From assembly GCA_964355855.1 (NCBI GenBank), contig CAYHFD010000001.1, forward strand, positions 9,921-73,920: a stretch of DNA of 64,000 bases. The letters are read 5' to 3'. The notes beneath the pieces are model-generated. The model did no database searches. It had not been told where the DNA came from and saw only the letters and a program-made list of their open reading frames with translations. This stretch comes from an uncultured Candidatus Saccharibacteria bacterium (GTDB lineage Bacteria; Patescibacteriota; Minisyncoccia; Phycocordibacterales; XYD1-FULL-46-19). This document shows, one piece after another, positions 1-64,000 of this stretch; position 1 is the first letter of the stretch; the number at the start of each line of letters is the position of its first letter. Position numbers and translations under genes: made by a program.

Positions 1-336
1 GTTGGCTAAAGCCCCTAGACACACCACGCGAATACCCTCCAGCAAAAAGCTATATATAGTATTAACCAGGCCAGCTGGACCAACCGATTCATAACCCTTC
101 ACAAAAATACCAGAATATTCATACTCACCTGGACCATCAATAATAAAAGGTTCTTTACCGCCACCGGTTAGACCAGTCACACCATTAAACAAATCATCAT
201 GACAACTAGAAATTGCCAAATCAGCCCCGAAACGAGCTGACTTATTGTTAGCACTTTTACCGATCGGATTTACCGCTACTACCGTGTCACCAAAAGAGAC
301 CTTCAAAAAAGCCTCACCATAATATGTGATAACCAT
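1..336 (-). CDS. MBL-fold metal-dependent hydrolase, N-terminal part (gene runs off window edge)
   Basis: Minus-strand translation from ATG at 334-336 gives MVITYYGEAFLKVSFGDTVVAVNPIG...HDDLFNG...; UPF0173/MBL-like pattern; truncated by window start. Confidence 0.45.
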   Translation of the reverse strand, partial: MVITYYGEAFLKVSFGDTVVAVNPIGKSANNKSARFGADLAISSCHDDLFNGVTGLTGGGKEPFIIDGPGEYEYSGIFVKGYESVGPAGLVNTIYSFLLEGIRVVCLGALAN

Positions 337-544
337 TGGTTAATTATAGCAAAAAGTTAAACAAATTGAAAGCCTGGAGCTGACCATTTCACTGGTTGCC
401 AAAGGCTAATTTTTATGTAATACTTTGGCCTATTACCAGTCCTGTTATTGGTCAGGTGGCATAAAACCCAGATGTTTTGTCCCACTAAAACCAGCAGGGT
501 CCATGTCAATTAAACATTGAGTTGGGCTAATTCATAAAATAATA

Positions 545-1756
545 ATGAAAGAAAAGGATAATGTAGTCGATGGTTTAACGACCACGCCGATTGATGGTGG
601 AGTAAAAAGTAAAAGTTCGCCAGCCATGGAAGAGGTGGCCAGATTGTCTCTAGGCAAGCCTGCCCCCGAAACCCTAATTGATGGTCGAGTAATTTCCAAA
701 GAAAAAAAGGCTTTGTATGTAGATATTGCACCGTTTGGTACCGGTATAATTTTTGGGCGTGAATATCTAAATGCCCGCGATATTATCAAAAAAATAAGCC
801 TTGGTGACACGGTCACCGCCAAGGTGGTTGAGTCTGAAGGAGAAAATGGTTATATTGAGCTATCTCTAAAGGAAGCCAAGCAGGCTATTATGTGGGATGC
901 GGCTGAAAAGTCGATGAAGCATAAAGAAATGTTTTCTATTACAGTTAAAGAAGCCAATAAGGGCGGTTTGATTCTCGAGTGGCAAGGCATGGATGGTTTC
1001 GTCCCAGCTTCGCAACTAAAACCAGAGCACTATCCCCGCGTTCCCGATGGTGATAAGGACAAAATTGTTGGTGAACTAGAAAAATTGGTTGGTACTCAAA
1101 TTGAGGTCACAATTATTGGTATTGACCCGAAAGAGGGTAAACTTATCTTTTCTGAAAAAACAACCGACAATAAATCGCGCAAAGAAATTGTCGATAAATA
1201 TGTCGTCGGTGATGTTGTCGAGGGTGAAGTTACCGGCGCTGTCGATTTTGGAATTTTTATTAAAATTGAAGAAGGTTTAGAGGGTTTGGTGCACATTTCC
1301 GAATTAAACTGGTCATTAGTCGAAGACCCGCGCGACCTTTATAAAACTGGCGACAAGGTGCGAGCTAAAATTATCGAAGTTAAGGACGACAAAATCTCTC
1401 TTTCGGTCAAAGCCCTAAAACCAAACCCTTGGCACGAAGCCGAGAAAAAATGGAAACGGGGTGATGTGGTCTCTGGTATTGTTATTAAGTACAACAAACA
1501 CGGCGCACTGGTGGCTATTGAAGAGGGAGTGGCCGGTTTAATTCACATCTCTGAATTTACTGATGAAAATGACTTGCGAACCAAACTTGAACTAGGTAAA
1601 CCATATACTTTTACCATCAACTTGTTTGAGCCTAAAGATCAGCGCATGACTTTAGTGTTTGGTGATAAACAAAAAGAAGTGCTGGCTACTCCAGAAAAAC
1701 CAAAAACTAGAAGTCGCGTCAAAAAAGAAGAGCCGGCGACAACGGAAGCTAAGTAA
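545..1756 (+). CDS. rpsA: 30S ribosomal protein S1-like (four S1 RNA-binding domains)
   Basis: 403 aa with repeated S1-domain signatures (GxxVxGxV...G..GL.HISE); followed by intrinsic terminator. Confidence 0.8.
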   Translation: MKEKDNVVDGLTTTPIDGGVKSKSSPAMEEVARLSLGKPAPETLIDGRVISKEKKALYVDIAPFGTGIIFGREYLNARDIIKKISLGDTVTAKVVESEGENGYIELSLKEAKQAIMWDAAEKSMKHKEMFSITVKEANKGGLILEWQGMDGFVPASQLKPEHYPRVPDGDKDKIVGELEKLVGTQIEVTIIGIDPKEGKLIFSEKTTDNKSRKEIVDKYVVGDVVEGEVTGAVDFGIFIKIEEGLEGLVHISELNWSLVEDPRDLYKTGDKVRAKIIEVKDDKISLSVKALKPNPWHEAEKKWKRGDVVSGIVIKYNKHGALVAIEEGVAGLIHISEFTDENDLRTKLELGKPYTFTINLFEPKDQRMTLVFGDKQKEVLATPEKPKTRSRVKKEEPATTEAK

Positions 1757-1771
1757 TAAGAGCCTTCCCCC

Positions 1772-1806
1772 AAAAAACCCGCTTAGATAATGGCGGGTTT
1801 TTTGGT
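1772..1806. terminator. bidirectional intrinsic terminator between rpsA (+) and pth (-)
   Basis: AAAACCCGC-TTAGATAATG-GCGGGTTTT hairpin with flanking A/T runs. Confidence 0.7.
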
Positions 1807-1813
1807 GGGACAA

Positions 1814-2431
1814 CTAGTGATTATATTTATTCATCGCCAGCGCTAGCCCCTCGCGAACAATTGTTTCAATAATTAATGGCAATTTGTCCTTACTTTTATC
1901 AACTAATAACTTTTCATTTGGGGTAAAAGATTCTAAAACATGTTGGGTAATAGCTTTAGTATCCCGACCAACACCCAAACGGACGCGAACAAAATCTTTG
2001 GTTCCAATTGCATTTATGATGGAACTCACACCATTGTGTCCACCCGCTCCCCGATCTTGTGATAACCGAACTGTGCCAACCGGCAAATCAATATCATCGT
2101 GCACCACTATTAGTTGCGGTAATTTAGCTTGATAACGCAAATATTTTCTAACACTTTGGCCCGATAAATTCATAAAAGTTTGGGGTAATATTAGTGTTAC
2201 CATTTTGCCAGCCACTACGCCTTGAGAAATCAAAGCCTCGGCCTTGCGATTCTCTGTCCACTCGGAAAAATTAGAATTTTTGGCCTGCACCCTAAAGACG
2301 GCCTCTCTTCCGGTATTATGTCTAGTTTTTTCGTATTTTTTACCCGGATTTCCTAGACCAATCACCAAACAAGAAGGTCCCGTGGACTCGGTTTCTTCTT
2401 TTTGTCCCCAAATTTTTTGCCAAATATTCAT
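1814..2431 (-). CDS. pth: peptidyl-tRNA hydrolase
   Basis: LVIGLGNPGKKYEKTRHNTG motif; start taken at internal MNIWQK (upstream part of the long ORF is probably non-coding). Confidence 0.9.
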   Translation of the reverse strand: MNIWQKIWGQKEETESTGPSCLVIGLGNPGKKYEKTRHNTGREAVFRVQAKNSNFSEWTENRKAEALISQGVVAGKMVTLILPQTFMNLSGQSVRKYLRYQAKLPQLIVVHDDIDLPVGTVRLSQDRGAGGHNGVSSIINAIGTKDFVRVRLGVGRDTKAITQHVLESFTPNEKLLVDKSKDKLPLIIETIVREGLALAMNKYNH

Positions 2432-2533
2432 GTCTATAAGTAAGATTAAATTATACGATTTTTGTGAAGTTGCGTCAAAGTATAGTTTATAGTACAATTA
2501 CCCCACTTTGCAACTAATTTAGTCATATTTTAC

Positions 2534-3100
2534 ATGCCAGAAAACAACAAACAGACAGTTTTTGACATTATTCGTTTTGCTCTTATCACCCTTATTATTG
2601 TTATCCCTGTTCGAGCCTATGTGGCCCAGCCTTTTATTGTCTCTGGGGTGTCGATGGACCCCACTTTCGAGAATGGTGAGTATTTAATCGTCGATGAATT
2701 TTCTTATCACTTTCGAACGCCTGAACGAGGCGAGGTAATAGTTTTTCGTTACCCCAAAGACCCATCTAAATTTTTTATTAAACGGGTTATTGGTCTGCCG
2801 GGGGAAACAGTGGAAATTGAAAATGACCACGTGTCAGTTGTTGGCACAAACAATGTTGATGTTGTCCTAGACGAACCCTATCTTACTGTCCCTCCTTTAT
2901 ATGTTCCCAAATCTATAAAGCTTGGTGCAACAGAATATTTTGTGATGGGCGACAACCGCAGTATGAGTCTCGACTCTCGTTCGTGGGGCCCAGTCACCAT
3001 TCAACATATCAAGGGTCGAGTGGGAGTAAGACTTTTTCCCATCACTGAGGCCGAAATTTTACCAGGTGACTACAGTAATCAGATTAAAACCACAAAATAA
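2534..3100 (+). CDS. lepB: signal peptidase I
   Basis: N-terminal TM, SMDPTF / VIVFRYPKDPSKFFIKRVIGLPGE / GDNRSMSLDSRSWG boxes. Confidence 0.85.
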   Translation: MPENNKQTVFDIIRFALITLIIVIPVRAYVAQPFIVSGVSMDPTFENGEYLIVDEFSYHFRTPERGEVIVFRYPKDPSKFFIKRVIGLPGETVEIENDHVSVVGTNNVDVVLDEPYLTVPPLYVPKSIKLGATEYFVMGDNRSMSLDSRSWGPVTIQHIKGRVGVRLFPITEAEILPGDYSNQIKTTK

Positions 3101-3101
3101 T

Positions 3102-4406
3102 ATGCCTACCAGCAAAAAAGGCGTGGGATCAAATAAGGAAGAACTGCAAAGCCCTAAAGGTATGAGGGATTTAATTGGCAATGATCTTTTACACTACCAA
3201 GGTTTTTTTGAAAAGGCCGCCGAAATTGCTTTATATTATGGCTTTACCCCTATTGAAACTCCAATCCTTGAAAAAGAGTCGCTATTTATTCGTGGCGTTG
3301 GTGATGGTACCGATATTGTCGACAAAGAAATGTACACCCTAAAAACTCGCGGGGGCGATCGCTTGGCTCTGCGACCAGAATTTACCGCTTCGGTTATGCG
3401 CGCCTATTTTGAACACGGTATGCAATCTAAACCTCAACCGGTCATGCTTTATAGTCACGGACCGCTCTTTCGTCATGACAACCCCCAACGTGGTCGCTAT
3501 CGCCAACTCTACCAATTTAATTTAGAAATACTTGGCAGTAAAAAAAGTATCGCCGATGCAACTATTATAAAAATAGCTTCGCTTATTCTAACTGAAGTTG
3601 GCCTAAAAAATCACACTGTTCTTATAAATAGCATCGGCGACAAAGAATCCCAAATTGCTTACCGGCGTGAACTTGTGGCCTACTATCGTAAACACACCAA
3701 AACTATTTGTGCTGACTGCCGTGAACGTCTAAAGATCAATCCCCTCCGTTTATTGGATTGTAAAAACCCCAAATGTGCTGAAATTAAAAATGAAGCACCG
3801 GAAACTATCGCCTACCTTTCCACGGAAAGCAAAGCCCATTTCAAAGAAGTTTTGGAATATCTAGATTCAATGGAAATAAATTACACTATTTCCAGCACCT
3901 TGGTTCGGGGACTCGATTATTACACCCACACTGTTTTTGAAATAGTACCAGAAACGACTGGCGACGAAACACCTTTATCTTTAGGTGGTGGTGGTCGCTA
4001 TGACTATCTAGGTAAAATCCTATCCGGTAAAAAAGATGTTCCCGGTATGGGTATGGCCATTGGGGTTGATCGAGTTATGGAAACCCCGGGTTATTCTTTT
4101 CCCACCCCACGGATTGTTAAAAAACCTAAAGTATTTTTCATTCAGTTGTCGTTTGACGCCAAACTACGTTGTTTTGAAATTATTGAGATATTACGCAAAG
4201 CCAAAATACCTATCGCCCAATCTTTGACCAAAGATTCCCTATCAGCCCAACTTGGCACAGCCGAAAAATTGGGGGTAGCTTACGCTTTGATTTTGGGTCA
4301 AAAAGAGGCCCTAGAAGGCACTGTGATTGTCCGTAACATGGATACCCGCTCTCAAGATACAATTAAAATGGACAAATTGGCTGACTACCTAAAAAAAATA
4401 AAATAG
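3102..4406 (+). CDS. hisS: histidyl-tRNA synthetase (class II)
   Basis: GMRDLIG, TPIETPILE, YTLKTRGGDRLALRPEFTA, RHDNPQRGRYRQLYQFNLEILG motifs; start at MPTSKKG after lepB stop. Confidence 0.9.
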   Translation: MPTSKKGVGSNKEELQSPKGMRDLIGNDLLHYQGFFEKAAEIALYYGFTPIETPILEKESLFIRGVGDGTDIVDKEMYTLKTRGGDRLALRPEFTASVMRAYFEHGMQSKPQPVMLYSHGPLFRHDNPQRGRYRQLYQFNLEILGSKKSIADATIIKIASLILTEVGLKNHTVLINSIGDKESQIAYRRELVAYYRKHTKTICADCRERLKINPLRLLDCKNPKCAEIKNEAPETIAYLSTESKAHFKEVLEYLDSMEINYTISSTLVRGLDYYTHTVFEIVPETTGDETPLSLGGGGRYDYLGKILSGKKDVPGMGMAIGVDRVMETPGYSFPTPRIVKKPKVFFIQLSFDAKLRCFEIIEILRKAKIPIAQSLTKDSLSAQLGTAEKLGVAYALILGQKEALEGTVIVRNMDTRSQDTIKMDKLADYLKKIK

Positions 4407-4446
4407 TCTTGCGTGTTTTTTATTCGTGTGCTAAACTCAGCGACAC

Positions 4447-4683
4447 ATGGTTATTGTACAAGTTGAAAAAAATTCCAGCGAATCTAATGCTAGCCTCTTG
4501 CGACGGTTTTCTAAACGCGTCAAAAGTTTGGGCCATCTCCAGCTCGTTCGGACCATCCGTTACTCCAGTCGAGTTAAATCGGACCTGAAAAAAAAGCAAG
4601 ATAAACTAAAGCGCATCGCTAAATATCAAAAACTCCAACTAGACAAAAAGCACGGTAAAATCAAAGATGCTTTCTATCGCTAA
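4447..4683 (+). CDS. rpsU: 30S ribosomal protein S21
   Basis: 78 aa basic protein; V.V..NES.ESALRRF.K......R.RRYS pattern typical of S21. Confidence 0.65.
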   Translation: MVIVQVEKNSSESNASLLRRFSKRVKSLGHLQLVRTIRYSSRVKSDLKKKQDKLKRIAKYQKLQLDKKHGKIKDAFYR

Positions 4684-5068
4684 CAAGACAAGGCAGCCCC
4701 TACCCCGGCTGCCTTTTACCGACATTGCCGACCAAACTGCTGGAAAAAACTACATTTTAAGTTTAGTGTTTGTCGGTAGTACCACCGCCAAAAAACTAAA
4801 TCAGACTTACCGCCAAAAAAATTATATTCCAAATGTTTTGTCTTTCCCTTTGTCTAAAAATGAGGGCGAGATTTTTTTAAATCTTGCTTGTGCTAAACGA
4901 GAATATAAAAATTATGGATTATCTTACAAGAAATATATAGCTTATCTCTTTATTCACGGCCTACTTCATTTGAAAGGATACTCACATGGTAGTACAATGG
5001 ACATTAAGGAGCGTTCATTAATACAGCGCTTTCATCTTAATGACCAGAAACATCGTCACCGGCCTTGA
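4667..5068 (+). CDS. ybeY: rRNA maturation endoribonuclease YbeY
   Basis: HGLLHLKGYSHG metal-binding H..H.....H motif of the YbeY family. Confidence 0.8.
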   Translation: MLSIANKTRQPLPRLPFTDIADQTAGKNYILSLVFVGSTTAKKLNQTYRQKNYIPNVLSFPLSKNEGEIFLNLACAKREYKNYGLSYKKYIAYLFIHGLLHLKGYSHGSTMDIKERSLIQRFHLNDQKHRHRP

Positions 5069-6203
5069 TATTGGAACTGCCAGCATTAGGATTGTGGTCT
5101 GTGAATACAAAAACGGAAGCGCTGTGCCACAAGTCCTAGCCCTAGTTAAAAAAAATTCCCGCGGTCTTCGCCGTGGTTATATTTTGCAGTTTGACGAAGC
5201 GGTCGCGAGTATTAAAGAAGCCCTACAAGAAGCAGAGAGAGTGGCTGGTTGTAAAATTAAACAGGTTATCCTTGGTGTTGGCGGTGCCACCCTTGAATCA
5301 AAAATTATTGAGGGAGGGGTTATTGTCTCACGGGCCGATTCAGAAATAAACACCAATGATATTAATCGAGCCATTGAAGCCAGTGAAGCCGGCCTACCAG
5401 ATACCGCCAACAAGTCTATTATTCACCGTGTTCCAATTGCTTTTAAACTTGACGGTAAACGAGTCACCGGTAGACCAGAGGGACTAAAAGGTTCTAAACT
5501 AGAAGCCCAAATTTTGTTTGTAACTTATGCGTCAAACCATTTACGTGATTTTATTTCGGCGGTAGAAAGCGCTGGGGCCAGGGTGGATGATATCGCGGCC
5601 GCTCCTTTAGCTGCTAGTCTAGCTATCACCACTAAACTACAAAAAACCGCTGGCTGCGTGCTAGCTAATATTGGTTCGCAAACAACCTCTATTATAATTT
5701 TTGAAGAGGGTTTACCTCTTTCTTTAAAAGTATTTCCTATTGGTTCGACCGATATCACCAACGACATCGCCTTGGGCTTTCAAATTCCCCTCGAAGACGC
5801 TGAAAAAGTAAAAATAGGAGACATTGACGCCTCTATTCCCCAAAAAAAATTAGATGAAATTATTGAAGCCCGCTTGTCAGATATTTTTGAATTTATCGAA
5901 AATCATTTGAAAAGGTTGGGCCGCAACGGACTCCTCCCGGCTGGTATTATTATTACCGGCGGTGGGTCCGGTATTACCGAAATTGAACAGTTAGCTAAAG
6001 ATTATTTTAAACTCCCCGCCCGAGTCTCTATCCCAGCCGTGTCCACTGCCTCCAGAAACCAAATTCGCGAAACCGCTTGGTCGGTGGCTTATGGTCTCTG
6101 TTTGTTTGGGGCCGATTTTGAGGCCGAAGAATCATTGGGTCTGAAAATTGCTAAAACCACGAGACTAAACATCCTAAGGTGGATCAAAGAACTTTTGCCT
6201 TAA
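5040..6203 (+). CDS. ftsA: cell division protein FtsA (actin-like ATPase)
   Basis: IVTGLDIGTASIRIVV N-terminal phosphate-1 motif, IITGGGSG; directly upstream of ftsZ. Confidence 0.8.
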   Translation: MTRNIVTGLDIGTASIRIVVCEYKNGSAVPQVLALVKKNSRGLRRGYILQFDEAVASIKEALQEAERVAGCKIKQVILGVGGATLESKIIEGGVIVSRADSEINTNDINRAIEASEAGLPDTANKSIIHRVPIAFKLDGKRVTGRPEGLKGSKLEAQILFVTYASNHLRDFISAVESAGARVDDIAAAPLAASLAITTKLQKTAGCVLANIGSQTTSIIIFEEGLPLSLKVFPIGSTDITNDIALGFQIPLEDAEKVKIGDIDASIPQKKLDEIIEARLSDIFEFIENHLKRLGRNGLLPAGIIITGGGSGITEIEQLAKDYFKLPARVSIPAVSTASRNQIRETAWSVAYGLCLFGADFEAEESLGLKIAKTTRLNILRWIKELLP

Positions 6204-6308
6204 ATTATATCCTTTGCCGACCAAAAAACCCGCTTTTTTTAATGGTTTGCTTTTTTAGTAGAGTTTGTTAACATTGAAACTATATTTCACTAAATAACCG
6301 ACTTTTTC

Positions 6309-7478
6309 ATGGCCAAAATTCAACCGGAAATCGAAGCATTTGCCCGCATTAAAGTTATTGGGGTTGGTGGTTCTGGTACCAATGCAGTCAACCACATGGT
6401 CAACGCCAAGGTACGTGGTGTCGAATTTGTCGCTATGAACACTGACGCCCAGCATCTGCACGCTTCGGTTTCTCAAAAAAAGGTTCACATTGGTAAAAAC
6501 TTAACTCGTGGTCTGGGTACTGGTATGGATCCAGAAATCGGTCGTAAGGCCGCCGAAGAAAGTTTAGAGGATATTCAAAATGTCATCAAGGGGGCCGATA
6601 TGGTGTTTGTTTCTGGTGGTCTTGGAGGTGGTACTGGCACCGGTGCCATGCCCGTCATTGCTCGCACCGCTAAAGAACAGGGTGCATTAACAGTGGCCGT
6701 AGTCACCAAACCTTTTATTTTTGAGGGTAAACATCGCATGGCCCTAGCTGAACGCGGTATGTTGGAACTGCAAAAAGAGGTTGACGCAGTAATCGTTATC
6801 CCTAACGACCGCCTTTTAGGCATAATTTCCAAAGACACCACTGCCGAGCACGCTTTTGCGATGTGTGATGAAATTTTGCGCCAAGCCGTCGAGGGTATTT
6901 CGAATATTATAACCATTCCGGGTATTATTAATGTTGATTTCGCCGACATTCGAGCTATTATGCAAAATGCTGGCTCCGCCCTTATGGGTATTGGCAATGC
7001 TTCTGGAGAAAACCGCGCTGTCGAGGCCGCTCGCAATGCCATCAACTCGCCTCTCTTAGACCTATCGGTGGACGGTGCCAAAGGTGTACTGTTTACCATT
7101 GCCGGTGGTTCTGATATGACAATGTTTGAAATTCAAGAAGCCGCCAAAGTTATTACCGAATCGATTGATCCTGACGCCAAAGTTATTTTTGGTGCTATTC
7201 ATGACGACAAACTCAAAAAATCAGAGATTAGAGTTACGGTTATTGCTTGCGGTTTTCCCGAATCACAGAAAAAGAAAGGTGGCTTGTTTGGTTTTGATTC
7301 AAATAACAAAGAGACCGAAGTCGCCAAGGAACGTTCAAATGGTGTTCCACCCTCAACAACCCTGCGCCAGACACCTCCTCGTACCCAGGTAATTGAGCCC
7401 GAGAATCAATCTGATGGCGACGACGAAGACGATTGGTCATCTATCCCCGCTTTTTTAAGACGAGGAAATAAAAAATAG
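6309..7478 (+). CDS. ftsZ: cell division GTPase FtsZ
   Basis: IKVIGVGGSGTNAVNHM and GGGTGTG tubulin signature, acidic/basic C-terminal tail. Confidence 0.95.
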   Translation: MAKIQPEIEAFARIKVIGVGGSGTNAVNHMVNAKVRGVEFVAMNTDAQHLHASVSQKKVHIGKNLTRGLGTGMDPEIGRKAAEESLEDIQNVIKGADMVFVSGGLGGGTGTGAMPVIARTAKEQGALTVAVVTKPFIFEGKHRMALAERGMLELQKEVDAVIVIPNDRLLGIISKDTTAEHAFAMCDEILRQAVEGISNIITIPGIINVDFADIRAIMQNAGSALMGIGNASGENRAVEAARNAINSPLLDLSVDGAKGVLFTIAGGSDMTMFEIQEAAKVITESIDPDAKVIFGAIHDDKLKKSEIRVTVIACGFPESQKKKGGLFGFDSNNKETEVAKERSNGVPPSTTLRQTPPRTQVIEPENQSDGDDEDDWSSIPAFLRRGNKK

Positions 7479-7554
7479 GAATTAGTATTTAGTATATTGT
7501 ATTTAGGATAATTGGAATTTCATACTATATACTCTATACTACATACATATTTTT

Positions 7555-8487
7555 ATGACCTACGACCTCATCATCATCGGGGGCGGACCCGCGGGAGTTT
7601 CGGCTGGGGTATATTCGGCCCGTAAAAAACTAACCACTTTAGTTCTCACTCCCGACTTTGGCGGTCAATCGGCTGTCTCCCCCGATATTCACAACTGGAT
7701 CGGTACCAAGTCTATTTCGGGAACCGACTTGGCTAAATCACTAGAAAACCATTTGCGGGCCTACGAAGGCCCGGATTGTGTCATTCAGACCGGTCAGGCC
7801 GGCCGAGTGGTTGGTCTAGACAAGTCTGATAATATCTTTGTCGTCAAAACAGAGGACGGCCAAAGTACCGAGGGCAAAGCGGTACTAATCACTGCCGGCT
7901 CCATTCGCCGTAAGCTAGCTGTCCCCGGGGCAAGCGAATACGACCAAAAGGGTCTTACCTACTGTGCCACCTGTGATGGCCCGCTGTTTGCCGACCAAGA
8001 TGTCGTCGTGATTGGCGGGGGCAATGCTGGTTTTGAATCGGCCGCTCAACTCTTGGCCTATTGTAAATCGGTCACCCTGCTTCATAAAAATGCCGACTTT
8101 AAAGCTGACAAAATTACCGTGGACAAAGTTTTGGCCAATCCGAAGATGACTGGCATTTTAAATACCGAGATTGTGGAAGTTAAGGGGGACAAATTTGTTA
8201 CCGGCTTGGTTTATAAAGACAAAATTAGTGGTGAAATCAAAGAACTACCCGTCACTGGTATTTTTGTCGAAATTGGTTTTATGCCCAATACGGCCTTTGC
8301 CAAAGATATTTTAGCCACCAACGATTTTGGCGCCATCAAAATCGACGCCCGCAATCAAAGAGCGACGACCGACGGTATCTGGGCCGCCGGTGACTGTACC
8401 GACGCCCTGTACCACCAAAACAATATTGCCGCCGGTGACGCTGTAAAAGCCGTTGAAGATGCCTACCGCTGGTTGCATTTGAAATAA
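7555..8487 (+). CDS. trxB: thioredoxin reductase
   Basis: IIIGGGPAGVSAG FAD motif, CATCDG redox-active disulfide, GGGNAG NADPH motif. Confidence 0.9.
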   Translation: MTYDLIIIGGGPAGVSAGVYSARKKLTTLVLTPDFGGQSAVSPDIHNWIGTKSISGTDLAKSLENHLRAYEGPDCVIQTGQAGRVVGLDKSDNIFVVKTEDGQSTEGKAVLITAGSIRRKLAVPGASEYDQKGLTYCATCDGPLFADQDVVVIGGGNAGFESAAQLLAYCKSVTLLHKNADFKADKITVDKVLANPKMTGILNTEIVEVKGDKFVTGLVYKDKISGEIKELPVTGIFVEIGFMPNTAFAKDILATNDFGAIKIDARNQRATTDGIWAAGDCTDALYHQNNIAAGDAVKAVEDAYRWLHLK

Positions 8488-8533
8488 AGCATCCTCGACT
8501 TGCAACTCAAAATTTGCTAAATTTTACATGTTC

Positions 8534-8610
8534 GGGCGATTAGCTCAGTTGGCTAGAGCGCAGTCTTGACGTGACTGAGGCCACAGGTTCGAGCCCTGTA
8601 TCGCCCACCA
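8534..8610 (+). tRNA. tRNA-Val (anticodon GAC), CCA encoded
   Basis: Cloverleaf folded by hand: acceptor GGGCGAT/ATCGCCC, anticodon stem CAGTC/GACTG, loop TTGACGT, T-arm ACAGG-TTCGAGC-CCTGT. Confidence 0.9.
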
Positions 8611-8624
8611 AACGAAAAACTACA

Positions 8625-8948
8625 ATGAGATTACCCCTTACATATTTTCTGTTACTACCGATTCTTTTTCTCTGTATCGCTTTTGGTGGTAAATACGCCA
8701 TTTTTGTTTTCCTCACACTAGTTTTTCTATTATTTTTAATAGAGGTTAAGGTGAAATATGGAACTTTTACAAAAAAGAACATTATAAAATTCTTTAATAC
8801 CCCAATTATACAAAAAGGTTTTGACGGCGAGACAGTTATCGATAAAAGTCCAAGGGTTTCAATGTTGACAGGTATATTACTTATCTTGGGTGGTACGATA
8901 TTGGTTGTAATCATCCTAACCCTCATTTTCTGGTTTCTTCTTGCGTAG
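8625..8948 (+). CDS. small membrane protein, hypothetical
   Basis: Three hydrophobic segments; start chosen at MRLPLTYF just after the tRNA; weak evidence. Confidence 0.3.
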   Translation: MRLPLTYFLLLPILFLCIAFGGKYAIFVFLTLVFLLFLIEVKVKYGTFTKKNIIKFFNTPIIQKGFDGETVIDKSPRVSMLTGILLILGGTILVVIILTLIFWFLLA

Positions 8949-9122
8949 TTCAAATCCTTAGGTTTTATTTCTGCCTATGGATCAATGAGAAGCATTGTAG
9001 TTTTTTTGCGTTTGTGTGTGCAATAGAGGAGTCGAAGCCAGATTGAAATATTTTATGAGCTTTTGAAATAAAATATCCAATATGAGTACTGGTCGTGTAG
9101 GGACCGAACCCTCTACCACCCG

Positions 9123-9614
9123 CTATTTCAAATAACTATCAAACCAGACCGCGTGGCAGGTGTAGCCACCCGGGTTTTTCTGCAGATAATCTTGATGGTG
9201 GGCTTCCGCTGGGTAGAATTTAGTCAACGGCTCCAAAGTGGTCACCACCGGCCCCGACCAGCGACCAGACTTGTTGACGATATCAATAAATTTTTCGGCT
9301 TCACTTTTTTCTTCATCACTCCCATAAAATATCGCCGAGCGGTAGGAACTGCCTTTATCATTTCCCTGTTGATTTAAAGTGGTTGGATTATGCACCCGAA
9401 AAAAGAAGTCGAGTAAGTTTTTATACGAAGTCTGGGTCAGGTCATATTCTATCTCCACTGCTTCAGCGTGGCCGGTGTGGTTTTGATAGGTCGGATTGGC
9501 CACACTACCTCCGGTATAACCTACTTCAGTATTAATAACCCCTGGTTCTTTTCGAATCAGTTCCTCTAGGCCCCAAAAGCAACCACCCGCCAAAACTATT
9601 TTTTTATTATTCAT
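9123..9614 (-). CDS. msrA: peptide methionine sulfoxide reductase A
   Basis: IVLAGGCFWGLEE catalytic motif. Confidence 0.9.
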   Translation of the reverse strand: MNNKKIVLAGGCFWGLEELIRKEPGVINTEVGYTGGSVANPTYQNHTGHAEAVEIEYDLTQTSYKNLLDFFFRVHNPTTLNQQGNDKGSSYRSAIFYGSDEEKSEAEKFIDIVNKSGRWSGPVVTTLEPLTKFYPAEAHHQDYLQKNPGGYTCHAVWFDSYLK

Positions 9615-9638
9615 ATTATTTACCCATTTCCTTATTCT

Positions 9639-9662
9639 CCTATTCGCGCGAATTAGAGATAT
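9639..9662 (-). repeat. 24-bp motif copy 1 (CCTATTCGCGCGAATTAGAGATAT)
   Basis: Exact copy; supplies last codons and stop of msrB; 26 nt upstream of msrA ATG. Confidence 0.9.
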
Positions 9663-10038
9663 CTTTGACCGAGATATTCTTAGTCACACCCGCTATAAAT
9701 TTCAGCGAAATCGAGTTCACACAATGGCGGATATTTTTGGCGGTTAGATTTTCACCGGTAAACACGTGGCCGAGGTGACCACCACACTTGGCGCAGGTAA
9801 TCTCGGTCCGCCGGCCATCGGCATCAACACTTTTTATTACCGCTCCCGCAATTTCATCATCAAAACTGGGCCAGCCACAATGTGACTCAAATTTATCTTG
9901 CGAATTATAAAGTGGCGCTTCACACTGCCGGCACACATACACCCCCGTGGCTTTATTATTAACATATTCACCCGTAAAAGCCGGCTCAGTGCCTTTATCA
10001 ATGATGACGTGTTTTTCTTGGGAGGTGAGGGGGTGCAT
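9640..10038 (-). CDS. msrB: peptide methionine sulfoxide reductase B (with repeat-derived C-terminal tail)
   Basis: CxxC...CxxC zinc site and HLGHVF / RHCVNS motifs; last 8 codons (DISNSRE-stop) lie inside the 24-bp repeat. Confidence 0.9.
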
Positions 10039-10089
10039 GGTTCGAATTATGTTAGGTTGGTGGAATTAAAAGATAATAATTAAAACTTT

Positions 10090-10614
10090 TTACCTTAATT
10101 CGTAAGTATTAAATTCAATCGGGCACTCTCCAAGTTCTCTACGGAGACAGTTGATAAATTTACTCTGAGCTTGAGTAAATTTATCAAGACTTTCTGTCCT
10201 ATTCTGCTTGATATGATTTATGAGCATTTCTATCATTATTTTAAGCTCTTCGTAAGCAAAAGATGAAATGAAAAGACTTGAACCTAAATAGGTATCTTGA
10301 AATTGACTGATTAGTCTCTTTTTTTCATCTTCATTTAAATTTTTTTCTAATATAAAAACCCTAATAGCTTTCAATAATTCCCAATATTGTTCTAATTTTT
10401 TATCGTATCGTTTACGTTGCATCTCTAAATAGTGAGTACAAAAATAACCAAAAACGATCGTCGTACCCGCCATTGACGCACTTAAAATATCCATACTTAC
10501 ATCCAATCGATAGAAAATGATAAAAAAGATTAGCTCAAAAGAAATCCAAATCACAAAGGACCATATTAATCCCCTCGTTGTTCTTGGAAAAATTTGGTAG
10601 GCAATAATATTCAT
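10090..10614 (-). CDS. hypothetical membrane protein (very AT-rich gene)
   Basis: N-terminal TM helices, no recognised domain. Confidence 0.35.
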   Translation of the reverse strand: MNIIAYQIFPRTTRGLIWSFVIWISFELIFFIIFYRLDVSMDILSASMAGTTIVFGYFCTHYLEMQRKRYDKKLEQYWELLKAIRVFILEKNLNEDEKKRLISQFQDTYLGSSLFISSFAYEELKIMIEMLINHIKQNRTESLDKFTQAQSKFINCLRRELGECPIEFNTYELR

Positions 10615-10637
10615 AAATCGTTTCTATTGGTGTTTAA

Positions 10638-11537
10638 TCAGTATGTATGCATAATATTCCAAATATTTTGCACAAGACCTTGTGTTTCGTAATTACCAAC
10701 AGTAAGCCATGTCGGTACTCCTAAAACACATAACCCATTTTCCCCTTTAGATAATGCAATCCCCCCAGAGTTTCCACTGTCAACTTTCGCTGATATAAAA
10801 TAGTTAGAGTCCGGCAAAGAAGGCTCTGCCCCTTCATAGCCACTGATAATACCATTTGTCACTATTTGTGTAATAGCACTTCGTTGCGCGTAGGCGGGGT
10901 AACCAATAATTACTACAGGAGATCCTGTACTTATTGAAGTATCACACTTTTGTAGTGTGGACATGGAATAATTTAATTTAGTTTTATCGGTGTTATTACT
11001 GTCCAGGAGTGGAAGAAGAGCAATATCAGTATAATTATTCCATCTTTTAGATTGAGATGGAAAAACGTAATATATCCCTGGTGGACCACCATTTATATTA
11101 AAAGCTGGAATTTCACAGTATCCAGTTGAATATGTAGATCTTTCTACCACATGCTGGTTGGTCAATACAAAATACTCACTTCCAATCTTCCATAAAGTGC
11201 CTGAACCAAAAGAATCACCGCAATCAACTTGTACTATGCCGTATAAATATGGGGTTAATTCACTTGAAGTAATTGCAACAGAAATTTTCTGTATCTGAAC
11301 TTTCTCTTCTAAAACTTCGGATATCCTTTCCTGTTTCTCTGTCTTTTGTTTGAGTGATTCAATTTCTAACTTTGCTTCGTCTAGCATTTTTTGTGTCTTT
11401 TCCTCTTTTTTAAATCTTTCTATTTGATAATTTTTATATTGTTTATAGCCAAAATAACCGATATTGGCTAAAACAGTAAAGCTAAGAATGATCGAGATAA
11501 ATATTAGTATTTGTCTATATTTTATTTGTTTCTTCAT
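10638..11537 (-). CDS. membrane-anchored trypsin-like serine protease
   Basis: N-terminal TM + coiled coil; GSGTLWKIG..FVLTNQHVV (His), DIALLPL (Asp), DSGNSGG (Ser) catalytic-triad contexts. Confidence 0.6.
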   Translation of the reverse strand: MKKQIKYRQILIFISIILSFTVLANIGYFGYKQYKNYQIERFKKEEKTQKMLDEAKLEIESLKQKTEKQERISEVLEEKVQIQKISVAITSSELTPYLYGIVQVDCGDSFGSGTLWKIGSEYFVLTNQHVVERSTYSTGYCEIPAFNINGGPPGIYYVFPSQSKRWNNYTDIALLPLLDSNNTDKTKLNYSMSTLQKCDTSISTGSPVVIIGYPAYAQRSAITQIVTNGIISGYEGAEPSLPDSNYFISAKVDSGNSGGIALSKGENGLCVLGVPTWLTVGNYETQGLVQNIWNIMHTY

Positions 11538-11712
11538 TTTTTTAAAAATAGTCCAAAATTATTATTAGAAGTATAATATATCACAAGAAAAATTAAAGTA
11601 GGAGTAAAAACTATCCTATATTGAATACTTTGCTATTCCTCGACTGTGCTTTGGCCCCTCGAGCTAATTAAATTAGGCCTGGGTTTCCATTGGTTGAACC
11701 TATATATTAAAA

Positions 11713-12825
11713 TTACCTCCCCTTCCAACCAACGGCTTCTTGGATATTTTTATAGCCATTTTGACGTAAAATTTTAGCCAAACCCAAATTAATCTCGCTC
11801 ACCAGCTGGGGGCCCTCAAACACCAGACCAGTAATAAGTTGCACCAGCGAGGCCCCAAAACCAATTTTATGATAAGCATCAGTGGCCGAAAAAATACCAC
11901 CGCAACCAATTATTACATATTTACCTTGCGTTTTTTTATACACTTGGCTAATCGCTCGGTCAGCTAGCTCCGCCACCACTTTACCACTCATCCCACCAGT
12001 CGGTGGCACATTCAGGTCATGCACCCAAACATTATTTCTATCTTTCGTCAAATTGGCCACAATAAAGCCGGCGATGGGATAGCGGGTCGCCACCGCCACC
12101 ACGCCGTCAATAATGGCCGGTGTCATATCGGGACTAATTTTGATAAACACCGGTTTGGTGGTCGGGATGGTAAACAATCGTTTTAGAAGCTCATCAAGCG
12201 CCACTGGGTCCCAAAACAGGCGATCATTGGTTTGGTTGGGACAGCTAATATTGATGGTAAAATAGTCCCCCGTGTCGGCCAAAGTGCTAAAAGACTGAGC
12301 AAAATCCGCAACCGCCGTAGCCACGGTTGAGGTAGAGCTATCATTGGTGAAAGCCAGATTGGTACCAACGGGAATGGTATTTTTTTTGATTCTTTGTTTA
12401 ATCACCTCCACCCCGTCATTTTTAAGACCAAAATTTACTACCAGCCCTTTCGACTGGGGCAAGCGCCACAAATGCCGACCCGGGTTACCCTGGCTCGGCT
12501 TGGCGGTGATCGAGCCCACTTCCGTAAAACCAAAACCAACCGCTGGTAAGAAATTTAAAAGCTGACCATTTTTATCAAACCCACCGGCGAGCCCCACCGG
12601 ATTTTTGAAATATAAATTACCAATTTGTTGTCCAAGGATTGGGTCGGAATAGGAAAACAGCAATCGCCCTAAAAATCGCGTCACGCCAAATTTACCCAGC
12701 CAGTGTCCAATCATCACCGTCTGGTCGTGGACAAATTCCGGGTCAAAACAAAACAAGATGGGCTTGATTAAGTAAACATACCCAAAATGTAAAATCTGAT
12801 TGCGAAGGTAAATTAAGGTGGTCAT
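11713..12825 (-). CDS. pyrD: dihydroorotate dehydrogenase (quinone, class 2)
   Basis: GLAGGFDKNG, GFGFTEVGSIT, NFGLKNDG, IISCPN motifs; N-terminal membrane-association extension. Confidence 0.85.
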   Translation of the reverse strand: MTTLIYLRNQILHFGYVYLIKPILFCFDPEFVHDQTVMIGHWLGKFGVTRFLGRLLFSYSDPILGQQIGNLYFKNPVGLAGGFDKNGQLLNFLPAVGFGFTEVGSITAKPSQGNPGRHLWRLPQSKGLVVNFGLKNDGVEVIKQRIKKNTIPVGTNLAFTNDSSTSTVATAVADFAQSFSTLADTGDYFTINISCPNQTNDRLFWDPVALDELLKRLFTIPTTKPVFIKISPDMTPAIIDGVVAVATRYPIAGFIVANLTKDRNNVWVHDLNVPPTGGMSGKVVAELADRAISQVYKKTQGKYVIIGCGGIFSATDAYHKIGFGASLVQLITGLVFEGPQLVSEINLGLAKILRQNGYKNIQEAVGWKGR

Positions 12826-12974
12826 ATTTTTTTTATTTCTGTTTAAGGGTATTAATAGGTCGGACCTTGGATTCTTTAGCAGATAATGCGGCCAAGGGGG
12901 ATAACTTTGACTTTTTATATAAAGGGGATATACTTATTTTGTCTTAGGGTTTTACCATAAACTTTAAGGGTATT

Positions 12975-13012
12975 ACATCCAAGGGTAGCCCTCCGCAAGG
13001 AGGGCTATTTTG
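12975..13012 (+). terminator. plus-strand intrinsic terminator with no annotated upstream plus-strand gene
   Basis: GGGTAGCCCTCC-GCAA-GGAGGGCTA followed by TTTTGTTTTT. Confidence 0.45.
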
Positions 13013-13015
13013 TTT

Positions 13016-13588
13016 TTACGACTTATCCTCTTTATGTTTAAGATCTCTACCCCACACATCTTCCTTCATGTTTAATACATCGAAGTATCCATCACCTCCT
13101 GTTTTTAACTCATGCGACACATTGTTTTTAGAAGAAAAAATAAAAACCTTTTTACCACCATTACGCAAATAATTGACTAAGGCCAGAAAATCAGAATCAC
13201 CGGTAAAAAGAATTACTGTATCATATTTTTTACAAAAATGAATAGCGTCTATAGTCATTTCCACGTCCATATTGCCTTTTTCTTGTATTGAATCACCTAG
13301 ATCACTATGTTGAATTATTCTTTTAAGCTCCTTTTTACGTACTGTAAATCCCAACCCTTTCTTAAGATAGGTAAAAAACTTATGCTTTCCATCTTGACTT
13401 TGTTCCCGAGTTCCTTCTTTTGGATAGGCCGTGTAATAAAATATCTGAAGTTCTGAAGCATTAAATTTTAATTTTAAAAAATACTTTAATTTTTCATAGT
13501 CAAACATCCTACCTTTTGCCTTTTGGGCTTCCCATAGGTTAGAGGCATCAATAAATGCAAATACAATTTTTTCAACTTCTTTAGACAT
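13016..13588 (-). CDS. NYN-domain (LabA/DUF88-like) protein
   Basis: IVFAFIDASNLW ... VILFTGDSDFLALVNYLRNGGKKVFIFS, characteristic of NYN ribonuclease-like fold. Confidence 0.65.
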   Translation of the reverse strand: MSKEVEKIVFAFIDASNLWEAQKAKGRMFDYEKLKYFLKLKFNASELQIFYYTAYPKEGTREQSQDGKHKFFTYLKKGLGFTVRKKELKRIIQHSDLGDSIQEKGNMDVEMTIDAIHFCKKYDTVILFTGDSDFLALVNYLRNGGKKVFIFSSKNNVSHELKTGGDGYFDVLNMKEDVWGRDLKHKEDKS

Positions 13589-13633
13589 AATATATATTTT
13601 ACATTAATCCTCCCTTTTCTGTTTGGGTAATCC

Positions 13634-13681
13634 CCAAGGACCGTCCTTGGAAAAATTTTGATGTGGTGTAATTTTGCTTGG
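13634..13681. repeat. left inverted repeat (IR-A) of ~5 kb island
   Basis: CCAAGGACCGTCCTTGGAAAAATTTTGATGTGGTGTAATTTTGCTTGG matches reverse complement of 18631-18678 with about 5 mismatches. Confidence 0.8.
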
Positions 13682-13835
13682 CGGGCTACTCGAGTTAAAT
13701 ACCCCTAAGGCAAGGTGCCACAAGGGTATTCTAGCACTAATCAGCCCTCCTTTTCGAGACCTCAGAGTCGGGACTATAATATTGTAAATCCGATACTTAA
13801 AAAGATTCCTCTTGATACGCCACCCCTTATTGCGA

Positions 13836-14618
13836 TTAATTCGTTAATTCATTCCAATACTCAATTAATTCCTGTTCGTTAGTTCTGGATCGATCTTTGG
13901 TTTGGGGCAAGACATCACCTTTATTCCACAGCTGATAACCGACAGAAAATACGAGATTAACAAGTCGAACATAAGCATTAAACCTATCCTTTAAATTGTC
14001 CGCCTTAGTATACCAGGCGAAAGCACCATAGAAATCAACGTCATTTTCCTTCAGATATTTGATAGCTGTTTTCTCCCCTCTCCATAAAATATCTCTGAAG
14101 ACAAAATAGCCAGTGAATACTTCCGAAACACTATAGAGTAGCCGCACTTCAAGCGCGTCGTGATATATTGGATCGCCCGACTCAAAGTAGCGATCATTGG
14201 CGACAAAGTTATAATTGATTTTTTGCCAAAGCAAATCCTTTTCTGATTGCGGTATGACAATCTTTTTATTTAGCTCCGTAATTTTTTCTTTCAACCTACT
14301 TAACTTACCCGATTTATCAAACTGGATTACCGACTTTGTCAGCCAGTTCACAAATATCGCGTCCATGGCATGGCCAGGAAATTCCTTGCTCGTCTCTATT
14401 CGCTTGAGGTCGTCATGATCGAAAAAATAAATATCGGCAAATTTATCATCAATCCAAGTATAAAGAGACACCAATTCATGTTTGTGCTTATTGAGAATTA
14501 TAACGAGGTCTATGTCACTATATGATTTGTTTTTTTCATCCTGAGATCCTGTGAGGAATACTACATCCACATTTTCATGCGATTTAAGCTTTTTAATTAT
14601 ATGGGCTAAGGTTGTCAT
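13836..14618 (-). CDS. Pol-beta superfamily nucleotidyltransferase with C-terminal helical domain (KNTase/LinB-like architecture)
   Basis: LTGSQDEKNKSYSDIDLVII = GS...DxD nucleotidyltransferase motif; ~260 aa. Confidence 0.55.
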   Translation of the reverse strand: MTTLAHIIKKLKSHENVDVVFLTGSQDEKNKSYSDIDLVIILNKHKHELVSLYTWIDDKFADIYFFDHDDLKRIETSKEFPGHAMDAIFVNWLTKSVIQFDKSGKLSRLKEKITELNKKIVIPQSEKDLLWQKINYNFVANDRYFESGDPIYHDALEVRLLYSVSEVFTGYFVFRDILWRGEKTAIKYLKENDVDFYGAFAWYTKADNLKDRFNAYVRLVNLVFSVGYQLWNKGDVLPQTKDRSRTNEQELIEYWNELTN

Positions 14619-14718
14619 AAATTTAGGTAATTACTTATGTATTACTTTAGCAAAATCCAAGATAGATAAAAGAGTTTCCTTTATGCTTATTTTCATAATT
14701 TTATCACTTTTTTTCTTA

Positions 14719-14874
14719 TCAAAAATAGTCTTTTAGTTCCACGGCATCGTCTTCATCAAGACCTTCTTCATCCATAATTTCTTTAACCTGCTCGGCTTCT
14801 TCCATATCTAAGCCGTGATTTTGAGCGATTTCGGCAATGGCTTTAATTTCATCTGGGTCTTTATCTTCAAGCAT
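14719..14874 (-). CDS. small acidic protein (51 aa), hypothetical
   Basis: Hand-translated: MLEDKDPDEIKAIAEIAQNHGLDMEEAEQVKEIMDEEGLDEDDAVELKDYF; below ORF-track size cut-off. Confidence 0.25.
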   Translation of the reverse strand: MLEDKDPDEIKAIAEIAQNHGLDMEEAEQVKEIMDEEGLDEDDAVELKDYF

Positions 14875-14951
14875 GGTTATATTGTATATAGAACCAATAG
14901 TAAATCAAATTTGTAATAAATAGATCGGACCTATAATAATTCTTAAATGGC

Positions 14952-15927
14952 GGCTGACCTGCTCCGTAGAAAACACCTAACCCCAGACAATGGTTACATT
15001 GTGGACGAACAATCGAAGCATCATCTCACGACACTGCGACCAATATGACCGGGCTCGCAAGAACAAACCAAGATTGCTTTAATCATTGAGTTCACTGTTT
15101 CCCCTTGCCACCGCTGGCCGTAAAGAACCTTGTTGAAATGAGTGGCCATAATTTTCCGCCACTTGCCACTTGGAAGTTTGTCAGTTCGTCTGCCAATCCT
15201 CGGTGGGATAATTGTCCGAATGTTTTTCTCGCGAGCAAAGACATGTGAATGTTCGCTGTCATAACCAGCATCAGCCGTTAGGATCTTTAGGTGAACATTT
15301 TTTTCGGCTTCTTTCACTGCTTTTTCAAAATGAACAATATCAGGATATGGACCACGGGATGGCACTCCCGCTAGGACGAGATGGGTATGGCAATCAGAGA
15401 CAATACCAACCTTTGGATAGCGAGTATATGTTGTCAATTGGTACTTTTCTTCTCCTTTAGCTCTTCTTTTCACAAAATAAGTACTAATATGGTGCGATTC
15501 GAAGCCGGTGCCATCAATAGCCGAGAGTTGGATATTTTTTTGCATAATTTTTCTCTGAACCGCAAGAGCGAGAATTTCTTTAATGAGTTTGTCTAAGGTA
15601 TCTTTTTTGGTTAGCCGATAGGCGGCTTTTTGGAGGGTGGTGAAGTGTGGAATTTCGTTTAATTCGAGTATTTTCCTTAGATCGCTGGAGTCCTGCAATA
15701 TTTCTTCGATTCCGCGATAATCAGTAGTAAAAAATTCTTTCAGCACTAAGCAGGCGACTAGTTGATGTTGAGTAAACTTCTTGGGACTTTTGAGATGCCG
15801 AAATGGTGGTAATGCTCGCTTGGCGGTGGCGTAGGCAACCACCGCAATAGCGTTAGGTGATTTTGATGTTTTTATTACCCAAAGTATATCATGGGCTGTC
15901 TATGTTTTCTACGGAGCAGGGCTGACC
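14952..15927 (-). mobile_element. IS4/IS5-like insertion sequence with 17-bp terminal IRs and 8-bp target-site duplication
   Basis: CTGCTCCGTAGAAAACA at 14960-14976 and its reverse complement at 15903-15919, each flanked by direct GGCTGACC (14952-14959; 15920-15927). Confidence 0.75.
15021..15842 (-). CDS. DDE transposase (IS4/IS5-like)
   Basis: IDGTGFESHH ... ILTADAGYDSEHSHVFAREKNIRTIIPP catalytic DDE context. Confidence 0.85.
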   Translation of the reverse strand: MVAYATAKRALPPFRHLKSPKKFTQHQLVACLVLKEFFTTDYRGIEEILQDSSDLRKILELNEIPHFTTLQKAAYRLTKKDTLDKLIKEILALAVQRKIMQKNIQLSAIDGTGFESHHISTYFVKRRAKGEEKYQLTTYTRYPKVGIVSDCHTHLVLAGVPSRGPYPDIVHFEKAVKEAEKNVHLKILTADAGYDSEHSHVFAREKNIRTIIPPRIGRRTDKLPSGKWRKIMATHFNKVLYGQRWQGETVNSMIKAILVCSCEPGHIGRSVVR

Positions 15928-15987
15928 CAATTTCTGAAATAGTGGCTGATTTCATTATCTACCACATTATCCATTTCTAGAAGCTGA

Positions 15988-16191
15988 TTACATCCCTGAC
16001 CACTCCTTTTCACACTGTGCGCAACGATTATTGCCAGTATGTTCAAAAATATCAGTAAACTTGTTTGGCTGATATATTTTTTCATCTTCATTCCAGAAAA
16101 ATTCGTCATCTATAATTGTTTCTACTAACTTGCGTTCACAACCACAAAATTGACAAGAATGTTTTGGAAAAATTATGATTTCTTCATCCAT
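15988..16191 (-). CDS. small zinc-ribbon protein (CxxC...CxxC)
   Basis: CQFCGCERK ... CAQCEKEW. Confidence 0.4.
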   Translation of the reverse strand: MDEEIIIFPKHSCQFCGCERKLVETIIDDEFFWNEDEKIYQPNKFTDIFEHTGNNRCAQCEKEWSGM

Positions 16192-16226
16192 ATTCTGATC
16201 ATTGATCGAATCTAGAAGTAAGTCAA

Positions 16227-16994
16227 CTACTTTAATCGGTAGACGCCATCACCAGCGAATTCAAGATAGCCCTTATCTCTCAAGAATTGTAATTGCTGTC
16301 TGATTTTCGGTTTTATATTTTTGTTTTCAGGATGAATGACGGACAAATCTTGCTCAAAGACATACATGTCTTGCAGGGTAAACTCTTTTTTGTTAAGAAA
16401 ATCTATACAATTCATGATATCCAAAATCCAACCTTTTACATCAGCTTTTTTAACTTGTTTGAGAAATACTGTTTTCTGCCATTTTTCCAATACATCTTTT
16501 TTATATAGTTCTTTCCCGTTCTCAATATAAAAAATTTGTCCTGCTTTTGGTATTTTAGAAAAAAGTATGTTTGAACCGACCCAACCAGCTCGTCTAGCAC
16601 TTTCTGCGAGTGGTTTTCTTTGTTCGATAATTTCGGATACAAAAAAGTGTTTTGGTACAACAAAAAAATTATTTACATCCCACATCTCAACCATATAGCC
16701 CATGAAAAAGAAATTTGGTTTTTGAGGTGAATTAATTCTCTTTATCATCTGAGAATAAGCACCCGCAGAAACCTTTTTGCCCATCTTACCTTTTTTGGAT
16801 TTCAGTTCAAAATCTTCCGCACATTTTTTACAATAAAAATCTGCAACAGGCTTGTTGTTGTCATAATTGTAAATATCATTGCCACAGCTTGGGCAATAAA
16901 TTTCATTAAGAACCCAAGCCTCACTCAACACTCTAGCTTTTTGAGAATAACTTGTGTAATTGTTAGCTAATTTTGTGTCAAAATTTAAGTTCAT
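16227..16994 (-). CDS. DpnI-like (Dam-replacing family) methyl-directed type IIM restriction endonuclease
   Basis: Co-linear resemblance to R.DpnI as I recall it: SYSQKARVLSEAWVLNEIYCPSCGN, PVADFYCKKCAEDFELKSKKG, PNFFFMGY, KPLAESARRAGWVGSNI, C-terminal winged-helix IRQQLQFLRDKGYLEF. Confidence 0.75.
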   Translation of the reverse strand: MNLNFDTKLANNYTSYSQKARVLSEAWVLNEIYCPSCGNDIYNYDNNKPVADFYCKKCAEDFELKSKKGKMGKKVSAGAYSQMIKRINSPQKPNFFFMGYMVEMWDVNNFFVVPKHFFVSEIIEQRKPLAESARRAGWVGSNILFSKIPKAGQIFYIENGKELYKKDVLEKWQKTVFLKQVKKADVKGWILDIMNCIDFLNKKEFTLQDMYVFEQDLSVIHPENKNIKPKIRQQLQFLRDKGYLEFAGDGVYRLK

Positions 16995-16997
16995 AAA

Positions 16998-17840
16998 TTA
17001 TGCCCCCAGTTTGTCTGGTTTCTTCAAGCTCTTTTTTTCATCAGATTTTAACTTCCTCTCAATTTTTTTTATGTCTTCTTCCGCCGGTAATTTTTCAGGA
17101 GTAATTCCTCGACTCAAAAGTGTTCTTCGGACACTTCTATTGTTTGTAATATGTTCTTCGGAAATAGATTGTTCACTTCTCAAGTTTTTACTTTTTGAAT
17201 TAAAAATAGTGATCTCTGTTGCAAAATCCTTCGCTTTTAGAATTATTGTTGGTTGAAAATCAGCAAGCGCACGACCACTAGGAACACCGAGCCGATTTTT
17301 CATTTCTTGAGTTGTATACCCAAATAATGCTTTATCTCCCTTACTTCGTATGAGTGCAAAATTTTTATCACTCCCCGTTTGTTGAAAAATAACACCTGAC
17401 AACTCTTTTTCTGTCTCTGTCAATTTTTGCCGAGCGTTTAGTCTTTCAAATTCTTGTATTCGTTTCTCAATAATTTCAAATTTTCTTGTTTGCACCGCAA
17501 AGTAATTTTGAGCAAATGCAATTTCTTCTTTTCTTGGATCGCCATTTTGAGCAATTAGGTAGCAGGCATACCGAGTAAGCATGATATCTGGAACCTCCTT
17601 TTGCGCACCTTTTGGCATTTGGATCGTTTTCCCGACGTCGGCAAAATGATCATTTACACTGTGACCCGTTACCTCACAAGCAGTTTTTGCCTTTGAGATA
17701 ACAGAGATGAAATTATCCCATTTTGTATAACCCAATAACTGTTGTAAATCACGGGCAAGCCAAAATTCAACACCTTCGCTAGATCTATTGGCATAAGATT
17801 CAAAATTACTTATAAGCGATTTAATAATTTCTATTTTCAT
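16998..17840 (-). CDS. DinD-like (DNA-damage-inducible protein D family, Bro-N-like) protein
   Basis: GVEFWLARDLQQLLGY..W.NF, TRYACYLIAQNGDPRK, FAQNYFAVQTR closely parallel E. coli DinD blocks. Confidence 0.7.
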   Translation of the reverse strand: MKIEIIKSLISNFESYANRSSEGVEFWLARDLQQLLGYTKWDNFISVISKAKTACEVTGHSVNDHFADVGKTIQMPKGAQKEVPDIMLTRYACYLIAQNGDPRKEEIAFAQNYFAVQTRKFEIIEKRIQEFERLNARQKLTETEKELSGVIFQQTGSDKNFALIRSKGDKALFGYTTQEMKNRLGVPSGRALADFQPTIILKAKDFATEITIFNSKSKNLRSEQSISEEHITNNRSVRRTLLSRGITPEKLPAEEDIKKIERKLKSDEKKSLKKPDKLGA

Positions 17841-17879
17841 AAGTCTATTTTAACAATTCATAACTCAAAACACCAAGCG

Positions 17880-18113
17880 CTTTGGCAATATTGGTAATGG
17901 TCGAAAGTGTAGGTGATACATAGGTCGGACCCATGGAAATGGTGACCCTCACAGCCTGGGAAACCCCCACCCGCCATCGCAAGCTCAGGCGTTGCGGGGC
18001 AGGCACGGTTTTCCGACGAGCTTCGCTCTGCCTTCCTCCACGGGAAAACAGGTGTTTTCCCGACCCCTTTCCCCTGTAGGGTCACAGTTTTTTCACTGTG
18101 TTTTAAAAAACTG
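17880..18113 (-). ncRNA. GC-rich structured element G (homolog of 27480-27702), immediately 3' of tRNA-Glu
   Basis: GC-rich in AT-rich genome; shared blocks CCTGGGAAACCC, GGTTTTCC, CTCCACGGGA.A.CAGGTGTT.TCC with element R; 20-bp perfect inverted repeat 18074-18124 includes the tRNA 3' end. Confidence 0.4.
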
Positions 18114-18185
18114 TGACCCTACAGAGAATCGAACTCTGATTACCGCCTTGAAAAGGCGATGTCCTAACCGTTAGACGATAGGGCC
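18114..18185 (-). tRNA. tRNA-Glu (anticodon TTC)
   Basis: GGCCCTATCGTCTAACGGTTAGGACATCGCCTTTTCAAGGCGGTAATCAGAGTTCGATTCTCTGTAGGGTCA folds as cloverleaf; loop TTTTCAA. Confidence 0.85.
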
Positions 18186-18542
18186 AATATTCTATATTTT
18201 AAAACTATCTATTATATTTACCAATATTTATTAGGAACATCGCCTTTACTATTTAATGTGAAAAGGCTTACCCTATTACCTTGTAAACATCAGCAATTTC
18301 TCGTCTGTCAGCGAGAACCGGATAAAAGGTAAAGTAGTTTACCTTTTATTCCAATAACCGTTTCTTGCCCGCCGAAGCCTTGGCGAAGGTGGGGACGATA
18401 GGGCCCTAAATCCACTTTTGGCGAATCGGGCGAACAGTTTCAAAGGAACTGTTTTAGCCAAAAACCGACCAAAAACGAACACGCCTAATATAACATTTTT
18501 TTGAAAAAAGCCAAGAGTTAGGGTAGGATGTAGTAGTATCTT

Positions 18543-18633
18543 GGAAGGGTACCAAAGCGGTCATAATGGCACCGATTCGAAATCGGTTGAGGGCGTAAGT
18601 CCTACAAGGGTTCGAATCCCTTCCCTTCCGCCA
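18543..18633 (+). tRNA. tRNA-Ser (anticodon CGA), long variable arm, CCA encoded
   Basis: Acceptor GGAAGGG/CCCTTCC, anticodon stem ACCGA/TCGGT loop TTCGAAA, variable arm TGAGGGCGTAAGTCCTAC, T-arm AAGGG-TTCGAAT-CCCTT. Confidence 0.9.
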
Positions 18634-18678
18634 AACAAAATTACAACACACTAAAATTTTTCCAAGGACGGTCCTTGG
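18631..18678. repeat. right inverted repeat (IR-B) of ~5 kb island, begins at CCA of tRNA-Ser
   Basis: CCAAACAAAATTACAACACACTAAAATTTTTCCAAGGACGGTCCTTGG; reverse complement matches 13634-13681; similarity extends to CCGCCA of the tRNA 3' end. Confidence 0.8.
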
Positions 18679-18687
18679 TAAACTACT

Positions 18688-19092
18688 ATGAACATCTTCG
18701 AAAAAGTAAAATCTCTAAACTTTCCGACCGGCCAATATGTCGTGGTTGGTAGTGGTATACTAGAAGCAAAAGGTATTAGAGAAACTCATGATGTTGATGT
18801 AGTGGTCACTCCCGAGCTATTTGAAAAATGCAAAACAGAAGGTTGGGAACAGGTTCCATGGACTTATGAAAAAATCGACCAGATTTACTTAAAGAAAGGA
18901 GAATTTGAGGTGTACCTAGACGTAAATTGCAGAGATTTTAATCCAACTTTTAGTGAACTTATACAAAGAGCCGAGACTATCGATGATATAACTTTTGCCT
19001 CGTTACAAGATACAATTAATTTTAAAAGGGCTTACAATAAACCCAAGCATTTGGCTGATCTAAAACTTATTGAAAAATACTTACAAAAATAA
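18688..19092 (+). CDS. minimal nucleotidyltransferase-fold protein (MNT-like), hypothetical
   Basis: VVVGSGILEAKGIRETHDVDVVV resembles GS..DxD NTase core; 134 aa. Confidence 0.4.
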   Translation: MNIFEKVKSLNFPTGQYVVVGSGILEAKGIRETHDVDVVVTPELFEKCKTEGWEQVPWTYEKIDQIYLKKGEFEVYLDVNCRDFNPTFSELIQRAETIDDITFASLQDTINFKRAYNKPKHLADLKLIEKYLQK

Positions 19093-19169
19093 ATTCTCAT
19101 GGGTCCAACCTATTTATTCTCTTTTTAGATTTTAGACAAATCATTTATTTAATTTTATTATATTAGGAT

Positions 19170-19709
19170 ATGAAAAATTTTAACGAAATTGAAAAGAGAA
19201 AAACCCCAGAGCAAGAAAAACTAGAAGACATAACCGATTATGTTAGAGAAAATAAAATTAGTGGTACAGAATTAAGAATAGCCCATGAAATAGCTTTGGG
19301 TATCTCCCCCGAAGAAAGCGGTCGAACAGAAGAAATTAGACAAGAGGTTAGAGATTTGGGTGATAAAATAGAAGAACATACTAAAAATGGCCTACCTATA
19401 AACCTGGTGGCAGAATTTATGCTGAAGGTAGAAGAATATGATTTGGCAGATCAAAGTTATTTTAATCTGGTTGACGACCTGCCTATTACCGACAAAGAAA
19501 AGAAAATCTTGTACTCGGTCGTGACAGACAAAAGGGTTGGGATTATTACATTTTGGGACCGTCACGCCAATTCAGTGGTCGCTTCTATAGAAATTCCACA
19601 AGAAGCTGAAAGGGAAGAGGTCCTACCAAAAGATATTGCTATGGATCTTATTAAAATAATACAAAGACTAAAGGGTTATAAAAAATTAGAAGTTGAATTT
19701 ATATCTTAG
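19170..19709 (+). CDS. hypothetical protein
   Basis: ORF with good length and acidic composition; no recognised motif. Confidence 0.35.
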   Translation: MKNFNEIEKRKTPEQEKLEDITDYVRENKISGTELRIAHEIALGISPEESGRTEEIRQEVRDLGDKIEEHTKNGLPINLVAEFMLKVEEYDLADQSYFNLVDDLPITDKEKKILYSVVTDKRVGIITFWDRHANSVVASIEIPQEAEREEVLPKDIAMDLIKIIQRLKGYKKLEVEFIS

Positions 19710-19747
19710 GATAGGAATATCGCTATGTCTATGCTTAAATAGCAATC

Positions 19748-20920
19748 ATGATTATCCTCGCCATCGAGACTTCCTGTGACGAAACTGCAATCAGTATTGT
19801 GAAAGCCGAGGGTGATTTAATATCGCCAAATTTTGAAGTGCTTGCCCATATTGTGTCCTCGCAGGTTGCCTTGCATGCCACTTGGGGTGGGGTGGTACCC
19901 AACCTCGCCCGGCGCGAACATATTGCCAATCTTATCCCCGTTTTAGAAGAAGCTCTGACTAAAGCCCAGCTCTACACCGAACGTGAACACCCCGAATTAT
20001 CAAACACTGAGTGTTTGATAATTCGGGAAATTTTGGAACGAGAAGAAGGTCTAGCTGAAAACATTATTACCTTCCTGTCGGAAATTCAGATTCCGAATAT
20101 TGACCTGATCGCCGTTACCGCCGGCCCCGGCCTTGAGCCCGCCCTGTGGGCTGGCATCAACTTTGCTCGCGCCCTAGCTACGGCTTGGATGAAACCACTC
20201 GTACCGGTCAACCATATGGAGGGACATATCGTCTCGGTTCTTGCAGACGGAGAAAGCACTAAATCCAAAAACCGAAATTTGAAACAAATAGAATTCCCGG
20301 CGGTGGCCCTGTTGGTGTCTGGGGGCCACACCGAGCTAGTTTTAGTGAAAGCGTGGGGCGAGTACCAGCGACTCGGCGAAACCCGTGACGACGCCGTGGG
20401 TGAAGCTTTTGACAAAGTCGCCCGCCTCATTGGCCTACCTTACCCAGGCGGACCCGAGATTTCTAAATTAGCCCAAGTCGCCCGCGCCCAAAACCTGTCT
20501 GGTGATTGGTCCCTCCCCCGCCCCATGAAAAATTCTGGCGACTATGACTTTTCTTTTTCTGGTATCAAAACGGCGGTTCGTTACGCGGTTGAAAAAAAAG
20601 GAGAATTGACTAACGAAAACAAATTGACCCTTGCCCGCGAATTTGAAGATGCGGTAGTGGAAGTACTGGTCGCCAAAGCAATGTCGGCCTGCAATGAACA
20701 CGGCGCTTCTACTCTCATTGTCGGCGGTGGCGTTATTGCCAACCAATATCTCCGTGCCCAACTAGAAAAAATATGCACGGAAAAAGGAATCAACCTTCTC
20801 CTGCCAACCCTCGAAACTTCCACCGACAATGCCACCATGATCGCGATAGCGGCCTTTTTTCACCAAAACGAAAGCGCGGGCGCGGATGAAATCCGCGCCC
20901 GAGGCAATCTGAAACTCTAA
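19748..20920 (+). CDS. tsaD: tRNA N6-adenosine threonylcarbamoyltransferase
   Basis: MIILAIETSCDETAISIV, VSGGHTEL, GIPYPGGP-type blocks of Kae1/TsaD. Confidence 0.9.
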   Translation: MIILAIETSCDETAISIVKAEGDLISPNFEVLAHIVSSQVALHATWGGVVPNLARREHIANLIPVLEEALTKAQLYTEREHPELSNTECLIIREILEREEGLAENIITFLSEIQIPNIDLIAVTAGPGLEPALWAGINFARALATAWMKPLVPVNHMEGHIVSVLADGESTKSKNRNLKQIEFPAVALLVSGGHTELVLVKAWGEYQRLGETRDDAVGEAFDKVARLIGLPYPGGPEISKLAQVARAQNLSGDWSLPRPMKNSGDYDFSFSGIKTAVRYAVEKKGELTNENKLTLAREFEDAVVEVLVAKAMSACNEHGASTLIVGGGVIANQYLRAQLEKICTEKGINLLLPTLETSTDNATMIAIAAFFHQNESAGADEIRARGNLKL

Positions 20921-21076
20921 CTTCAAAAAACCCTTACGGCGTGGTACGATATCGACAATGAATCCCGTTAGAGGTCACGGACACTAAACTTACTTTCACC
21001 ATGAAAAACAAAATTATTATCAAACTAATTCTGGGTAAAGGCAGGGACAAACAGTCCGTGTCCTACCTCTAACGGG

Positions 21077-23212
21077 ATGAACGAAAAACTACTAAAGCCC
21101 TACGACCCCGCGACCACCGAAGGTCGAATTTACGAAACTTGGGAAAAGTCCGGCTATTTTAACCCCGACAACCTGCCGGCCAGCCACACCCAGCCCTTTA
21201 CTATTATTATGCCCCCACCGAACGCCAATGGGCACCTGCATGCTGGCCACGCTCTTTTTATTACCATTGAAGACATCATGACCCGCTACAAGCGGATGCG
21301 GGGTTATAAAGCACTGTGGGTACCGGGTGCCGATCATGCTGGTTTTGAAACCCAAATTGTCTATGAAAAAAAACTAGAAAAAGAAGGTCGTTCCCGTTTT
21401 GGCATGGACCCCAAACAGCTTTACGACGAGATTTATGCTTTTACAATCGAAAATAAAAAATATATGGAAGCCGAGATGCGAGCCACCGGCGCTTCTTGCG
21501 ATTGGTCCCGGGAAAAATTTACTCTCGACGAAGACATCATCAAGAAAACTCAAACTACTTTCAAAAAAATGTATGATGATGGTTTGGTTTATCGTGGCAA
21601 GCGCATCATCAACTGGTGTAGCAAACATCAGACTTCCCTTTCCGATGTGGAAACCGAATTTAAAGAAAAAAAAGAACCGTTTTATTATTTTAAATACGGA
21701 CCTTTCACTATTGGCACCTCCCGCCCCGAAACCAAATTTGGCGACAAGTATGTGGTTATGCATCCGGCCGACTCTCGCTACCAAGAATATACTCACGGGC
21801 AACAAATAGATTTGGAATGGATCAACGGCCCCATCACTGCCACGGTTATTAAAGATGAAGCAATCGATATGGAATTTGGCACGGGCGTGATGACTATTAC
21901 CCCTTGGCATGACGCGGTTGACTTTGATATTGCCCAGCGTCATCAACTTGAAGCCGAGCAAATTATTGACTTCCGGGGCAAGCTTTTGCCAATTGCCGGT
22001 GAATTTGCCGGTCTCAAAATTACCGAAGCCCGACCAAAGATTGTGGAGAAATTGAAAGCCAAAGGTCTGCTTGAAAAAATTGAAGAAGAATATGTCCACA
22101 ATGTTAAGGTTTGCTACAAATGCGACACCACGATTGAGCCACAAATAAAAGAACAGTGGTTTGTCAAAATGAAACCGCTAGCGGCTAAAGCGATTGAAGC
22201 TGTCAATAATAATAAAATTAAATTTATTCCCGACAATTATCGGAAAATATTTCTCTACTGGCTGGAAAACACTTTAGACTGGAACATTTCCCGCCAGATA
22301 GTGTGGGGTATACCGATACCCGCCAAAATTTGCGACGCCTGTGGAGCGAGCGTGCCCGATTTAGATAATACAATTACTGCTTGCCAAACTTGTGGTAAGG
22401 AAATGCGTGCAGATACCGACACTTTCGACACTTGGTTTTCTTCGGGCCAGTGGCCACAGCTGGTTTTAGGCTATCCCGATGCTAAAGATTTTGCCACCTA
22501 CCACCCAACCGATGTGATGGAAACTGGTCACGACCTAATTTTTAAATGGGTACCACGGATGGTTATTTTTGGTCTTTATCTAACCGGCCAAGTCCCCTTC
22601 CACACGGTCTATATGCACGGTTTAGTTAATGACGCTCAAGGTAAAAAAATGTCCAAATCCAAAGGCAATGTCGTAGACCCAATCGAGATAGCTGAAAAAT
22701 ACGGCATGGACGCCCTGCGTATGGGACTTGTTATTGGCAACCCACCGGGCTCTGATTCGGCCCTCGCTGAAAATAAAATCAAGGGCTATAAAAACTTTGC
22801 CAATAAGTTGTGGAATATTAGCCGGTTTATTTTGGAAAATACCGAGGGAATTGATTTTGATCCAAATTTTACGGCTTATAGTGAAGCCGACGTCACCTAC
22901 CGCGATGAACTAGCCAACCTTATTGGTGACATCACAACTGATATGGAAAATTATCGCTTTCACTTGGCAGCCGAAAAACTCTATCACTACGCTTGGCATC
23001 GCTTGGCCGACGACATAATTGAAAATAGTAAAAATATTTTACGGGGCGATGACGAAGAAGCCAAGAAATCGCGTGCTCAGTTTCTCCTTCAATCCTTAAG
23101 AACCATTTTGACCGCCCTCCACCCCTTTATCCCATTCGTGACCGAAGAACTTTGGGGTATAATAAATAAAGGTGACACGCTCCTTATGATCGAGCCGTGG
23201 CCTCATAATTAA
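21077..23212 (+). CDS. valS: valyl-tRNA synthetase (short form lacking C-terminal coiled coil)
   Basis: PPPNANGHLHAGHAL (HIGH), DTFDTWFSSGQWP, KMSKSKGN; class Ia editing-domain blocks. Confidence 0.8.
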   Translation: MNEKLLKPYDPATTEGRIYETWEKSGYFNPDNLPASHTQPFTIIMPPPNANGHLHAGHALFITIEDIMTRYKRMRGYKALWVPGADHAGFETQIVYEKKLEKEGRSRFGMDPKQLYDEIYAFTIENKKYMEAEMRATGASCDWSREKFTLDEDIIKKTQTTFKKMYDDGLVYRGKRIINWCSKHQTSLSDVETEFKEKKEPFYYFKYGPFTIGTSRPETKFGDKYVVMHPADSRYQEYTHGQQIDLEWINGPITATVIKDEAIDMEFGTGVMTITPWHDAVDFDIAQRHQLEAEQIIDFRGKLLPIAGEFAGLKITEARPKIVEKLKAKGLLEKIEEEYVHNVKVCYKCDTTIEPQIKEQWFVKMKPLAAKAIEAVNNNKIKFIPDNYRKIFLYWLENTLDWNISRQIVWGIPIPAKICDACGASVPDLDNTITACQTCGKEMRADTDTFDTWFSSGQWPQLVLGYPDAKDFATYHPTDVMETGHDLIFKWVPRMVIFGLYLTGQVPFHTVYMHGLVNDAQGKKMSKSKGNVVDPIEIAEKYGMDALRMGLVIGNPPGSDSALAENKIKGYKNFANKLWNISRFILENTEGIDFDPNFTAYSEADVTYRDELANLIGDITTDMENYRFHLAAEKLYHYAWHRLADDIIENSKNILRGDDEEAKKSRAQFLLQSLRTILTALHPFIPFVTEELWGIINKGDTLLMIEPWPHN

Positions 23213-24021
23213 TGCCTCCTCAATCGACCCTTGATTTAAGTACCACTATCTTTGCTTTGGTTGGCGGTTTTGTCCCCGCTTTGATTTGGTTGTGGTTTTG
23301 GTTGCAAGAAGACAAACGCCGACCAGAGCCAGCTGGCCTTATCGCCCAAACATTTGTCGCTGGTGGACTGGCGGTCACTATCGCCTTTATTGTCCAAAAA
23401 TTATTGGCCGGTGGTTTACAAAATTTAGGTTTAAGTAGTTTTGATACCAGTGACCCATCTTTTTCCTTGGCCTTTTTTATATCGTCGTTTGGCATACTTC
23501 TAGTCTGGGCGGGGGCGGAAGAAATTGTAAAATTTTTAGCCACCTATTTTTCGGTATTTCGTAATCGCAATTTTGATGAGCCGATTGATGCGATGATTTA
23601 TTGTATTACCACCGCTATTGGTTTTGCCGCAGTAGAAAACACTTTGTTTTTGCTTAGCACTATTTTGTCGGGCGAGGATAGTATTTTTTTTCTTCTCACG
23701 GGTAATTTACGGTTTATGGGTGCCACGGTAGTTCATATAGTTTCTTCAGCTATTGTTGGTGGTATGGTTGGTCTGGCCTTTTGTTCACCTAAAATTACTA
23801 AAACTTTTGCGGTTGTGTTTGGGTTGTTCACTGCCACTTTGTTGCATGCTCTTTTCAATTTCCTTATAATTACTTCCAGTGGTGAAGAGATGTTGCGAAT
23901 ATTCGTAGCGCTATGGATCGCCGCTATTTTCATTCTATATTTCTTTGAGAAAGTAAAAGTCACAATTTGTCACCCAGCGACTGTGATCACCGCAAAAGAA
24001 ATAGATATTGATACCGATTAA
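23212..24021 (+). CDS. PrsW-family intramembrane protease-like protein
   Basis: Polytopic; AEEIVKF and GFAAVENTLFL motifs typical of PrsW. Confidence 0.6.
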   Translation: MPPQSTLDLSTTIFALVGGFVPALIWLWFWLQEDKRRPEPAGLIAQTFVAGGLAVTIAFIVQKLLAGGLQNLGLSSFDTSDPSFSLAFFISSFGILLVWAGAEEIVKFLATYFSVFRNRNFDEPIDAMIYCITTAIGFAAVENTLFLLSTILSGEDSIFFLLTGNLRFMGATVVHIVSSAIVGGMVGLAFCSPKITKTFAVVFGLFTATLLHALFNFLIITSSGEEMLRIFVALWIAAIFILYFFEKVKVTICHPATVITAKEIDIDTD

Positions 24022-24051
24022 GTAAAAAATTAATAAATAATTTTATCTAGT

Positions 24052-24513
24052 ATGGCAAAAGATCGACGATCCTTTTTTGAAAGAATTACCGGCACAATTT
24101 CGGTAGCCGATGACCGCGATAATTACGAGGAAATAGTTCCCGAGACCAGTCGCCCTGAACCAGATTGGGTAGAAGAGGAAGAGGGTGAACTATCGGTAGA
24201 TGTTTATCAAACCCCCAGCGAAATAATTATTCAGACCATGGTCGCCGGGGTGAAACCCGAAGAGTTAAATATCAATATCACCCGCGAAATGGTCACCATC
24301 AAGGGTACCCGCGAAGCTGCCCGCACTATTGCCGACGAAGACTACTTCCAACACGAACTTTATTGGGGTTCATTTGCCCGGACTATTCTCTTGCCAGCCG
24401 AAGTAGAAACCGAGGAGGCCGAAGCAACCGAGAGAAATGGTTTGCTGACAATCCGCCTGCCAAAAATTGATAAGGATAAGTCCACAAAGTTGAAGGTGAA
24501 GACGGGACAGTAG
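24052..24513 (+). CDS. Hsp20/alpha-crystallin small heat-shock protein
   Basis: ELSVDVYQT...ELNINITREMVTIKGTRE alpha-crystallin domain. Confidence 0.85.
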   Translation: MAKDRRSFFERITGTISVADDRDNYEEIVPETSRPEPDWVEEEEGELSVDVYQTPSEIIIQTMVAGVKPEELNINITREMVTIKGTREAARTIADEDYFQHELYWGSFARTILLPAEVETEEAEATERNGLLTIRLPKIDKDKSTKLKVKTGQ

Positions 24514-24544
24514 ACAATTTAATCCACTCTTAAAATATATGACA

Positions 24545-24572
24545 AAGGGCCGCTCGTTTACGAGCGGCCCTT
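24545..24572. terminator. bidirectional intrinsic terminator
   Basis: AAGGGCCGCTCG-TTTA-CGAGCGGCCCTT perfect hairpin. Confidence 0.75.
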
Positions 24573-24586
24573 GTTGCGACCCCGGT

Positions 24587-24913
24587 TCAGATCATATATA
24601 TTGCCTTTTCTTGACGAGGGTAATCAACCACCATCCGCTCCAAAGCATTGACGATATCGGAGACACTATGCGGGGAGTAGGATACATATACCTTCCATGC
24701 ATCATCAGAATCCTTCGGTGGTGATGTCATCTTTGTGACGACAAAACGCACCCCTTTGGTTTCTGAGCACAGAAGTCCAAGATGGACGTGTTCACCCTTC
24801 CTGAATGGTTTCTTCTCGTCTTTCCTCTCCTCCTCCCATATCTCTCGGCAATGGGTCATAGGGAATATGTATTCCTTCCCCCTGATGGTGGCTATAAATT
24901 TCACACGGTACAT
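24587..24913 (-). CDS. hypothetical protein
   Basis: 108-aa ORF, no motif recognised. Confidence 0.3.
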   Translation of the reverse strand: MYRVKFIATIRGKEYIFPMTHCREIWEEERKDEKKPFRKGEHVHLGLLCSETKGVRFVVTKMTSPPKDSDDAWKVYVSYSPHSVSDIVNALERMVVDYPRQEKAIYMI

Positions 24914-24995
24914 CTCGCCAACCCTCCTCTTTTGTTTTTTCGCTCAGTATCTTCAATTAAGGTATCTTATACGGCAAAGGATAGCAAGCACACAC

Positions 24996-25026
24996 GAAAA
25001 AGGCCTCCATCACTGGAGGCTTTTTG
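24996..25026. terminator. intrinsic terminator immediately 3' of tRNA-Phe (minus strand)
   Basis: GGCCTCCA-TCAC-TGGAGGCC hairpin flanked by A5/T5 runs on both strands. Confidence 0.65.
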
Positions 25027-25391
25027 TGCTTGGGGGCGGGTTCGAACCGCCGACCCTTCGCTCTTCCAGAGCGTTTGGACTATATCATCATCCGTTCTGC
25101 TAATAAGCAGAGTTAGGAGGCAGGCGCTTCCCCTCAACTACGCTCGGGGTAAACCCTAAGCTAATCAAGAGTACTCCCTTTCGGGATAGTCTCTACACCT
25201 TCCGAGCACCACTTTTGAATTCTAGAATATTCTAAAAACCAAAAGTGGTGCTCGGCTTGGCTCGGGATTGTCCAAAAAATTAATCTTGGGTGTCCCCCGA
25301 ATTCACCTACTTTTTCGATCCACTTTACAATAGAAAGGCCCGAAGTTTTTTAGGGTCCAGGCGAATGCTCTACCAACTGAGCTACCCAAGC
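25027..25391 (-). tRNA. tRNA-Phe (inferred anticodon GAA) interrupted by a ~282-nt group-I-like intron in the anticodon loop
   Basis: 5' exon 25359-25391: GCTTGGGTAGCTCAGTTGGTAGAGCATTCGCCT; 3' exon 25027-25076: GAAGAGCGAAGGGTCGGCGGTTCGAACCCGCCCCCAAGCA; halves form perfect acceptor (GCTTGGG/CCCAAGC), anticodon (TTCGC/GCGAA) and T stems. Confidence 0.75.
25077..25358 (-). ncRNA. group I intron (self-splicing ribozyme candidate) within tRNA-Phe
   Basis: 5' exon ends in U, intron ends in G; contains GAGACTATCCCGAAAGGGAGTACTC (P7/GAAA-tetraloop-like) and GATGATATAGTCC (P7') reminiscent of the Tetrahymena/cyanobacterial cores. Confidence 0.65.
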
Positions 25392-25460
25392 AATTTTTAT
25401 CTAACCCTTATTTTATAGCATGTCTGAGGCCAGAAATAAAGCCCAGGATCGAGTGAAATT

Positions 25461-25706
25461 TTACCGCCCCGGAATCGGCAAATTCTGGAACACCCCATTT
25501 AGCTGGTTGTAGGCAGCCAAAACTTGGTCTAAATAGGGTTGCAGATAATAGTAGGTCCACAGGCCAATCCCAAGCACTATTACCCACTTTAGAACCGAAT
25601 AAATCGCCTCTAAACGGCGATAGGACAAGAGTTTTTTCAACATTCGGCGATTATCCTTCCCGATAGCCAAAGACTCCTCTAGTAAGCTTTTTGTTTCCTC
25701 ATCCAT
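25461..25706 (-). CDS. small membrane protein, hypothetical
   Basis: 81 aa, one hydrophobic helix. Confidence 0.3.
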   Translation of the reverse strand: MDEETKSLLEESLAIGKDNRRMLKKLLSYRRLEAIYSVLKWVIVLGIGLWTYYYLQPYLDQVLAAYNQLNGVFQNLPIPGR

Positions 25707-25832
25707 TTGGTAAAAGTATAGCGAACCTGGCTTGGAAAATCAAAGGTTGGGCATCTTCCCTTTCTTCTTTACAGAACAATAAATAAATGATATAGAAAGT
25801 AAAGAGATAACCCAACCACAAGGAGAAGCTAG

Positions 25833-26393
25833 ATGGGTACATCGACAAGAGGGCGGAGAGACGTGCTCATCATCCACCCTTATGGGTTCATCACGGAACT
25901 AGACAACAGTGGTTCTGCCGGCTCAAAAGCACAAATTGAAAGGGCTCGCGAACTCATCCGCCACCACAAGGTTGCTGAAAATTGTGTTATGGTCTTTCCT
26001 CAGGGATATTACCCTCACCGACCGGAGAGTCTAGGTGAGAACATGGTCCGTTACATTCGGAGCTTATCGGAATTTAAGAATGTCTATGTGTTGCAGAGTC
26101 CATGTTCGCGAGGCACGGCCACTGACACCATAGCCGCTTATGACATGGTGGAGAAAGACGGGATAGACAGGTCACTTATGTTCCACTTCGTGACCGATCC
26201 CGTCCATATGCGGCGCGTACGGTTAATCTGGTTCCTGACCCACCCCCGATACAGAGGCTGGCAGGCCACATTTCACCCGGCTTACGGGCACCAAATGACC
26301 GCCAGAGAGCGTAACCTCCGCGAGCCATTGGCTCGCGTCAAGGACGCAGTAAGACTTCTACCTGTGTTCGTTAAGCGACTCATTGGCCGTTGA
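25833..26393 (+). CDS. DUF218 (YdcF/ElyC/SanA-like) domain protein, high-GC gene
   Basis: VTDPVHMRRVRLIW resembles conserved DUF218 HMxRA motif; AAGGAG SD 8 nt upstream; GC clearly above local background. Confidence 0.5.
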   Translation: MGTSTRGRRDVLIIHPYGFITELDNSGSAGSKAQIERARELIRHHKVAENCVMVFPQGYYPHRPESLGENMVRYIRSLSEFKNVYVLQSPCSRGTATDTIAAYDMVEKDGIDRSLMFHFVTDPVHMRRVRLIWFLTHPRYRGWQATFHPAYGHQMTARERNLREPLARVKDAVRLLPVFVKRLIGR

Positions 26394-26416
26394 TTCCATC
26401 CGTCTAATACAACTAC

Positions 26417-26455
26417 ACCCCGGTAGCACTTGTGCTGCCGGGGCAAATTTTATTT
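26417..26455 (+). terminator. intrinsic terminator
   Basis: CCCCGGTAGCAC-TTGT-GCTGCCGGGG then AAATTTTATTT. Confidence 0.65.
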
Positions 26456-26624
26456 ACACAAATTTAATTCCTCTTACTGGCACTTCAGCGCCGACCGACA
26501 CTGGGCTTTTTGGGCCCCCGCCAGCTGATCACAAGCCGCACCGCTGACAATTTTCCTTCAACTCTGTTCAGGATGGTGAACCCGTCGAATCCACAACTTT
26601 TTCTTTGGCGACAATTCAGTAACC

Positions 26625-27386
26625 CTAGAGACAAAGAACTGATGAAAAATCTTGATGGCCACGACCAGGCTGACATCGTTGGGTAGTTATTGGGGTTTCT
26701 AAAACCCAAGCTTTATAGCCATAATCGTAATGCGCAGGCGCAACCTTTCTCGATGCGCTAGAGGAATCGTCTCGAAGTCCTTCGTATGTAGCTGTAACAT
26801 ATATAACACCTCCTGTATTACTTACGGAGACCAAAACTTCGGAACAGCTGTCCGGTGTGCATCCTCCCCATGTAGCTTTAACTAATGCAAGCGCCTCACT
26901 ATTTGAAAGGGTAAGTGGAACAGCGGTGATTGTGAAAGTGGAATCACTTACATCTTCAACAAAGCCTCCTCTAACTGGACGAATAAAAATCTTATATTCA
27001 CCCGTCTGGAGATTGGAAGAGATAGTCCACTTATAAAGACCAGAGTTCCGGACATTCAAAGCTACATAACCAGCTCCTTGCCCTGAACCTTCTGATCCTT
27101 CAACAAGTCCAATGTCAACATTACTTTTTATTGAGTTTGATAACCACTTAATGTCATATGTCTTGCCACCTTGATATTTCTCTCCTCCATTTGGCGAGAG
27201 AACGGTGATTGAAGGTTTAGAATTAGAAGACAGAGGAGTGATGTTGGAAGTTGGTGCCGGCTCTTGTGTGACTGGTCCAGATTTTTTAACAAAAACAAAA
27301 TATCCCACTGTACCAACGAGAATAGCAACAATTACTACTATCAAAACAATATTTACAAATCCTTTTTGATTCATATAATAATTCAT
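26625..27386 (-). CDS. secreted/surface protein with N-terminal anchor, hypothetical
   Basis: N-terminal TM, Pro/Ser/Thr linker, beta-rich body. Confidence 0.45.
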   Translation of the reverse strand: MNYYMNQKGFVNIVLIVVIVAILVGTVGYFVFVKKSGPVTQEPAPTSNITPLSSNSKPSITVLSPNGGEKYQGGKTYDIKWLSNSIKSNVDIGLVEGSEGSGQGAGYVALNVRNSGLYKWTISSNLQTGEYKIFIRPVRGGFVEDVSDSTFTITAVPLTLSNSEALALVKATWGGCTPDSCSEVLVSVSNTGGVIYVTATYEGLRDDSSSASRKVAPAHYDYGYKAWVLETPITTQRCQPGRGHQDFSSVLCL

Positions 27387-27479
27387 AAATTATTTTTCAA
27401 CTTTATAATTAAAAACTTCTTCCTCAAAATTAAATACTAGGCGAGCTTAAGTAATATAACTCCGTTTTTTATCATACCA

Positions 27480-27702
27480 TGATTTTCTGGCTGGTACCCC
27501 AGGCTCCTGGGAAACCCTGCTCCTCCGCTAAAGCTAGCGGCACGCGGGCGGTTTTCCCAATCCTTCCCCGCCTGCCATCGGCTGCGCCATCAGGCAATGG
27601 CGGGCAGGCTCCACGGGAGACCAGGTGTTCTCCTCTAAGCCGTTCGGCACGAGCTAGGCCGACCCCACTCCCTGCCGGGGGCACAACTCGTTCCCCTCGT
27701 TG
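27480..27702 (-). ncRNA. GC-rich structured element R (homolog of 17880-18113), immediately 3' of tRNA-Arg
   Basis: Shares ordered sequence blocks with element G; helix CGGGAGACC-AGGT-GTTCTCC covaries with CGGGAAAAC-AGGT-GTTTTCCCG of G; 14-bp inverted repeat GCCGGGGGCACAAC/GTTGTGCCCCCGGC includes tRNA 3' end. Confidence 0.4.
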
Positions 27703-27774
27703 TGCCCCCGGCAAGAATCGAACTTACATCAGCTCGTTAGGAGTGAGCCGTTCTATCCATTGAACTACGGGGGC
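27703..27774 (-). tRNA. tRNA-Arg (anticodon CCT)
   Basis: GCCCCCGTAGTTCAATGGATAGAACGGCTCACTCCTAACGAGCTGATGTAAGTTCGATTCTTGCCGGGGGCA; one A-C mismatch at base of anticodon stem. Confidence 0.75.
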
Positions 27775-27823
27775 AAAGTAAAAATGAGCTCACGCTCATT
27801 TTTGCATAAATTTATAACTTAGG

Positions 27824-28084
27824 CTATAAGCCAAGCTGAGATTTTATTCTATCCTCATCAAAACCAATGGTCATTTCCGCTGGCCCTGAGGGATTTGAAG
27901 GGTCGCTAATAAAAATTACCGGCACGCCCATCTGTCCGCTCTTATCAATCATTTCTTTCGCTTTGGCCCGATCGGCTACCACATCAATATCCTCGAAAGC
28001 CACATTATTGGCCTTAAAAAAATCCTTGGCCATATGACAGAAGTGGCAGGTGGAAGTGCTGTAAATGACAACTTTTTTATTCAT
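27824..28084 (-). CDS. glutaredoxin-like protein (NrdH/Grx fold)
   Basis: VVIYSTSTCHFCHMAKDFF CxxC active site, GVPVIFI. Confidence 0.75.
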   Translation of the reverse strand: MNKKVVIYSTSTCHFCHMAKDFFKANNVAFEDIDVVADRAKAKEMIDKSGQMGVPVIFISDPSNPSGPAEMTIGFDEDRIKSQLGL

Positions 28085-28111
28085 AAAAATTGAAAACTAA
28101 GGGTAATTGAC

Positions 28112-28408
28112 CTATTGTATCACACGCTCTAGATAGTCGGAAATATCATCTGTCAAAGCAGTTTTATTACGTTTTTGGTAACCACAGTCCAAACATTTAT
28201 GGGTAATAACAAATTCATCGCCATCTTTCTCCAGTTGCTCTGGTTCCATCAATCCCCCACACTCAGACCCTCGATCACCCGGATTTATATCGACATGTTT
28301 ACTCCACAAACAAAATGGACAATGGTTGGTATAGCCATCACCCTTTACGTCTTTACCACAATAGCCACAAATAAAATCCTCTTTTACTTTTATAAAATTC
28401 TCAGCCAT
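28112..28408 (-). CDS. RNHCP-domain protein
   Basis: YTNHCPFCLWSKH and CLDCGYQ cysteine motifs of the RNHCP family; start taken at MAENF (longer ORF would overlap tRNA-Gly). Confidence 0.65.
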   Translation of the reverse strand: MAENFIKVKEDFICGYCGKDVKGDGYTNHCPFCLWSKHVDINPGDRGSECGGLMEPEQLEKDGDEFVITHKCLDCGYQKRNKTALTDDISDYLERVIQ

Positions 28409-28410
28409 AG

Positions 28411-28481
28411 TGCGGAATACGAGAATCGAACTCGTGTCTATTGCTTGGGAAGCAACCATTTTGCCACTAAACTAATTCCGC
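28411..28481 (-). tRNA. tRNA-Gly (anticodon CCC)
   Basis: GCGGAATTAGTTTAGTGGCAAAATGGTTGCTTCCCAAGCAATAGACACGAGTTCGATTCTCGTATTCCGCA. Confidence 0.85.
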
Positions 28482-28602
28482 AGAAATGATGCCTAACTTG
28501 ATGTGTGGGTGAACTATATCCGCAAAATTACTACTGGATTTTCATAAATTATACTCGCATGACTCGTTAATTTATGGAAGAAGCAACCATTTTGCCACTA
28601 AA

Positions 28603-28910
28603 CCCACACACTAACTTTTGTTTTGGAAAAGTTCTAAAGTTTTACCAATACGCTTGAGAAGCTGATTACGCGCTTGCCCCCTTAATTTTAAACTACTCTC
28701 CCTGTTGCGCGCCTCCTCCTCAATCGAATAAGCTTCATAATACAGTAGTTTAAACGGGCGTCTAGATTTGGTTGAACGAACTTTTCCTAAATTATGTTCT
28801 TCTAGACGTTTCTTTAAATCATTGGTTGAGCCAACATAAAGATCATGGTCTTTTAAACTTCCTAAAATATACAAGAAGAACATAATTTGAAACAAAAGTT
28901 AGTGTGTGGG
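28603..28910 (-). mobile_element. miniature GIY-YIG cassette with perfect 20-bp terminal inverted repeats and 5-bp TAAAC target duplication, inserted in a duplicated tRNA-Gly 5' fragment
   Basis: CCCACACACTAACTTTTGTT at 28603-28622; exact reverse complement at 28891-28910; flanks GAAGAAGCAACCATTTTGCCACTAAAC and TAAACTAATTCCGCA copy the tRNA-Gly 5' region (28449-28481). Confidence 0.7.
28611..28883 (-). CDS. GIY-YIG nuclease family protein (COG2827-like, ~90 aa)
   Basis: YILGSLKDHDLYVGSTNDLKKRLEEHN = GIY..YVG...R..EH catalytic motif; ATG at 28883 (TTG at 28895 alternative). Confidence 0.8.
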   Translation of the reverse strand: MFFLYILGSLKDHDLYVGSTNDLKKRLEEHNLGKVRSTKSRRPFKLLYYEAYSIEEEARNRESSLKLRGQARNQLLKRIGKTLELFQNKS

Positions 28911-28934
28911 TAAACTAATTCCGCAATAAAAATT

Positions 28935-29327
28935 TTAAGAAAAAATATCCGCTAAAGCCTGCCAGCCCGCTGTCCACCAACCACCATTACTTTTATTATT
29001 TATTTTAACACTTGAGGTTGATTCTCCTTCCACGATAGTTATGACTTTCTCGCCTGGTTTTAGGACTGAATAATTTTTTCTTATTTCCTCTTCTTGACCT
29101 CGATCAGTGCGCAACCAGACTACTTTTTTTTGCAATTCGCTTTTTTGGCCCTCAAGTTCGGTCAAGCTACCTTCAGCTTGTTTTTTACCAGCTCCCGCCA
29201 AATGATTTTTAGCATACACGCCCCAAACAGCCTTACTCATAAAAAGCACCAACAGGAGCAAGGCAACAATAGTAACTTTAGAATATATAAACCGTCGCAC
29301 CCGCCGTCGGCCTTGAAAATCTCTCAT
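28935..29327 (-). CDS. FtsB/DivIC-like septum formation initiator (membrane coiled-coil protein)
   Basis: Single N-terminal TM followed by coiled coil (LTELEGQKSELQKKVVWL). Confidence 0.4.
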   Translation of the reverse strand: MRDFQGRRRVRRFIYSKVTIVALLLLVLFMSKAVWGVYAKNHLAGAGKKQAEGSLTELEGQKSELQKKVVWLRTDRGQEEEIRKNYSVLKPGEKVITIVEGESTSSVKINNKSNGGWWTAGWQALADIFS

Positions 29328-29450
29328 ATTAGAATTATACTACACTCCATGTTATACGGACGCAATCAGCAGAAATATATCAGAATCATTGCTATGGTGG
29401 TAGGAGTGCTTACCATTATTAGCATGGTTGCCTTGTACTCTCTGCCCTTC

Positions 29451-31253
29451 CTATTCAACTGATTTCATCATCTTTAAGAAAACGTCCTGCGGGATGTTAA
29501 CCTTGCCGATTTTTTGCATTTTCTTCTTACCTTTTTTCTGTTTCTCCCGCAGTTTCATTTTGCGGGTAATGTCTCCGCCATAAAGATAGTCTGTTACATC
29601 TTTGCGTAAAGCCGAAATAGTCCGGGAAGAAATAATTCGTCCCATGGCTTTGGCTTGAATTTTTATAGTAATAAGTTGCTTAGGCAAAAGCTTTTTTAGC
29701 TTATCGGCCGCTTCGGCGGCTTCGGTTTCAACTCGTCGGCGAGCCACTATCCGCGTGAAGGCACCAATAATGTCTTCGTTTATCAAAACATCAAGGCGCA
29801 CGACATCGGCCAGGCGACTATCGATCATCACATATGAAAAACTCGCGTAACCCGAGGTTACACTTTTTACTTCATCAAAAAAGTTTCGCATTAGCTCGCG
29901 CAGGGGCATTTCAATAGTCAAGTTAGTCCGGTTATCGCCAAAGTTATCCATATCAGAAATATCGGCTTCATGCTCGTATAAAATAGCCATTAAACTATTC
30001 AGATAATTTACCGGTAATATCAATTTAACCTTGACCCAAGTTTCCAATACTTCTTTATTTTTTAAGTCTTCTGGAAAAAGATGGGGGGAATAAATGGTTT
30101 CCACTTCATTGGTTTTAATATCACGAACATCGTAGCTAATAGTTGGGGTAGCAATAATGAGTGACAAACTGAACTCGCGACGCAAACGCTCGGTAATTAT
30201 TTCCAAATGTAACATACCCAAAAAACCACAACGAAAACCTCGCCCCAGCGAGCCAGACGATTCTTCTTCAAAGGATAGCGCGGCATCTTCTAACTGAAGC
30301 CGTTCGAGTGATTGACGCAAAATGGGAAAATCATCCTGGCCTTCTGGATAAATACTGGCCCAAACCACCGGCGGAGCGGTTTTATAACCCGGCACCGCCG
30401 GCAAAGGATTTATCGGCTGAACCAAAGTGTCACCCACCTTGGTCCCACCAGCCGCCTTGATACCGGTCACCACGTAGCCTATTTCGCCAGCTTTAATTTC
30501 ATTAATAACTGTTTTGACTGGCGCAAACACACCCGCTTCAAGAATAGTAAATTTTTCACCGGAAGCCGCAAAAACAAGAGTGTCTCCTTTTTTTAGTGAG
30601 CCATCTACTACTCGCACATACACAATCACTCCGCGATGAGTTGAATATTCAAAATCAAACACCAAACCCCTAGTGCCACCCCGGCCAGCATATTCAGATT
30701 CTGGCGGTGGTATTTTATCAATAATAGTCGAAAACAAACCAACTACTCCTTCTCCAGTCTTACCTGAAACTGCTACAATATCTTCTCGCTTACAACCCAA
30801 AAGTTTAACCACTTCTTCTTTGGTTTCCTCTACACGAGCGCTGGGTAAATCTATTTTATTGATCACTGGGATAATCAGCAGATTTTCCGCGCGGGCCATG
30901 TCAAGCACCGACAAGGTCTGGGCCTGCACACCTTGGGTGGCGTCAATAAGAAGTAGCACCCCCTCAACCGCCTTTAGTGCCCGCGACACCTCATAAGAGA
31001 AATCAATATGGCCAGGCGTATCAATTAAATTTAGAACATAGGTTTTACCCCCAGCCTCATATCTCATCCGCACTGGTTGCATTTTTATCGTTATGCCCCG
31101 CTCTCGCTCTAGGTCCATAGAATCAAGAACTTGTTCTTTCATCTTTCGTTTTTCAATCGTCGAAGTCACCTCTAGCATGCGATCGGCTAGGGTTGATTTG
31201 CCATGGTCAATATGAGCAATTATCGAGAAATTGCGGACAAATTCATTTCGCAT
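29451..31253 (-). CDS. lepA: elongation factor 4 (LepA)
   Basis: NFSIIAHIDHGKSTLADR G1, DTPGHIDF, NKID; LepA-specific C-terminal domain. Confidence 0.95.
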   Translation of the reverse strand: MRNEFVRNFSIIAHIDHGKSTLADRMLEVTSTIEKRKMKEQVLDSMDLERERGITIKMQPVRMRYEAGGKTYVLNLIDTPGHIDFSYEVSRALKAVEGVLLLIDATQGVQAQTLSVLDMARAENLLIIPVINKIDLPSARVEETKEEVVKLLGCKREDIVAVSGKTGEGVVGLFSTIIDKIPPPESEYAGRGGTRGLVFDFEYSTHRGVIVYVRVVDGSLKKGDTLVFAASGEKFTILEAGVFAPVKTVINEIKAGEIGYVVTGIKAAGGTKVGDTLVQPINPLPAVPGYKTAPPVVWASIYPEGQDDFPILRQSLERLQLEDAALSFEEESSGSLGRGFRCGFLGMLHLEIITERLRREFSLSLIIATPTISYDVRDIKTNEVETIYSPHLFPEDLKNKEVLETWVKVKLILPVNYLNSLMAILYEHEADISDMDNFGDNRTNLTIEMPLRELMRNFFDEVKSVTSGYASFSYVMIDSRLADVVRLDVLINEDIIGAFTRIVARRRVETEAAEAADKLKKLLPKQLITIKIQAKAMGRIISSRTISALRKDVTDYLYGGDITRKMKLREKQKKGKKKMQKIGKVNIPQDVFLKMMKSVE

Positions 31254-31314
31254 ATGGTAATACTAGCGGAAAAAGGACGAAGGGCAAGTTGTCTGGGCTT
31301 AAACCTAGATAAAA

Positions 31315-32991
31315 TTATATTTCCTCTTCCTCCACCCGAATTGGTTCCCGCCACACCCTGGCCGACAAAGCATTGGTAAACTCGGCCAACTCGACACTTT
31401 TTAAAATAAAAAAAATCAAAATAGCTGACATAATTCCCGACACTCCGGCCCCTAGACCTTGCAAAAATATGCCAACATAAGTCTCCTGATCAACATATGG
31501 AGCAAGTAATAGTAAACTATGATAGGTAACAAAACCAGCTACCACTGCCGCGGAAAAAGAACGAAAGGCCGACTGATATACCAACGGACTAAAAGCCCCA
31601 AAGTCTCGGCGAAACACCCACCAATAAATAATGGCGTTTAGGGTCAGACCAAGAGAGTAGGCCAAAGGTAGAGTCAAAATAATAGTTCCTGGTACATTGT
31701 CGACCCGCAATAGTAATTCTATAAAATAGCGAAAAACTAAAACATTTTTGAAAAAATAAATTAAAATAAAAGCTAAAATAATTACCCCTATCGATGATAT
31801 AATATTAGCCAAAAGAGGCACTTTAGTCCGACCACTAGCATAATAGACCCGAACAAAAAGCTGCACAAAACTCTGGGCCACAACTGAAACCACAAACACC
31901 GCTAAGCCCGCGGCTACTAACCTAGTGTCTGACCAACTAAAATTTCCCGCCCCCAAAATGACGCGCACGATTTGGGCGCGCAGGACAATAAAAAGCACCA
32001 TGGCCGGCAGTGACCAAAAAAAGATGTGGCGAATCGCCGTTTCTATTTTACCGACAAATTTTTTGGTTTCCCCTCTCGAAAAAAGAGCAGCTAGAGTTGG
32101 AAAGGCGGCCACCGAATAGCTAACCCCAATTATAATAAGTGGGACCGATTGTAAGTTAAAGGCCAAATTAAATACTGTAATTGAACCGACGGCCATCAAT
32201 GATCCAAGGGCCACCAAAACCGCTAGCGATATTTGATGGGTGGCTAAAGTAAGGGTTCGAGGCAAAGACATAAACACCACTTCTTTTATTTCTTTGAAAT
32301 TTATATGAACTGTAAATGACGGCAATAGACCAAGCCGATAAACACTGGGCAGTTGAATGAGCATGTGCAAAACAGCGCCAACAATCACACCCCAGACCAA
32401 TCCAACCAAACCCATTGTTGGATAGAAAAAAACTATACCCACAATTATACCAAGATTGTATAAAACTGGACTTAGAATATACGCAAAAAATTTACGATAG
32501 CTTTGGGTTATGCCACCCAAAAAGTTAGACAACCCCAAAAGTAGGGGCGATAAGAGTAAAATTCGTGAAAGTAAAATCAATTCTTGTTTAGCTTCTGGCG
32601 TAAAACCCGGGGCAATCAAACCAGAAAAATACGGCATTGTTATGAAAAAAAACAAACCCATTAAACAGGTCGTTCCCACAAACACCGTACTAACACCACT
32701 TAAAAACCGGCGAACTTTTTCTTCTCCTCCTTCCTCTTTCTTTTTTAAAATAAAAGGAATTAAAACAGTGACAGATACCACCGACGCAAATGTGACATAA
32801 ATTAGGTCAGGAATCCGAAAAGCCGAATAATATATATCTAGTTCGGTGCTGGCCCCAAAAGTAGAAGCTAACAAGCGGTCGCGTAGTAGAGCCAGCACTT
32901 GGGCCGCCAGTGAGGACATACCCAAAAGAAAGGCTGCTTGATGCAAGCCACTCCATTCCTTATACAAAAGTGAGAGTAGTCTAGTTACCAC
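31315..32991 (-). CDS. murJ: lipid II flippase MurJ (MviN)
   Basis: LLALLRDRLLASTFGASTELDIYYSAFRIPDLI N-terminal signature; ~14 TM. Confidence 0.8.
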   Translation of the reverse strand: MVTRLLSLLYKEWSGLHQAAFLLGMSSLAAQVLALLRDRLLASTFGASTELDIYYSAFRIPDLIYVTFASVVSVTVLIPFILKKKEEGGEEKVRRFLSGVSTVFVGTTCLMGLFFFITMPYFSGLIAPGFTPEAKQELILLSRILLLSPLLLGLSNFLGGITQSYRKFFAYILSPVLYNLGIIVGIVFFYPTMGLVGLVWGVIVGAVLHMLIQLPSVYRLGLLPSFTVHINFKEIKEVVFMSLPRTLTLATHQISLAVLVALGSLMAVGSITVFNLAFNLQSVPLIIIGVSYSVAAFPTLAALFSRGETKKFVGKIETAIRHIFFWSLPAMVLFIVLRAQIVRVILGAGNFSWSDTRLVAAGLAVFVVSVVAQSFVQLFVRVYYASGRTKVPLLANIISSIGVIILAFILIYFFKNVLVFRYFIELLLRVDNVPGTIILTLPLAYSLGLTLNAIIYWWVFRRDFGAFSPLVYQSAFRSFSAAVVAGFVTYHSLLLLAPYVDQETYVGIFLQGLGAGVSGIMSAILIFFILKSVELAEFTNALSARVWREPIRVEEEEI

Positions 32992-33003
32992 CTTAGCGGG
33001 TAC

Positions 33004-35478
33004 TTAATTGGCGGGTTCGCTCGCCACTTCGTCAGCCTTGGCTGTATCATCACCTCCTTTGGTTTCATTGCCTGTATTTTCTTCTTCGCCACCTTTATTA
33101 GTATTTACCCCACCCACTCCAGCCAAAGCGTCGCGACCCGCCCGAATATTACGGATTATTTGTTTAACTTCGGCATTGTCAGGGTTAAATTTAGCAATCA
33201 ATTCAAATTGCTCAATCGCTTTATCAGCTTGACCATTTTCCGCGTAAGCTAGACCCAAGAAATATGAAGCATTAGCATTTAGACCATTTGGACTAAGGGC
33301 CAAGACCCGTTGCATAGCGCTAATTGCTCCCACAAAATCACCCGAGCGGTAACGCAAGAAACCAAGTTGAAAATATAGACCCGAATCATTGGTAATAGTT
33401 TGCACCGCCTGTTCTAGGCGACGAATAGCCGCCGGCGCGCCAGTATTTTGAATATCTAGTTGGGCTAATAATAATATAGATGAACTGTAGTTAGATTTAA
33501 TAGCCAGAGCTTGTTCTAGGTAGTCTCGGGCCGAAGTAAATTTATTTTGACTGATCTCTAAGCGCGCCAAAGCCAGTAATATCTCGGGATTATTTTTGTT
33601 GACCTTCAAAGCAGTTTGGTAGGTCGACAATGCCTGTTCGTAGGCCCCCGTTACCCCCAGTCCAGCTAGATACTCATAAACATTACCCAAAGACATAATA
33701 TTAGCACTGTCAGATGGATTGATTTTGACGGCTTCTTCACTAGAACCAATAGCCGCGGTAATAACATTTTGTAACAATGGTTGAATCTCTTCGATTTTAC
33801 CTTCACTTGATGATAATAATTTGTTTAGTTCCTGAATTTTAACACTAGAGAACACGCGAAAATATAATGGATCGCCATTATTTAAATTGATGGCCTTTAT
33901 TATATTAGAACTGGCCGACTCAACATTACCCACACTTAAGGCCGACAAGGCTTTTTGATAAGTAATAACCGACCACATGCGCTGAACCAATAAGTAGCCA
34001 CTAGCGATGGTGATAATTAGGATTAGCACTAACACCAAAAGCGACACAAAATAGTTACGGGGATTGGAATAAAATTTTATCGACAGTTGAGGTAGAGTTT
34101 TGCCGGCCACTAAAGAAGCCACAAAAATACCGGTCATAATGAAGAGGAAGGCAAAACCAAAAGCATCTGGGGTATAGACAATAGACATGACCCAAAAATA
34201 GACCATCCCAGTAAAAGATGAGACGATTAGAAACTTGGTTAAAGGGTCACTGGGTATATTTTTAGACGCCTGCCAGGCGGTATAGAGAATAGCAAATATA
34301 AACAAGAGCCAAGCCAATATCCCCACCGCCCCGGTCGTCACCGCAAAGGTCGGTATAATACCCACCGCATCAGCAAAATTAACATTCCAATATTGCATTT
34401 CATTGACCAGACGTGGTTTATGAATTGACCAAGCGCTACTAAAATTACTTGGACCCACTCCGGTCAACGGATCTTTCAGTAACACCTCTTTTATCACCCC
34501 ACCTGTACTAAGCCAACCCGGCCGAACCTCAACAAACGAAATATTTAATTGGTTATAAACAGAACCAAGACCGTCAGCCAACAAACCACCAGGTCGACCC
34601 AAAATCAAAAACAGTAAAGCAATTAAAAGAACGAAAAAAGATGGCCTAAATATTTGTTTACCCTCCATACTGTTTTTGATTGTTTCCGGGGCATCCCCAG
34701 CTGTTCTTGAGGCGATAGAAAATACAAAAGTAAAAAGAGCCACTAGTCCAACCGCTAGCCAAGCAATAATAAAGTTGGTTAAAGCCAACATAAACACCGA
34801 CAGAGAAAGTGAGGCAATAGCTAACCACTTTAAAATTCTCTTACTACCCAAAATTGGCAATTCAAGCATTAATAACGAAATGATAGCGGTAAAACCAAAA
34901 TAAACACTCATTTCATACCATTTACCGATCAAGGTCTGAGGTAAATAATTAAAAATACCTGGTGCAAATGTACCACCAATTAAAAATACTAAAATATGAA
35001 ATAACGCCACTACTACCGAAACTAACGATAAGGTTAGAAAGAAATTAAATAATCGTTTACGACTATCAAACATCATCATTATCAGAAAAGACAAGAGTGA
35101 TAATGCCAATATCGATAACATGGTTCCCGACTGATAAAGTGGTCCAACCAAAGAATACTTTGGACTAGGAGAAAAAATACCCGCAATTAGGAAAGCAATC
35201 GGTAAAATTGGTAGAGCAAAGGTAATAATACTTTGAGGTAGTTTTATTTCCCCGGCCTGGAGTCGACCAACAATCCACAAGGCAATAGCCACCACCAAAA
35301 TACCAAAAATAAAAAACTTCTTACTTACGTCTGGAGCCAGACCAAACATTGGAAAAGTTACCAGCGGTAAAAGAACTGCCCCTACAAACAGAACCCAAAA
35401 TGAAGCCAGATCGGCGGTAATAAAAGATTTAATTGTAGGCTGAACTTCTTTGTCCATCAAATTTTTGACTATAGGCAT
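33004..35478 (-). CDS. large polytopic membrane protein (O-antigen-ligase-like) with C-terminal TPR repeats
   Basis: ~12 TM N-terminal region, then multiple TPR-like A/L/Y-rich repeats, Gly/Glu-rich C-terminus. Confidence 0.5.
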   Translation of the reverse strand: MPIVKNLMDKEVQPTIKSFITADLASFWVLFVGAVLLPLVTFPMFGLAPDVSKKFFIFGILVVAIALWIVGRLQAGEIKLPQSIITFALPILPIAFLIAGIFSPSPKYSLVGPLYQSGTMLSILALSLLSFLIMMMFDSRKRLFNFFLTLSLVSVVVALFHILVFLIGGTFAPGIFNYLPQTLIGKWYEMSVYFGFTAIISLLMLELPILGSKRILKWLAIASLSLSVFMLALTNFIIAWLAVGLVALFTFVFSIASRTAGDAPETIKNSMEGKQIFRPSFFVLLIALLFLILGRPGGLLADGLGSVYNQLNISFVEVRPGWLSTGGVIKEVLLKDPLTGVGPSNFSSAWSIHKPRLVNEMQYWNVNFADAVGIIPTFAVTTGAVGILAWLLFIFAILYTAWQASKNIPSDPLTKFLIVSSFTGMVYFWVMSIVYTPDAFGFAFLFIMTGIFVASLVAGKTLPQLSIKFYSNPRNYFVSLLVLVLILIITIASGYLLVQRMWSVITYQKALSALSVGNVESASSNIIKAINLNNGDPLYFRVFSSVKIQELNKLLSSSEGKIEEIQPLLQNVITAAIGSSEEAVKINPSDSANIMSLGNVYEYLAGLGVTGAYEQALSTYQTALKVNKNNPEILLALARLEISQNKFTSARDYLEQALAIKSNYSSSILLLAQLDIQNTGAPAAIRRLEQAVQTITNDSGLYFQLGFLRYRSGDFVGAISAMQRVLALSPNGLNANASYFLGLAYAENGQADKAIEQFELIAKFNPDNAEVKQIIRNIRAGRDALAGVGGVNTNKGGEEENTGNETKGGDDTAKADEVASEPAN

Positions 35479-35545
35479 ATTATTTATTATCAGTTAGCTT
35501 TATATTTTTTTATTAGTATACTAGATTTGAGCTATAACCTCCAGT

Positions 35546-35782
35546 ATGAAGCCTATCCCCCACCAATCCAAAAATCGCCTTACTGGTTGTATTTCTATCA
35601 GAAAAGCGGCCGAGATTTTACTGGTTTCCCTATCAGCCCTTAGAAAATGGGACCGAATGGGGATATTAAAGGCCTACCGCAACCCAAAAAATAATTATCG
35701 CCTTTATCACATTAACGATTTACAAAAATTTGCCCAAGAGAAGGGCCTAAAATCTAAACCCAAACGAATATTAAAAGACTGA
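35546..35782 (+). CDS. MerR/excisionase-type HTH DNA-binding protein
   Basis: ISIRKAAEILLVSLSALRKWDRMGIL helix-turn-helix. Confidence 0.5.
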   Translation: MKPIPHQSKNRLTGCISIRKAAEILLVSLSALRKWDRMGILKAYRNPKNNYRLYHINDLQKFAQEKGLKSKPKRILKD

Positions 35783-35786
35783 AAGC

Positions 35787-35813
35787 AAAAACCCCCGCGT
35801 AAGCGGGGGTTTT
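35787..35813. terminator. bidirectional intrinsic terminator (MerR-like gene / rnpB)
   Basis: AAAACCCCCGC-GTAA-GCGGGGGTTTT. Confidence 0.8.
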
Positions 35814-35820
35814 CGATATA

Positions 35821-36270
35821 ATTGCCTTTTGTTTATAAGCCGAATTCTGTACCGAGCACCACTTCTGACACCCACATTCTTATTAGAAAACACTAAGTAA
35901 GTGTAAATTGATTTGCTAGTGAAAGTTAGACAGTCAGTAGCAGAAGTGGTGCTCGGCGATAGCCATTTATCTGGGATGACTGTCGCCAGCCACCTCAAGC
36001 GGCACAAACCAGTGCAAAGCACTGGAGTACGACCTTGCATTCGGGTAGGTATTTTGCCGTTTCAATCTTCAGGTTTCCCTGAAGCTTCACCCCAAAGGGT
36101 GCCTTTGCCTCTCGGCTAGGGCGTCACTGCTCTCAACCCTCGGATTGCTCCGGACAGGCGTTACCTGCTACCTTGTTCCACCATCTAAAGATAGTGGGAA
36201 TGTTCGGACTTTCCTCTATCAGCCCGCCCAATCGGGCAAACTGACAGTAGCTATCCAACAAAAGGCAACC
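35821..36270 (-). ncRNA. rnpB: RNase P RNA (bacterial type A-like)
   Basis: Minus-strand: GAGGAAAGUCCGAAC (P4 5' strand), GGUAACGCCUG, GGGUGAAGC, ACAGAAUUCGGCUUAUA (P4 3' strand); P1 GGUUGCCUUUUGUU pairs with AACAAAAGGCAAUU. Confidence 0.8.
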
Positions 36271-36318
36271 TAAATTATAACATTTTTAGGCAATACAAGC
36301 AATATATCCTCTATAATT

Positions 36319-36942
36319 TTAAAACTTAACCTCAACTGGATTTCTAGCCCCTTCCTCCCCCGCGCCTAATTCAAAAAACTCCCGTTTGGTGAATTTAAAA
36401 ATGCCAGCGATAAAATTTGAAGGAAAACTTTCTATTTTGGTGTTCAAATCACGAACATTGCCATTGTAGAAACGACGAGCGGCCTGAATTTTATTTTCGG
36501 TATCACTAAGTTCACGTTGTAGCTCTAGAAAATTAGTATTGGCTTTCAAGTCGGGATAACTTTCCGACACCGCAAACAATGACTTAAGCGCGCCACTAAG
36601 CATATTTTCCGCTTGTTCATGTTCTTTCACTGTTCCCGCTTGCATGGCCATTGTCCGAGCTTCGGTGACTTTGGCTAAGGTGCCTGCTTCGTGACCAGCA
36701 TAGCCCTTGACTGTATTCACCAAATTAGGAATCAGGTCATAGCGCCGTTTGAGCTGAACATCGATATCCGCCCACGCTTCCTTGGTGCGATTAACCAAAA
36801 CCACAAAACCGTTATACATAACACCAAGCCAAATTAACACCAGAGCCACCAGGGCGATAATATTAAACTCCCACGGAATCAAATCAAAGAAACCACTTAG
36901 GATTAGCAAGATTGCAATAATTCCCACAATAATATTAGACAT
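36319..36942 (-). CDS. lemA: LemA family protein
   Basis: N-terminal TM; NGFVVLVNRTKEAWADIDVQLKRRYDLIPNLV LemA signature. Confidence 0.85.
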   Translation of the reverse strand: MSNIIVGIIAILLILSGFFDLIPWEFNIIALVALVLIWLGVMYNGFVVLVNRTKEAWADIDVQLKRRYDLIPNLVNTVKGYAGHEAGTLAKVTEARTMAMQAGTVKEHEQAENMLSGALKSLFAVSESYPDLKANTNFLELQRELSDTENKIQAARRFYNGNVRDLNTKIESFPSNFIAGIFKFTKREFFELGAGEEGARNPVEVKF

Positions 36943-37004
36943 AAAAGTTATTAGATTAACCTATAAATCACTTAGCCACAGGATAACAAAAAAACCGCTA
37001 AAAA

Positions 37005-37058
37005 GCGACAAAAAAAACCACCATCTTTAGAATGGTGGTTTTTTTGTCGCTTTTTATT
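37005..37058. terminator. long intrinsic terminator 3' of groEL
   Basis: GCGACAAAAAAAACCACCAT-CTTTAGA-ATGGTGGTTTTTTTGTCGC then TTTTTATTT. Confidence 0.7.
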
Positions 37059-37075
37059 TAACCAAACTTAAATCC

Positions 37076-38731
37076 CTAATACCCCATTCCCATATCGCCA
37101 CCACCACGGGTGGGCGGTTCTTCTTTTTTCGGAATCTCGGTGATCGCCACGCCAATAGTCAAATAGTTGGCCGCCACTGATATAGCATTGGTAAAAGCCA
37201 TTTTGGTTACTTTGAGTGGGTCCACAATGCCCGCTTTTTTCAAGTCTTCAATCTTATTAGACGCCGCATTAAACCCTAGCCAGGTCCGCGCCGACTTGTC
37301 TTTGACTTCCGCTTTTTTGGCTTTTAATTCGTCCATAATAATGACCGCTCCTTCTCCACTATTTTCGATAATCGCAGTGAGTGGTGAACACGCCACTTTT
37401 TCTAAAATTTCACGCGCATGGTCGGCCACTACATCACCACTGTTCTCGCCAGACATCGTGAGACTAACATTAAAGAGAGCAATTCCTCCCCCTGGCACCA
37501 CCCCTTCTTCCATCGCCGCGCGCGTCGCGGCCACCGCGTCTTCCACTCGTTGTTTAAGTTCTTTTTGGGCCGATTCGGTTGGCGCCCCAATTTTTATTAC
37601 CGCTACCCCGCCGGCCAACTTACCAATCCGCTCGACCAACTTTTCTTTATCATATTTAGACTCGGTTTTGGCTAGTTGGGCCTTAATTTGGGTCAAACGA
37701 TTTTCAATATCCACTTTTTTACCCTTACCACCAACAATAACTGTTGAATCCTTAGACGACACAATTCGACGCGCTCGACCTAGTTGAGTCAGCTCAACAC
37801 TTTCTAATTTTAAACCAACGTCTTCCGAGATTACTTTGCCACCAGTAACCACGGCAATATCCTCCAACATTTCTTTCCGGCGGTCACCAAAACCCGGCGC
37901 CTTGATGGCCACACTGTTAAAAATACCCCGAATTTTATTTACAATAAGAGTCGTCAACGCTTCACTGTCCACATCTTCAGCAATAATCACCAAATCTTTT
38001 TTCCCGCTTTGGGCCATCTTTTCAATCAAGGGCAAAATATCTTTAATTGAAGAAATCTTTTTATCGGTGATGAGAATATAGGGGTCTTCGTATTGGGCCT
38101 CCATTTTTTCGGCATTAGTGACCATGTAGGGCGCAATATAGCCCTTGTCAAAAGACAAACCCTCTACCACTTCCGAGGAATTGGAAATAGTATTGGAGTC
38201 TTCAATGGTTATCACCCCCTCCTTGCCGACCGTTTTAAACACCCCCGCGATCAGCTCGCCAATTTCCTCGTCTTTAGCCGACAGAGTTGCTACTTCTTTA
38301 ATTTTACCAGCGTCTTTGACAGCTTCCGCCTGACTTTCTAAAGCTAAAATAATTTCGGCACTACCCTTTTTTATTTCATCGGCCAAGCGAATAACATTAA
38401 ACCCGCGGTCAGCAATCGCTTTTTCTCCTTCGGCAATTAGGGCTTGAGCTAAAATAATCGAAGTAGTGGTACCATCACCCACATTGTCATTGGTTTTATC
38501 AGCCGCTTGTTTCAAAAGTTCCGCCCCTAAATTTTCAAACCGATCCTCCAACTCAATTTCCTTGGCCACCGTCACCCCATCTAAGGTGACTTGAGGAGCA
38601 CCATAACTTTTTTCGATGACCACCGCGCGCCCCCGCGGGCCAAGGGTCATTTTGACCGCCTCGGACAACTGATCAATTCCGCGTTTCAAAGCCTTTCTGG
38701 CTTCATCATTAAAATAAATTTTTTTAGCCAT
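37076..38731 (-). CDS. groEL: chaperonin GroEL
   Basis: [12 protein letters not shown]..., [12 protein letters not shown]-terminal GGGDMGMGY. Confidence 0.95.
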
Positions 38732-38737
38732 ATTTTA

Positions 38738-39058
38738 TTATTCTTCGATTATAGCTAATATATTTGTCTCACTGACAATGAGATATTTTTCGTCATTAAT
38801 TTTTATTTCGTCCGGTCCATATTTGGAAAAAATAATATGCTGACCTTTTTTAACCCGAAGGGGAATAATTTTGCCATTTTCGTCAAGACGGCCTTCTCCT
38901 ACTGCTACCACCACCCCTTCTTCTGGACGCTCTTTATCTACTGTTTCGGGAATAATAATTCCAGACAGACTTGTTTTTTCTTGGTGCGAAGATCCAACCT
39001 CCACCAATACTCGGTCACCAAGGGGCACAATCCGTATTTTGCTTTTGGTCTTTTTCAT
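38738..39058 (-). CDS. groES: co-chaperonin GroES
   Basis: IRIVPLGDRVLV, mobile loop. Confidence 0.95.
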   Translation of the reverse strand: MKKTKSKIRIVPLGDRVLVEVGSSHQEKTSLSGIIIPETVDKERPEEGVVVAVGEGRLDENGKIIPLRVKKGQHIIFSKYGPDEIKINDEKYLIVSETNILAIIEE

Positions 39059-39075
39059 AGCGTAAAATTCAAAGC

Positions 39076-39149
39076 GTTTTTAAGCACTTTGATGATAAAT
39101 AAAGCTAATAATACAAGGCTATTATAAGAGCGCGGGGGGTAACAGTCAA
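39076..39149 (-). promoter_or_regulatory. groES promoter (TTGACT-17-TATAAT) followed by degenerate CIRCE-like inverted repeat
   Basis: Minus-strand: TTGACTGTTACCCCCCGCGCTCTTATAAT ... TTAGCTTTA-TTTATCATC-AAAGTGCTTAA ~30 nt before the ATG. Confidence 0.5.
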
Positions 39150-39293
39150 CACCCCCTCCACCCAGCGTCTCAATTTAAATTGTTGCAATTTTAATAATAT
39201 TTTGTATACTTGATTGGTAACGGATTCTGGCCTGAAACACATTAGGTACAGGATTACTCATTTCGCAAGAAATGTTCCGCTAACAACTATCTC

Positions 39294-39524
39294 ATGGAAA
39301 CTATAGCCCCTTTTCTACCTTGGCTACAAATTGTATTGTCCGTCCTCCTAATCGCTCTTATTTTGCTTCAGCAAAATGACTCAAGTTTGGGTGGTAGTTT
39401 TGGTGGCTCTGACTCGGCCACCCATGTCCATCGTAAAAGAGGAGCGGAAAAATATGTTTTTAATTTGACCATCGTAGTAGCAGCCTTGTTTATCGTAGCC
39501 GCGATTCTTTCTCTCTTTATCTAG
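39294..39524 (+). CDS. secG: preprotein translocase subunit SecG
   Basis: LLQQNDSSLGGSFGGSDS matches SecG LLQ..G.G.FGG motif; two TM. Confidence 0.7.
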   Translation: METIAPFLPWLQIVLSVLLIALILLQQNDSSLGGSFGGSDSATHVHRKRGAEKYVFNLTIVVAALFIVAAILSLFI

Positions 39525-39610
39525 TATTCCTTCTATCAAAACTGGCTCCTTAAACTATTCACCACACAATAGAACTGTCTCCCTTTATCTGTAAAAATTA
39601 GTAATCATCC

Positions 39611-41356
39611 ATGTTGAAAAAGTCTGAGCTGGCAAAAACAATCCGCTCTTTACCTCAAAAAAATAAGTTTGTCTTAGTTGCTTTGGTAGCCGTTGGCACC
39701 CTGTGCCTAGTTGGAGCATTTTGGATATTCAATAATAAAAACCTCATAGAAATACCAGAAACCGGTGGTAAATATTTTGAAGGAGTGGTGGGTGCCCCCC
39801 GTTTTATTAACCCCCTACTCGCCATTTCTGATACCGACCGCGATTTGTCAGCTTTGATTTATTCCGGTTTAATGCGCAAGGATAAAACCAACCGACTCGT
39901 GCCCGACTTGGCTGAAAGTTATAAAATATCCGACGACGGCCTAACTTATACCTTTGTTCTACGAGATAAATTATTTTGGCACGATGGCACACCGCTGACT
40001 ACCGCCGACATCGTTTTTACTGTTGCCATGGCTAGTAACCAGGAAGTAAAAAGTATCAAAGCTGGCACTTGGAACGGTATTACCGTTAGGGCCGAGGATA
40101 AACAAACCGTAGTATTTCATCTACCCCAATCTTATTCATCTTTTTTGGGTCAAACTACTTTGGGTATACTACCGGCCCATATTTGGAAAGATGTTCCGAC
40201 AAATAATTTTTCTTTTAGTGAATATAATATAAAACCAGTCGGCTCTGGTCCTTACCAGTTGGTTGATATAAAAAAATCTGCTGCTGGTTTGCCTGAATAC
40301 TATGAACTTTCACCTTTTACCCGTTTTGCCTTAGACACACCACATATTAAAACTTTGCGCCTATACTTCTTTCCTAATGAAAATGACTTGCTCCAGGCTT
40401 TCGAAGACAAACATATTGATAGCCTAAGCGGTATTACTCCCGAAACAGCCCTCCGTCTTTCCCGTTTAGGACAAAAAGTGAACAAATCGAGTCTGCCACG
40501 AGTCTTTGGTATTTTCTTTAATCAAAACCAAGCTGAAGTCTTTACCCAAAGTGAAGTAAGAGAAGCCCTAAACGAAACTATTGATAAAAAATATATCGCT
40601 GACAAAATTCTAAAGGGTTATGCTCGACCCCTTAATGGACCTCTGCCCCCCAACTCTTTTTCTTATGAAGCCGAAAAGTCTACGCCAATGAGTCAAAAAA
40701 TAGAACGAGCTAAATCCCTTTTGGCTAAGGCTGGGTGGCAGGCTGGCCCCGACGGTGTGTTAACAAAAAAGGGTTCTAAATCAAACTATCGCTTAGAATT
40801 TACTATCACCACAGCTGATGTGGCCGAATTAAAAAGTATTGCGACTCTGGCAAAAAATCAGTGGGAAAAATTGGGAGCGAAAGTAGAAATAAAAGTTCTT
40901 GACACCTCGACCTTGCAACAAAATGCAATTCGTCCACGCAAATACGACGCTCTATTATTTGGCATTGCAACTGGTGATGATGGTGATCTATATCCATTCT
41001 GGCATTCCTCACAAAGACTGGATCCGGGACTTAATATTGCGATGTACACCAACGCTGAAAGTGATCGACTACTTGACCGCATCAAATTAGAGCCAAACTA
41101 CCAAGCTCGCACCAAACTTATTTCCCGATTTTTTCAAGAAATAAACAAGGATCGTCCGGCTATATTTATTTACAGTCCAGATTTTATTTACATCGTGCCC
41201 AAAGAATTAAAAGCATTTTCATTACCCAACATTAGTATTCCCGCCGATCGTTTTGCCACTGTTTATCAATGGTATGTAAAAACCGACCGAGTATGGCCAG
41301 TTTTTGCTCCCAAAAAACAACTACCACCACTTCAACCGTCAATAATTAATAAATAA
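39611..41356 (+). CDS. ABC transporter substrate-binding protein, family 5 (peptide/nickel type), membrane-anchored
   Basis: N-terminal TM; ALIYSGLMRKD...LVPDLAESYKISDDGLTYTFVLRDKLFWHDGTPLTTADIVFT. Confidence 0.7.
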   Translation: MLKKSELAKTIRSLPQKNKFVLVALVAVGTLCLVGAFWIFNNKNLIEIPETGGKYFEGVVGAPRFINPLLAISDTDRDLSALIYSGLMRKDKTNRLVPDLAESYKISDDGLTYTFVLRDKLFWHDGTPLTTADIVFTVAMASNQEVKSIKAGTWNGITVRAEDKQTVVFHLPQSYSSFLGQTTLGILPAHIWKDVPTNNFSFSEYNIKPVGSGPYQLVDIKKSAAGLPEYYELSPFTRFALDTPHIKTLRLYFFPNENDLLQAFEDKHIDSLSGITPETALRLSRLGQKVNKSSLPRVFGIFFNQNQAEVFTQSEVREALNETIDKKYIADKILKGYARPLNGPLPPNSFSYEAEKSTPMSQKIERAKSLLAKAGWQAGPDGVLTKKGSKSNYRLEFTITTADVAELKSIATLAKNQWEKLGAKVEIKVLDTSTLQQNAIRPRKYDALLFGIATGDDGDLYPFWHSSQRLDPGLNIAMYTNAESDRLLDRIKLEPNYQARTKLISRFFQEINKDRPAIFIYSPDFIYIVPKELKAFSLPNISIPADRFATVYQWYVKTDRVWPVFAPKKQLPPLQPSIINK

Positions 41357-41382
41357 TAGTAAATAAAATAACAACTAATATC

Positions 41383-43278
41383 ATGCCCCCAATCAGAAAA
41401 CCCAATCCTAGTAAAAACTCCAACCCTCGTCCAGCCCAACAACATGGACAAGCCCCAACCTCGGTCGGGACTCGCCCCCCAGGCGAACGGGCGGCTTTGG
41501 GGTCAAATAAGAATCGTAGTCCACGCCCTCCTCGAGGACGGCATTTTGGTAGCAACAATCAAAAAGAGGAGAATAACAAAGCCAACAAAGCTATACCCCC
41601 AATCGCCCCCGGTGTTATCCGTATTATTCCCCTTGGTGGCGTCGAGGAGGTTGGTAAAAACATGACCGCCATTGAAATGGGTGACGATATTGTGGTTGTC
41701 GACATTGGTTTACAATTTCCCGATGAAAACACTCCGGGTGTTGATTATATTATTCCCGATACCACCTATCTCGAGTCAAACAAAAATAAAATCCGAGGAG
41801 TTATTATTACTCACGGTCACTTAGACCATATTGGTGGTATTCCCTATGTCATGCCCAAGATTGGTAACCCCCCAATGTACACCAGTATCTTAACTTCGGT
41901 TATGATAAAAAAAAGACAAGAAGAATTTGTTCATTTGCCGAAGCTAAATATAAATGTGGTGGAACAAAAAGATACGGTGAAGCTTGGTAATTTTAAATTA
42001 CACTTCTTTGGTGCTACTCACACCATTCCCGACACTTTAGGCATTATTTTGGAAACGCCTTTTGGCAACATCATTATGACTGGTGACATAAAAATTGAAA
42101 CCGTCAATAATGAACCAGTGCCTTTTGAGGTTGAAACATATAGTAAACTTGGAGCGGAAAATAATCTCTTACTTATTGCCGACTCCACTAATGTTGAAAA
42201 AGAAGGCTTTTCCTTTCCCGAAAAAGTAGTTCATGACAATCTAAAACAACTTATTGAACGCGCCCCGGGGCGTATTGTTGTCAGTACCTTTGCTTCACTT
42301 TTTGACCGTATTGTCTATGTGATTCAAGCGGCCGAGCTGTTGGGTAAAAAAGTGGTAGTCGAAGGTCGCTCGATGAAAACCAATGTCGAAATTGCTCGCG
42401 AATTAGGCATACTTAAAGTCAAAGACTCGACGATTGTCAGCGCCGACCGAATGGAAGAATATCCGGAAAATAAACTGGTCATCTTGGCCACCGGCGCCCA
42501 GGGCGATGAATTTGCCGCCCTCATGCGTATTTCCAACAAGACTCATAAATATGTGAAATTACACAAAGGTGACACGGTCTTACTATCCAGCTCGGTTGTC
42601 CCCGGTAATGAAAAAAGTGTGGCCCGTCTTAAAGACAACCTCGCTCGCCAAGGGGCCCGGATTTTGCATTATGGGGTAGCCGAAATCCACTCTTCCGGCC
42701 ACTCCTACCGCGGTGAAATTGAATATATCCACAAAATGATTAAGGCCAAATATTTTATTCCTGTTCACGGTAGCCACTACATGCTACGAGTCCACGAACG
42801 GGTGGCCCAAGAACTGGGGGTTAAAGATGAAAATATTATTGTCCCCGATAACGGTAGTGTTATTGAAATCGCCGATGCTGGCAAAAAGTTTTACCTGCTA
42901 AAAGAAACTGCTTCGAGTCGGGTAGTTATGGTCGACGGTCTGGGTACCGGTAATGTCGAAGAAGTGGTTATCCGCGACCGCCAGCTTCTATCCCAAGATG
43001 GCATGTTTGTGATTATTGCCACGATTGATGTTAAAACCGGCAAGGTCCGCAAATCACCAGATATTATTTCCCGTGGTTTTGTTTATCTAAAAGAATCCCA
43101 GGATATGCTGCACACCGTTCGCAACCTCATTAAAAAATCGATCGAAGACTCAACCAGTAAGATGCATCCGGTCAATTTTGACTATGTTAAAAATACGGTG
43201 CGTGAGGAAGTCGGACGATACCTATTTCAAAAAACCCACAAACGACCAATCATTTTACCTGTTCTAATCGAGGTTTAA
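41383..43278 (+). CDS. rnj: ribonuclease J (beta-CASP MBL RNase) with Pro/Arg-rich N-terminal extension
   Basis: IRIIPLGGVEEVGKNMTAIE, ITHGHLDHIGG, beta-CASP blocks. Confidence 0.9.
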   Translation: MPPIRKPNPSKNSNPRPAQQHGQAPTSVGTRPPGERAALGSNKNRSPRPPRGRHFGSNNQKEENNKANKAIPPIAPGVIRIIPLGGVEEVGKNMTAIEMGDDIVVVDIGLQFPDENTPGVDYIIPDTTYLESNKNKIRGVIITHGHLDHIGGIPYVMPKIGNPPMYTSILTSVMIKKRQEEFVHLPKLNINVVEQKDTVKLGNFKLHFFGATHTIPDTLGIILETPFGNIIMTGDIKIETVNNEPVPFEVETYSKLGAENNLLLIADSTNVEKEGFSFPEKVVHDNLKQLIERAPGRIVVSTFASLFDRIVYVIQAAELLGKKVVVEGRSMKTNVEIARELGILKVKDSTIVSADRMEEYPENKLVILATGAQGDEFAALMRISNKTHKYVKLHKGDTVLLSSSVVPGNEKSVARLKDNLARQGARILHYGVAEIHSSGHSYRGEIEYIHKMIKAKYFIPVHGSHYMLRVHERVAQELGVKDENIIVPDNGSVIEIADAGKKFYLLKETASSRVVMVDGLGTGNVEEVVIRDRQLLSQDGMFVIIATIDVKTGKVRKSPDIISRGFVYLKESQDMLHTVRNLIKKSIEDSTSKMHPVNFDYVKNTVREEVGRYLFQKTHKRPIILPVLIEV

Positions 43279-43300
43279 CTACCACCTAAACTCATAATCT

Positions 43301-44494
43301 GTGACCAACCCTAAACTTTTTACCCCCCAAACTCTTCGGCGCCACACCTATATTGCGGTTTTATTTTTAACTTTAAACGGTTCTTTAGTCTCTTATATAA
43401 ACTCTAGCTTCCTATCACAGCTAGTAGGAGAAAAAGCTATCGGCTGGATTTATATCGTCGCGTCCCTCATTACCATTGCCGGTTTTTGGGCCTTACCTTT
43501 TGTTTTAAGAAAAAACGATTTACGACAAATACTATTGATAACTACCATGGTTATGGTTACCGCCACAGGGCTGTTAGGCTTAGTGGCACAGCCCACGGCC
43601 ATTTTGATTGCTATTTTTTGTATTTTTTATATTGCCGGTGCTCTAGCCCGTTATGTTTTAGATTTATATCTTGAAAATATATCCGTCGACAAAGTAACCG
43701 GTGGGATTAGGGGTTTATTTTTAACCATTATAAATGTCGCCTGGCTGGCCTCGCCACTTTTGGCTGGTTTTATGTTAAACGGCACCGCAAATTACCAGTT
43801 GGTTTATTTGGGGGCCACGGTTATTGCCCTGCCTTTGTTTGCCATTATTATTTGGGGACTAACCAAACAGTCAATAAAAAATATTCCGCCGGTTTCCCCT
43901 GTCTCGTCTTTTGCTATCTTATTTAAACCTCAATCAGATTTTGATCGTGATATTAAAAACATCATTTCTATTGATTTATTGCTAAACTTTTTTTATTCCT
44001 TAATGGTGGTTTACACGCCAATCTATTTATATCAACACATTGGCCTATCTTGGGACCAAATTGGTTTAGTGTTTACAGTTATGCTTTTACCGTTTGTCCT
44101 GCTTGATTACCCCCTTGGCCTATTGGCTGACAAAAAAATCGGTGAAAAGGAAATTTTGGTTGGTGGTTTAGTTATTATGGGCCTGGCCACTATCGCCCTA
44201 TCTTTTATCAGTGGCGCTGGACTGGCGGTTTGGGCCTCACTTCTTTTTATTACTCGTATTGGCGCTGCTTCGGTCGAAGTCGCCAAAGAAATTTATCTGT
44301 TCAAACGAATCACCCCGGGCGACACCTCGATTTTGTCCCTATCGCGTATGATGGTGTCATTTTCTTATATTATTGGGCCCGCCCTGGCTACCGTTTTTCT
44401 GGCTTTTTTTGATTTTCGTTTTATTTTCCTTGCCCTTGGCATAATTGTCCTACTGGGTCTACGACCAGCCCTCGCTTTAATCGACACTAGATAG
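43301..44494 (+). CDS. MFS-type transporter, hypothetical
   Basis: 12 predicted TM segments in 6+6 arrangement. Confidence 0.55.
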   Translation: MTNPKLFTPQTLRRHTYIAVLFLTLNGSLVSYINSSFLSQLVGEKAIGWIYIVASLITIAGFWALPFVLRKNDLRQILLITTMVMVTATGLLGLVAQPTAILIAIFCIFYIAGALARYVLDLYLENISVDKVTGGIRGLFLTIINVAWLASPLLAGFMLNGTANYQLVYLGATVIALPLFAIIIWGLTKQSIKNIPPVSPVSSFAILFKPQSDFDRDIKNIISIDLLLNFFYSLMVVYTPIYLYQHIGLSWDQIGLVFTVMLLPFVLLDYPLGLLADKKIGEKEILVGGLVIMGLATIALSFISGAGLAVWASLLFITRIGAASVEVAKEIYLFKRITPGDTSILSLSRMMVSFSYIIGPALATVFLAFFDFRFIFLALGIIVLLGLRPALALIDTR

Positions 44495-44960
44495 CAAACC
44501 CGTAATCCACCATTTGGCCTTGCTAAATTTAGTCCTTGGTGGTATTTTGGTAGCTGTTTTGATCTTGCCTTGTTCAAGGGGAGCGAGGCAAACTCATTGG
44601 AGACAGTTGTTTTATGCCAAAAGCCAATTTGTTGTTGTCGATGGTCGTTGTTGTCTTCCGGCGGACCAACTCTGGAACAATCCAGGACGAGGTGCGTCAT
44701 GACCTTCGAGTTCCAAACGGTGTTGATCTCCCGCCAAAGGGTGGTGAATTCAATGTCAGAGGGGGCCTACCCGGTATATTCGGTGGGGTTTGCATCGTCA
44801 AACCCGGCACAAATGGAACCTGTCAGGTCAAGCGGGTCTCGACGCACAGAGACCCCGCCTTGGCTACCCTACGGGTAAAACTCGCCCCCCGCTAAACGAC
44901 CACTCCAACCCATACCGACCGCCAACATCAAACCAGGTGCTGGCGGTTGTCTTTTTATTA
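44495..44960 (+). ncRNA. candidate structured ncRNA of unassigned class ending in intrinsic terminator
   Basis: ~460 nt with only short overlapping ORFs in several frames, GC above background, multiple hairpins (GGGTCTC-N8-GAGACCC); ends ACCGCCA-N16-TGGCGGT-TGTCTTTTTATT. Confidence 0.3.
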
Positions 44961-45009
44961 ATGAGTTTCACTTTCTTTTCGAAAAGTTTTATATCTAAAG
45001 CGAGACTAT

Positions 45010-45096
45010 TCCGTTTGATTTGCCTTGCACAGGGCGACGGCCCGAGCAGAGCAAATTTTCAGCAGAAAATTATGTGTGCAAATCAAACGGAATAGG
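45010..45096. repeat. 18-bp perfect inverted repeat (large stem-loop) 3' of helicase gene
   Basis: CTATTCCGTTTGATTTGC ... GCAAATCAAACGGAATAG. Confidence 0.6.
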
Positions 45097-45103
45097 CGAG
45101 CGC

Positions 45104-48061
45104 CTATTTCATCAACTGTCGCAGGTGACAATACTCGCACTTGGCATCAGCGCAAGTTTTGTCCCAAAATGATAAGGTGAGAATTTCCGTGGCTACTTTT
45201 TCAATAACCATTTTTAAATTGGCCACCTTCGCTTCACTCACTTCAAATTTTTCTTTTTTATATTTACCACTATCGCTGGGTTCGACAAAGTCTATTTCCC
45301 CCGAGATCATTTGGTATTTTTTATCTTCAAATAAATCCAACAACAATTTGTAAAATACCAGTTGCCGAAAATAGTTACCATCGGCATCTTTAGTCTCGCC
45401 CAAAATTTGGTTGCGACTTTTAGGCTGGCCGGTTTTATAATCCACCACATTGATCTCGGCCCCAGTACCAACAAATTCAACTTTATCTAAGTTTCCCTTC
45501 AATTTAATATCCGGTGTCAGTAATACCCCTTTGATTTGAAATTCGGTTAAAACATTAAGATTAAATTTACCGTCATATTCATCATACCAACCCGACAACG
45601 CTTCCTCGCCTTTAGCCAAACTATCAGTAAAATCACTAGCGGTTAAAGACTGGGCTTGCAACCGTCGCTGAAAGCTAGCCAATAATGATTCCTTGGTTAA
45701 ACCTCTGCTCTTTCCTTGGGCAAAAACATCTTGCAAGGCACCATGAATTGCCAGTCCATATAACTGGTGTTTGGCCGGCACCGCTGGTAGGCGAATAAGA
45801 TTGCGGTAAAAATATTGCCACGGACAAGTTAAATAGTTATTAAGCGCCGTCACCGACAAACCCTGCTCATGAAAAAGTTCGGCCACAAACTGCATATCCC
45901 GCAAACTACTTTCTGTTACTGATTCTGGCAAAAGAAAAACAGCGCGCTCTTTTTTACTATCACTATTCCACTTTTCGGTCTCTATGGCTTGAACCAATTC
46001 TGGTCGCAAATCGGTCACAAACCGGCTAGGGACTTGTTCCCGACCGGTTTCCCCAATTTTAGAATAGGTAATAGTCACCGCCTGCTTTCCTCTAGTTAAA
46101 GCGACATAAAACAATCGCCGTTCATCGGCATCATCAGTCGCCAACACTTCCGCTTTTTGGCTTTCGGCGGGCAAATCATAAACCTCGTTTAGCAGTTTTA
46201 ATTTGTCGCGGTTTTGGCGCCCACCAAAGTGACCATCGTAAACCCCCACGATATAGACCTGGTCAAATTCCAAACCCTTGGCTTTGTGGGTAGTCATTAG
46301 ACGCACTTTACCTTTATAACCTTGACCGGCTTTTTTCTTCAGTAAAACTTTATGTTTCTGGGCAATATTTAAAAAGGCCAAAAAATCCGCCAGGCGCGCC
46401 CCGGGGCGACTGGCCACGACCGAAGCCGCCAAATCAAAAAAAGTCGCGATTGTTTCTAGTCGTCCCCGAGCTTTATGATCAGTTATTACAAACTCGATCA
46501 ATTTTGATTCTTTAAGCAACCGCTCCATAAACGGTAAAAGATTCATATTTTCACTAGCCACCTTAAGCAACGATAATTGATCAAAAAGTTTAGCCTCTTT
46601 TTCTTTTAGAATTTCAATCAGCTCTCGCTTGGCTTCATAGGCTTTACGGATATAGCTATAAGTAGCAAGTGGCGCTAAACCAAAAAAATCAATATGAAGT
46701 AACCGGGCCAATCTTTCATTGTCGCCAAAATTATTTAGTGCTTCAAAAACCGTAATCATTTTCTGCACATCGAGGTCTGACAACAAGTCATCGTCCGACT
46801 CGACCGCCACCGCCAAACCCCACTTACGCAAAACAGCCGAGAGTGGTAAAGCATCACGATTGTCCCGATATAAAACCGCAATTTCATGTGGTTCGACCCC
46901 AGCCGTAATTTTAGATTGAATATCCTTGGCTAAATAAAAATATTCGGTGATCGGGGAGTCAAACTCGCCCACTTTAATCAAAGGCCCCGCTTTTTTACCA
47001 AAAGCCACCAGGGGACTTTTGCTCGGCAAAACCGCTTCAGCCTGATCTAAAATAGCCTGCCCAGAACGATAGTTATCAGTCAAAGTTATTACCCTTGATT
47101 TGGGGTATAAACGGGAAAAGTAAAAAAAGTTTTCGAGTGAGGCCCCTTGGAACCGAAAAATGGCCTGTTTTTCATCCCCCACCACAAACAAATTTGGATT
47201 ATTATGAAAGCTGGCAATTAGTTCCAAAATTTTATTTTGGGCATTGTTAGTATCTTGATGTTCATCAACCAAAATATATTGATGCTCCTCTTGCAACATT
47301 GAAAGCAAAGTGGTATTACTTTTCAACTCTCGCAACACCTCCATAATCATGTCGTTAAAATCGTAAAGTTTTTTCTCGTTTAAACTGGCTTCATAGGCTT
47401 CATAAACTTCAGCCAACTCCAAATTTTTATCAATCTCCCGTCGTAATTTTTCGTAAACTTTTTTTATTTTACCTTTATAGGCGCCCTGATCGTGACGTAA
47501 ATCAGAAATATTGGCATATTCCCTATCGGCTTTAACGCAAATATTTTTATACTCTTCCACACTAACTCCCTCCCGTTTTAAGTCACCAATGGTACCAACA
47601 ATACCGCGCACATAATAAGTGGGGTCACCATAGGGTCGTAATAGTTTAAGGGGTAAACTATCAATTATTTTTTCTACAATCCCAATCTGATCGATTTCGG
47701 TAATACTAGCCGAACCAATGATCCGCGGAAATTCCTCGGGATAATTTTTAATTATGTTGTTACAAAAACCGTGAAAAGTACTAATCACCACCCGATAGGC
47801 CCGACTACCAATCAGGCGGGCTAATCTATCCCGCATATTGGCGGTAGCATTTTCGGTAAAAGTCAGGGCGAGAATTTGCTCGGGGGCACTGTCGGTCACT
47901 CGCAAAATATTGGCAATCCGCATCGTCAAAATCTGGGTTTTACCCGTACCCGGACCAGCGATGACCATGACTGGCCCCTCAATAGTGTCAACGGCTTCTT
48001 TTTGGGCTGGATTTAGGTTGTTATAAGCTTTTTGGAAGTTTTTCTCATCTAGCATAGCCAA
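45104..48061 (-). CDS. UvrD/PcrA-type helicase fused to C-terminal RecB-family PD-(D/E)XK nuclease with Cys cluster (AddA-like)
   Basis: VIAGPGTGKTQIL Walker A, UvrD motifs; C-terminus IDFVE...K and CADAKCEYC. Confidence 0.75.
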   Translation of the reverse strand: MAMLDEKNFQKAYNNLNPAQKEAVDTIEGPVMVIAGPGTGKTQILTMRIANILRVTDSAPEQILALTFTENATANMRDRLARLIGSRAYRVVISTFHGFCNNIIKNYPEEFPRIIGSASITEIDQIGIVEKIIDSLPLKLLRPYGDPTYYVRGIVGTIGDLKREGVSVEEYKNICVKADREYANISDLRHDQGAYKGKIKKVYEKLRREIDKNLELAEVYEAYEASLNEKKLYDFNDMIMEVLRELKSNTTLLSMLQEEHQYILVDEHQDTNNAQNKILELIASFHNNPNLFVVGDEKQAIFRFQGASLENFFYFSRLYPKSRVITLTDNYRSGQAILDQAEAVLPSKSPLVAFGKKAGPLIKVGEFDSPITEYFYLAKDIQSKITAGVEPHEIAVLYRDNRDALPLSAVLRKWGLAVAVESDDDLLSDLDVQKMITVFEALNNFGDNERLARLLHIDFFGLAPLATYSYIRKAYEAKRELIEILKEKEAKLFDQLSLLKVASENMNLLPFMERLLKESKLIEFVITDHKARGRLETIATFFDLAASVVASRPGARLADFLAFLNIAQKHKVLLKKKAGQGYKGKVRLMTTHKAKGLEFDQVYIVGVYDGHFGGRQNRDKLKLLNEVYDLPAESQKAEVLATDDADERRLFYVALTRGKQAVTITYSKIGETGREQVPSRFVTDLRPELVQAIETEKWNSDSKKERAVFLLPESVTESSLRDMQFVAELFHEQGLSVTALNNYLTCPWQYFYRNLIRLPAVPAKHQLYGLAIHGALQDVFAQGKSRGLTKESLLASFQRRLQAQSLTASDFTDSLAKGEEALSGWYDEYDGKFNLNVLTEFQIKGVLLTPDIKLKGNLDKVEFVGTGAEINVVDYKTGQPKSRNQILGETKDADGNYFRQLVFYKLLLDLFEDKKYQMISGEIDFVEPSDSGKYKKEKFEVSEAKVANLKMVIEKVATEILTLSFWDKTCADAKCEYCHLRQLMK

Positions 48062-48100
48062 AGTATAGCACCCCTTGAAAACAGTCGGGAATAGTGTTTA

Positions 48101-48325
48101 ATGTCTACCAGAAAGGAGGCATGGTCAATGAGCCACAATCATCACCCCAAAAGTGGGCGCAAGCATCGACGGCATTTTGGCCGTAGCTTCGCTGGCTGGG
48201 CCGGTGATAAATTTTCGTTCATCTTGTACTATCTGCCTTTATTCGGCAGAAAACAAGCGGAATACATCACTGGTGAACAACTAGCCAAACGGCTAGAAGC
48301 CGAAGATAATGGTAAAAAGTTATGA
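48101..48325 (+). CDS. small basic protein, hypothetical
   Basis: 74-aa ORF, His/Arg-rich N-terminus; weak. Confidence 0.2.
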   Translation: MSTRKEAWSMSHNHHPKSGRKHRRHFGRSFAGWAGDKFSFILYYLPLFGRKQAEYITGEQLAKRLEAEDNGKKL

Positions 48326-48369
48326 CCGCCCGGAAACTTCGCGTTTCCGGGCGATTATTTTTTGATTTT

Positions 48370-48702
48370 TTAAAAAATTAAATGCTTTTCTATGTCGGCA
48401 AGATTTATCTGGTCATGGTCAACATCATAAACCACCACCCCTTGAGCTAAGACAAGCACCTGGGGTGATTCATGTTTAATACCGGTTTCTTCGGCAATTT
48501 GTTTAGCCATTTCCCGGTCAGCCATTACATCGACTAAATATATTGGAACCGTTATAGTTCGGTTGATATCGGCTGAAGAAAACATTGCAAAAATTCTGGC
48601 ACTAGCCCCACAACTTGGGCTATGTTTAAACACAATTACTGGTTGTTTATAGGATAAGTTTTTAGTTTCGAGCCAACCTTCAATCGTTGTCAGTTTTTCC
48701 AT
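48370..48702 (-). CDS. thioredoxin-like protein (YtxJ/DUF2847-like, single Cys)
   Basis: VIVFKHSPSCGASARIF monothiol thioredoxin-fold motif. Confidence 0.55.
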   Translation of the reverse strand: MEKLTTIEGWLETKNLSYKQPVIVFKHSPSCGASARIFAMFSSADINRTITVPIYLVDVMADREMAKQIAEETGIKHESPQVLVLAQGVVVYDVDHDQINLADIEKHLIF

Positions 48703-48754
48703 AGGCTGATATAGTTAGCGGTAATTAATCTAATCAATACTAACACATACTATT

Positions 48755-49204
48755 ATGTTGCACGAAAAAATAAAAAGTGAAATGAAAGAAGCCATGAAAG
48801 CCAAGGAGGCGGTTCGACTGTCGGTTATTCGAGGCCTATTGTCGGCTTTTACCAACGAGGCTGTTGCGAAAGGCAGAAAACCAGATGAAATGCTGACTGA
48901 CGACGAAACCTTGGCGGTATTAAAACGCGCTTCTAATCAAAGAAAAGATGCTACCTCCCAATATCGCGCCGGTGGTCGTGAAGACCTAGCGATAAATGAA
49001 GAAGCTGAACTAATTATTATTCAAGGCTATTTACCGGAACAAATGTCCCGTGAGGAAATTAAAAAAATTGCCTCCACTAAAATTGCCGAACTAGGTGCCG
49101 ATAAATCTAAAATCGGTCAACTAACAGGGGCAGTAATGAAAGAAACGGCCGGCCGGGCCGATGGGGGTGAAGTAAAGTCTGTTTTAGAAGAGCTGTTAAC
49201 CTAA
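48755..49204 (+). CDS. GatB/YqeY domain protein
   Basis: Full-length match to YqeY pattern (KEAMKAKE..RLSVIR..LSA...A...DE.L.VLKRA.NQRKDA...Y...GRED.A..EE.EL.IIQGYLPEQMS.EEI). Confidence 0.85.
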   Translation: MLHEKIKSEMKEAMKAKEAVRLSVIRGLLSAFTNEAVAKGRKPDEMLTDDETLAVLKRASNQRKDATSQYRAGGREDLAINEEAELIIIQGYLPEQMSREEIKKIASTKIAELGADKSKIGQLTGAVMKETAGRADGGEVKSVLEELLT

Positions 49205-49225
49205 AAATAATAATTTTAAAAAATA

Positions 49226-49263
49226 GAGCCCGGGCCACGCACGTGTGACCCGGGTCTTTTTTT
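49226..49263 (+). terminator. intrinsic terminator
   Basis: GAGCCCGGG-CCACGCACGTGTGA-CCCGGGTC then TTTTTTT. Confidence 0.75.
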
Positions 49264-49527
49264 ACCTTCAGCCTACCTCACCTAAAAAGGTGAGTTCCGA
49301 TCAGACATCGAAACCAAACAAAGGCAAAAACAAAAACAACAAAAAGTCCAACCATCAAGAAACGTCCCCCAACGCCCAGTAAATGAAAAGTCATGGTCGT
49401 CGCTCCCTTTTGTACCTCAACACTAAACAAATAATACTCTAACTCTTTTAATTTTCAACTACTCTCGCTCTGTCTAGTTTTTAGCACCCACTGCTTCTTA
49501 TTCTTTTTTCTTGTTTGCCTCACCGGC

Positions 49528-50220
49528 TTATTTTCGGGCTTTGGCTTGAACTTTTTCTTCCATTTGTTCCTCAACAATCTTTTCTTCTTCTTCTTTTTGT
49601 AATCGCGAGAAACCAAACAAAGCAAAAGCAATAATGGCCCCAATAACTATGGCCAATAAATCAATTAAAAATAAAGTTAAACCACCAGCAACCACTACTC
49701 GATTCATCATCACCGTCCCAATACCAACCGCGCACAGTGGTGGCAACAAAGAGACCGACACCGCGACACCCGGCAAAGTGGCAGACAAATCCTGTTTAAC
49801 CCACGCATAAGCTACCGCGAGACCAGAAGCCAAAGAAATTAAAAACATAATCAGGTCAGGCCGAATCCGCAGCAATATTTCGTCCCCAGCCACATTGCTC
49901 GAAAACAAAAAAGCAGTCGCCAAAGACACTATATAAACCAAAACCATTGAGCGAAAAATTATTTTAAGCGCCCGGCCGATGGCTAGCGGTGACGAAGTAA
50001 CCACTCCCATCGCCAGCGACAACAACGGAAACAATATTGGCGTAATCAAAATACCACCAATAGTTATGCCGGCATTGTCAGTAATAAGACCAAGGGTCGC
50101 AATAAATGTTGCAATGGCTAAAAGAAAATGAAAATCCGCTCGCGCCTGGCTTTCATGTAAAAGTTGAATGAGCGTTTTTTTCTGCTCTAGAAAGCTAGCA
50201 ACAAAAAAAGTTTTGAACAT
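49528..50220 (-). CDS. polytopic membrane protein with acidic/lysine-rich C-terminus, hypothetical
   Basis: 6-7 TM segments; no motif recognised. Confidence 0.45.
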   Translation of the reverse strand: MFKTFFVASFLEQKKTLIQLLHESQARADFHFLLAIATFIATLGLITDNAGITIGGILITPILFPLLSLAMGVVTSSPLAIGRALKIIFRSMVLVYIVSLATAFLFSSNVAGDEILLRIRPDLIMFLISLASGLAVAYAWVKQDLSATLPGVAVSVSLLPPLCAVGIGTVMMNRVVVAGGLTLFLIDLLAIVIGAIIAFALFGFSRLQKEEEEKIVEEQMEEKVQAKARK

Positions 50221-50377
50221 GATATATTTGTCTATTATTGTAACACAAAAATATCAAAGCAAGTGCTAAAAAGATGTGGACATTTGCAAATATAAAAATA
50301 AAATCTTTAATTTTTTTACAAAACAACAAAAGACTCAATCACTCCCCTTTCAGTATGTTTTCTGCTAGACTAGCTCT

Positions 50378-51109
50378 ATGTTAAAAGACAAGCCTTCATT
50401 TCCTGTCCGCCTGAATAAATACCTCGCCGACCACTATCCCGTCACCAGACGTTCGGCGGACACTCTTATCACCAAAGGCAAAGTTAAAATAAACGGTAAA
50501 GTCGCCGTGCTTGGTCAAATGGTCCAAGCTGGTGACACCGTTAAAGTAGAGAGCAAAGCTAGCCGACCCGCCTATCGCTATTTTGCCTACCACAAGCCAA
50601 TCGGGGTAGCTACTCATGCTTCCGCTCCCAGCGAAAAAGCAATCTTGAATGTTTTACGTCTACCCATCAAAGCTTTCCCAATTGGTCGCCTCGATAAAGA
50701 TTCCCGCGGTCTAATTATTTTGTCCGACGATGGTCGCTTGGCTGGTGCCCTTCTGGCGCCAGAATTTAAACACGAGAAAGAATATGTTGTAACGACCGAC
50801 CGCACTATTAATGACGCCAATTTAAAACAATTAGCCGTTGGCGTAAAAATTGAAAATTATCACACCAAGAAAGCTAAGACTAAAAAAATTAGGGACAAGG
50901 AATTTTCCATCATTTTGACCGAGGGTAAAAAACACCAGATCCGGCGAATGTGTGCCGCTTTGTCACTGCAAGTTCACGATTTAATTCGTACGAGAATTGA
51001 AAATATCGAGCTAGGTAAACTACCAGCTGGTGAGGTTCGGGAAATTACTGGTAGTGAACTAGTAGAATTCCTAACTCGTCTTGGACTCCAGAAAAAAACC
51101 ACTGGCTAG
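50378..51109 (+). CDS. 16S/23S rRNA pseudouridine synthase (RsuA/RluB family) with S4 domain
   Basis: S4 N-terminus (VRLNKYLA), YFAYHKP, FPIGRLDKDSRGLIILSDDG catalytic Asp motif. Confidence 0.85.
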   Translation: MLKDKPSFPVRLNKYLADHYPVTRRSADTLITKGKVKINGKVAVLGQMVQAGDTVKVESKASRPAYRYFAYHKPIGVATHASAPSEKAILNVLRLPIKAFPIGRLDKDSRGLIILSDDGRLAGALLAPEFKHEKEYVVTTDRTINDANLKQLAVGVKIENYHTKKAKTKKIRDKEFSIILTEGKKHQIRRMCAALSLQVHDLIRTRIENIELGKLPAGEVREITGSELVEFLTRLGLQKKTTG

Positions 51110-51316
51110 AAAAAAATATCCACAATCGCCTTTGTTTATAACAACTTTTATGTTAAACTTATAAGTGGAATATCTGCTCGAAACACCTAAAAGCGCCCCC
51201 AAACAAAAGCGTTAGCGTTTTTATTTGTTTTGCAGTTAGATAAATGGTCATTAGTGCGACTCTGCGCGCTCTTAGGCGTATTTTTTGTTTTTAAAATTTA
51301 TTCCTAAGCCGTAGAA

Positions 51317-51360
51317 ATTCAAGGCCGGCTCCCTAACGGGAGTCGGCCTTGAATGTTTTA
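51317..51360 (+). terminator. intrinsic terminator
   Basis: ATTCAAGGCCGGCTCCC-TAAC-GGGAGTCGGCCTTGAAT then GTTTT. Confidence 0.75.
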
Positions 51361-51424
51361 AAAACGACAGTCACCCAATTTGTTTGTTATAATATAAAAG
51401 ATTAGAAATTAACTAAAATAAATC

Positions 51425-51814
51425 ATGGAACTATTATTTCTCTTGGGCCGTGTCTTGTTTGGTGGCTACTTTATCTTAATGGGTATTAACCATTTTAAAA
51501 ATCCAGCGGGGCTCATAGCCTACGCCAATTCTAAAAAACTGCCTTATCCTAAAGCATCGGTTTATATTTCCGGACTAATGCTTTTCCTTGGCGGACTAGG
51601 GGTGGTGACTGGTGCTTTTTATGTCACCGCCTTGTGGTTGTTAGTAATATTCCTCCTAGTGTCAGCCTTTTCAATGCACAATTATTGGAAGGCTTCGACC
51701 ACCGAGGCAAAGACTGCCGATAAAGCTAGTTTTCAACGCAATTTAGCTTTAGCTGGCGCATCTTTAATGCTAGCCACCATGCAAGCCGAGTGGATATACT
51801 CGGTGATGTTTTAG
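51425..51814 (+). CDS. DoxX family membrane protein
   Basis: LGRVLFGGYFILMGINHF DoxX N-terminal motif, four TM. Confidence 0.75.
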   Translation: MELLFLLGRVLFGGYFILMGINHFKNPAGLIAYANSKKLPYPKASVYISGLMLFLGGLGVVTGAFYVTALWLLVIFLLVSAFSMHNYWKASTTEAKTADKASFQRNLALAGASLMLATMQAEWIYSVMF

Positions 51815-51914
51815 CTAAGCAAATAACGACCTATTTGACAAATTATATTATATAGTGTATTATATACACCAGATTAGTTGCCGGATTGCCCGGTAACACA
51901 AAGGAGAGACACTC

Positions 51915-52196
51915 ATGCCAGCAGCGGCCCCCTCGACGACCCCGATTAGAACTTTCGACCAGGCCTCCGCCCTTCGGTCCGGAGATCGCCTCCGGTCAAA
52001 AGAAGGAGAAGTTTGGACCGTGGCCAAGGTTGACCGAAATCGGTCATACCCCGATGTTCCCCCACCAGCGTTCGTATTCACGAACGGCCAGCGGGAAATC
52101 CTCGCGGGGTGGTGGCCATTCAGACCACAAGGCTTCGTGGACGAGAGCTTCCAGCTCGTCCCGCAACTCATCGGGGCCACCGTGGTCCAGGACTAG
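51915..52196 (+). CDS. hypothetical protein (high-GC, foreign-looking)
   Basis: AAAGGAGAG SD 7 nt before ATG; Pro/Arg-rich 93 aa; followed by strong terminator. Confidence 0.45.
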   Translation: MPAAAPSTTPIRTFDQASALRSGDRLRSKEGEVWTVAKVDRNRSYPDVPPPAFVFTNGQREILAGWWPFRPQGFVDESFQLVPQLIGATVVQD

Positions 52197-52219
52197 CTCC
52201 TCCTTTCTCGTGTCCCATC

Positions 52220-52256
52220 AGCCGGAACCCCTCAGGGTTCCGGCTGTCTTTTTTTA
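52220..52256 (+). terminator. intrinsic terminator
   Basis: AGCCGGAACCC-CTCA-GGGTTCCGGCT then GTCTTTTTTT. Confidence 0.8.
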
Positions 52257-52262
52257 ATTTTT

Positions 52263-52835
52263 TTATAATTCGATTTCTTTGTTCACCTCACGGTCTAGCA
52301 TATAAATATAGTCCCTGGTTTCTTCCGGGGTGAAAACTTGCAGACCAAGCGCTCTGGCCTCTTCACTTATTTTTTCATACATCTCTTCCGCTTGGTCGGC
52401 CACGTCCGCTTCTTGCTCGGCTTCATAGTAATAGTGCTCGCCCGGCGTCCGCACCAAAGACCACTCAATATCGTGATAGCGATAAATATCTTTCAAGCGG
52501 TGCATCCACACCCCCGTGGTACAGCCCAAGGCCTTCATCACTTCTTTACCCTTAGTTAAATCAGCTACCGCCAGCGGCAATGATATTTCCTGCCGGCTGT
52601 TATTGTTGGCCGAAACTTTATGCTTGACCATAATCTCACATTTGTCATTGGTCTTCCGCAAGCGAATATCAGTTGCCCGTTTTAAGGGGTCGACATCATA
52701 GCCAGGGTAACCATCGGTCAACAAAATCATCTCTCGCTCATGACTTTCGACGTGTTCACCCTTATCAGCCATAAACTTCTTTAGCCGATCAAATTCCTCT
52801 TTCGTCAATTCTCCTCTTATTTCAACTTCAATCAT
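52263..52835 (-). CDS. CYTH (triphosphate tunnel metalloenzyme / CyaB-like) domain protein
   Basis: N-terminal MIEVEIRGEL (ExExK) and downstream acidic/basic tunnel residues. Confidence 0.65.
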   Translation of the reverse strand: MIEVEIRGELTKEEFDRLKKFMADKGEHVESHEREMILLTDGYPGYDVDPLKRATDIRLRKTNDKCEIMVKHKVSANNNSRQEISLPLAVADLTKGKEVMKALGCTTGVWMHRLKDIYRYHDIEWSLVRTPGEHYYYEAEQEADVADQAEEMYEKISEEARALGLQVFTPEETRDYIYMLDREVNKEIEL

Positions 52836-53004
52836 ATGATTTGGGGGGGTTATTGGCTATGGGAACAGAATAACAAATATAAAGTTAAAGAAAAAGTTTT
52901 TTAAAAACTTTTGTCAAGTTTCCCCTGCCAACCAAATTATGGTAGAACTAAGGACAGAACTGAACCGTAACAACCAAGCAACAACTCCAGAAAGGGGTGA
53001 CTTT

Positions 53005-54465
53005 ATGCCAAACACAAACGGCATATGGACCGAAATCCTTGGTCAACTCCCCGCGTTAGGAGTTGACGAACATACGATGACTTTTTGGGCCTCCCAGTGT
53101 CAATTTGGTGGAATAATAAATCAGCAAGTTACGATCCTTGCATCCTCACAGTTTGTTGGTGACTGGGTTCGTGACAACGGTCTGGCCGACAAAATTGTTG
53201 AAGCAGCTAACATGGCAGAGTCCTGCCATACGGAAATCCGTTCCTTCAAGATTGTAGTGGATAACCAAATCAAGTTGTCCGAAGAACTATTGTCTGAAGT
53301 GGATATCGACTCGGAAATTCCCTTTGGGTGCCAAGCTACAATCCAGGCTACCACGGTAGCACCAGCACCACTTCGGGCGTCAGCTCACCAACGTTCGACC
53401 AAGAATCGAGGCTGGGGCAACTACCGCGAAGGCAACTTGGTCGTTGGTAAAGCCAACAACTTTGCCACAGCCGCCATCATTGAGCTGGTAAAACCCAACC
53501 GGAGTTTCAAGGGGTTACTCCTTATCGCTCCACAAGGTCGTGGCAAAAGTCTCCACCTGGAAGCTGCCTGTTTTGCCTTCAGTGCTAAACATAACAGCGC
53601 CCAAAAAATTGTCTTCGTTAGCGGAGATGAATTTTTGGCCCACTATTGTGGAACTGCCAACGGCAATGGCGGGGGCAAGAAATTCGACGACCAATACACG
53701 GGAGTCGACCTGCTCGCTCTAGACGGTCTCGAGAGAATGGCGGGCAACACTCGCAAAGGAACCCAAGATGCGCTCGCGCGAGTGCTGGACCGGCTCGAAA
53801 GAAGGAGGGCGCCGGTGCTAATCGCCTCAACAATGCCCCTAGACGAGCTGGCCTTGACCCCGGACTTGAGTTCACGTCTTCAGTCCCTAGTTCCAGTCTC
53901 GCTCAATTTACCCGACACTGATATGCGCCGGGAAATCACCGGGCGAAAATTGGCAATCTGGGGGTTGGCGCCACATCTGCAACCGAGTGGTGACTCGCTC
54001 TCGTTTTTAGCTGGCTTGCCAGTGACAGATATGCGCGAGTTGGTTGGCCACCTAGACAACATCTTGCTTCACAGCAAGTGTTTCCAGCGCCAACTGACGC
54101 TGGACGAGATAAGGGAGTTGGTTTTGGGTCCAACCAAAACTAAACCACCAGTCACTTGCGAGTTGGTCTGTGCTACCATCGCCGAGCACTATCCCGATTT
54201 GAAACGGTTAGGGGGGCTCGCGGTGCTAGCAGGCAAACGTCGAGACCAAGACGTAGCGTTCTATCGCCATCTGGCGATGTATCTGTGTCTGAAATTGGTC
54301 CCCGACGTAACCGGACCCGATGTTGCCAAATTGTTCAACCGCGACCGGACTTCGGTTAGTCATGGTGTGGACAAAATCAACGAGTTGCTGAAAAGCGACG
54401 AGGGTGAGGACCTGCGCTTTCGTGTTGCAAGGATTTGCGACACGCTTGGTTGTACAATCAAATAG
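53005..54465 (+). CDS. divergent DnaA-like protein (AAA+ core + C-terminal DnaA-type HTH), high-GC paralog
   Basis: IWTEILGQLP..MTFW (domain I-like), NNFATAAIIEL...LLIAPQGRGKS (Walker A variant), VDLLALDGLE (Walker B), LSSRLQSL sensor block, AFYRHLAMYLCLKL...RDRTSVSHGVDKI (domain IV HTH); GGTGA SD before ATG at 53005. Confidence 0.6.
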   Translation: MPNTNGIWTEILGQLPALGVDEHTMTFWASQCQFGGIINQQVTILASSQFVGDWVRDNGLADKIVEAANMAESCHTEIRSFKIVVDNQIKLSEELLSEVDIDSEIPFGCQATIQATTVAPAPLRASAHQRSTKNRGWGNYREGNLVVGKANNFATAAIIELVKPNRSFKGLLLIAPQGRGKSLHLEAACFAFSAKHNSAQKIVFVSGDEFLAHYCGTANGNGGGKKFDDQYTGVDLLALDGLERMAGNTRKGTQDALARVLDRLERRRAPVLIASTMPLDELALTPDLSSRLQSLVPVSLNLPDTDMRREITGRKLAIWGLAPHLQPSGDSLSFLAGLPVTDMRELVGHLDNILLHSKCFQRQLTLDEIRELVLGPTKTKPPVTCELVCATIAEHYPDLKRLGGLAVLAGKRRDQDVAFYRHLAMYLCLKLVPDVTGPDVAKLFNRDRTSVSHGVDKINELLKSDEGEDLRFRVARICDTLGCTIK

Positions 54466-54520
54466 CCCGAGCTAGTGGAGTGATCCACGAGCCCGGGCTA
54501 TATTATTTTTATCTATTTTT
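54463..54520 (+). terminator. intrinsic terminator
   Basis: TAGCCCGAGC...GAGCCCGGGCTA hairpin then TATTATTTTTATCTATTTTTTT. Confidence 0.7.
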
Positions 54521-54548
54521 TTAATATTTTGTGCTAAAACTTGGATAA

Positions 54549-55334
54549 CTAACCTTGGTCATCGTCATCATCGTCATCATCGTCATCATCGTCATCATCG
54601 TCATCATCGTCATCATCGTTTAAATTGTCGCCTTCGTCATCGCTTTCGCCATCTTGATCTTCTTGTTCATCATCCCTATCCTCATTGTCTAAGTTATCCT
54701 CGTCATTAATTAAATCCTGACTAGTTTTCTTGTCCTTTATTTTTATTTTAACTTCTTCTTTGCCATTGTTAAATTTAATTTCAATTTCAATACGAGAGGA
54801 CAATAAATCCGTCGGCACTCGTCCAGTCACCCCCGCCACTTCTAGTATCTCATTTATCCGCGCCAAAGTTTGAGGACCAACTACTCCCACCTGTTCTATT
54901 CTTACTTTATTTTGAAAACGTTTAACAGCTTGTTCGGTTAGTGGCCCAAAAAAACCAGTAATTACTCCTTCTGGGTATAAAGCTGGATCAGTCGCTAAAA
55001 TAGTTTGCAATTCTTTGACATCATCTCCCGACATACCAATTTTTAAACTTCTTTTTAACTTAAGCTGGGCTAATTCCGCATTTAAGGATTGATTAACCGT
55101 CTCAGAAACAACTAATTGTGCTTGTAATTTTTTAATTTGAGCCAATAATGATGCGATTTTTTCCTCAAAAGAGCCCAATGCACTGTTTGCAGTAGAGGAC
55201 GTGGTTGAGGTTGTACTTGAAACAACCGATTCATTAGTACTAGTTGCCGTGCTGGTTGCCGTCTGAGCAAGCCCCTCACTTAAGGTAAAAAAGAAACCAA
55301 AAAGCACCAAGACTACATATCCGATTTTTCTCAT
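54549..55334 (-). CDS. secreted peptidoglycan-binding-domain protein with C-terminal poly-Asp tail
   Basis: Signal peptide, Ser/Thr-rich linker, coiled coil, PG_binding_1-like MSGDDVKELQTILATDPALYPEGVITGFFGPLTEQAVKRFQ, then ~25 consecutive Asp. Confidence 0.7.
   Translation of the reverse strand: MRKIGYVVLVLFGFFFTLSEGLAQTATSTATSTNESVVSSTTSTTSSTANSALGSFEEKIASLLAQIKKLQAQLVVSETVNQSLNAELAQLKLKRSLKIGMSGDDVKELQTILATDPALYPEGVITGFFGPLTEQAVKRFQNKVRIEQVGVVGPQTLARINEILEVAGVTGRVPTDLLSSRIEIEIKFNNGKEEVKIKIKDKKTSQDLINDEDNLDNEDRDDEQEDQDGESDDEGDNLNDDDDDDDDDDDDDDDDDDDDQG
54558..54618. repeat. (GTCATCATC)n microsatellite encoding the poly-Asp tail
   Basis: Seven near-perfect 9-bp units; direct read. Confidence 0.9.
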
Positions 55335-55458
55335 AATTATTTTGTTTATTAAGTTATATAATCAAGACTTACCTCTTGATTATATATTAATATCAATATT
55401 TAGCACACTTTATAACCGTAGCCATACTACGGGTATAAAAACCAAAACCGAAAGCAAT

Positions 55459-57240
55459 TTACTGTCTCTTATGTTTGGCGCGTTCAGCTTCGGTTAAATA
55501 CTGTTTACGCAAGCGCACACTTTTCGGTGTAATTTCCAAATACTCGTCGTCGGACATTATTTCCAGTCCCCGCTCAATAGTAATTGGTAGTGGGGGAATT
55601 AAATAAAGTTTTTCATCAGTACCCGAAGCACGCATATTGGTTAGCTGTTTACCCTTAGTTGGGTTCACCGCCATTTCTTCACCCTTGGACGTATTGCCCA
55701 CCACCATGCCCTCATACACCTCGGTCGCCGCTTCAATATACAAAGTTCCGCGCGTCTGCAAATTTGCCAGCGAAAAACCTAAAGCTTTGCCAGGAGCCAT
55801 CGAGGTCATAGAACCCACGGCCCGCTTTTCTATTTCCCCAGCATAAGGTTTAAAACCCAATACCCGACTGGCAAATATGCCTTCACCTTTAGTGTCAATA
55901 ATAAACTGCCCCCGATAACCCAACAAACCACGAGTCGGCCCCTCAAGCGTAAGACGCACAATTTTATCATCAGTCTTCATATTGGTCATATGGACCGCCC
56001 GTTTGCCCAGCTTCTCAATCACTGCCCCCTGGGCTTCAGTTGGAATTTCGATCGTCACCTCTTCATATGGTTCTGATTTTACCCCCTCGATATCTTTAAT
56101 AATCACTTGCGGTTGGGACACCGACAGCTCAAACCCTTCACGACGCATATTCTCGAGCAGGATCGCGATATGCAATTCCCCGCGGCCGTAGACTTTCATT
56201 GTATCCCCTTCAAAGTCGACCCTTAGTCCGACATTGACTTCGAGCTCTTTCAACAACCGCTCGCGGATCTGCCGACTAGTCACAAATTTCCCTTCGCGGC
56301 CACCAAAAGGGGAGTCGTTGACCAAAAAATTTAGGGCAATCGTCGGTTCGTCGACATGAATAAAAGGCAATATCTCCGCCTCGGGATTATCACAAATAGT
56401 GTCACCAATATAAATTTCCGAGAGCCCAGCCACCATTACAATATCGCCGGCGACAGCCTCTTTCACCTCTTGGCGGCTAATCCCCGCAAAAGTGAAAAGT
56501 TTGGTAATCTTGCCCTCTTCCACTTGGCCATTCGATTTTTTTATATAAATTTTAGTTCCGTCTTTGATGACGCCTTCGTAAACCCGCGCAATCGCCAGCC
56601 GACCCAAAAAGTTGTCGTAAGCCAAGTTAAAAGGCTGGGCCCGCAGGGGCGCCGTGTTATTACTGGCGGCTGGTGGCACATGTTCGAGAATCGTATCAAG
56701 TAGAGGCTCAAGGTTTTTCCGTTCATCATCCAGTTTTTTCATCGCTACCCCATCTTTACCAATCGCGTACACCGTAACAAAGTCTAATTGTTCGTCAGTG
56801 GCCCCTAGTTCCATAAAAAGTTCCAAAATTTCATCATGAGCCCGGGCCGCATCAGCTGCTGGCTTGTCGATTTTGTTTAGCACCACGATCGGCTTGTGAC
56901 CAATTTCAAGCGATTTTTTCAACACAAAACGAGTTTGGGGCATGGGTCCTTCTTGGGCATCTACCACCAAAAGCACCGAGTCGATCGAACGCAAAACGCG
57001 CTCAACCTCGGAACCAAAGTCGGCGTGGCCGGGAGTATCAACAATATTTATCTTGGTCCCTTTGTAATTGATCGAGGTATTTTTGGCGTAAATAGTAATA
57101 CCCCGCTCGCGCTCCAGATCATTAGAATCCATCGTGGTCCCTTCACCAGTCATCCCCGTCTCACGCATAATAGCGTCGGTGAGCGTAGTCTTACCGTGGT
57201 CAACGTGGGCAATAATGGCGATATTACGTATCTCAGTCAT
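55459..57240 (-). CDS. typA: translational GTPase TypA/BipA
   Basis: [32 protein letters not shown]; BipA-specific C-terminal domain. Confidence 0.95.
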
Positions 57241-57249
57241 ACTAGAATC

Positions 57250-57470
57250 TAAAGTTAATTAAACCACTTCTCGCCCCGTAGGAAGCTTGGCTTTCCTACT
57301 GGGGTGGTCCACACTTGTCCCGTAGCCAGCGTACTCGCTGTGGTACCGGGATGGGCAATAATAGCGATGTTACGAATTTCGGTCATTGTAGAAATAATTA
57401 TTGTATTAGCGACCCGCCCGCAACGCCTAAGCTTGCGATGACGGGCGGGTGTTACGAATTTCTGTCATAA
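57250..57470 (-). promoter_or_regulatory. bipA leader with two degenerate upstream copies of the first ~7-11 codons, each preceded by a GC-rich hairpin
   Basis: Minus-strand ATGACTGAGATACGTAATATCGCCATTATTGCCC (57207-57240) recurs as ATGACCGAAATTCGTAACATCGCTATTATTGCCC (57352-57386) and ATGACAGAAATTCGTAAC (57451-57468); hairpins at 57274-57304 and 57414-57450. Confidence 0.5.
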
Positions 57471-57546
57471 AAACAAAATGGCCGACACGGGCCAGAAGTA
57501 ATAGTAATAATACCAACAATACCAACTAAAGTCAACAATCCGCTTT

Positions 57547-58299
57547 TTATTCAAACTCTAAATATAATGGGGCGTGGTCAGAGACTTCATCTGGTAAAAC
57601 ATTAAAATTCTTAAGCTCTATCTCCGGTGAAATGAAAATATAGTCAGCATAGGGTTCAATATGACCAAATTTATATAAACTAGTCCGGGTCGTTGCAATT
57701 TTACTTTCGCTAACCAAATTGCGTAAACCACTTTCCTCTAACAAGCGAATGCTCTCGGTTTCCGGCCGAACATTAAAATCGCCACAGATTATTTTTGGCA
57801 AATTAAAACCTTTTAGAAAACCGAGGATCCGCTGTGACTGCGCGAGACGCTCTGGTGTATCATGTTTTAAAAGCGTCCAGTGCCCATGAAGGTTGGCCAC
57901 TAGATACTCGAGACTATTTTTTTCTATTCGAAACCATTGCAGAAGACGATTATGGTCAGCGTCAGGGTCTTCGTCCACCGGAAAATTACTATTTTCATGA
58001 ACCATAATAGCACCGTCTTCTTTTACTTTAATATCTTTCCGGACAAAAGTGGCTAAACCATATTCCCCATTATATAACGAAGAAAAATAGCCGACGTGGT
58101 TAGATAAAAGTTTTTCTATTTCTTCGTACAGACGGGGGTTAATATTTTTAATTTGCATCGGGTTAGCTTCGGTCGCCGTGCCACCCTTAAAAACTTCTTG
58201 AAAGCAAAAAATATCAATACTATTTTCTTTTTCCTTTATAAAGGATAGCAACGGTTCAAGCACCTTTCCACCCCAAGTGTTTAAGGTAATAAGTTTCAT
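57547..58299 (-). CDS. endonuclease/exonuclease/phosphatase (EEP) family nuclease
   Basis: LITLNTWGG, FCFQEV, GDFN, SDHAPL catalytic blocks. Confidence 0.75.
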   Translation of the reverse strand: MKLITLNTWGGKVLEPLLSFIKEKENSIDIFCFQEVFKGGTATEANPMQIKNINPRLYEEIEKLLSNHVGYFSSLYNGEYGLATFVRKDIKVKEDGAIMVHENSNFPVDEDPDADHNRLLQWFRIEKNSLEYLVANLHGHWTLLKHDTPERLAQSQRILGFLKGFNLPKIICGDFNVRPETESIRLLEESGLRNLVSESKIATTRTSLYKFGHIEPYADYIFISPEIELKNFNVLPDEVSDHAPLYLEFE

Positions 58300-58548
58300 T
58301 TATTTGTTGCCACTGATAGGCTTAATTAAAATCTCGGATTCAATTTTTCTGAACCGCTCCACTTCCCGACCATTTTTCGTAATGGTTTCCAAAAACATCG
58401 TGGTTGGTCGCGCCCACAGCCCACCATCTTCCAGGTGAATATAAACGGTTAGCGGTTCCAAGGTTTCGCTATGTTGAACTTCTAACAGCACTCGCACTTT
58501 GGTCCCTTTGTAGTGTTCATATATCGCTCCGATTTCTAGTTTCTTCAT
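58300..58548 (-). CDS. DUF1653-like small protein
   Basis: YEHYKGTKVRVL...HSETLEPLTVY pattern. Confidence 0.6.
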   Translation of the reverse strand: MKKLEIGAIYEHYKGTKVRVLLEVQHSETLEPLTVYIHLEDGGLWARPTTMFLETITKNGREVERFRKIESEILIKPISGNK

Positions 58549-58561
58549 TTATATATTTTAG

Positions 58562-58610
58562 TCTAAAACAACAGAAAAGCCCACTAGAGAAGCGAGCTTC
58601 TCTAGTGGGC
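58562..58610 (-). terminator. intrinsic terminator
   Basis: GCCCACTAGAGAAGC-GAGC-TTCTCTAGTGGGC, U-run on minus strand. Confidence 0.75.
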
Positions 58611-58629
58611 AAAACGATTTCCACAATGT

Positions 58630-59031
58630 CTAGTGGCCAGGGCTACCACAAATTCTCACGGCGTGTACAAATTCTGCTTCGGGCGGGACTAGTCTCCCAG
58701 TGAGAGATAAGGGGATACACAAAGCGTCCACCTGTAAGACCTTGCTAAAGCAGAAGTCCAGTATCTCTTTTGCAAGACGGAACTGCGACGGGGCAAAAGT
58801 TGCCATAGTGTCTTCCAGTAACGCCCATTCCGCATCTTCAAACACCAGCCAGCAAAATTCCTCTTTTTTCGCCAGTTCCTCGACGATGTTAGAGAGAGAT
58901 TTTTCGCCCCTACCCAGCCTAAATTTAACTTCCTTTCTCGCCCAGCTTGAGGGGGGACGAGTGTCATCCGCCCCTGGTGTCAATGTGTACATCATCGGTC
59001 TCCTTCCTGCACTTTGAAAAGTGCTTGCCAA
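58630..59031 (-). CDS. hypothetical protein (elevated GC)
   Basis: 133-aa ORF followed by terminator; no motif. Confidence 0.35.
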   Translation of the reverse strand: MASTFQSAGRRPMMYTLTPGADDTRPPSSWARKEVKFRLGRGEKSLSNIVEELAKKEEFCWLVFEDAEWALLEDTMATFAPSQFRLAKEILDFCFSKVLQVDALCIPLSLTGRLVPPEAEFVHAVRICGSPGH

Positions 59032-59143
59032 CCCAAATTCTCTACTACATATAATAGCACCGTATTACTATTTAGTCAACTCTACCGTAACCGGTAACAC
59101 CTAAACGCTTCTGGTATTGATTAGAATACACCCAGTTTAAATT

Positions 59144-59971
59144 TTATCTTAAACCTTCACACACTACCCCATCACTATCACTATCTAATTTGTGGGGGTC
59201 GGCCGTCGGGCCACCGCAAGCAATAAAAACTGATTGAGCTTCAGCTTGAGTGGTAAAATTGGTGCAATTGTAAATATTGCGGTCACAAATATAGTTTTCC
59301 CCGACCCCCGCCACGCTGGCCGTGGCGGGGGTGTCTTTTTCTATTTTTTTATCCTCACACACCCCATCGGCCCATAAACCCTTTTTTCCCTCGCGTGCTT
59401 GTTTTTCCGCCAACTTAAACTCGGTCTGGTATTTATAGGGTAAATTGTAGGTGTACTCGTAAGCAAATCCTTGGCTAATCATCAGCTTATTAAAATTGGT
59501 CCCGTCGGCTAGAAAAACATAGCGCAACAGCCGGTTATATTTATCCCGCTCACCATGGCTTGGGTCTGCTTCCAGACGCACCGTCCGACCAGCCAAAACC
59601 GCTTTGGCTTTACTGGAAGCCTCTTTACCAAAACATTCTACCGCCTTACGCGGGTCCACGGTCTCTGGTGTATTTATACCAATTAGACGCAAAGTTTCTG
59701 CTTTGCCATTTATATTCACCACCAGCGTGTCCCCATCAATCACTTTCACTACTTGGTAAGCGTCGCCAGTCACGGCCACCGGCAGTAAATTTCCGGCGGA
59801 TGATGTCGCCCGACTATTTGATATTTTTTCCGTTGAAGTCGATCCACTTATTCCCGTCTCCAATTGGGTTATCTCTTCTCTAGGTCCTGTTCCCCATCCA
59901 CTCAACAAAATAAAACCGGCCGCGAGTAATATCACGAGCCCCAGACCAGTAGCCATTAATTTAGAAAACAT
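59144..59971 (-). CDS. secreted thermonuclease (SNase) with C-terminal excalibur Ca-binding domain
   Basis: Signal peptide; VIDGDTLVV, RLIGINTPE, KYNRLLRYVF SNase blocks; DSDSDGVVCE excalibur motif. Confidence 0.8.
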   Translation of the reverse strand: MFSKLMATGLGLVILLAAGFILLSGWGTGPREEITQLETGISGSTSTEKISNSRATSSAGNLLPVAVTGDAYQVVKVIDGDTLVVNINGKAETLRLIGINTPETVDPRKAVECFGKEASSKAKAVLAGRTVRLEADPSHGERDKYNRLLRYVFLADGTNFNKLMISQGFAYEYTYNLPYKYQTEFKLAEKQAREGKKGLWADGVCEDKKIEKDTPATASVAGVGENYICDRNIYNCTNFTTQAEAQSVFIACGGPTADPHKLDSDSDGVVCEGLR

Positions 59972-60093
59972 TTCCCCAGTCTAACATCTCTTCCCTTCGG
60001 CTATAAATCAACTATGACTAAATCTACTTAAATAATAAGGCCCGGGGTTAAAGACCCGGGCCGGTTTTTACTACTTCACACAGTATAGTAAGA

Positions 60094-60933
60094 CTAAAGA
60101 ACAGAAACCGGTAGATGCAAGATAGCGGCCCCAGTTTCCAAATACCAACCCAAGTTGGTCGTCGTGTGACTAGAGACCAGATACCCATGGCGCGCCACAT
60201 ATTCACCCATGACTAGATACTGGGCTGAAGTCCGCGCCGAGCGTTCCATCAGTTCACTAAAAGAAGCCTGGGGACAAATTCGCTCATACATCCGTAAGCG
60301 CGCTACGGTCTCGCCGACTATCCGGCTGAAATATTGCCCGTCGCTCATCAGCTTAGCCGTAAGCTGCTCTTCGGTCTCGACTAAATTCGGTATCTCGTCA
60401 GTCATCAAGCGCACTTGCCAGCCCCGACTCGCTACTTTAGCCCTGGTCGCCGCCACTGAAGCTTCAACACAAGCCAGCAGTTCCTCCCGACTACGACCGA
60501 CGGCTCGGCTAAGCACTGGGTCATCGGCCTCCTGGTTAGGCATCAGGATTCGCACTTCCGCTTGGGGTAAAACCCTGGTCAGCCGCTCTAGGAATCTAAT
60601 CTGACGTTCGCCCAAGAGTGACACCCCGGTCCCCACCGAGCGAAAGTCATAGGCCCCGTCCCGGTGGCTATAATCCAGGCAAGATGGGGCAATAATCACC
60701 GGCTGTTCATTGGTTCTGGCAATCACCAGCCCAATGCGATCACCCATCACTTTGGTTCGGGAAGCATAGCCGCACACACCGATTGTTCGGCACACCCGCC
60801 GCACTTTTTCCATTCTCAACCGCTTGTGTTGCTCTCCCCATAAGCCTGCCTCACCATTGAGGTACTTCCTCGTCCGTGGCAAGCGCAGGCGGGGTACTGC
60901 CATTTCTTCCATCATTTCCACCACTGTTTGCAT
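60094..60933 (-). CDS. hypothetical protein (high-GC, foreign-looking)
   Basis: AGGAG 8 nt before ATG at 60933 (longer ORF to 61098 probably non-coding); no recognised motif. Confidence 0.35.
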   Translation of the reverse strand: MQTVVEMMEEMAVPRLRLPRTRKYLNGEAGLWGEQHKRLRMEKVRRVCRTIGVCGYASRTKVMGDRIGLVIARTNEQPVIIAPSCLDYSHRDGAYDFRSVGTGVSLLGERQIRFLERLTRVLPQAEVRILMPNQEADDPVLSRAVGRSREELLACVEASVAATRAKVASRGWQVRLMTDEIPNLVETEEQLTAKLMSDGQYFSRIVGETVARLRMYERICPQASFSELMERSARTSAQYLVMGEYVARHGYLVSSHTTTNLGWYLETGAAILHLPVSVL

Positions 60934-61269
60934 TTCACATCTCCTGGTTGGTAAAGATCCACTCAACAAAAAACTCCTCGTCGCCAGGCAGGAAAAAACC
61001 TGCCCAGGGACGAGGAGTCTTGAAAAAAACCCAAGCTCGTGGTGCCACCCTAGTTTTGGAACCAAAAAAACACCGTGGAGGTGCTCTTTTAGTTCCACTC
61101 ATCGGCGCGTACATCCCAGAGGGACAGATACCGATTATCCCATGGTTACGGAGGAGTGCCGAGCTGTCACTTGCGCAACAGCCATCCTGCCCAAACGGGC
61201 GATCGCGGCCCAACCCTCGGCTTACAGCCGAGGACCACGATCAAGGATTTTGTCTCTTGTTGAAGTACT

Positions 61270-61300
61270 AAGCTTAGTCTACCAACGCTACCCCCGCTGT
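61270..61300 (-). promoter_or_regulatory. sigma70-like promoter (TTGACA-16-TAGACT) upstream of 60094-60933 gene
   Basis: Minus-strand TTGACAGCGGGGGTAGCGTTGGTAGACT. Confidence 0.4.
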
Positions 61301-61349
61301 CAACCACCACCTTTTCTTTTTCCCTTTTTATTTCTATTTTTTCTATTCC

Positions 61350-61373
61350 CCTATTCGCGCGAATTAGAGATAT
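61350..61373 (-). repeat. 24-bp motif copy 2
   Basis: Exact copy; supplies last codons and stop of ArsR-like gene. Confidence 0.9.
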
Positions 61374-61635
61374 GTTTAGAAACGTATTGAACAATAGGAT
61401 GACGATCCGGCGACAGCGAATACCACATTTCCAAACCCCGCTGCTTTTTTTCCACAATATCAGCCCCGTAAAGCACTGCCAAATGTTTAGAGGTGGCTTT
61501 GAAAGACAAGTTGATTTTTTCGGCCAACTCACTTACTGTCGCCTCTTTTTCTCGCCCTAAATATTTGATCAGCGCCAGCCGCCGCCCATTGGCCAGTGCT
61601 TTCAACACCCGCTCTAACTCCTTAATATTTTTCAT
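61351..61635 (-). CDS. ArsR/SmtB-family transcriptional regulator (C-terminus supplied by 24-bp repeat)
   Basis: RRLALIKYL...ATVSELAEKINLSFKATSKHLAVLYGADIV winged HTH; ends HISNSRE-stop inside repeat. Confidence 0.8.
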   Translation of the reverse strand: MKNIKELERVLKALANGRRLALIKYLGREKEATVSELAEKINLSFKATSKHLAVLYGADIVEKKQRGLEMWYSLSPDRHPIVQYVSKHISNSRE

Positions 61636-61657
61636 CTTCCCATTTTACCACCCTTGC

Positions 61658-61681
61658 CCTATTCGCGCGAATTAGAGATAT
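61658..61681 (-). repeat. 24-bp motif copy 3
   Basis: Exact copy; between racemase stop and ArsR-like ATG (about 25 nt upstream of ATG). Confidence 0.9.
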
Positions 61682-61692
61682 ATTCTACGCTT

Positions 61693-62397
61693 TTAGGTTT
61701 TATTTTCCAGAGCTAAAGCCAAGGCCTTGTCCACTATCACTTGATTAGAGTTTATTAATGGTACCGCTAAAGCCATGGCCCCGAGCGCCAGTGGCAACTC
61801 TGTACAACCAAGAATAATCACCTCGGCCCCGGCCTGCACCAAGCTAGCCACAATTTCTTGAATCAGCTGAGTATCGGCCCCATCATTTTTTCCAGCCATA
61901 ACTTTCAAAATAATCCCATCTAACTTAGCCTGTTCGGCCACGGTCACAACTAGAGGCTCGATACCGGCTTTCACCAGCTTGTCCGTATAAAGATTATACT
62001 TGGCACTACTGGCTGAGGTTAGGAGTCCCGCCCGAGTGTAGCCCCCAGTCTTCGCCATCTGCACTGTCTCATCGACAATACTCAAAATCGGAATATTGAG
62101 TCCGGCCTGCATTTCGTCTTGATAGATATGTACCGTATTGCAAGCGATCACAACAAAATCACACTTGGCCGATTCTAGTCTTTTGACCCCAGATACCAGT
62201 TGCCTCTTGACGGCTTCAGCCTCCACAATCCCCCGCTCGTCAAAACCCTCGAGCGGTAGATTGTAAATAATTATCGGCGGAAACTCATTGTCTTGCACCG
62301 CCCCATATTTATTATGAGCCAGATCGATAATTAGATTGTAGAAATAAGCACTTGCCTCCGGGCCCATACCACCCAAAATACCAATTGTTTTCTTCAT
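61693..62397 (-). CDS. aspartate/glutamate racemase family protein
   Basis: IGILGGMGPEAS, VIACNTVH, IILGCTELP two-Cys racemase motifs. Confidence 0.85.
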   Translation of the reverse strand: MKKTIGILGGMGPEASAYFYNLIIDLAHNKYGAVQDNEFPPIIIYNLPLEGFDERGIVEAEAVKRQLVSGVKRLESAKCDFVVIACNTVHIYQDEMQAGLNIPILSIVDETVQMAKTGGYTRAGLLTSASSAKYNLYTDKLVKAGIEPLVVTVAEQAKLDGIILKVMAGKNDGADTQLIQEIVASLVQAGAEVIILGCTELPLALGAMALAVPLINSNQVIVDKALALALENKT

Positions 62398-62602
62398 AAA
62401 TATTTTCTTAAACCAATAAAAAACGGCCCCCTTGAGGCCGCTTTAGAACATTTGTGACGAGTGGGACAAACAGGTTTACAAATACTCAAAACCGACCTCA
62501 AAGAGGCTCTCCCGACGACGGTTATTGGTATTTATAGACAGTAGTCTCTGCATATATTTATCCTAGCAATTAATCACAATAAGTCCAGTCCGTCTTACTT
62601 TT

Positions 62603-62905
62603 CTATACCCCACAGGCCTCTTCGACATAGGCCACCAGCTGGTCCTTGTCATCAATAATTTCCGGCGGTACCTCCAGATAATTTTTCAAAACTTGGTCCT
62701 GGCTTGGGGTAAACGGGCCCATCCCCACCGCCTGATATTTTTTAGCCGTCTCGGGATTAGTTTTTAAATATAAAACGCCTTCATTCACGATGCCAAAAAA
62801 GGTCTCACCCAAATACAAACCATAAGAAGAAAATATCTTCTTAATCCGGACCTCCCCCAATTCCCCCACCTGATCCGCCACATATTCTGCGAAGCTAGTA
62901 TCCAT
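62603..62905 (-). CDS. TfoX N-terminal-domain protein
   Basis: IKKIFSSYGLYLGETFFGIVNEGVLYLKT and VPPEIIDDKDQLVAYVEEA match TfoX_N pattern. Confidence 0.65.
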   Translation of the reverse strand: MDTSFAEYVADQVGELGEVRIKKIFSSYGLYLGETFFGIVNEGVLYLKTNPETAKKYQAVGMGPFTPSQDQVLKNYLEVPPEIIDDKDQLVAYVEEACGV

Positions 62906-62976
62906 GTTTTTATTTTACCCCAGCTTAGCCCTTATCTAAAACCCCACAAAAATATTTTCACTATTAGCTTTATTCT

Positions 62977-63000
62977 CCTATTCGCGCGAATTAGAGATAT
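62977..63000 (-). repeat. 24-bp motif copy 4
   Basis: Exact copy with same 7-nt extension as copy 1; ~70 nt upstream of TfoX_N gene ATG. Confidence 0.9.
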
Positions 63001-63045
63001 GGTCTGCACTTTTAGACAAGTCAAAATTAGTGTAGGCTAGATTAT

Positions 63046-63723
63046 ATGCAAGCCATTATTTTAGCTGCCGGTAGTCACGAACATAGCCAGTCGCGAGAAC
63101 CCATAAAGTGTCTCTTAAAAGTCGGTCGAGAACCCCTACTTTGTCACCTCACCCGTGAATTGCCCCCAGAAATATCGGAAATAATTATTGTCGTTGGCCG
63201 GCAAAAAAACCAAGTTAAAGAAATAGCTGGTCGCACCTTGGCTGGTCGGACTGTGCGTTATGTTACCCAAAACGAGCAACTGGGTACTGGCCACGCCCTT
63301 TCTTTGTGCCGACCAATTATTCACACCGAACGTTTTTTGGTCTTGATGGGTGACAACCTTTATTTAAAAAGTGATATCAAGGCTTGTCTTAAACACCCAC
63401 GGGCTATTCTCACTAAAAAAATTGACGCGCCCGAACGCTACGGCCTAGTGAGCGAATCTGGTCACTTGTTAGTGGCGGTCACCGAAAAACCCAAAAACCC
63501 AAACGGGGCTTTGATCAACTGTGGTCTTTATGTTCTTGATCATAAGATTTTTGACATACCTTTAGCTAAAATCGGTGAAGACGAATATGGCCTACCTCAA
63601 CAAGTGGCCAATCTTTCCGCTATTTATCCTGTCGCCATTGAACAGGCCCAGTTTTGGCTTCCGGTTAGCACCATCGAAGATTTAAAACAAGCCGACAAAT
63701 ACCTTCGCCGGATGTATTCTTAA
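63046..63723 (+). CDS. sugar-phosphate nucleotidyltransferase (NTP_transferase fold)
   Basis: MQAIILAAGSHEH...PIKCLLKV, GTGHAL, MGDNLY blocks. Confidence 0.7.
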   Translation: MQAIILAAGSHEHSQSREPIKCLLKVGREPLLCHLTRELPPEISEIIIVVGRQKNQVKEIAGRTLAGRTVRYVTQNEQLGTGHALSLCRPIIHTERFLVLMGDNLYLKSDIKACLKHPRAILTKKIDAPERYGLVSESGHLLVAVTEKPKNPNGALINCGLYVLDHKIFDIPLAKIGEDEYGLPQQVANLSAIYPVAIEQAQFWLPVSTIEDLKQADKYLRRMYS

Positions 63724-64000
63724 TCCACCAACATTCCACACACTATAATTAACTATTTACAAATTATTATCTAAAAAATTTCTTAAGGAAACCAAATCTT
63801 TCTTCTCTTGGTCATAATAATAAGAAATAATACCGACCGATTCGGCACTTTTTATGGCCTCTGGGTTATGATCAAAATAAATTACCTCACTAGAGTATAA
63901 AACTCATCGTTCTTTGCCTTTTTGGCATTTGTAAGATTACTGTTGGCCACAGTTAATTTTCCGTCTAATTCATCATTGGTTTTCCTTTTTAGCTTCATTT

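Follow-up and report, generated by a model that had tools for sequence, protein, structure and literature searches.

Integrative elements with tyrosine integrases use the 3' ends of tRNA, tmRNA and conserved protein genes as targets and restore the gene that they enter. Their direct repeat begins in the T-loop or T-stem and ends a few nucleotides past the 3' end, and the displaced copy need not be identical to the functional one. The element described here is similar in all of these respects. One copy, R, was found in a window of 64,000 nucleotides from an uncultured Candidatus Saccharibacteria bacterium, at 27486-27701 on the minus strand, immediately 3' of tRNA-Arg(CCT). A sister copy, E, identified by a covariance model, alignment and inspection of the flanks, lies at 17940-18124 on the same strand, 3' of tRNA-Glu(TTC). 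In every copy the order is A1 (the 3' end of the gene), a hairpin (a simple loop or the terminator-like T), A' (an inverted copy), the core, and A2 (a direct copy). As in integrative elements, the direct copy fits its gene, scoring 13.1 against the cognate tRNA and 5.6 +/- 1.1 against non-cognate tRNAs, and the host tRNAs are intact. Where the target is rplL (L012), the duplicated ends differ by synonymous changes and both encode GAKVTLK*, which is read as the mark of a foreign copy. In contrast to integrative elements of kilobases, the present element measures about 130-260 bp without a protein gene, always has the inverted target copy, and carries a conserved folded core as its cargo. No integrase was found in or near the copies, including inside the non-coding element and among 20 scanned ORFs of the window.

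MITEs, REP/BIME, Correia and PATE repeats are likewise small, multicopy, intergenic, structured and protein-less, and often lie after genes. However, such repeats have fixed terminal inverted repeats, whereas the flanks here appear to be derived from each target, and the duplication varies from 9 to about 65 nt instead of being a fixed short target-site duplication. In subtype (b) the ends GGAATCGAAC...GTGAGATATCC pair imperfectly with tandem G.A; they derive from the T-arm and vary with the host tRNA (L022, L025, L056). The family also differs in having Patescibacteria as its only hosts and no known autonomous relative. With regard to the IS200/IS605 group, no TnpA, TnpB or IscB was found near the copies and no omega-RNA or HEARO match in Rfam, and the target duplication departs from the IS200/IS605 type of insertion, which leaves none.

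The tRNA group I introns of Patescibacteria (PMC13011429) share with the element the phylum, the host gene class and modular hairpin decorations, and the A1:A' hairpin looks like P1/internal-guide pairing. In contrast, these introns interrupt the gene, while the element follows a tRNA that is already intact unspliced and has a core of only about 72 nt. A genuine group I intron is present in the window at 25058-25361 (Intron_gpI, 54.3 bits), and the Rfam search gave no Intron_gpI signal over the element even at E<=10. Similar to tRNA-like-capped RNAs and RNase P guides (tmRNA, mascRNA/MALAT1), the A':A2 pairing mimics acceptor and T stems and may end in N73-CCA, and the purine/pyrimidine mirror repeats beside this tRNA-like module are reminiscent of the triple helix that MALAT1 has with mascRNA. 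The element differs in lacking a D-loop/T-loop elbow, because its T-loop copy is mutated to GTGAGAT, and in its reversed polarity at L044. Parvoviral ITRs, which are rolling-hairpin telomeres, and DUP-TRP/INV-DUP rearrangements show the same direct, inverted, direct triplication with a hairpin at each turn. The ITRs are T-shaped, and A'-[P1][P3]-A2 would likewise form a T-shaped three-way fold, but the element is chromosomal, 10-100 times smaller, without a Rep protein, and not terminal.

R had been presented in a preliminary description as the second copy of a GC-rich structured element linked to tRNA genes, and several comparisons bear this out. The stretches 17940-18112 and 27486-27701 have a conserved core in common, including a 20-mer block, ACACCTGKTYTCCCGTGGAG, that occurs twice in the 64 kb against 0.01 expected. 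The local alignment of R with E scores 35 against 17.7 +/- 2.1 in dinucleotide shuffles (z=8.1), far beyond chance. A covariance model built from the copies of other genomes only finds two matches in the window, E with 65.9 bits and R with 22.8 bits (E-value 5e-4). The stretch of R has a GC content of 0.67 in a neighbourhood of about 0.33-0.43. The element does lie within the span first given, 27480-27707, although this includes the last 5-6 nt of tRNA-Arg and the element proper is narrower, as stated above. The tRNA-Arg(CCT) itself is intact at 27703-27774 on the minus strand (start 27702/3; ARAGORN; Rfam tRNA, 63.1 bits). Its 3' terminus reads ...GGGGGCA-CAA in the flank, and thus CCA is not encoded by the gene.

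The extra nested hairpin reported for R was also recovered: CCTGCC (27571-27576) pairs with GGCAGG (27603-27608) around GCCATCAGGCAATGGC at 27586-27601, and it is missing from the tRNA-Glu copy at the corresponding position. R contains three modules (ins1, ins2 and V2), and E contains V1 (after GGAGGAAGG) and V2. The suggestion that the inserts differ in position and are therefore modular stands because two of the R modules occupy sites that are empty in E and one resembles the apical module of E; the exception is V2, which is filled in both. The module in question is ins2, which resembles the V2 apical hairpin of E and L006 though it is placed elsewhere in the core. Its likeness to V2 of E is modest, with an alignment score of 23 against 5.1 +/- 6.2 in shuffles (maximum 25).

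Read 5' to 3' on the minus strand, the architecture of R starts with A1, CTTGCCGGGGGCACAAC (27699-27715), which comprises the T-stem 3' strand, the acceptor 3' strand and 4 nt of trailer and is the 5' arm of a long hairpin; it was assigned from the sequence, a 15-nt exact inverted match and the cognate-specific flank score. The loop of this hairpin, GAGGGGAACGA (27688-27698), takes the position at which many other copies have T. A', the inverted tRNA-Arg 3' end GTTGTGCCCCCGGCAGG (27671-27687), is complementary to A1 at 16 of 17 positions with one G.U in addition. The 5' purine segment and conserved block follow as GGGAGTGGGGTCGG (27659-27673), delimited by block alignment and three-strand haplotypes, and the purine tract within it mirrors the purine arm of P1. 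The outer GG of P1 stands at 27659-27660, ahead of ins1, a hairpin CCTAGC...GCTTAGAG (27633-27658). By block alignment, ins1 is placed between G2 and G3 in the 5' arm of P1, is specific to R and is missing from the 33 other copies. The P1 hairpin, GAGAAC-ACCT-GGTCTCCC (27615-27632), is backed by the covariation of P1 in the family, and GTGGAG after it (27609-27614) is invariant in all 30 aligned copies.

Between GTGGAG and GAAGG lies ins2, CCTGCC[CGCCAT-TGCCTG-ATGGCG]CAGCCGATGGCAGG (27571-27608), recognised from sequence, block alignment and folding. The S2 purine tract, CGGGGAAGG (27562-27570), is the mirror of the P3 purine arm, as seen in the block alignment and the haplotypes. The P3 helix, GGGAAAACC / GGGTTTCCC (27509-27558), shows family covariation and bears the V2 insert at its apex (27518-27549 in the block alignment). 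The tail and A2 occupy 27489-27508, with CCTGGGGTA-CCA at 27492-27503; sequence, folding and inspection of the flanks identify this A2 as a copy of the tRNA-Arg 3' end that has been displaced and has partly decayed; it retains CCA and pairs with A', closing the core. In E, the corresponding parts are A1 (18105-18124), the loop (18094-18104), A' (18074-18093; complementary to A1 at 20 of 20 positions), the core (17955-18073) and A2 with CCA (17940-17954).

Collection scans yielded true copies among 16 of 26 genome matches and all 28 metagenome matches. They represent 34 distinct copies, from Patescibacteria MAGs or from contigs of groundwater, lake and sediment, and judged by these sequences the family is limited to Patescibacteria. 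Twenty-seven of the 34 lie 35-116 nt 3' of a tRNA on the same strand, with 21 anticodons represented. The sites outside tRNA genes are tmRNA (L057), rplL (L012) and the 3' end of a protein gene (L004), and one copy (L044) is oriented opposite to its tRNA. The core varies from 72 to 171 nt in length, and the differences are not multiples of 3, which argues that it is non-coding. The occupied tRNAs vary from genome to genome: two of the six tRNA genes in this window bear an element, counting the intron-split tRNA at 25027-25391, whereas in L006 each of four neighbouring tRNA genes has one.

The flanks are specific to each site. The inverted copy scores 16.2 against the cognate tRNA and 7.2 +/- 1.9 against non-cognate tRNAs; A' and A2 thus fit the adjoining tRNA and no other, so that in each case they either were templated by their target or are co-adapted to it. 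With A1 the tRNA is complete and normal; the junction is 0-6 nt beyond the discriminator base, and most copies start with CA. CCA is encoded by the tRNA-Val and tRNA-Ser of the window; tRNA-Glu ends in A-CAG and tRNA-Arg in A-CAA, and the A2 of both reads A-CCA. The pattern of A2 with CCA is repeated in L065, L059, L044 and L067, and in L043 the native terminator is placed after A2. In several loci CCA and/or the native trailer and terminator come after A2, which therefore looks like the displaced original end. The direct repeats are mostly 9-20 nt long and reach about 65 nt in L004. The A1:A' duplexes have energies of -11 to -52 kcal/mol and are usually stronger than A':A2. In R and E, A' is a nearly perfect complement of A1 whereas A2 has decayed, a hint of selection for pairing with the tRNA beyond selfish spread alone. 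Many other copies have a module of A-tract, hairpin and T-tract between A1 and A' that resembles a bidirectional terminator; no terminator-like site was detected on either strand within 27300-27900 or 17780-18520.

Among the 34 copies, optional hairpins are inserted at five positions of a constant core of about 72 nt. On the tRNA-sense strand this core is predicted to form a junction with the hairpins P1 and P3, which A':A2 closes. R alone folds no better than its shuffles (z -1.5 as RNA, -1.2 as DNA), and single-sequence folding of R gave nothing significant, so the structural argument rests on the comparison of copies. RNAalifold predicts P1 and P3 independently, 94.3% of cells are paired against 44-57% with the partners slid, and both-sided changes occur at 8 pairs. 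In P1, two pairs switch between A-U and G-C; in P3, the closing pair is GC, UA or CG, with A-U/G-C changes further in. A purine tract before each of P1 and P3 mirrors the purine arm of the hairpin, in a register that stays constant over 5 haplotypes in each of modules 1 and 2, which represent few independent events. The mirror relation has one recurrent type of mismatch, GAAAA over AGAAACC, and may also be explained by Watson-Crick pairing in a shifted register.

The choice of strand draws on two counts. For the mini-hairpin motif xCGNAGx', the tRNA-sense strand has 31 occurrences and the other strand 2, against 7.4 +/- 2.6 in shuffles, and the wobbles number 7 G.T against 3 A.C. They were used in place of the MFE comparison (X better in 32 of 34), which is confounded by G-richness. 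A pseudoknot between the P1 loop (ACACCUG) and a CAGGUG tail was rejected as inconsistent among copies, the loop of L050 being GGGA. An antisense tRNA-like fold was discarded, as the opposite strand of the core can form no T-arm, and splicing of the tRNA body to A2 was ruled out because A2 pairs worse than A1 with the 5' acceptor strand.

R may be an expanded member of a family of small, protein-less, structured and mobile but non-autonomous insertion elements at tRNA 3' ends, a reading to which we give about even confidence. L016 and L045 have an element at the LepA/orf130/tRNA-Gly(CCC) locus, whereas the window has none there; the LepA identity between the genomes compared is only about 60%. 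Genomes hold several copies at different tRNAs; in one of them, near-identical cores lie at tRNA-Gln and tRNA-Ile (L007 and L013), each with its own palindrome of 22-23 bp. The second of these loci also contains a 5'-truncated copy (L013:3899-3976) between 10-nt direct repeats, GCCGACAAAT. An all-vs-all BLAST of locus ORFs, up to a few kb from the 34 copies, returned spurious ORFs and housekeeping synteny and no recurrent protein family, and no transposase, integrase or reverse transcriptase gene was linked to the copies or found among the 20 scanned ORFs of the window. Presence and absence at tRNA-Gly, the truncated copy, the multiple copies and the missing linked gene together point to a non-autonomous mobile element. 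Its insertion product would be the one suggested by the architecture of the copies rather than by a closely related occupied and empty pair.

Under the mobile-element reading, the element would use tRNA 3' ends as safe landing sites and rebuild the gene that it enters, and the imported A1:T:A' hairpin could take over from the displaced native terminator. Movement may proceed via a single-stranded intermediate, either a tRNA read-through transcript or ssDNA, whose fold would be recognised by an enzyme encoded elsewhere. To our knowledge, no mechanism gives a direct-inverted-direct triplication of the target. The density of elements in L006 would suit a host function too.

Such a function is the subject of the first alternative, which we consider unlikely: a cis-acting RNA in the tRNA 3' trailer, co-transcribed and useful to the host, that controls or punctuates 3' maturation or yields a stable tRNA-capped small RNA. 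A' would pair with A1 or A2 as a three-segment switch, or form a tRNA-like acceptor/T minihelix that could be processed by RNase P, RNase Z or the CCA-adding enzyme. The co-orientation with the visible upstream gene in all copies but L044 agrees with it, as do the lack of a terminator-like site between tRNA and element in R and E, the L006 cluster, and the strong folding of tRNA-element precursors (z -4.2 and -5.6). The greater strength of A1:A' and the maintenance of A' during the decay of A2 are further points in its favour, together with the resemblance of A':A2 to stacked acceptor and T stems and the N73-CCA end in six loci. However, the patchy occupation of tRNA genes, differing between genomes, is hard to reconcile with a host role, and so are the sites behind tmRNA, rplL and another protein gene and the existence of truncated and decayed copies. 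In many copies the bidirectional terminator-like hairpin between the tRNA and A' would stop co-transcription, and the A1:A' helix of 17-24 bp would compete with the tRNA fold.

A retroposon-like element is improbable in our judgement. In this scheme, cleavage of a tRNA/element co-transcript behind the discriminator base frees an RNA of T, A', core and A2. The 3' end of this RNA, which repeats the tRNA end, would base-pair with a tRNA gene at a nick and start target-primed reverse transcription, leaving a target-site duplication of variable length. The scheme accounts for the variable direct repeats, for the one copy that has kept its 3' half between 10-nt repeats, and for the left junction at or right after the discriminator base with its usual CA, and it needs no promoter of its own. 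An RVT_1 gene occurs in a related restriction-modification island of other genomes (L071), but no reverse transcriptase stands beside any copy or within the annotated parts of the window. In addition, the parental A' and A2 would be copied, which leaves the match of the flanks to each new tRNA unexplained. There is no A-rich or other 3' tail, and natively encoded CCA accounts equally well for the CCA after A2.

A slim chance is likewise left to an ssDNA-structured element that a recombinase moves on folded single strands, as in integron attC sites, CTX-phi/Xer and IS200/IS605. The A1:T:A' palindrome would then reproduce the duplex target site in folded form, and the core would be a DNA fold of GNA mini-hairpins and purine-motif triplexes. 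GNA mini-hairpins (GCGNAGC-type) are present in ssDNA origins, and their stability is extraordinary in DNA but far lower in RNA (PMC13037366). The strand bias of these mini-hairpins agrees with the scheme. The mirror covariation is compatible with antiparallel R.R-Y triples, and this includes two of the three exception types, which have T over A-T. Single-crossover integration of a self-complementary circle gives B, loop, B', cargo, B as its product, the order seen here, and L044 has this order on the opposite strand. The direct repeat spans the T-loop to the 3' end, a segment that Williams reportedly described in 2002 as the identity block of T-loop-targeting integrases. Against it, the copies have no linked recombinase or HUH gene, a new target requires a joint change of both palindrome arms, and with DNA parameters R folds no better than its shuffles. 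The triplex itself draws on few independent substitutions, and the register-shifted Watson-Crick pairing that competes with it appears in the MFE as well.

A GC-rich repeat arisen by chance, a fragment of a protein-coding gene or a scar of excised genomic islands, to which the spurious ORFs on both strands of R and the role of tRNA-Glu as an integration hotspot (HTH fragment, DinD-DpnI cassette and IS transposase after E) might point, can be set aside as hardly credible in view of the R-E similarity far beyond chance, one core with precise boundaries in 34 contexts that random deletion scars would not share, lengths that do not differ by threes, and compensatory substitutions within the helices.

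A bolder version of the mobile-element reading, which we put forward only tentatively, would make the family a new class: a protein-less unit of about 70-170 nt, with a single-stranded fold of GNA mini-hairpins and two hairpins that are each clamped by a mirror-repeat third strand, whose insertion mechanism would template inverted and direct target copies at each new site, within a superfamily that has at least two further unrelated cores, and that possibly acts as a gate of tRNA 3' maturation. Insertion would take place at the processed tRNA 3' end by zig-zag or rolling-hairpin-like copying, and the gating could work through the alternative A1:A' and A':A2 pairings. Other, unrelated cores are carried on the same flank architecture, and a DinD-linked locus (L067) has the tRNA-Glu platform seen here with a different cargo and so is no empty site.

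The element is previously undescribed, going by searches of the literature and Rfam. In Rfam 15, with R and E as queries at the gathering score and at E<=10, the tRNA alone reaches the threshold and nothing matches over the element; five related loci at E<=0.05 gave only the tRNA. A scan of viral contigs returned 11 matches, all of them by chance in GC-rich coding DNA, and BLAST against phages and plasmids returned none. Literature searches on tRNA, structured RNA, mobile elements and MITEs of Patescibacteria/CPR brought up papers on tRNA group I introns only and no description of such an element. With up to 3 mismatches allowed, the end of tRNA-Glu or tRNA-Arg was not found again farther out, where it could bound a larger island.

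Tiny Patescibacteria genomes thus tolerate whole sets of structured elements behind tRNA genes in addition to group I introns. If the element is mobile, its targeting logic would be new among bacterial repeats, each copy having an inverted and a direct replica of its own gene end. Should it be a cis-acting RNA, it would control or punctuate tRNA 3' processing in a new way, in cells with a reduced RNA-processing machinery. The order of tRNA, inverted copy, cargo and direct copy allows a generic search, which has already revealed other cargo families. With its apparent covariation of mirror repeats (triplex-type) and its strand-specific GNA mini-hairpins, the element may offer a compact model for unusual folds in vivo.

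In the annotation of CPR MAGs, such elements give rise to spurious ORFs and to displaced 3' fragments of tRNAs. Across R, spurious ORFs run at 27472-27714 on the minus strand and at 27479-27763 on the plus strand. A truncated HTH gene, a DinD-DpnI cassette and an IS transposase lie 3' of E, and the DinD homologues are part of a mobile HTH-DinD-DpnI cassette. A search for a closely related empty site with the glutaredoxin neighbour led only to an identical contig from Hainich groundwater.

The GC-rich stretch at 27480-27707 (- strand) is real and lies directly 3' of tRNA-Arg(CCT) (27702/3-27774), but its right-hand end needs trimming, as the last 5-6 nt are tRNA. Its GC content is 0.67, while the surrounding DNA has about 0.33-0.43. 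The trimmed element, R (27486-27701), has a sister stretch, E (17940-18112), directly 3' of tRNA-Glu(TTC) (18113/4-18185). On the tRNA strand, R and E have in common the blocks GGGGTCGG, GARAACACCTGKTYTCCCGTGGAG, GGAAAACCG, and GGGTTTCCCAGG. A 20-mer block is present at two sites in the 64 kb, where 0.01 would be expected, and local alignment, by which the possibility of shared blocks below chance was checked, places the similarity well above it (z=8.1 against dinucleotide shuffles). The preliminary description of R as a second copy of a tRNA-linked element is confirmed because this similarity is far above chance and the nested hairpin is present (CCTGCC, 27571-76, and GGCAGG, 27603-08, enclosing GCCATCAGGCAATGGC); it is correct as far as it reaches.

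With the shared block as query, a scan covering one genome for each GTDB species gives 26 loci: 10 are chance matches within GC-rich coding DNA, and the 16 true copies all come from Patescibacteria (Saccharibacteria, Parcubacteria/Paceibacterota, Kaiserbacteria, and Minisyncoccia). All 28 loci from the metagenome scan are true copies, and the viral scan returns chance matches only. After duplicate removal, 34 distinct copies are obtained, two of them cut off by locus ends. The window organism comes from Hainich groundwater, and an identical contig is present in a second sample. In Rfam, tRNAs are the sole matches even at E<=10, phage and plasmid collections contain no match to the element, and literature searches yielded nothing beyond work on the group I introns of Patescibacteria tRNA genes, and no paper on the element. 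The family is real and reproducible, apparently undescribed so far, and does not fully satisfy the definition of any named family considered.

In every copy the order is the gene 3' end (A1), a loop or terminator-like hairpin (T), an inverted copy of A1 (A'), the core, and a direct, distal copy (A2). A same-strand tRNA is located 35-116 nt upstream in 27/34 copies, with 21 anticodons represented. Among the loci fetched from other genomes and metagenomes (L numbers), the upstream gene is tmRNA in L057, rplL in L012, and another protein gene in L004; in L020 the distal copy resembles a tmRNA 3' end, with a tmRNA gene 1.3 kb upstream, and in L044 the element is inverted beside tRNA-Gly. The arms of R, CTTGCCGGGGGCACAAC and GTTGTGCCCCCGGCAGG, are complementary at 16/17 positions plus one G.U, and those of E at 20/20. 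By sequence comparison the flanks are specific to the adjoining tRNA: A' scores 16.2 with the cognate tRNA vs 7.2 +/- 1.9 with non-cognate tRNAs, and A2 scores 13.1 vs 5.6 +/- 1.1. Moreover, the odd T-loop GTCCGAT of the L056 tRNA is repeated in both flanks.

CCA is encoded by the tRNA-Val and tRNA-Ser of the window; tRNA-Glu is followed by CAG and tRNA-Arg by CAA, and their distal copies read GAGGGTCA-CCA and TGGGGTA-CCA. The split between C74 and C75 recurs in L065, L059, L044, and L067, and in L043 the native terminator comes after the distal copy. Judged by the distal CCA, the recurrent split, and the terminator placement, A2 looks like the displaced original gene end, and A1, which completes the working tRNA, appears to have arrived with the insertion or to have been made at it. 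Both rplL-end copies of L012 encode GAKVTLK* with synonymous differences between them, so one copy is foreign. T hairpins behind different targets (L016, L022, and L020) have GAAAAACAC...GTGTTTTTC in common, and T therefore travels with the element.

The minimal core measures 72-73 nt, and RNAalifold (14 copies) independently predicts two hairpins, P1 (GGGAAAAC-ACCU-GUUUUCCC) and P3 (GGAAA(A)CC-GUG-GGUUUCC). The closing stem of A' and A2, continued in the common subtype as AUCGAAC/GUGAGAU with tandem G.A, was added to these two hairpins before pairs were counted. With this stem included, pairing holds in 94.3% of cells against 44-57% for slid partners, with both-sided changes at eight pairs. 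Single-sequence folding of R alone is no better than shuffles, and the case for the predicted structure rests on comparison across copies. Optional hairpins occupy five positions: inside the P1 5' arm and after GTGGAG (both in R only), after GGAGGAAGG (V1; many copies, E among them), in the P3 apex (V2; R, E, L006, and L052), and before the 3' T-loop-like box (L016, L038, L049, and L056). The CCTGCC...GGCAGG hairpin of R modestly resembles V2 of E (alignment score 23 vs 5.1 +/- 6.2) at another site, which supports the modular structure suggested earlier.

The purine tract before P1 (GGA-x-y-GGGG) covaries with both P1 arms as a mirror of the purine arm. Among 33 cores, R left out, tract AA accompanies arms GGGAAAAC and GTTTTCCC (15 copies), AG accompanies GGGGAAAC and GTTTCCCC (7 copies), GG accompanies GGGGGAAC and GTTCCCCC (1 copy), and GA or GT accompanies GGGAGAAC and GGTCTCCC (5 copies). 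These cores represent 12 haplotypes, the commonest held by the four tract groups and the others being single variants; the diverged copy L050:3711-3781 is one base short in each of the three strands. A similar pattern holds for the tract before P3 (GAAGG with GGAAAACC, GAGAG with GAGAACC, and GGAGG with GGAGGACC), with one recurrent exception, GAAAA or GAAAT with AGAAACC. Covarying mirror repeats are the signature of an intramolecular triple helix, which could be of the purine motif on the tRNA-sense strand or the pyrimidine motif on the opposite strand. Alternatively, the tract may be Watson-Crick paired with the pyrimidine arm, as in the MFE structure of R, but the register must then shift by 0-2 nt, and the AG type retains an A.C mismatch. 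The triplex is suggestive only, because few independent events lie behind it.

On the tRNA-sense strand, 23/34 copies contain the mini-hairpin motif xCGNAGx' (GCGAAGC, GCGTAGC, and similar), with 31 occurrences in all; the other strand has two, and shuffles have 7.4 +/- 2.6. Wobble pairs (7 vs 3) also favor the tRNA-sense strand. Such GCGNAGC-type hairpins, which have been described in ssDNA origins, have exceptional stability in DNA and far lower stability in RNA (PMC13037366). This hints, without proving it, that single-stranded DNA could be the form that folds.

The best-supported reading, given roughly an even chance, is a non-autonomous mobile element that would land at gene 3' ends, rebuild the gene it enters, and bring along its own hairpin, with a tRNA read-through transcript or ssDNA as the putative intermediate. 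Elements of different subtypes occupy the syntenic LepA/orf130/tRNA-Gly(CCC) locus in L016 and L045 (about 60% LepA identity); in the window this locus is empty, and its tRNA-Gly(CCC) (28411-28481, - strand) has neither element nor encoded CCA. R and E, from a single genome, are of different subtypes as well. One Saccharibacteria genome has near-identical cores behind tRNA-Gln and tRNA-Ile (L007 and L013), each with its own 22-23 bp palindrome, and in L013 a 5'-truncated copy with 10-nt direct repeats on either side adjoins a full copy. No recurrent protein family is found near the copies, and no integrase or reverse transcriptase among the annotated window ORFs. The main rival, which is rather unlikely, takes the element as a cis-acting RNA in the tRNA trailer. 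Within this RNA, A' would pair by turns with the tRNA 3' strand and with A2, or the RNA would fold as a tRNA-like minihelix serving RNase P, RNase Z, or the CCA-adding enzyme. This rival explains why the element is co-oriented with the upstream gene, why old copies preserve the A1:A' pairing, and why the local density is high; the patchy distribution, the hosts other than tRNA, the terminator-like hairpins in between, and the existence of truncated copies sit badly with it. Two variants of the mobile reading, one retroposon-like and one based on an ssDNA recombinase, are each partly supported but show clear gaps. Chance, coding, and scar explanations are contradicted. The element is placed among miniature gene-end-targeting insertion elements as a new variant, with a substantial chance of something more unusual.

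In the fetched loci, some tRNA genes without the R/E core still have an inverted and a direct copy of their 3' end, here flanking different conserved cargos, none of which is present in the window. The cargo family ...CGGGGTCGAGAGTACTTAGG...CCTTAGTAACTCGTGACCGA occurs in L006 (twice), L043, L056, and, diverged, L067. The order of 3' end, hairpin, inverted copy, cargo, and direct copy holds at L006:2305-3820, L043:1138-1400, L056:2473-2760, and L067:1715-2130 (for example, ...CGGGGTCGAGAGTACTTAGG...GTAACTCGTGACCGA). L006 also has a second cargo module, GAGACGCGAAACCTGTACCGTYCCCGTAGGGAAAG, and four of four neighboring tRNAs occupied; L052 has a tiny version of 40 nt. The same flank order around different cores suggests that tRNA-tail elements form a superfamily.

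In Saccharibacteria, a second GC-rich structured element follows the first (L007:5420-5545 and L013:3780-3900; ..GGAGCGAT[hairpin]CGCGAGG..GCGAGCCGAGG..), and that of L007 again begins with an anti-T-loop segment (CATGGACTCGAA). The L050:3607-4040 tandem comprises tRNA-Arg(TCT), a diverged element (57.5 bits, P1 loop GGGA) abutting the tRNA-Val 5' end, tRNA-Val(TAC), and a canonical element.

In the window, directly after the displaced tRNA-Glu end of E, 15021-17925 (- strand) holds a 5'-truncated HTH (Xre) gene, DinD/Bro-N, DpnI, and an IS4/5-type DDE transposase. In the three other Patescibacteria contigs examined, the HTH-DinD-DpnI-methylase cassette shows 92-98% identity (DinD protein) and is therefore a mobile restriction-modification island; the tRNA-Glu gene is a hotspot for insertion. 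Twelve nucleotides of the tRNA-Glu 5' end (GGCCCTATCGTC) are repeated exactly at 18394-18405 (- strand), 209 nt upstream of the gene, in a GC-richer stretch (18330-18480) with folding z -4.4 on the + strand vs -2.2 on the - strand. Strong sigma-70-like matches at 27352-27409 (+ strand), TTTACA-16-TATAAT (11/12) and TTCATA-16-TATAAT (10/12), are putative promoters aimed into R on the strand opposite the tRNA, and overlap a divergent Kre9-like gene start in AT-rich DNA. A tRNA gene at 25027-25391 (- strand; GCTTGGGTAGCTCAG...CGCCCCCAAGCA), with no ARAGORN call, is split by a group I intron (25058-25361; Rfam 54.3 bits), in agreement with the intron-containing tRNA genes recently described in Patescibacteria (PMC13011429). 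The bacterial type A RNase P RNA at 35820-36266 (- strand) scores 103.4 bits in Rfam, just over the threshold of 100 bits, as would be expected if the CPR RNase P is divergent.

Follow-up and report, generated by a model that had tools for sequence, protein, structure and literature searches.

A 308-bp segment of the window, the 64-kb stretch of DNA analyzed here, carries the gene for a small GIY-YIG nuclease between perfect inverted repeats and lies within a broken copy of a tRNA-Gly gene. The locus raises the question of whether this segment is a mobile element in its own right, and what its connection with the tRNA might be.

Organization of the locus

The features of the region are listed below, with S1 and S2 denoting tRNA-derived segments and X and Y denoting spacers.

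28411 to 28481, minus strand: intact tRNA-Gly(CCC), called by ARAGORN (start at 28410/11) and by Rfam (70 bits); aligns with loci L094 and L095
28482 to 28494, minus strand: Y, a 13-nt spacer directly upstream of the intact tRNA
28495 to 28525, minus strand: degenerate copy of the left junction, 25/31 (81%) identical to 28896-28926
28526 to 28579, minus strand: X, an AT-rich 54-nt spacer containing a 12-bp hairpin (28540-28551 / 28568-28579)
28580 to 28602, minus strand: S2, tRNA-Gly nucleotides 11-33, TTTAGTGGCAAAATGGTTGCTTC, ending at the first anticodon base
28599 to 28602: one copy of the target-site duplication, TAAA on the plus strand
28603 to 28910, minus strand: 308-bp cassette, made up of inverted repeat, 7-nt spacer, GIY-YIG ORF and inverted repeat
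28603 to 28622, minus strand: terminal inverted repeat on the 3' side in gene orientation, overlapping the last three codons (N-K-S) and the TAG stop
28611 to 28883, minus strand: GIY-YIG nuclease gene, 90 aa, single domain (ATG at 28883, stop at 28611-28613)
28891 to 28910, minus strand: terminal inverted repeat on the 5' side in gene orientation, CCCACACACTAACTTTTGTT, ending 7 nt before the ATG
28911 to 28914: the other copy of the target-site duplication, TAAA on the plus strand and TTTA in gene orientation
28911 to 28925, minus strand: S1, tRNA-Gly nucleotides -1 to 14, TGCGGAATTAGTTTA, 15/15 identical to 28468-28482

A copy of tRNA-Gly(CCC) nucleotides 1-33 is interrupted by the cassette. 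On the S2 side, identity to the intact gene takes the form of a perfect 24-nt direct repeat (28580-28603 and 28449-28472, 24/24). An inverted-repeat search returned 22-nt arms (28602-28623 and 28890-28911) with 100% complementarity, corresponding to the 20 bp plus a flanking A/T. The 20-mer CCCACACACTAACTTTTGTT occurs exactly twice in the 64 kb, even with three mismatches allowed, and chance occurrences were expected to be none (100 shuffles). One copy of the cassette is present; neither a second copy nor a solo repeat end was found in the 64 kb searched. An Rfam scan of positions 27300-29000 detected tRNAs and no further RNA family.

These data bear out most of what an earlier note on this DNA had described, namely the intact tRNA-Gly(CCC), the 308-bp element with perfect 20-bp terminal repeats and the lone gene of about 90 aa. 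The two tRNA 5' fragments that it reported do align perfectly with the intact gene, their coordinates being off by 1-3 nt. Its duplication of TAAAC is indeed found on both sides but shortens to 4 nt, TAAA, as the fifth base is shared with the repeat arm. The length of 4 nt follows from drawing the boundary for symmetrical CCC/GGG termini, and this reading is favoured by the family data presented below. A third, degenerate copy had been proposed at 28500-28525, and the match of 28495-28525 to the left junction agrees with this. There, a diverged tRNA 5' end, TTGCGGATATAGTTCA, is joined to the initial 15 nt of a diverged arm, CCCACACATCAAGTT, a remnant of a D-loop insertion that was either earlier or foreign.

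Uninterrupted tRNA-Gly(CCC) genes in related species

Loci L094 and L095 contain an uninterrupted tRNA-Gly(CCC) gene with a single TTTA, located between the same two genes as in the window (DivIC-like and RNHCP). Both come from species different from that of the window genome (LepA 80% identical), rather than from strains of it. Between L094 and the window, the tRNA-Gly(CCC) sequence is almost the same. In the window, as in the relatives, the 3' end of the intact tRNA adjoins the start of the RNHCP gene. The flank upstream of S1 aligns with L094 and L095, where it adjoins the uninterrupted tRNA. S1 thus occupies the ancestral position of the tRNA 5' end. The earlier note had recognized the resemblance of this segment (placed at 28908-28922) to the tRNA 5' end but had taken for a duplicate what is not a stray copy. 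By the same comparison, L094 and L095 provide the empty site for the cassette, which the note had suggested looking for.

Since the cassette's own duplication is only 4 nt long, the duplication of nucleotides 1-33 needs an event separate from the cassette insertion. Neither this partial duplication nor the relic junction is explained by the 4-nt repeat. Three orders of events were tried in order to account for the duplication, spacer X and the relic junction: a D-loop insertion followed by repair, an insertion with a long duplication, and an integrase-type insertion into the anticodon loop. Each of them left one feature unexplained.

The cassette encodes a single-domain GIY-YIG nuclease

The cassette ORF matches Pfam family PF01541 over residues 6-75 (E 4.1e-15, 56.3 bits against a cut-off of 22.6), and GIY-YIG is the sole Pfam family above its curated cut-off in the 90-aa protein. 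Residues Y5, Y16, G18, R26, H30, N31 and E62 are invariant among 14 close relatives; in a wider set of 23, all remain so except N31, which nearly does. All catalytic residues expected of a GIY-YIG enzyme are thus present (two tyrosines, the arginine, the histidine and the metal-binding glutamate), with a spacing that matches I-TevI (Y6/Y17/R27/H31/E75). Proteins of the family range from 81 to 107 aa. The cassette protein consists of the catalytic domain alone, with no DNA-binding domain. The cassette ORF being GIY-YIG only, no transposase of a recognized class (DDE, HUH, serine or tyrosine) is encoded, and no integrase gene was found in the cassette or in the neighbouring genes.

In hhalign comparisons, the profile of an SRM-flanked, Azospirillum-type Ssn nuclease aligned with a probability of 99.0% (E 2.2e-18), over residues 1-67 only; the C-terminal 23 residues did not align with Ssn-type proteins. 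The match to UPF0213 was weaker (96.3% versus 98.3-99% for the Ssn-type profile). A sequence search of the PDB returned UPF0213/SLX1-type relatives only, the nearest being 1zg2 (E 8.5e-8) and 1ywl (E 3.2e-6), and no solved Ssn structure. NCBIfam models gave nothing above cut-off and a weak match to a group I intron endonuclease model. A tblastn search against plasmids yielded four weak matches, one of which supplied the SRM-flanked control locus used below.

Ssn enzymes are site-specific single-stranded DNA (ssDNA) nucleases with NTS/SRM hairpin flanks, recently shown to cut in a sequence-specific manner (Chenal et al. 2025, Nat Commun, PMC11893778; CDD cd10448). The SRM motif, HGTCWYN(0-2)YYVSBRHN(0-5)WNVSBRGN(0-2)RNCYNB, matched nowhere (0 matches) in the 64-kb window or within 500 bp on the flanks of 92 loci, in a search that recovered its positive controls (NTS, and an Azospirillum plasmid locus with four SRMs). 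The absence of the motif indicates that the window does not harbour a textbook Ssn locus; together with the unaligned C-terminal 23 residues, it makes an ssDNA mechanism for the cassette an extrapolation.

A family of related elements in Patescibacteria

The window holds a single copy, but a family of relatives exists elsewhere. Species-representative genomes contain 539 relatives, and the application of one uniform boundary rule defined a set of 70 elements in 80 species genomes. Forty-four of the 70 carry the ORF. The remaining 26 are ORF-less miniatures, of 24-168 bp except for two degraded copies of about 285 bp, and include solo copies of hairpin size (24-29 nt). Layout and size (283-320 bp) are common to nearly all 44 ORF-bearing elements. 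Throughout the family the stop codon and the right arm overlap, and about 30 nt or less separate the left arm from the start codon in most elements.

A repeat score of at least 14 was obtained at 53 of about 80 loci. Across the 70 elements, complementarity of the arms is kept over 20-21 bp even though arm sequences differ. Watson-Crick pairing is found in 73-100% of cases at positions 1-20, in 48% at position 21 and in 16-27% at positions 22-24. The arms co-vary, with several pair types per position and 34 distinct arms among the 44 ORF-bearing elements. Positions departing from Watson-Crick pairing are not enriched for G-T. The outer part of the arm has the conserved motif CC(C/G)CACAC. Arm sequence tracks protein clade, CCCGCACACTAA going with the 90-aa clade and CCCCCACACC with clades of 84-88 aa.

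Exact flanking duplications of 4 nt, the modal length, are found in 31 of the 70 elements, while 18 have none; the ATCCGCAC subgroup has 'AT' at most. At 27 of the 53 repeat-flanked loci, a direct repeat of at least 4 nt abuts the inverted repeat, against 2.6 +/- 1.5 loci (maximum 10) expected from 2000 flank permutations. The preferred targets resemble the elements' own junctions (GG-N4-CC; TTTA, TTAT, CCTA). Flanks of family members are mutually unrelated, and elements that are 85-89% identical sit in differing flanks with differing duplications. In tandem arrays of miniatures, single TTTA separators are shared. A 123-bp miniature from the same aquifer (L103) has a repeat arm that is one mismatch away from that of the window. 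Filled sites in orthologous positions (L034/L074 and L040/L041, 90-92% identity) indicate long vertical persistence. No near-identical copies were found at two sites of one genome. Viral contigs in IMG/VR contained no close relatives, making a phage vector unlikely.

Association with tRNA genes

In the clade closest to the cassette (at least 63% identity), 9/9 loci from species genomes or metagenomes lie 19-21 nt after a tRNA-Gly gene (GCC/TCC/CCC). The left repeat end, CCCGCAC, replaces the 3' acceptor strand of the tRNA, and the displaced original end is found after the right repeat. The order is CCTA, CCCGCACAC..GTGTGCGGG, CCTA and CCCGCACA, the displaced 3' ends being in the process of decay. 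In the canonical clade the tRNA 3' end occurs as a direct repeat, and the 5'-side arm of the window cassette is homologous to the 3' acceptor strand plus trailer, CCCGCACACTAAATTTCGTTT, of tRNA-Gly in that clade. A tRNA-His clade (L046, L075) shows the same behaviour, and mirror-image cases in which the 5' end of the tRNA is rebuilt occur in a miniature (L007) and at L056 and L089. At L072, a tRNA-Trp gene was struck at the same D-loop site as the tRNA of the window. The usual target of the family is the 3' end of tRNA-Gly, and the D-loop insertion of the window is a non-restoring variant.

Acceptor stems of tRNA-Gly (GCGGG...CCCGCA) look like paired repeat ends, and at L014 and L020 the repeat end co-varies with the local acceptor sequence. 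Most family members are away from any tRNA, yet have 20-bp arms and 4-nt duplications at unrelated sites. At 27 of 77 loci, a second conserved pairing sequesters the start codon.

A probable miniature mobile element and its alternatives

The 308-bp unit is probably one copy of a miniature mobile element, with a 90-aa, single-domain, Ssn-like GIY-YIG nuclease as the product of its only gene. The earlier note's suggestion of a transposon-like unit that targets tRNA sequences receives support from the arms, duplications and miniatures of the relatives, from the repeated insertions into or beside tRNA genes and from the empty site. Its insertion point is the D-loop (AGTTTA^GTGG) of the tRNA-Gly(CCC) gene that separates the DivIC-like gene from RNHCP, and TTTA was duplicated on insertion. 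The tRNA copy that was struck is broken, and the intact copy downstream, produced by a separate partial duplication, keeps tRNA function. Elements of the closest clade insert 4 nt inside the acceptor strand; as their repeat end takes the place of this strand, the tRNA is preserved and the element occupies a safe, strongly transcribed location. If it acts as Ssn enzymes do, the nuclease may recognize, in ssDNA, a tRNA acceptor stem or the stem that its two arms form, and cut at the base of this stem. Staggered cuts 4 nt apart in the target, followed by host repair and ligation, would then generate the duplication, and expression could occur by read-through from a host (tRNA) promoter. GIY-YIG nucleases are hydrolytic and, to our knowledge, have no strand-transfer activity; integration of the cassette must therefore rely on host functions. 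We tentatively suggest, as a reading whose chances are slightly short of even, that the cassettes constitute a type of autonomous prokaryotic DNA transposon not classified before, with a GIY-YIG nuclease of about 90 aa as the sole encoded protein.

Alternatively, the ends could belong to a transposon whose transposase is encoded elsewhere, the GIY-YIG gene being cargo such as an addiction or defence nuclease. A hydrolytic enzyme of 90 aa that we do not know to perform strand transfer would fit such a role, and the ORF-less miniatures show that the ends can move without a resident gene. However, the same single gene is found in the same orientation in every one of the 44 ORF-bearing elements, and the arms lie over its stop codon and, in most elements, near its start codon. 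Moreover, arm sequence and protein clade change together, and no larger element combining these ends with another ORF was found in about 120 loci and the window. We thus consider this explanation unlikely.

A free-standing GIY-YIG gene might also spread between tRNA genes through double-strand-break repair or gene conversion, with the repeats arising as by-products of the symmetry of the acceptor stem. T4 SegB, a GIY-YIG homing enzyme residing in a tRNA cluster, offers a precedent. The strict tie to tRNA-Gly 3' ends in the closest clade, the direct repeat of the tRNA 3' end, which could act as microhomology, and the co-variation of repeat end and acceptor sequence at L014 and L020 are all in line with homing. 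Against it, the members not near any tRNA gene, which are the majority, keep arms of 20 bp and duplications of 4 nt, the protein lacks a DNA-binding domain, and miniatures and tandem arrays exist. In addition, the flanks of the window copy, which lies in a D-loop, share no homology with the canonical site. Such an origin seems very unlikely.

Equally hard to credit is a domesticated host nuclease, co-transcribed with tRNA-Gly, in which the long-range repeat works in RNA and the local repeats are incidental. The role of the repeat in RNA could here be one in processing, stability or translational control. The constant position 19-21 nt after tRNA-Gly, persisting vertically, and the pairing that hides the start codon at 27 of 77 loci speak for such a gene, but the 4-nt duplications, the ORF-less copies, the empty site and the differing genomic contexts are left unexplained. 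Furthermore, unlike what is seen in RNA stems, G-T pairs are not enriched at the non-Watson-Crick positions of the arms, and an RNA-level reading is therefore not favoured. Finally, three Logan contigs stop exactly at the tRNA 3' end, in favour of an assembly artefact or chimera at the repeat; this reading is effectively refuted by the structure being identical throughout the region in six independent contigs from different Hainich groundwater samples and different assemblers.

Implications

Together, the locus and its family supply genomic signs of mobility for Ssn-type nucleases, in the form of target duplications, miniatures, arrays and an empty site. These data point to a transposon with GIY-YIG as its only protein, a class absent from IS classifications, and show a new selfish use of tRNA genes, in which the element end serves as the acceptor strand of the tRNA, be it 5' or 3'. 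If the cassettes are autonomous transposons, they would be, at about 300 bp, the smallest autonomous mobile elements known. They would move through structure-guided cutting at the stem of their own ends, tRNA acceptor stems would be look-alike landing sites where the host tRNA survives, and collapsed derivatives (24-140 bp) would be the evolutionary origin of NTS/REP-like hairpins in other bacteria. The family suggests a route by which REP- or NTS-like hairpin repeats could originate. The 34 distinct arms of the 44 ORF-bearing elements amount to testable cognate pairs of nuclease and end, for enzymology and for ssDNA tools. The results also matter for the annotation of Patescibacteria, where these genes are now labelled merely 'GIY-YIG nuclease family protein'.

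Comparison with known systems

The earlier note had remarked that terminal repeats with a target duplication have rarely been pointed out for small GIY-YIG genes. This holds for the duplications and the tRNA links: in the literature that our searches covered, no bacterial GIY-YIG element with target duplications is described. It does not hold for the IS-like layout of repeat, gene and repeat, already remarked upon for related nucleases in the Ssn paper (PMC11893778). That paper does not describe target duplications, mobility, tRNA links, 70-140-bp miniatures, empty sites, acceptor-stem mimicry or Patescibacteria. The two groups share a single-domain GIY-YIG protein of about 90-97 aa with conserved catalytic residues, a gene bracketed on both sides by inverted, hairpin-capable repeats, and short hairpin-sized copies; the alignment of the Patescibacteria profile to that of an SRM-flanked member has a probability of 99%. 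They differ in that the Patescibacteria flanks pair with each other over 20-21 bp, whereas each Ssn flank forms its own hairpin, and in the C-terminal 23 residues of the Patescibacteria protein, which remain unaligned.

Small GIY-YIG proteins of the UPF0213/YhbQ/SLX1-like group (1zg2, 1ywl) are similar in size and motifs and include the closest solved structures by sequence; we know of no repeat-flanked layout among them. GIY-YIG homing endonucleases (I-TevI; T4 Seg enzymes such as SegB) have in common with the cassettes the catalytic domain, selfish spread and, sometimes, a tRNA neighbourhood. Unlike the cassettes, they possess a C-terminal DNA-binding domain, have no inverted repeats or target duplication, and are restricted to homologous alleles in their spread.

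Elements of the IS200/IS605 group and RAYTs with their REP/BIME sequences are likewise very small, with a single small nuclease gene between palindromic or inverted brackets. Recognition of ssDNA hairpins is proposed for both these and the cassettes, and in both, hairpin repeats multiply without the gene. However, their transposase is of the HUH/Y1 type, whereas the cassette family has GIY-YIG and no HUH protein, and IS200/IS605 elements lack the target duplication and the terminal inverted repeats that the cassettes have. Insertion sequences with terminal inverted repeats and MITEs resemble the cassettes in these repeats, in the fixed short duplication (mode 4 bp), in the non-autonomous miniatures and in presence or absence at orthologous sites. 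In contrast to such insertion sequences, the cassettes have no DDE, serine or tyrosine transposase, are far smaller (283-320 bp) than any known autonomous IS, and have arms that stay perfectly complementary while diverging among copies. Finally, integrative elements that target tRNA genes also leave the tRNA intact by supplying the displaced segment, and at their far junction the tRNA end recurs as a direct repeat. The cassette family differs from them in having no integrase, in replacing a segment of only 5-8 nt with its own repeat end, and in mimicking either acceptor strand, 5' or 3'.

A GIY-YIG cassette within a tRNA-Gly fragment

The earlier note had pointed to a cassette with perfect terminal inverted repeats, carrying only a GIY-YIG nuclease of about 90 amino acids and splitting 5′ fragments of a tRNA-Gly gene. 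All of these observations were confirmed. The cassette lies upstream, in gene orientation, of the intact tRNA-Gly(CCC). The locus comprises:

28411-28481, minus strand: intact tRNA-Gly(CCC) (ARAGORN; Rfam, 70 bits)
28495-28525: relic left junction, GCGGATATAGTTCA fused to CCCACACATCAAGTT (25/31 identity)
28580-28602: tRNA-Gly fragment TTTAGTGGCAAAATGGTTGCTTC, tRNA positions 11-33 (100% identity to the intact tRNA)
28603-28910, minus strand: cassette, 308 bp
28602-28623 and 28890-28911: perfect inverted repeat (22/22 paired)
28883 (ATG) to 28611-28613 (stop), minus strand: GIY-YIG ORF, 90 aa (Pfam GIY-YIG, E 4e-15)
28911-28925: tRNA-Gly fragment TGCGGAATTAGTTTA, tRNA positions -1 to 14 (100% identity to the intact tRNA)

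Even with three mismatches permitted, the 64-kb window contains exactly two occurrences of the core arm 20-mer, CCCACACACTAACTTTTGTT; none is expected in shuffled sequences. The nuclease ORF, the only one in the cassette, starts 7 nt from the end of the 5′-side arm, and its last three codons and stop lie inside the 3′-side arm. The cassette stands between the two tRNA fragments, with TTTA on each side in gene orientation. Of the TAAAC duplication originally proposed, four bases are repeated; the fifth is common to the arm. The degenerate third copy noted near 28500-28525 is present as the relic left junction. Six contigs from independent groundwater samples carry the same sequence at this locus, ruling out an assembly artefact.

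Within the cassette, a perfect 15-nt inverted repeat (28789-28803/28874-28888) joins the region of the start codon (AAATTATGTTCTTCT) to the EEHN codons, which lie some 80 nt further downstream. Of 77 homologous loci, 27 show a pairing that covers the ATG and extends over 9 nt or more, and the leader covaries (CGTT/AACG in loci L024 and L025, against AATT/AATT). The repeat may form a hairpin that sequesters the start codon.

The empty site and a possible order of events

The nuclease protein and the neighbouring genes assign the window to a Patescibacteria (Vogelbacteria-like) genome of the Hainich aquifer. The gene order MurJ, LepA, DivIC-like, tRNA-Gly(CCC), RNHCP, glutaredoxin is kept in four relatives (LepA 77-83% identical). 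In one of them (L095) the tRNA lies 13 nt past the DivIC-like stop and 10 nt ahead of the RNHCP start; another (L094) has an uninterrupted tRNA (GCGGAATTAGTTTAGTGGTAAAATGG...) almost identical to that of the window. In alignments with these relatives, the fragment at 28911-28925 occupies the exact position of the ancestral tRNA start and the 3′ end of the intact tRNA is the exact ancestral 3′ end. Therefore, the cassette interrupts the ancestral tRNA-Gly gene, at AGTTTA^GTGG.

The window locus has about 443 extra bases in total. One part is the cassette with its 4-nt duplication; the other, about 130 nt, is made up of the relic junction between spacers of 54 nt and 13 nt, plus a second copy of tRNA positions 1-33. 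The cassette's own duplication accounts for neither the tRNA copy, the 54-nt spacer nor the relic junction. With 100% identity to the intact gene, the second copy is either recent or held identical through gene conversion. The most economical order of events has the tRNA partially duplicated first and the cassette inserted afterwards, without harm, into the redundant 5′ copy.

A family of elements in Patescibacteria

The protein collection contained 78 close homologues of the nuclease, all from Patescibacteria wherever the source organism was named, and a scan of one genome per species gave 539 relatives, from which 80 loci were taken for examination. Most of these nuclease genes are bracketed by near-perfect inverted repeats of 14-26 bp, whose outer motif is (A)CCCCCACACC, ATCCGCACACTAAC or CCCGCACACTAA. 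Applying the outermost C/G run uniformly as the boundary, we delimited 70 elements in the 80 loci plus two further ones (L001 and L007). An ORF is present in 44, nearly all of 283-320 bp, and absent from 26. Most of the 26 measure 24-168 bp, and two are degraded, at about 285 bp. A flanking direct repeat of 4 nt occurs in 31 elements, one of 5 nt in three and one of 6 nt in three; 18 have none. In an independent test, a repeat of at least 4 nt abutted the arms in 27 of 53 loci, against 2.6 ± 1.5 (maximum 10; 2000 trials) when flanks were permuted among loci.

Watson-Crick complementarity of the arms is 73-100% over positions 1-20, then falls to 48% at position 21 and to 16-27% from 22 to 24. 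Of these, positions 13-21 are unbiased, as the element definition made no use of them. Most positions show several pair types, and the 44 elements have 34 distinct 20-nt arms. G-T pairs are not enriched in the arms, leaving an RNA-level stem unsupported.

Elements of 85-89% identity have unrelated flanks and different duplications. In locus L098, tandem 125-nt miniatures are separated by a single TTTA, and L103, from the window's aquifer, holds a 123-bp miniature with arms one mismatch away from the window's. Target sites tend to resemble element junctions, often with GG before the duplication and CC after it (GGATTTA^CC, TTAT^CCACA). Some orthologous insertions outlasted speciation. We saw no sign of current activity: the window has one copy, and no genome showed near-identical copies at two of its sites.

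Several peculiarities of targets and layout were recorded. A DnaA-box-like sequence, TTATCCACA or its complement, is a recurrent target (L051, L065, L066, L087; also L070, L079, L083), cut as TTAT^CCACA; the end of the element itself (TTAT/CCCCCACAC) is similar. The miniatures of L098 (1210-1601; also L113, L115), three in tandem and ORF-less, are inserted at GGATTTA^C, where the codons of a type IV pilin-like N-terminus read G-F-T; in one database protein (P0062) an N-terminal methylation motif is fused to GIY-YIG. In an 84-aa clade (L044, L045, L085, L088, L036, L038, L068) no arms bracket the nuclease gene, and a 70-140-bp miniature comes after it, inserted at a conserved TTTA^CCA(A/C)GCAA site, a layout closer to the gene-plus-hairpin arrangement of loci of the Ssn nuclease family.

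Insertion at tRNA genes

In every member of the clade nearest to the window copy (L007, L008, L013-L017, L019, L020; 63-79% protein identity), the element follows an intact tRNA-Gly (GCC, TCC or CCC) of the same strand at a distance of 19-21 nt; the same holds for most metagenome matches. The canonical layout, with slashes marking junctions, is ...CCTA/CCCGCACACTAAATTTCGTTT-ATG...TAG-TGTGCGGG/CCTA/CCCGCACA. The left arm opens with the 3′ acceptor strand of the tRNA itself, together with its discriminator base; four nucleotides (CCTA, CCTG or TCCA) are repeated after the right arm, followed by a second acceptor-strand copy, which shows decay in several loci (L008, L016, L020). A 4-nt-duplicating insertion between T stem and acceptor strand would leave this arrangement, provided the element end can take the place of the displaced strand. 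A separate clade behaves likewise at tRNA-His (arm CACCCAYAC, duplication TAGG; L046, L075).

In mirror-image cases tRNA 5′ ends are rebuilt. A 136-bp miniature in L007, GCGGGCATA/CCCACAC...GTGTGCGGG/CATAGTT, supplies tRNA nucleotides 1-5 from its right arm, and the 3′ end of that tRNA carries a full cassette as well; L056 (tRNA-Ser) and L089 (tRNA-Gly) are similar.

In the window and in L094 the acceptor stem of tRNA-Gly(CCC) is unusual, GCGGAAT/ATTCCGC, so the tRNA lacks the CCCGCA end mimicked by the element. The stem of close relatives (L093, L095, L096) is GCGGGTA/TACCCGC. The unusual stem may be an escape from targeting, or a coincidence. The element end cannot stand in for the window's acceptor strand; here the insertion hit the D-loop instead and broke the gene. 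At the identical D-loop site of a tRNA-Trp 5′ fragment, L072 has a 24-nt solo palindrome with TTTA duplicated and, as in the window, an intact tRNA (here tRNA-Trp) downstream. The relic junction (TTCA/CCCACACA) is a third hit at that position.

Other tRNA-linked features were encountered. Straight after tRNA-Arg(CCT) (27703-27774), a minus-strand stretch of about 230 nt (27480-27712; 65% GC, window 43%) begins with a 14-bp hairpin in which the tRNA 3′ acceptor strand (GCCGGGGGCA) pairs with an inverted copy of itself. It has an RNA fold z-score of -3.2, gives no match in Rfam and looks like a second kind of element joined to a tRNA 3′ end. GC-rich inserts of about 205 nt follow tRNA-Gly or tRNA-Arg 3′ ends in relatives (L093, 5404-5610; L096, 5398-5600 and about 6350-6700; L101, about 2100-2235). 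They share a tRNA 3′-end direct repeat, an inverted T-arm copy and the core GGAATCGAAnGGCGGAGCGCACGAAGTCG, with no sequence similarity to the window's tRNA-Arg-linked stretch. Finally, a gene missed by ARAGORN (about 25031-25391, minus strand), with exons GCTTGGGTAGCTCAGTTGGTAGAGCATTCGCCTG and AAGAGCGAAGGGTCGGCGGTTCGAACCCGCCCCCAAGCA, reads as tRNA-Phe(GAA), with a group I intron within the anticodon (about 300 nt; Rfam 25058-25361, 54 bits).

A possible mechanism

The transposon-like reading first put forward for the cassette is supported and widened to a large family. The sequences show inverted ends, short duplications of fixed length, an empty site, non-autonomous derivatives (the miniatures), junction-like targets and the replacement of a tRNA end by an element end. 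We infer that the resident nuclease is the mobilising enzyme, because no ORF-bearing element carries any other gene, the nuclease stop codon falls within the right arm, arm type follows protein clade, and a search of about 120 loci and the window for larger elements with the same ends gave none. Ssn enzymes bind a hairpin repeat in single-stranded DNA and cleave just upstream of it (PMC11893778). By homology, the nuclease probably recognises the two-arm stem when the DNA is single-stranded and cleaves at the foot of that stem; a single-stranded tRNA gene would present a stem similar to the paired arms. Joining the element, whether excised or copied, to a target with cuts staggered by 4 nt would have to involve host repair. 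Transcription probably occurs by read-through from the tRNA promoter, which in the window would still lie upstream of the 15-nt fragment.

Comparison with known systems

An integrase-type tRNA island is rejected as there is no integrase, a homing endonuclease gene as the DNA-binding domain is absent and the flanks are unrelated, a classical insertion sequence as there is no transposase of known class, and an IS200/IS605 element as there is no HUH enzyme while terminal repeats and duplications are present. In the literature searched, no bacterial GIY-YIG element was described as having target duplications.

Among described systems the Ssn family (CDD cd10448) comes closest, a group of single-domain GIY-YIG nucleases of single-stranded DNA whose genes are flanked by NTS/SRM hairpins (PMC11893778). 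The cassette nuclease fits this family only in part. The published SRM motif, readily detected around a gene on an Azospirillum plasmid used as positive control, occurs neither in the window nor around any of the 92 loci. The nuclease profile matches the control's family (99% probability, E 2e-18) over residues 1-67 only; UPF0213 proteins, the nearest solved structures, match more weakly. We therefore treat the nuclease as a putative divergent branch of Ssn-like enzymes that has a repeat type of its own. The Ssn authors called their layout identical to an insertion sequence and likened it to IS200/IS605 and REP-associated transposases; target duplications, tRNA and Patescibacteria go unmentioned in their paper (PMC11893778). 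That work partly anticipates this kind of element, and there is a substantial chance that the GIY-YIG cassettes form a new class of transposon.

Follow-up and report, generated by a model that had tools for sequence, protein, structure and literature searches.

Gene order and expression signals

The DNA analysed (the window) is a stretch of 64,000 nucleotides from an uncultured Candidatus Saccharibacteria bacterium, and the region of interest in it runs from a DoxX gene to typA. Two further loci serve for comparison: L010, in assembly GCA_964539475.1, which carries the positional DnaA-like orthologue P0005, and L009, the locus of P0004, the third member of the family. The features of the window region are as follows.

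51425..51814, + strand: DoxX gene (Pfam DoxX, 42 bits), the conserved left flank; the syntenic L010 gene has 75% amino acid identity
51835..51863, + strand: promoter-like site of orf93, TTGACA-17-TATTAT (11/12)
51915..52196, + strand: orf93, a GC-rich 93-aa open reading frame with a predicted SH3/Tudor-like beta-barrel
52219..52246, no strand assigned: bidirectional intrinsic terminator hairpin in the interval between orf93 and the CYTH gene (12-bp stem, -24.8 kcal/mol, z=-7.9)
52263..52835, - strand: CYTH/triphosphate-tunnel-metalloenzyme family protein, 190 aa (Pfam CYTH, 31.0 bits; cutoff 23.2)
52911..52940, + strand: promoter-like site of the dnaA-like gene, TTGTCA-18-AATTAT, with a TTGTCAAGTTT..TATGGTA block
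53005..54465, + strand: 486-aa divergent DnaA-family protein (TIGR00362, Pfam, AF2, Foldseek)
54462..54501, + strand: intrinsic terminator of the dnaA-like gene (-27 kcal/mol, z=-6.0), then a T-run
54549..55334, - strand: PG_binding_1 protein with a poly-Asp tail (Pfam, 45.5 bits), a variable neighbour
55459..57240, - strand: typA/bipA (Pfam domains; 91% amino acid identity in L010), the conserved right flank, convergent with the dnaA-like gene

The three open reading frames of the preliminary description (the 93-aa frame, the CYTH gene and the 486-aa frame) are all present, as is the strong Shine-Dalgarno sequence, AAAGGAGAG, that it placed upstream of the first. It had also reported strong terminators at the ends of the two flanking genes; there are indeed two hairpins, at 52219–52246 and 54462–54501, but they lie inside its "island" and not at the ends of the DoxX and PG-binding genes. 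The first of these hairpins occurs once in the window, and a near-identical one stands 3′ of orf93 in L010. The orf93 promoter core is conserved at the nucleotide level in L010, and the dnaA-like promoter is conserved both there and, as TTGTCAA-17-TATGCTA, in L009. A scan of the region for RNA elements gave nothing beyond chance matches, which fell on the terminator hairpins. Elsewhere in the window, a second 93-aa open reading frame at 44614–44895 has a translation without obvious resemblance to orf93 when the two are read side by side by eye.

The start of the dnaA-like gene at 53005 is supported by the ribosome-binding site GAAAGGGG upstream of it, by the promoter-like TTGTCA-18-AATTAT (52911–52940) that overlaps the upstream ATG of a longer, 508-aa open reading frame, and by the N-termini of P0004 and P0005, which begin at the equivalent place. 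The intergenic spaces beside the gene are 169 and 83 bp. The DoxX-orf93-CYTH-dnaA-like junctions are reproduced with 99.8–100% identity in at least four independent assemblies, and an assembly chimera is thus ruled out.

The CYTH domain match spans 167 of the protein's 190 residues, and PDB matches (1YEM, 7NS8) are weak. In common with CYTH/triphosphate tunnel metalloenzymes (PF01928; P. furiosus 1YEM, S. acidocaldarius Saci_0718 7NS8) the protein has an acidic ExEx(K/R) strand at its N-terminus (E3-x-E5-x-R7), a basic R-L-R-K strand (R57-L-R59-K60) and a later E-A-E. It differs from them in that the first motif, given as ExExK in the preliminary description, actually reads E-V-E-I-R and so is ExExR, and its score of 39.4 is under the CyaB (TIGR00318) equivalog cutoff of 57.95. 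The gene lies on the strand opposite to the dnaA-like gene and has its own signals.

The DnaA-family protein

With all four domains present, the 486-aa protein is a complete but extremely divergent member of the DnaA family. Domain I (residues 1–90) and a disordered linker (91–136) are followed by an AAA+ domain III (about 140–372) and a helix-turn-helix (HTH) domain IV (about 373–486). The profile search that had been proposed returned Bac_DnaA (48 bits), Bac_DnaA_C (45 bits) and, for the neighbouring gene, CYTH (31 bits), with DnaA_N (23 bits) just below its cutoff. TIGR00362 aligns end to end (residues 8–466 to model positions 1–424 of 437) at 158.6 bits, below its equivalog cutoff of 343.9, which bears out both the DnaA domain order and the high divergence claimed earlier; NF001154 gives 84.7 against a cutoff of 410. 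Scores on TIGR00362 are 174 for P0004, 264 for P0005, 371 for P0006 and 562 for P0008, and the median identity of canonical DnaAs to the 486-aa protein is 23%. In the AF2 model (pLDDT 86.5) domains I, III and IV are folded and 91–136 is disordered. The best Foldseek matches of the model are the DnaA structures 8BTG, 1L8Q, 2HCB and 2Z4R, and the PDB sequence matches are DnaA as well.

The NCBI name of the protein is "DnaA/Hda family protein." Hda (HdaA) is a DnaA-related inactivator of about 230 aa that consists of an AAA+ domain only. The DnaA-type AAA+ domain is common to the two, but the 486-aa protein also has domain I and the domain IV HTH, neither of which Hda has, and its TIGR03420 score of 43.7 against a cutoff of 194.8 places it outside Hda.

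Residues were compared in a 64-sequence DnaA alignment with a canonical set of 62. All 14 invariant columns are retained, including G178/G180/K181, D240, R291, R344, G348, R421, A424 and L427, while of the 93 columns at least 85% conserved in the 62 canonical DnaAs the protein keeps 42. The motifs quoted in the preliminary description (GRGKS, LDGLE, AMYLCLKL and SVSHGVDKI) are all found, but the Walker A motif is not the non-canonical one it was taken for: A-x4-G-K-S matches the classical [AG]x4GK[ST]. Four-domain order and fold are common to the protein and to DnaA (TIGR00362; DnaA_N + Bac_DnaA + Bac_DnaA_C; 8BTG, 1L8Q/2HCB, 2Z4R, 1J1V), as are the P-loop Lys, the Walker B Asp, the box VII arginine finger, the sensor II Arg, the HTH helix R-x-x-A-M-Y-L and the signature D-x-T-x-V-x-H; the AAA+ residues kept are K181/S182, D240, R291 and R344. 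It differs from DnaA in that GKTHL has become GKS-LHL with the loss of the His after GKT, Walker B DD has become DG (D241 to Gly), the sensor I Asp is Thr (D276), Asp stands at the position of E. coli R281, and the EEFFHTFN helix is lost. In domain IV, R-D-R-T-S-V-S-H stands in place of DHTTV..H, the reader of the TTATCCACA box; H448, 100% conserved in the canonical set and equivalent to the base-contacting H434 of E. coli DnaA, is Arg, and T450 (E. coli T436) is Ser.

Judged by these residues, ATP binding through the intact P-loop lysine and Walker B Asp is plausible, and the protein may assemble head to tail by way of the arginine finger and sensor II that it retains. Hydrolysis is uncertain and would probably be poor, given a Gly in place of the second Walker B acid and a Thr in place of the sensor I Asp. 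Domain IV would be expected to bind double-stranded DNA, presumably with a changed sequence preference since the base-contacting His-Thr is Arg-Thr/Ser. ATP binding, assembly, weak hydrolysis and an altered DNA preference would together make the protein an ATP-dependent DNA-binding switch, perhaps a regulator or an alternative initiator. The orf93 product, whose predicted barrel fold is generic only, is the sole conserved companion and a candidate partner.

Conservation, divergence and composition of the locus

At the same site L010 has DoxX, orf93, the dnaA-like gene and convergent typA, without CYTH; the promoters and terminator of the two loci are homologous. In place of the CYTH gene, no homolog of which is found in L010, stands a 99-aa open reading frame (orf99) on the strand opposite to that of CYTH. 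Comparison of orf93 with orf99 of L010 gave no similarity, and paralogy was rejected. In L009 the 3′ end of typA comes directly after the dnaA-like gene, again convergently. The PG_binding_1 gene is missing from the L010 and L009 loci, and assembly breaks fall at its GAT repeat. These arrangements are best explained by a chromosomal locus of the order DoxX > orf93 > (variable gene) > dnaA-like >< typA that has passed by descent through a small clade of Patescibacteria (the carriers compared include two related uncultured groundwater bacteria), with orf93 as a conserved companion of the dnaA-like gene and with the CYTH and PG-binding genes as unrelated neighbors that vary.

One possibility raised earlier was a DnaA-like regulator or defence component paired with the CYTH enzyme; such a functional two-gene system might, for example, be controlled by a nucleotide signal, and the two genes are indeed adjacent and divergent with a 169-bp intergenic region between them. 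However, CYTH is missing from the orthologous L010 locus, where the different 99-aa frame lies on the other strand, the composition of the CYTH gene is native, it is on the opposite strand to the dnaA-like gene, and the pair co-occurs in one genome only. PADLOC-DB gave no match at E<=0.1 for orf93, CYTH or the DnaA-like protein, and a defence system was rejected on that result. We regard such a pairing as scarcely credible, while the earlier remark that no described system has this composition holds.

An exhaustive search of 1.84 billion representatives found only two true relatives of the DnaA-like protein, P0004 and P0005, which makes a family of three, all with intact open reading frames. 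P0004 is 40% identical and has the window's promoter type, and the positional orthologues overall are 28–40% identical. Word-indexed searches returned the 486-aa protein itself, P0005 and otherwise weak generic DnaA matches; a scan of GTDB species representatives, among which neither the source MAG nor GCA_964539475.1 figures, gave a best match of 27%. P0005 is closer to canonical DnaA (GSGKTHLL, Walker B DE, RDHTTV) and is an orphan, its own best matches being 34–36% identical. The preliminary description had called for a phylogeny; in a neighbor-joining tree among 101 DnaAs the three proteins group exclusively with one another, a clade that long-branch attraction may inflate, and they have derived residues in common.

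Between the window and L010 the flanking proteins are 70–91% identical, orf93 48% and the DnaA-like protein 28%, which is saturation-level divergence and lies below the median pairwise identity of 36% among canonical DnaAs of many phyla. This is best explained if the DnaA-like protein evolves several-fold faster than its neighbors, as these identities suggest for the one genome pair on which the comparison rests, there being only three family members. Positional orthologues with neighbors 70–91% identical thus differ more than DnaAs of different phyla, yet they keep the invariant catalytic residues and the fold.

The region had been described as a high-GC island. This is true of orf93 (GC 0.617, z=3.2), and the dnaA-like gene is compositionally atypical as claimed, its oddity being established by tetranucleotide usage, in which 53001–54500 is the second most deviant of 126 segments (z=4.0; correlation with the window as a whole, r=0.28). 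The CYTH gene, on the other hand, is ordinary for the window (0.457), and the GC of the dnaA-like gene (0.523, z=1.6) does not rise above that of four other window genes (0.50–0.54). The three dnaA-like genes have a GC of 0.50–0.53 versus 0.42–0.44, and their tetranucleotide usage correlates with that of their hosts at r=0.11–0.32 and among each other at 0.40–0.59; since the atypical composition is present in all three carriers, it does not point to a recent insertion.

The dnaA-like gene and orf93 are atypical in composition, the gene content at the locus varies, and there are weak PHROG matches to DnaC-like loaders, the last attributable to the shared AAA+ fold; these points could suggest an integrated plasmid or phage remnant with its own DnaA-like initiator, as had been raised earlier. 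The locus has no integrase or recombinase, nor any structural, partition or transfer gene; flanking direct or att-like repeats and a tRNA junction are also absent (the nearest tRNA is >23 kb off), and IMG/VR, phage and plasmid searches gave no relatives beyond chromosomal dnaA at 24–30% identity. Moreover, site, promoters and terminator are common to a relative with about 72% identical flanks, so that any insertion would be ancient and fixed. A mobile element or plasmid-phage initiator was therefore rejected; the remnant is largely refuted and in our view very unlikely.

Origin context and possible roles

The preliminary description had named location at the GC-skew origin and nearby DnaA-box clusters as points to be checked, and neither is found. 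Cumulative GC skew falls monotonically through the dnaA-like gene in the window and in L010 without a turn; for a 64-kb stretch of a MAG contig this is suggestive only. DnaA-box-like 9-mers are at chance level (15 found, 16.7 expected), and the 169- and 83-bp intergenic spaces contain no repeat clusters; a local oriC was rejected on these three grounds. In most Patescibacteria classes dnaA lies together with dnaN, rnpA and rpmH (PMC12102498), none of which three is present on the whole 76.9-kb contig. The contig ends outside the window carry T4SS pilins and gyrA, and Rep_O-like and DUF2779 genes, and have no dnaA or dnaN. Unlike dnaA, the 486-aa gene is not next to dnaN or oriC. P0155, among the best P0005 matches, was considered as the host's canonical dnaA and rejected, as it comes from an unrelated organism, where it lies in an ordinary dnaA-dnaN origin region.

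Our tentative reading, held at somewhat less than even confidence, is that the dnaA-like gene is a clade-specific, fast-evolving second DnaA-family copy and not the housekeeping oriC initiator. The 28% identity of positional orthologues between flanks of 70–91% points this way, as does the lack of a skew turn, box cluster, dnaN/rpmH/rnpA or oriC-sized space nearby. At 80 typA loci of more distant relatives (67–80% TypA identity) there is no dnaA or orf93 within 8 kb. A duplication would account for the changed location as well as for the faster rate. On the other side, no second dnaA is seen on the contig, which is the part of the genome covered; full-length DnaA paralogues are rare, and Patescibacteria have small genomes with few paralogues. 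Domain I is retained and none of the invariant catalytic residues is lost, as would be expected of a working initiator, and the three open reading frames are intact. In addition, dnaA is not bound to adjoin oriC, the 64-kb MAG skew is no more than suggestive, the neighbor-joining grouping may be inflated by long-branch attraction, and the rates come from one genome pair. A second copy would be a rare full-length DnaA duplicate with another role in a streamlined genome. A parallel is offered by second full-length DnaA copies such as DnaA2 of Chlamydiae, which are more divergent than the primary copy; like the 486-aa protein they are complete and off the dnaA-dnaN origin region. The 486-aa protein differs from such copies in having no sequence affinity to any particular paralogue group and in a far larger divergence from carrier to carrier.

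The retained features may instead mark the gene as the only DnaA and true chromosomal initiator, moved from dnaN in this clade and unusually fast-evolving; its speed might then reflect changed DnaA boxes with which it co-evolves, or else a relaxed dependence on DnaA of the kind known in some symbionts and polyploid cyanobacteria. DnaA is near-universal, usually single-copy and among the most conserved bacterial proteins. The four domains, the end-to-end TIGR00362 alignment, the confident DnaA fold including domain I and the full set of invariant AAA+ and HTH residues all agree with such a role, as do the fixed locus and conserved promoter of a gene that is intact in three lineages, and the more canonical syntenic P0005 (264 bits). 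However, an essential single-copy gene would very seldom show orthologue identity below that between phyla, the protein has lost about half of the positions strongly conserved in DnaA, there is no skew turn, DnaA-box cluster or oriC space, and the composition is atypical in three of three hosts. We consider this rather unlikely; if correct, it would mean that an ultra-small episymbiont lineage can remodel its initiator and DNA recognition very rapidly. Whether the gene is a second copy or the only one, the ideas of a DnaA+CYTH "system" and of a mobile island are corrected.

Both orf93 and the dnaA-like gene are extremely divergent between conserved flanks and conserved regulatory signals, and the gene between them differs, being CYTH in the window and orf99 in L010. 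They might therefore be a diversifying cassette, in which alleles are replaced under conflict by recombination through the DoxX and typA flanks, the conflict being, for example, with phage proteins that target the initiator or arising from an addiction or defence-like function. The proposal lacks PADLOC, PHROG, viral, phage or plasmid relatives and a toxin-like or nuclease partner, the orf93 fold is generic, and it draws on only three known alleles; we judge it improbable. A broader form, in which the two genes would be a clade-specific fast-diversifying module with a DnaA-derived ATP switch serving genetic conflict or an alternative replication or regulatory task, its alleles swapped via the same flanks, we put forward as speculation with little probability. 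The GC-rich, host-unlike composition persists in three carriers despite saturation-level divergence, which fits vertical drift poorly and would fit alleles being imported from a pool or a recombination hot spot with GC-biased gene conversion; allele exchange through the flanks, if it occurs, would produce this composition in three carriers at 28–40% identity.

Gene models at the dnaA-like locus

The window is part of the 76.9-kb contig Hain_H52_01um_R1_98 (ENA ERZ1292616) of an uncultured groundwater bacterium, labelled "Patescibacteria group bacterium" by NCBI. The neighbourhood consists of ordinary chromosomal genes (ftsA/ftsZ, hisS, groES/EL, lepA, typA, RNase J, an AddA/UvrD-like helicase and RluB), with gyrA just beyond the window edge, and the locus junctions are identical at 99.8–100% in replicate assemblies (other filters, replicates and sequencing runs). 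All three ORFs of the preliminary description, and every motif it quoted, are present in the sequence; overall, its observation was confirmed in part and its interpretation supported in part. The features are as follows.

51915–52196, plus strand: 93-aa ORF (orf93), no Pfam match
52219–52246: terminator hairpin, within the region
52263–52835, minus strand: CYTH gene (Pfam CYTH, 31 bits)
53005–54465, plus strand: dnaA-like gene, 486 aa
54462–54501: terminator hairpin, within the region

The strong terminators reported earlier thus exist as two strong hairpins, but they lie inside the region rather than where the flanking genes end. The CYTH motif reads ExExR, not ExExK, and the Walker A motif described as non-canonical matches the classical pattern (A-x4-GKS). 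The dnaA-like gene starts at 53005 and has the ribosome-binding site GAAAGGGG; the equivalent Met is the start in both relatives of its product, and the ATG of the longer, 508-aa ORF falls within a promoter-like TTGTCA-18-AATTAT site.

The neighbouring PG_binding_1 protein (minus strand) has a long poly-Asp C-terminal tail (54549–54640), for which a GAT/GAC repeat of 9 nt codes. Assemblies made independently stop in this repeat; two instead show a single 9- or 18-nt indel relative to the window. Left of the window start, four T4SS_pilin genes adjoin gyrA (contig end L173, 1851–4482), and right of the window end (L174, 10928–13850) lie a 352-aa protein with faint Phage_rep_O/DUF4325 matches and a DUF2779 protein.

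A complete and very divergent DnaA-family protein

The 486-aa protein shares the complete domain set of canonical DnaA and matches TIGR00362, the DnaA equivalog model, along its whole length, yet falls far below its cutoff (158.6 vs. 343.9 bits). Its Pfam domains are Bac_DnaA (48 bits) and Bac_DnaA_C (45 bits), with DnaA_N (23 bits) slightly below threshold, and DnaAs are the sole matches among solved structures. An AlphaFold2 model built from a 64-sequence alignment (62 canonical DnaAs, the query and P0005, the DnaA-like protein of the related genome GCA_964539475.1) has a mean pLDDT of 86.5, with a folded domain I, a disordered linker (91–136), an AAA+ domain and a helical domain IV. Compared by fold, it is closest to the DnaAs of B. 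subtilis, Aquifex and Thermotoga, then to Hda. The family assignment proposed earlier therefore holds on model, fold and Pfam evidence alike.

All 14 invariant columns of the alignment are retained, including Walker A G178/G180/K181, Walker B D240, arginine finger R291, sensor II R344, G348 and HTH R421/A424/L427, but only 42 of the 93 columns with at least 85% conservation in the 62 canonical DnaAs. The His-Leu following GKT is absent, the second Walker B acid is changed (D241 to G), the EEFFHTFN helix is lost and the sensor I Asp is Thr. The equivalent of E. coli R281 is Asp, and in the DnaA signature the His434 equivalent is Arg and the next conserved Thr is Ser. Judged by these residues, the protein should be able to bind ATP and oligomerise; its ATP hydrolysis is probably weak, and the DNA sequence that it recognises probably differs from TTATCCACA.

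Searched exhaustively with phmmer, 1.84 billion representatives yielded just two real relatives, P0004 (encoded at locus L009; 40% identity, E=3e-90) and P0005 (29%, E=6.5e-35), followed by thousands of ordinary DnaAs (26–31% identity, 85–115 bits); GTDB species-representative genomes held nothing above 27% identity. P0005 is an orphan too, its other DnaA matches being at best 34–36% identical. The three proteins have derived residues in common (e.g., K169, L172, L257, L261, D262, E310 and D342) and form an exclusive group in a neighbour-joining tree of 101 DnaAs, with the caveat of long-branch attraction.

Conservation, composition and mobility of the locus

The P0005 gene is carried by a 56-kb contig of GCA_964539475.1 (locus L010), which shows synteny with the window; its gene order is MFS, AddA/UvrD, YqeY, DUF389, RluB, DoxX, 93-aa ORF, 99-aa ORF, dnaA-like gene, convergent typA, DUF1653, SNase, TfoX and HTH_20.

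Table. Protein identity between the window and L010
TypA: 91%
TfoX: 86%
DUF1653: 77%
DoxX: 75%
YqeY: 74%
DUF389: 73%
SNase: 73%
HTH_20: 72%
UvrD: 71%
RluB: ~70%
MFS: 50%
93-aa ORF: 48%
DnaA-like: 28%

The window protein and P0005 are less similar to each other than canonical DnaAs from different phyla are (median 36%, same alignment), and their identity profile along the protein is flat (domain I, 32%; linker, 15%; III, 30%; IV, 28%); ordinary DnaAs conserve domains III and IV far better than domain I. Non-coding signals are also homologous in the two genomes, namely the orf93 promoter core (TTGACAAAT...ATAGTGTATTATAT), its terminator hairpin (GCCGGAACCC...GGGTTCCGGC, which occurs once in the window) and the dnaA-like promoter block (TTTTGTCAAGTTT...TATG[G/T]TA). 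The P0004 gene, on a 1.7-kb contig, has the same promoter type (TTGTCAA-17-TATGCTA), and the 3′ end of a convergent typA directly follows its terminator; that typA ends ...LRKQFLTEAARAKTKRS*, which was compared with the end of the window typA. Given the shared order, these signals and the convergent typA of P0004, the locus descends from the common ancestor of a small clade. The 80 typA loci of more distant relatives (67–80% TypA identity) lack both orf93 and any type of dnaA within 8 kb. The dnaA-like gene has been passed down at one fixed position of the chromosome within this narrow clade, and it has evolved much more quickly than the genes around it.

Conservation of length and ribosome-binding site in L010, together with nucleotide differences that fall mostly at third codon positions, shows the 93-aa ORF to be a real gene; it is served by a strong promoter and a strong terminator of its own. 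It is the sole companion of the dnaA-like gene in both genomes, and the two might form a diversifying cassette, which we consider improbable. Its leader of ~45 nt (51864–51914, plus strand) can form a hairpin (GUUGCCGG...CCGGUAAC, -14.5 kcal/mol, z=-2.7), and the equivalent site in L010 (8690–8736) holds a different hairpin-capable sequence; the hairpin may be a regulatory leader or chance.

L010 has no counterpart of the CYTH or PG-binding gene. A GC-rich 99-aa ORF without family match (L010 9154–9453, plus strand) occupies the CYTH position on the opposite strand, so gene content between orf93 and the dnaA-like gene varies. The CYTH protein, plausibly a triphosphate-tunnel enzyme from its Pfam CYTH domain and its weak similarity to 1YEM and Saci_0718, scores under the CyaB cutoff. 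Lacking an L010 counterpart or any conserved link with the dnaA-like gene, and native in composition, it does not support the two-gene system once proposed.

Nor is there a uniform high-GC island, although two of its genes are indeed atypical. Gene by gene, orf93 alone has a GC content clearly out of line (0.617, z=3.2); four other window genes equal the dnaA-like gene (0.523, z=1.6), and the CYTH gene (0.457) is ordinary. In tetranucleotide usage, 53001–54500 is the second most deviant of 126 windows, after an AT-rich DpnI/Bro-N patch at 16–17.5 kb, and of all of them it correlates least with the rest (r=0.28). Two atypical genes are therefore split by a native one.

The three dnaA-like genes (GC 0.523, 0.497 and 0.528 against backgrounds of 0.42–0.44) resemble one another in tetranucleotide usage (r 0.40–0.59) more than their hosts (r 0.11–0.32), and orf93 is likewise GC-rich in both genomes (0.62 in the window, 0.57 in L010). 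Since all three carriers show this pattern, recent transfer into this genome alone cannot explain it; such persistence requires that the genes be replaced again and again out of a shared pool, or that some force maintain GC at the locus.

An integrated plasmid or phage remnant, as first suggested, is contradicted by the fixed chromosomal site and by the absence of any integrase, transposase or phage gene in or beside the region, of flanking direct repeats and of a nearby tRNA. IMG/VR contigs held no relatives, PHROGs gave just weak AAA+ similarity to DnaC-like loaders, and in phage and plasmid collections only dnaA genes match (24–30% identity), the annotated records being the chromosomal initiator gene. 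A defence role found no support, PADLOC giving no matches. With the island and system claims fallen away, what is unusual is a DnaA-family gene this divergent at a conserved locus, persistently atypical in composition, neither mobile nor coupled to CYTH.

Elsewhere, the AT-rich patch at 13000–18000 encodes NYN, Pol-beta nucleotidyltransferase, DDE_Tnp_1 transposase, DpnI-like restriction enzyme and Bro-N proteins, likely foreign; its 16001–17500 segment has the highest tetranucleotide deviation in the entire 64 kb (z=4.1). A hypothetical gene at 60094–61098 (minus strand; GC 0.541, atypical tetranucleotide usage with r=0.26 to background) has no Pfam match and no counterpart in L010; in composition it resembles orf93 and the dnaA-like gene, which points to a set of variable, GC-rich genes in the genome.

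Replication origin and possible role of the gene

In most Patescibacteria classes dnaA is located with dnaN, rnpA, rpmH and T4SS genes (PMC12102498). The whole contig, including its parts outside the window, has no dnaN, rpmH or rnpA, and neither contig end outside the window has dnaA or dnaN. Cumulative GC skew falls monotonically across the entire window and L010, so the dnaA-like gene is not at a skew turn. Sites like TTATCCACA with at most one mismatch occur at chance frequency (15 observed vs. 16.7 expected, none exact), and the flanking intergenic regions (169 and 83 bp) contain a promoter and terminator and no repeat arrays.

Our preferred reading, held tentatively, is that the protein is a clade-specific second DnaA-family copy acting as an ATP-dependent DNA-binding switch of altered specificity; its site away from the origin and its acceleration would both follow from a duplication. 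That the gene is instead the sole initiator, relocated and either remodelled or relaxed, seems to us less likely.

Two RNA features lie elsewhere in the window. A group I intron (Rfam RF00028, 54.3 bits, 25058–25361) splits a tRNA gene at the anticodon region (25010–25395, minus strand); ARAGORN calls this tRNA solely after in silico intron removal, and its Ser-GGA isotype varies with the chosen splice site and is unreliable. A bacterial class A RNase P RNA (35820–36266, minus strand; 103.4 vs. the Rfam gathering score of 100) exceeds the model by about 80 nt and appears to be a divergent version.
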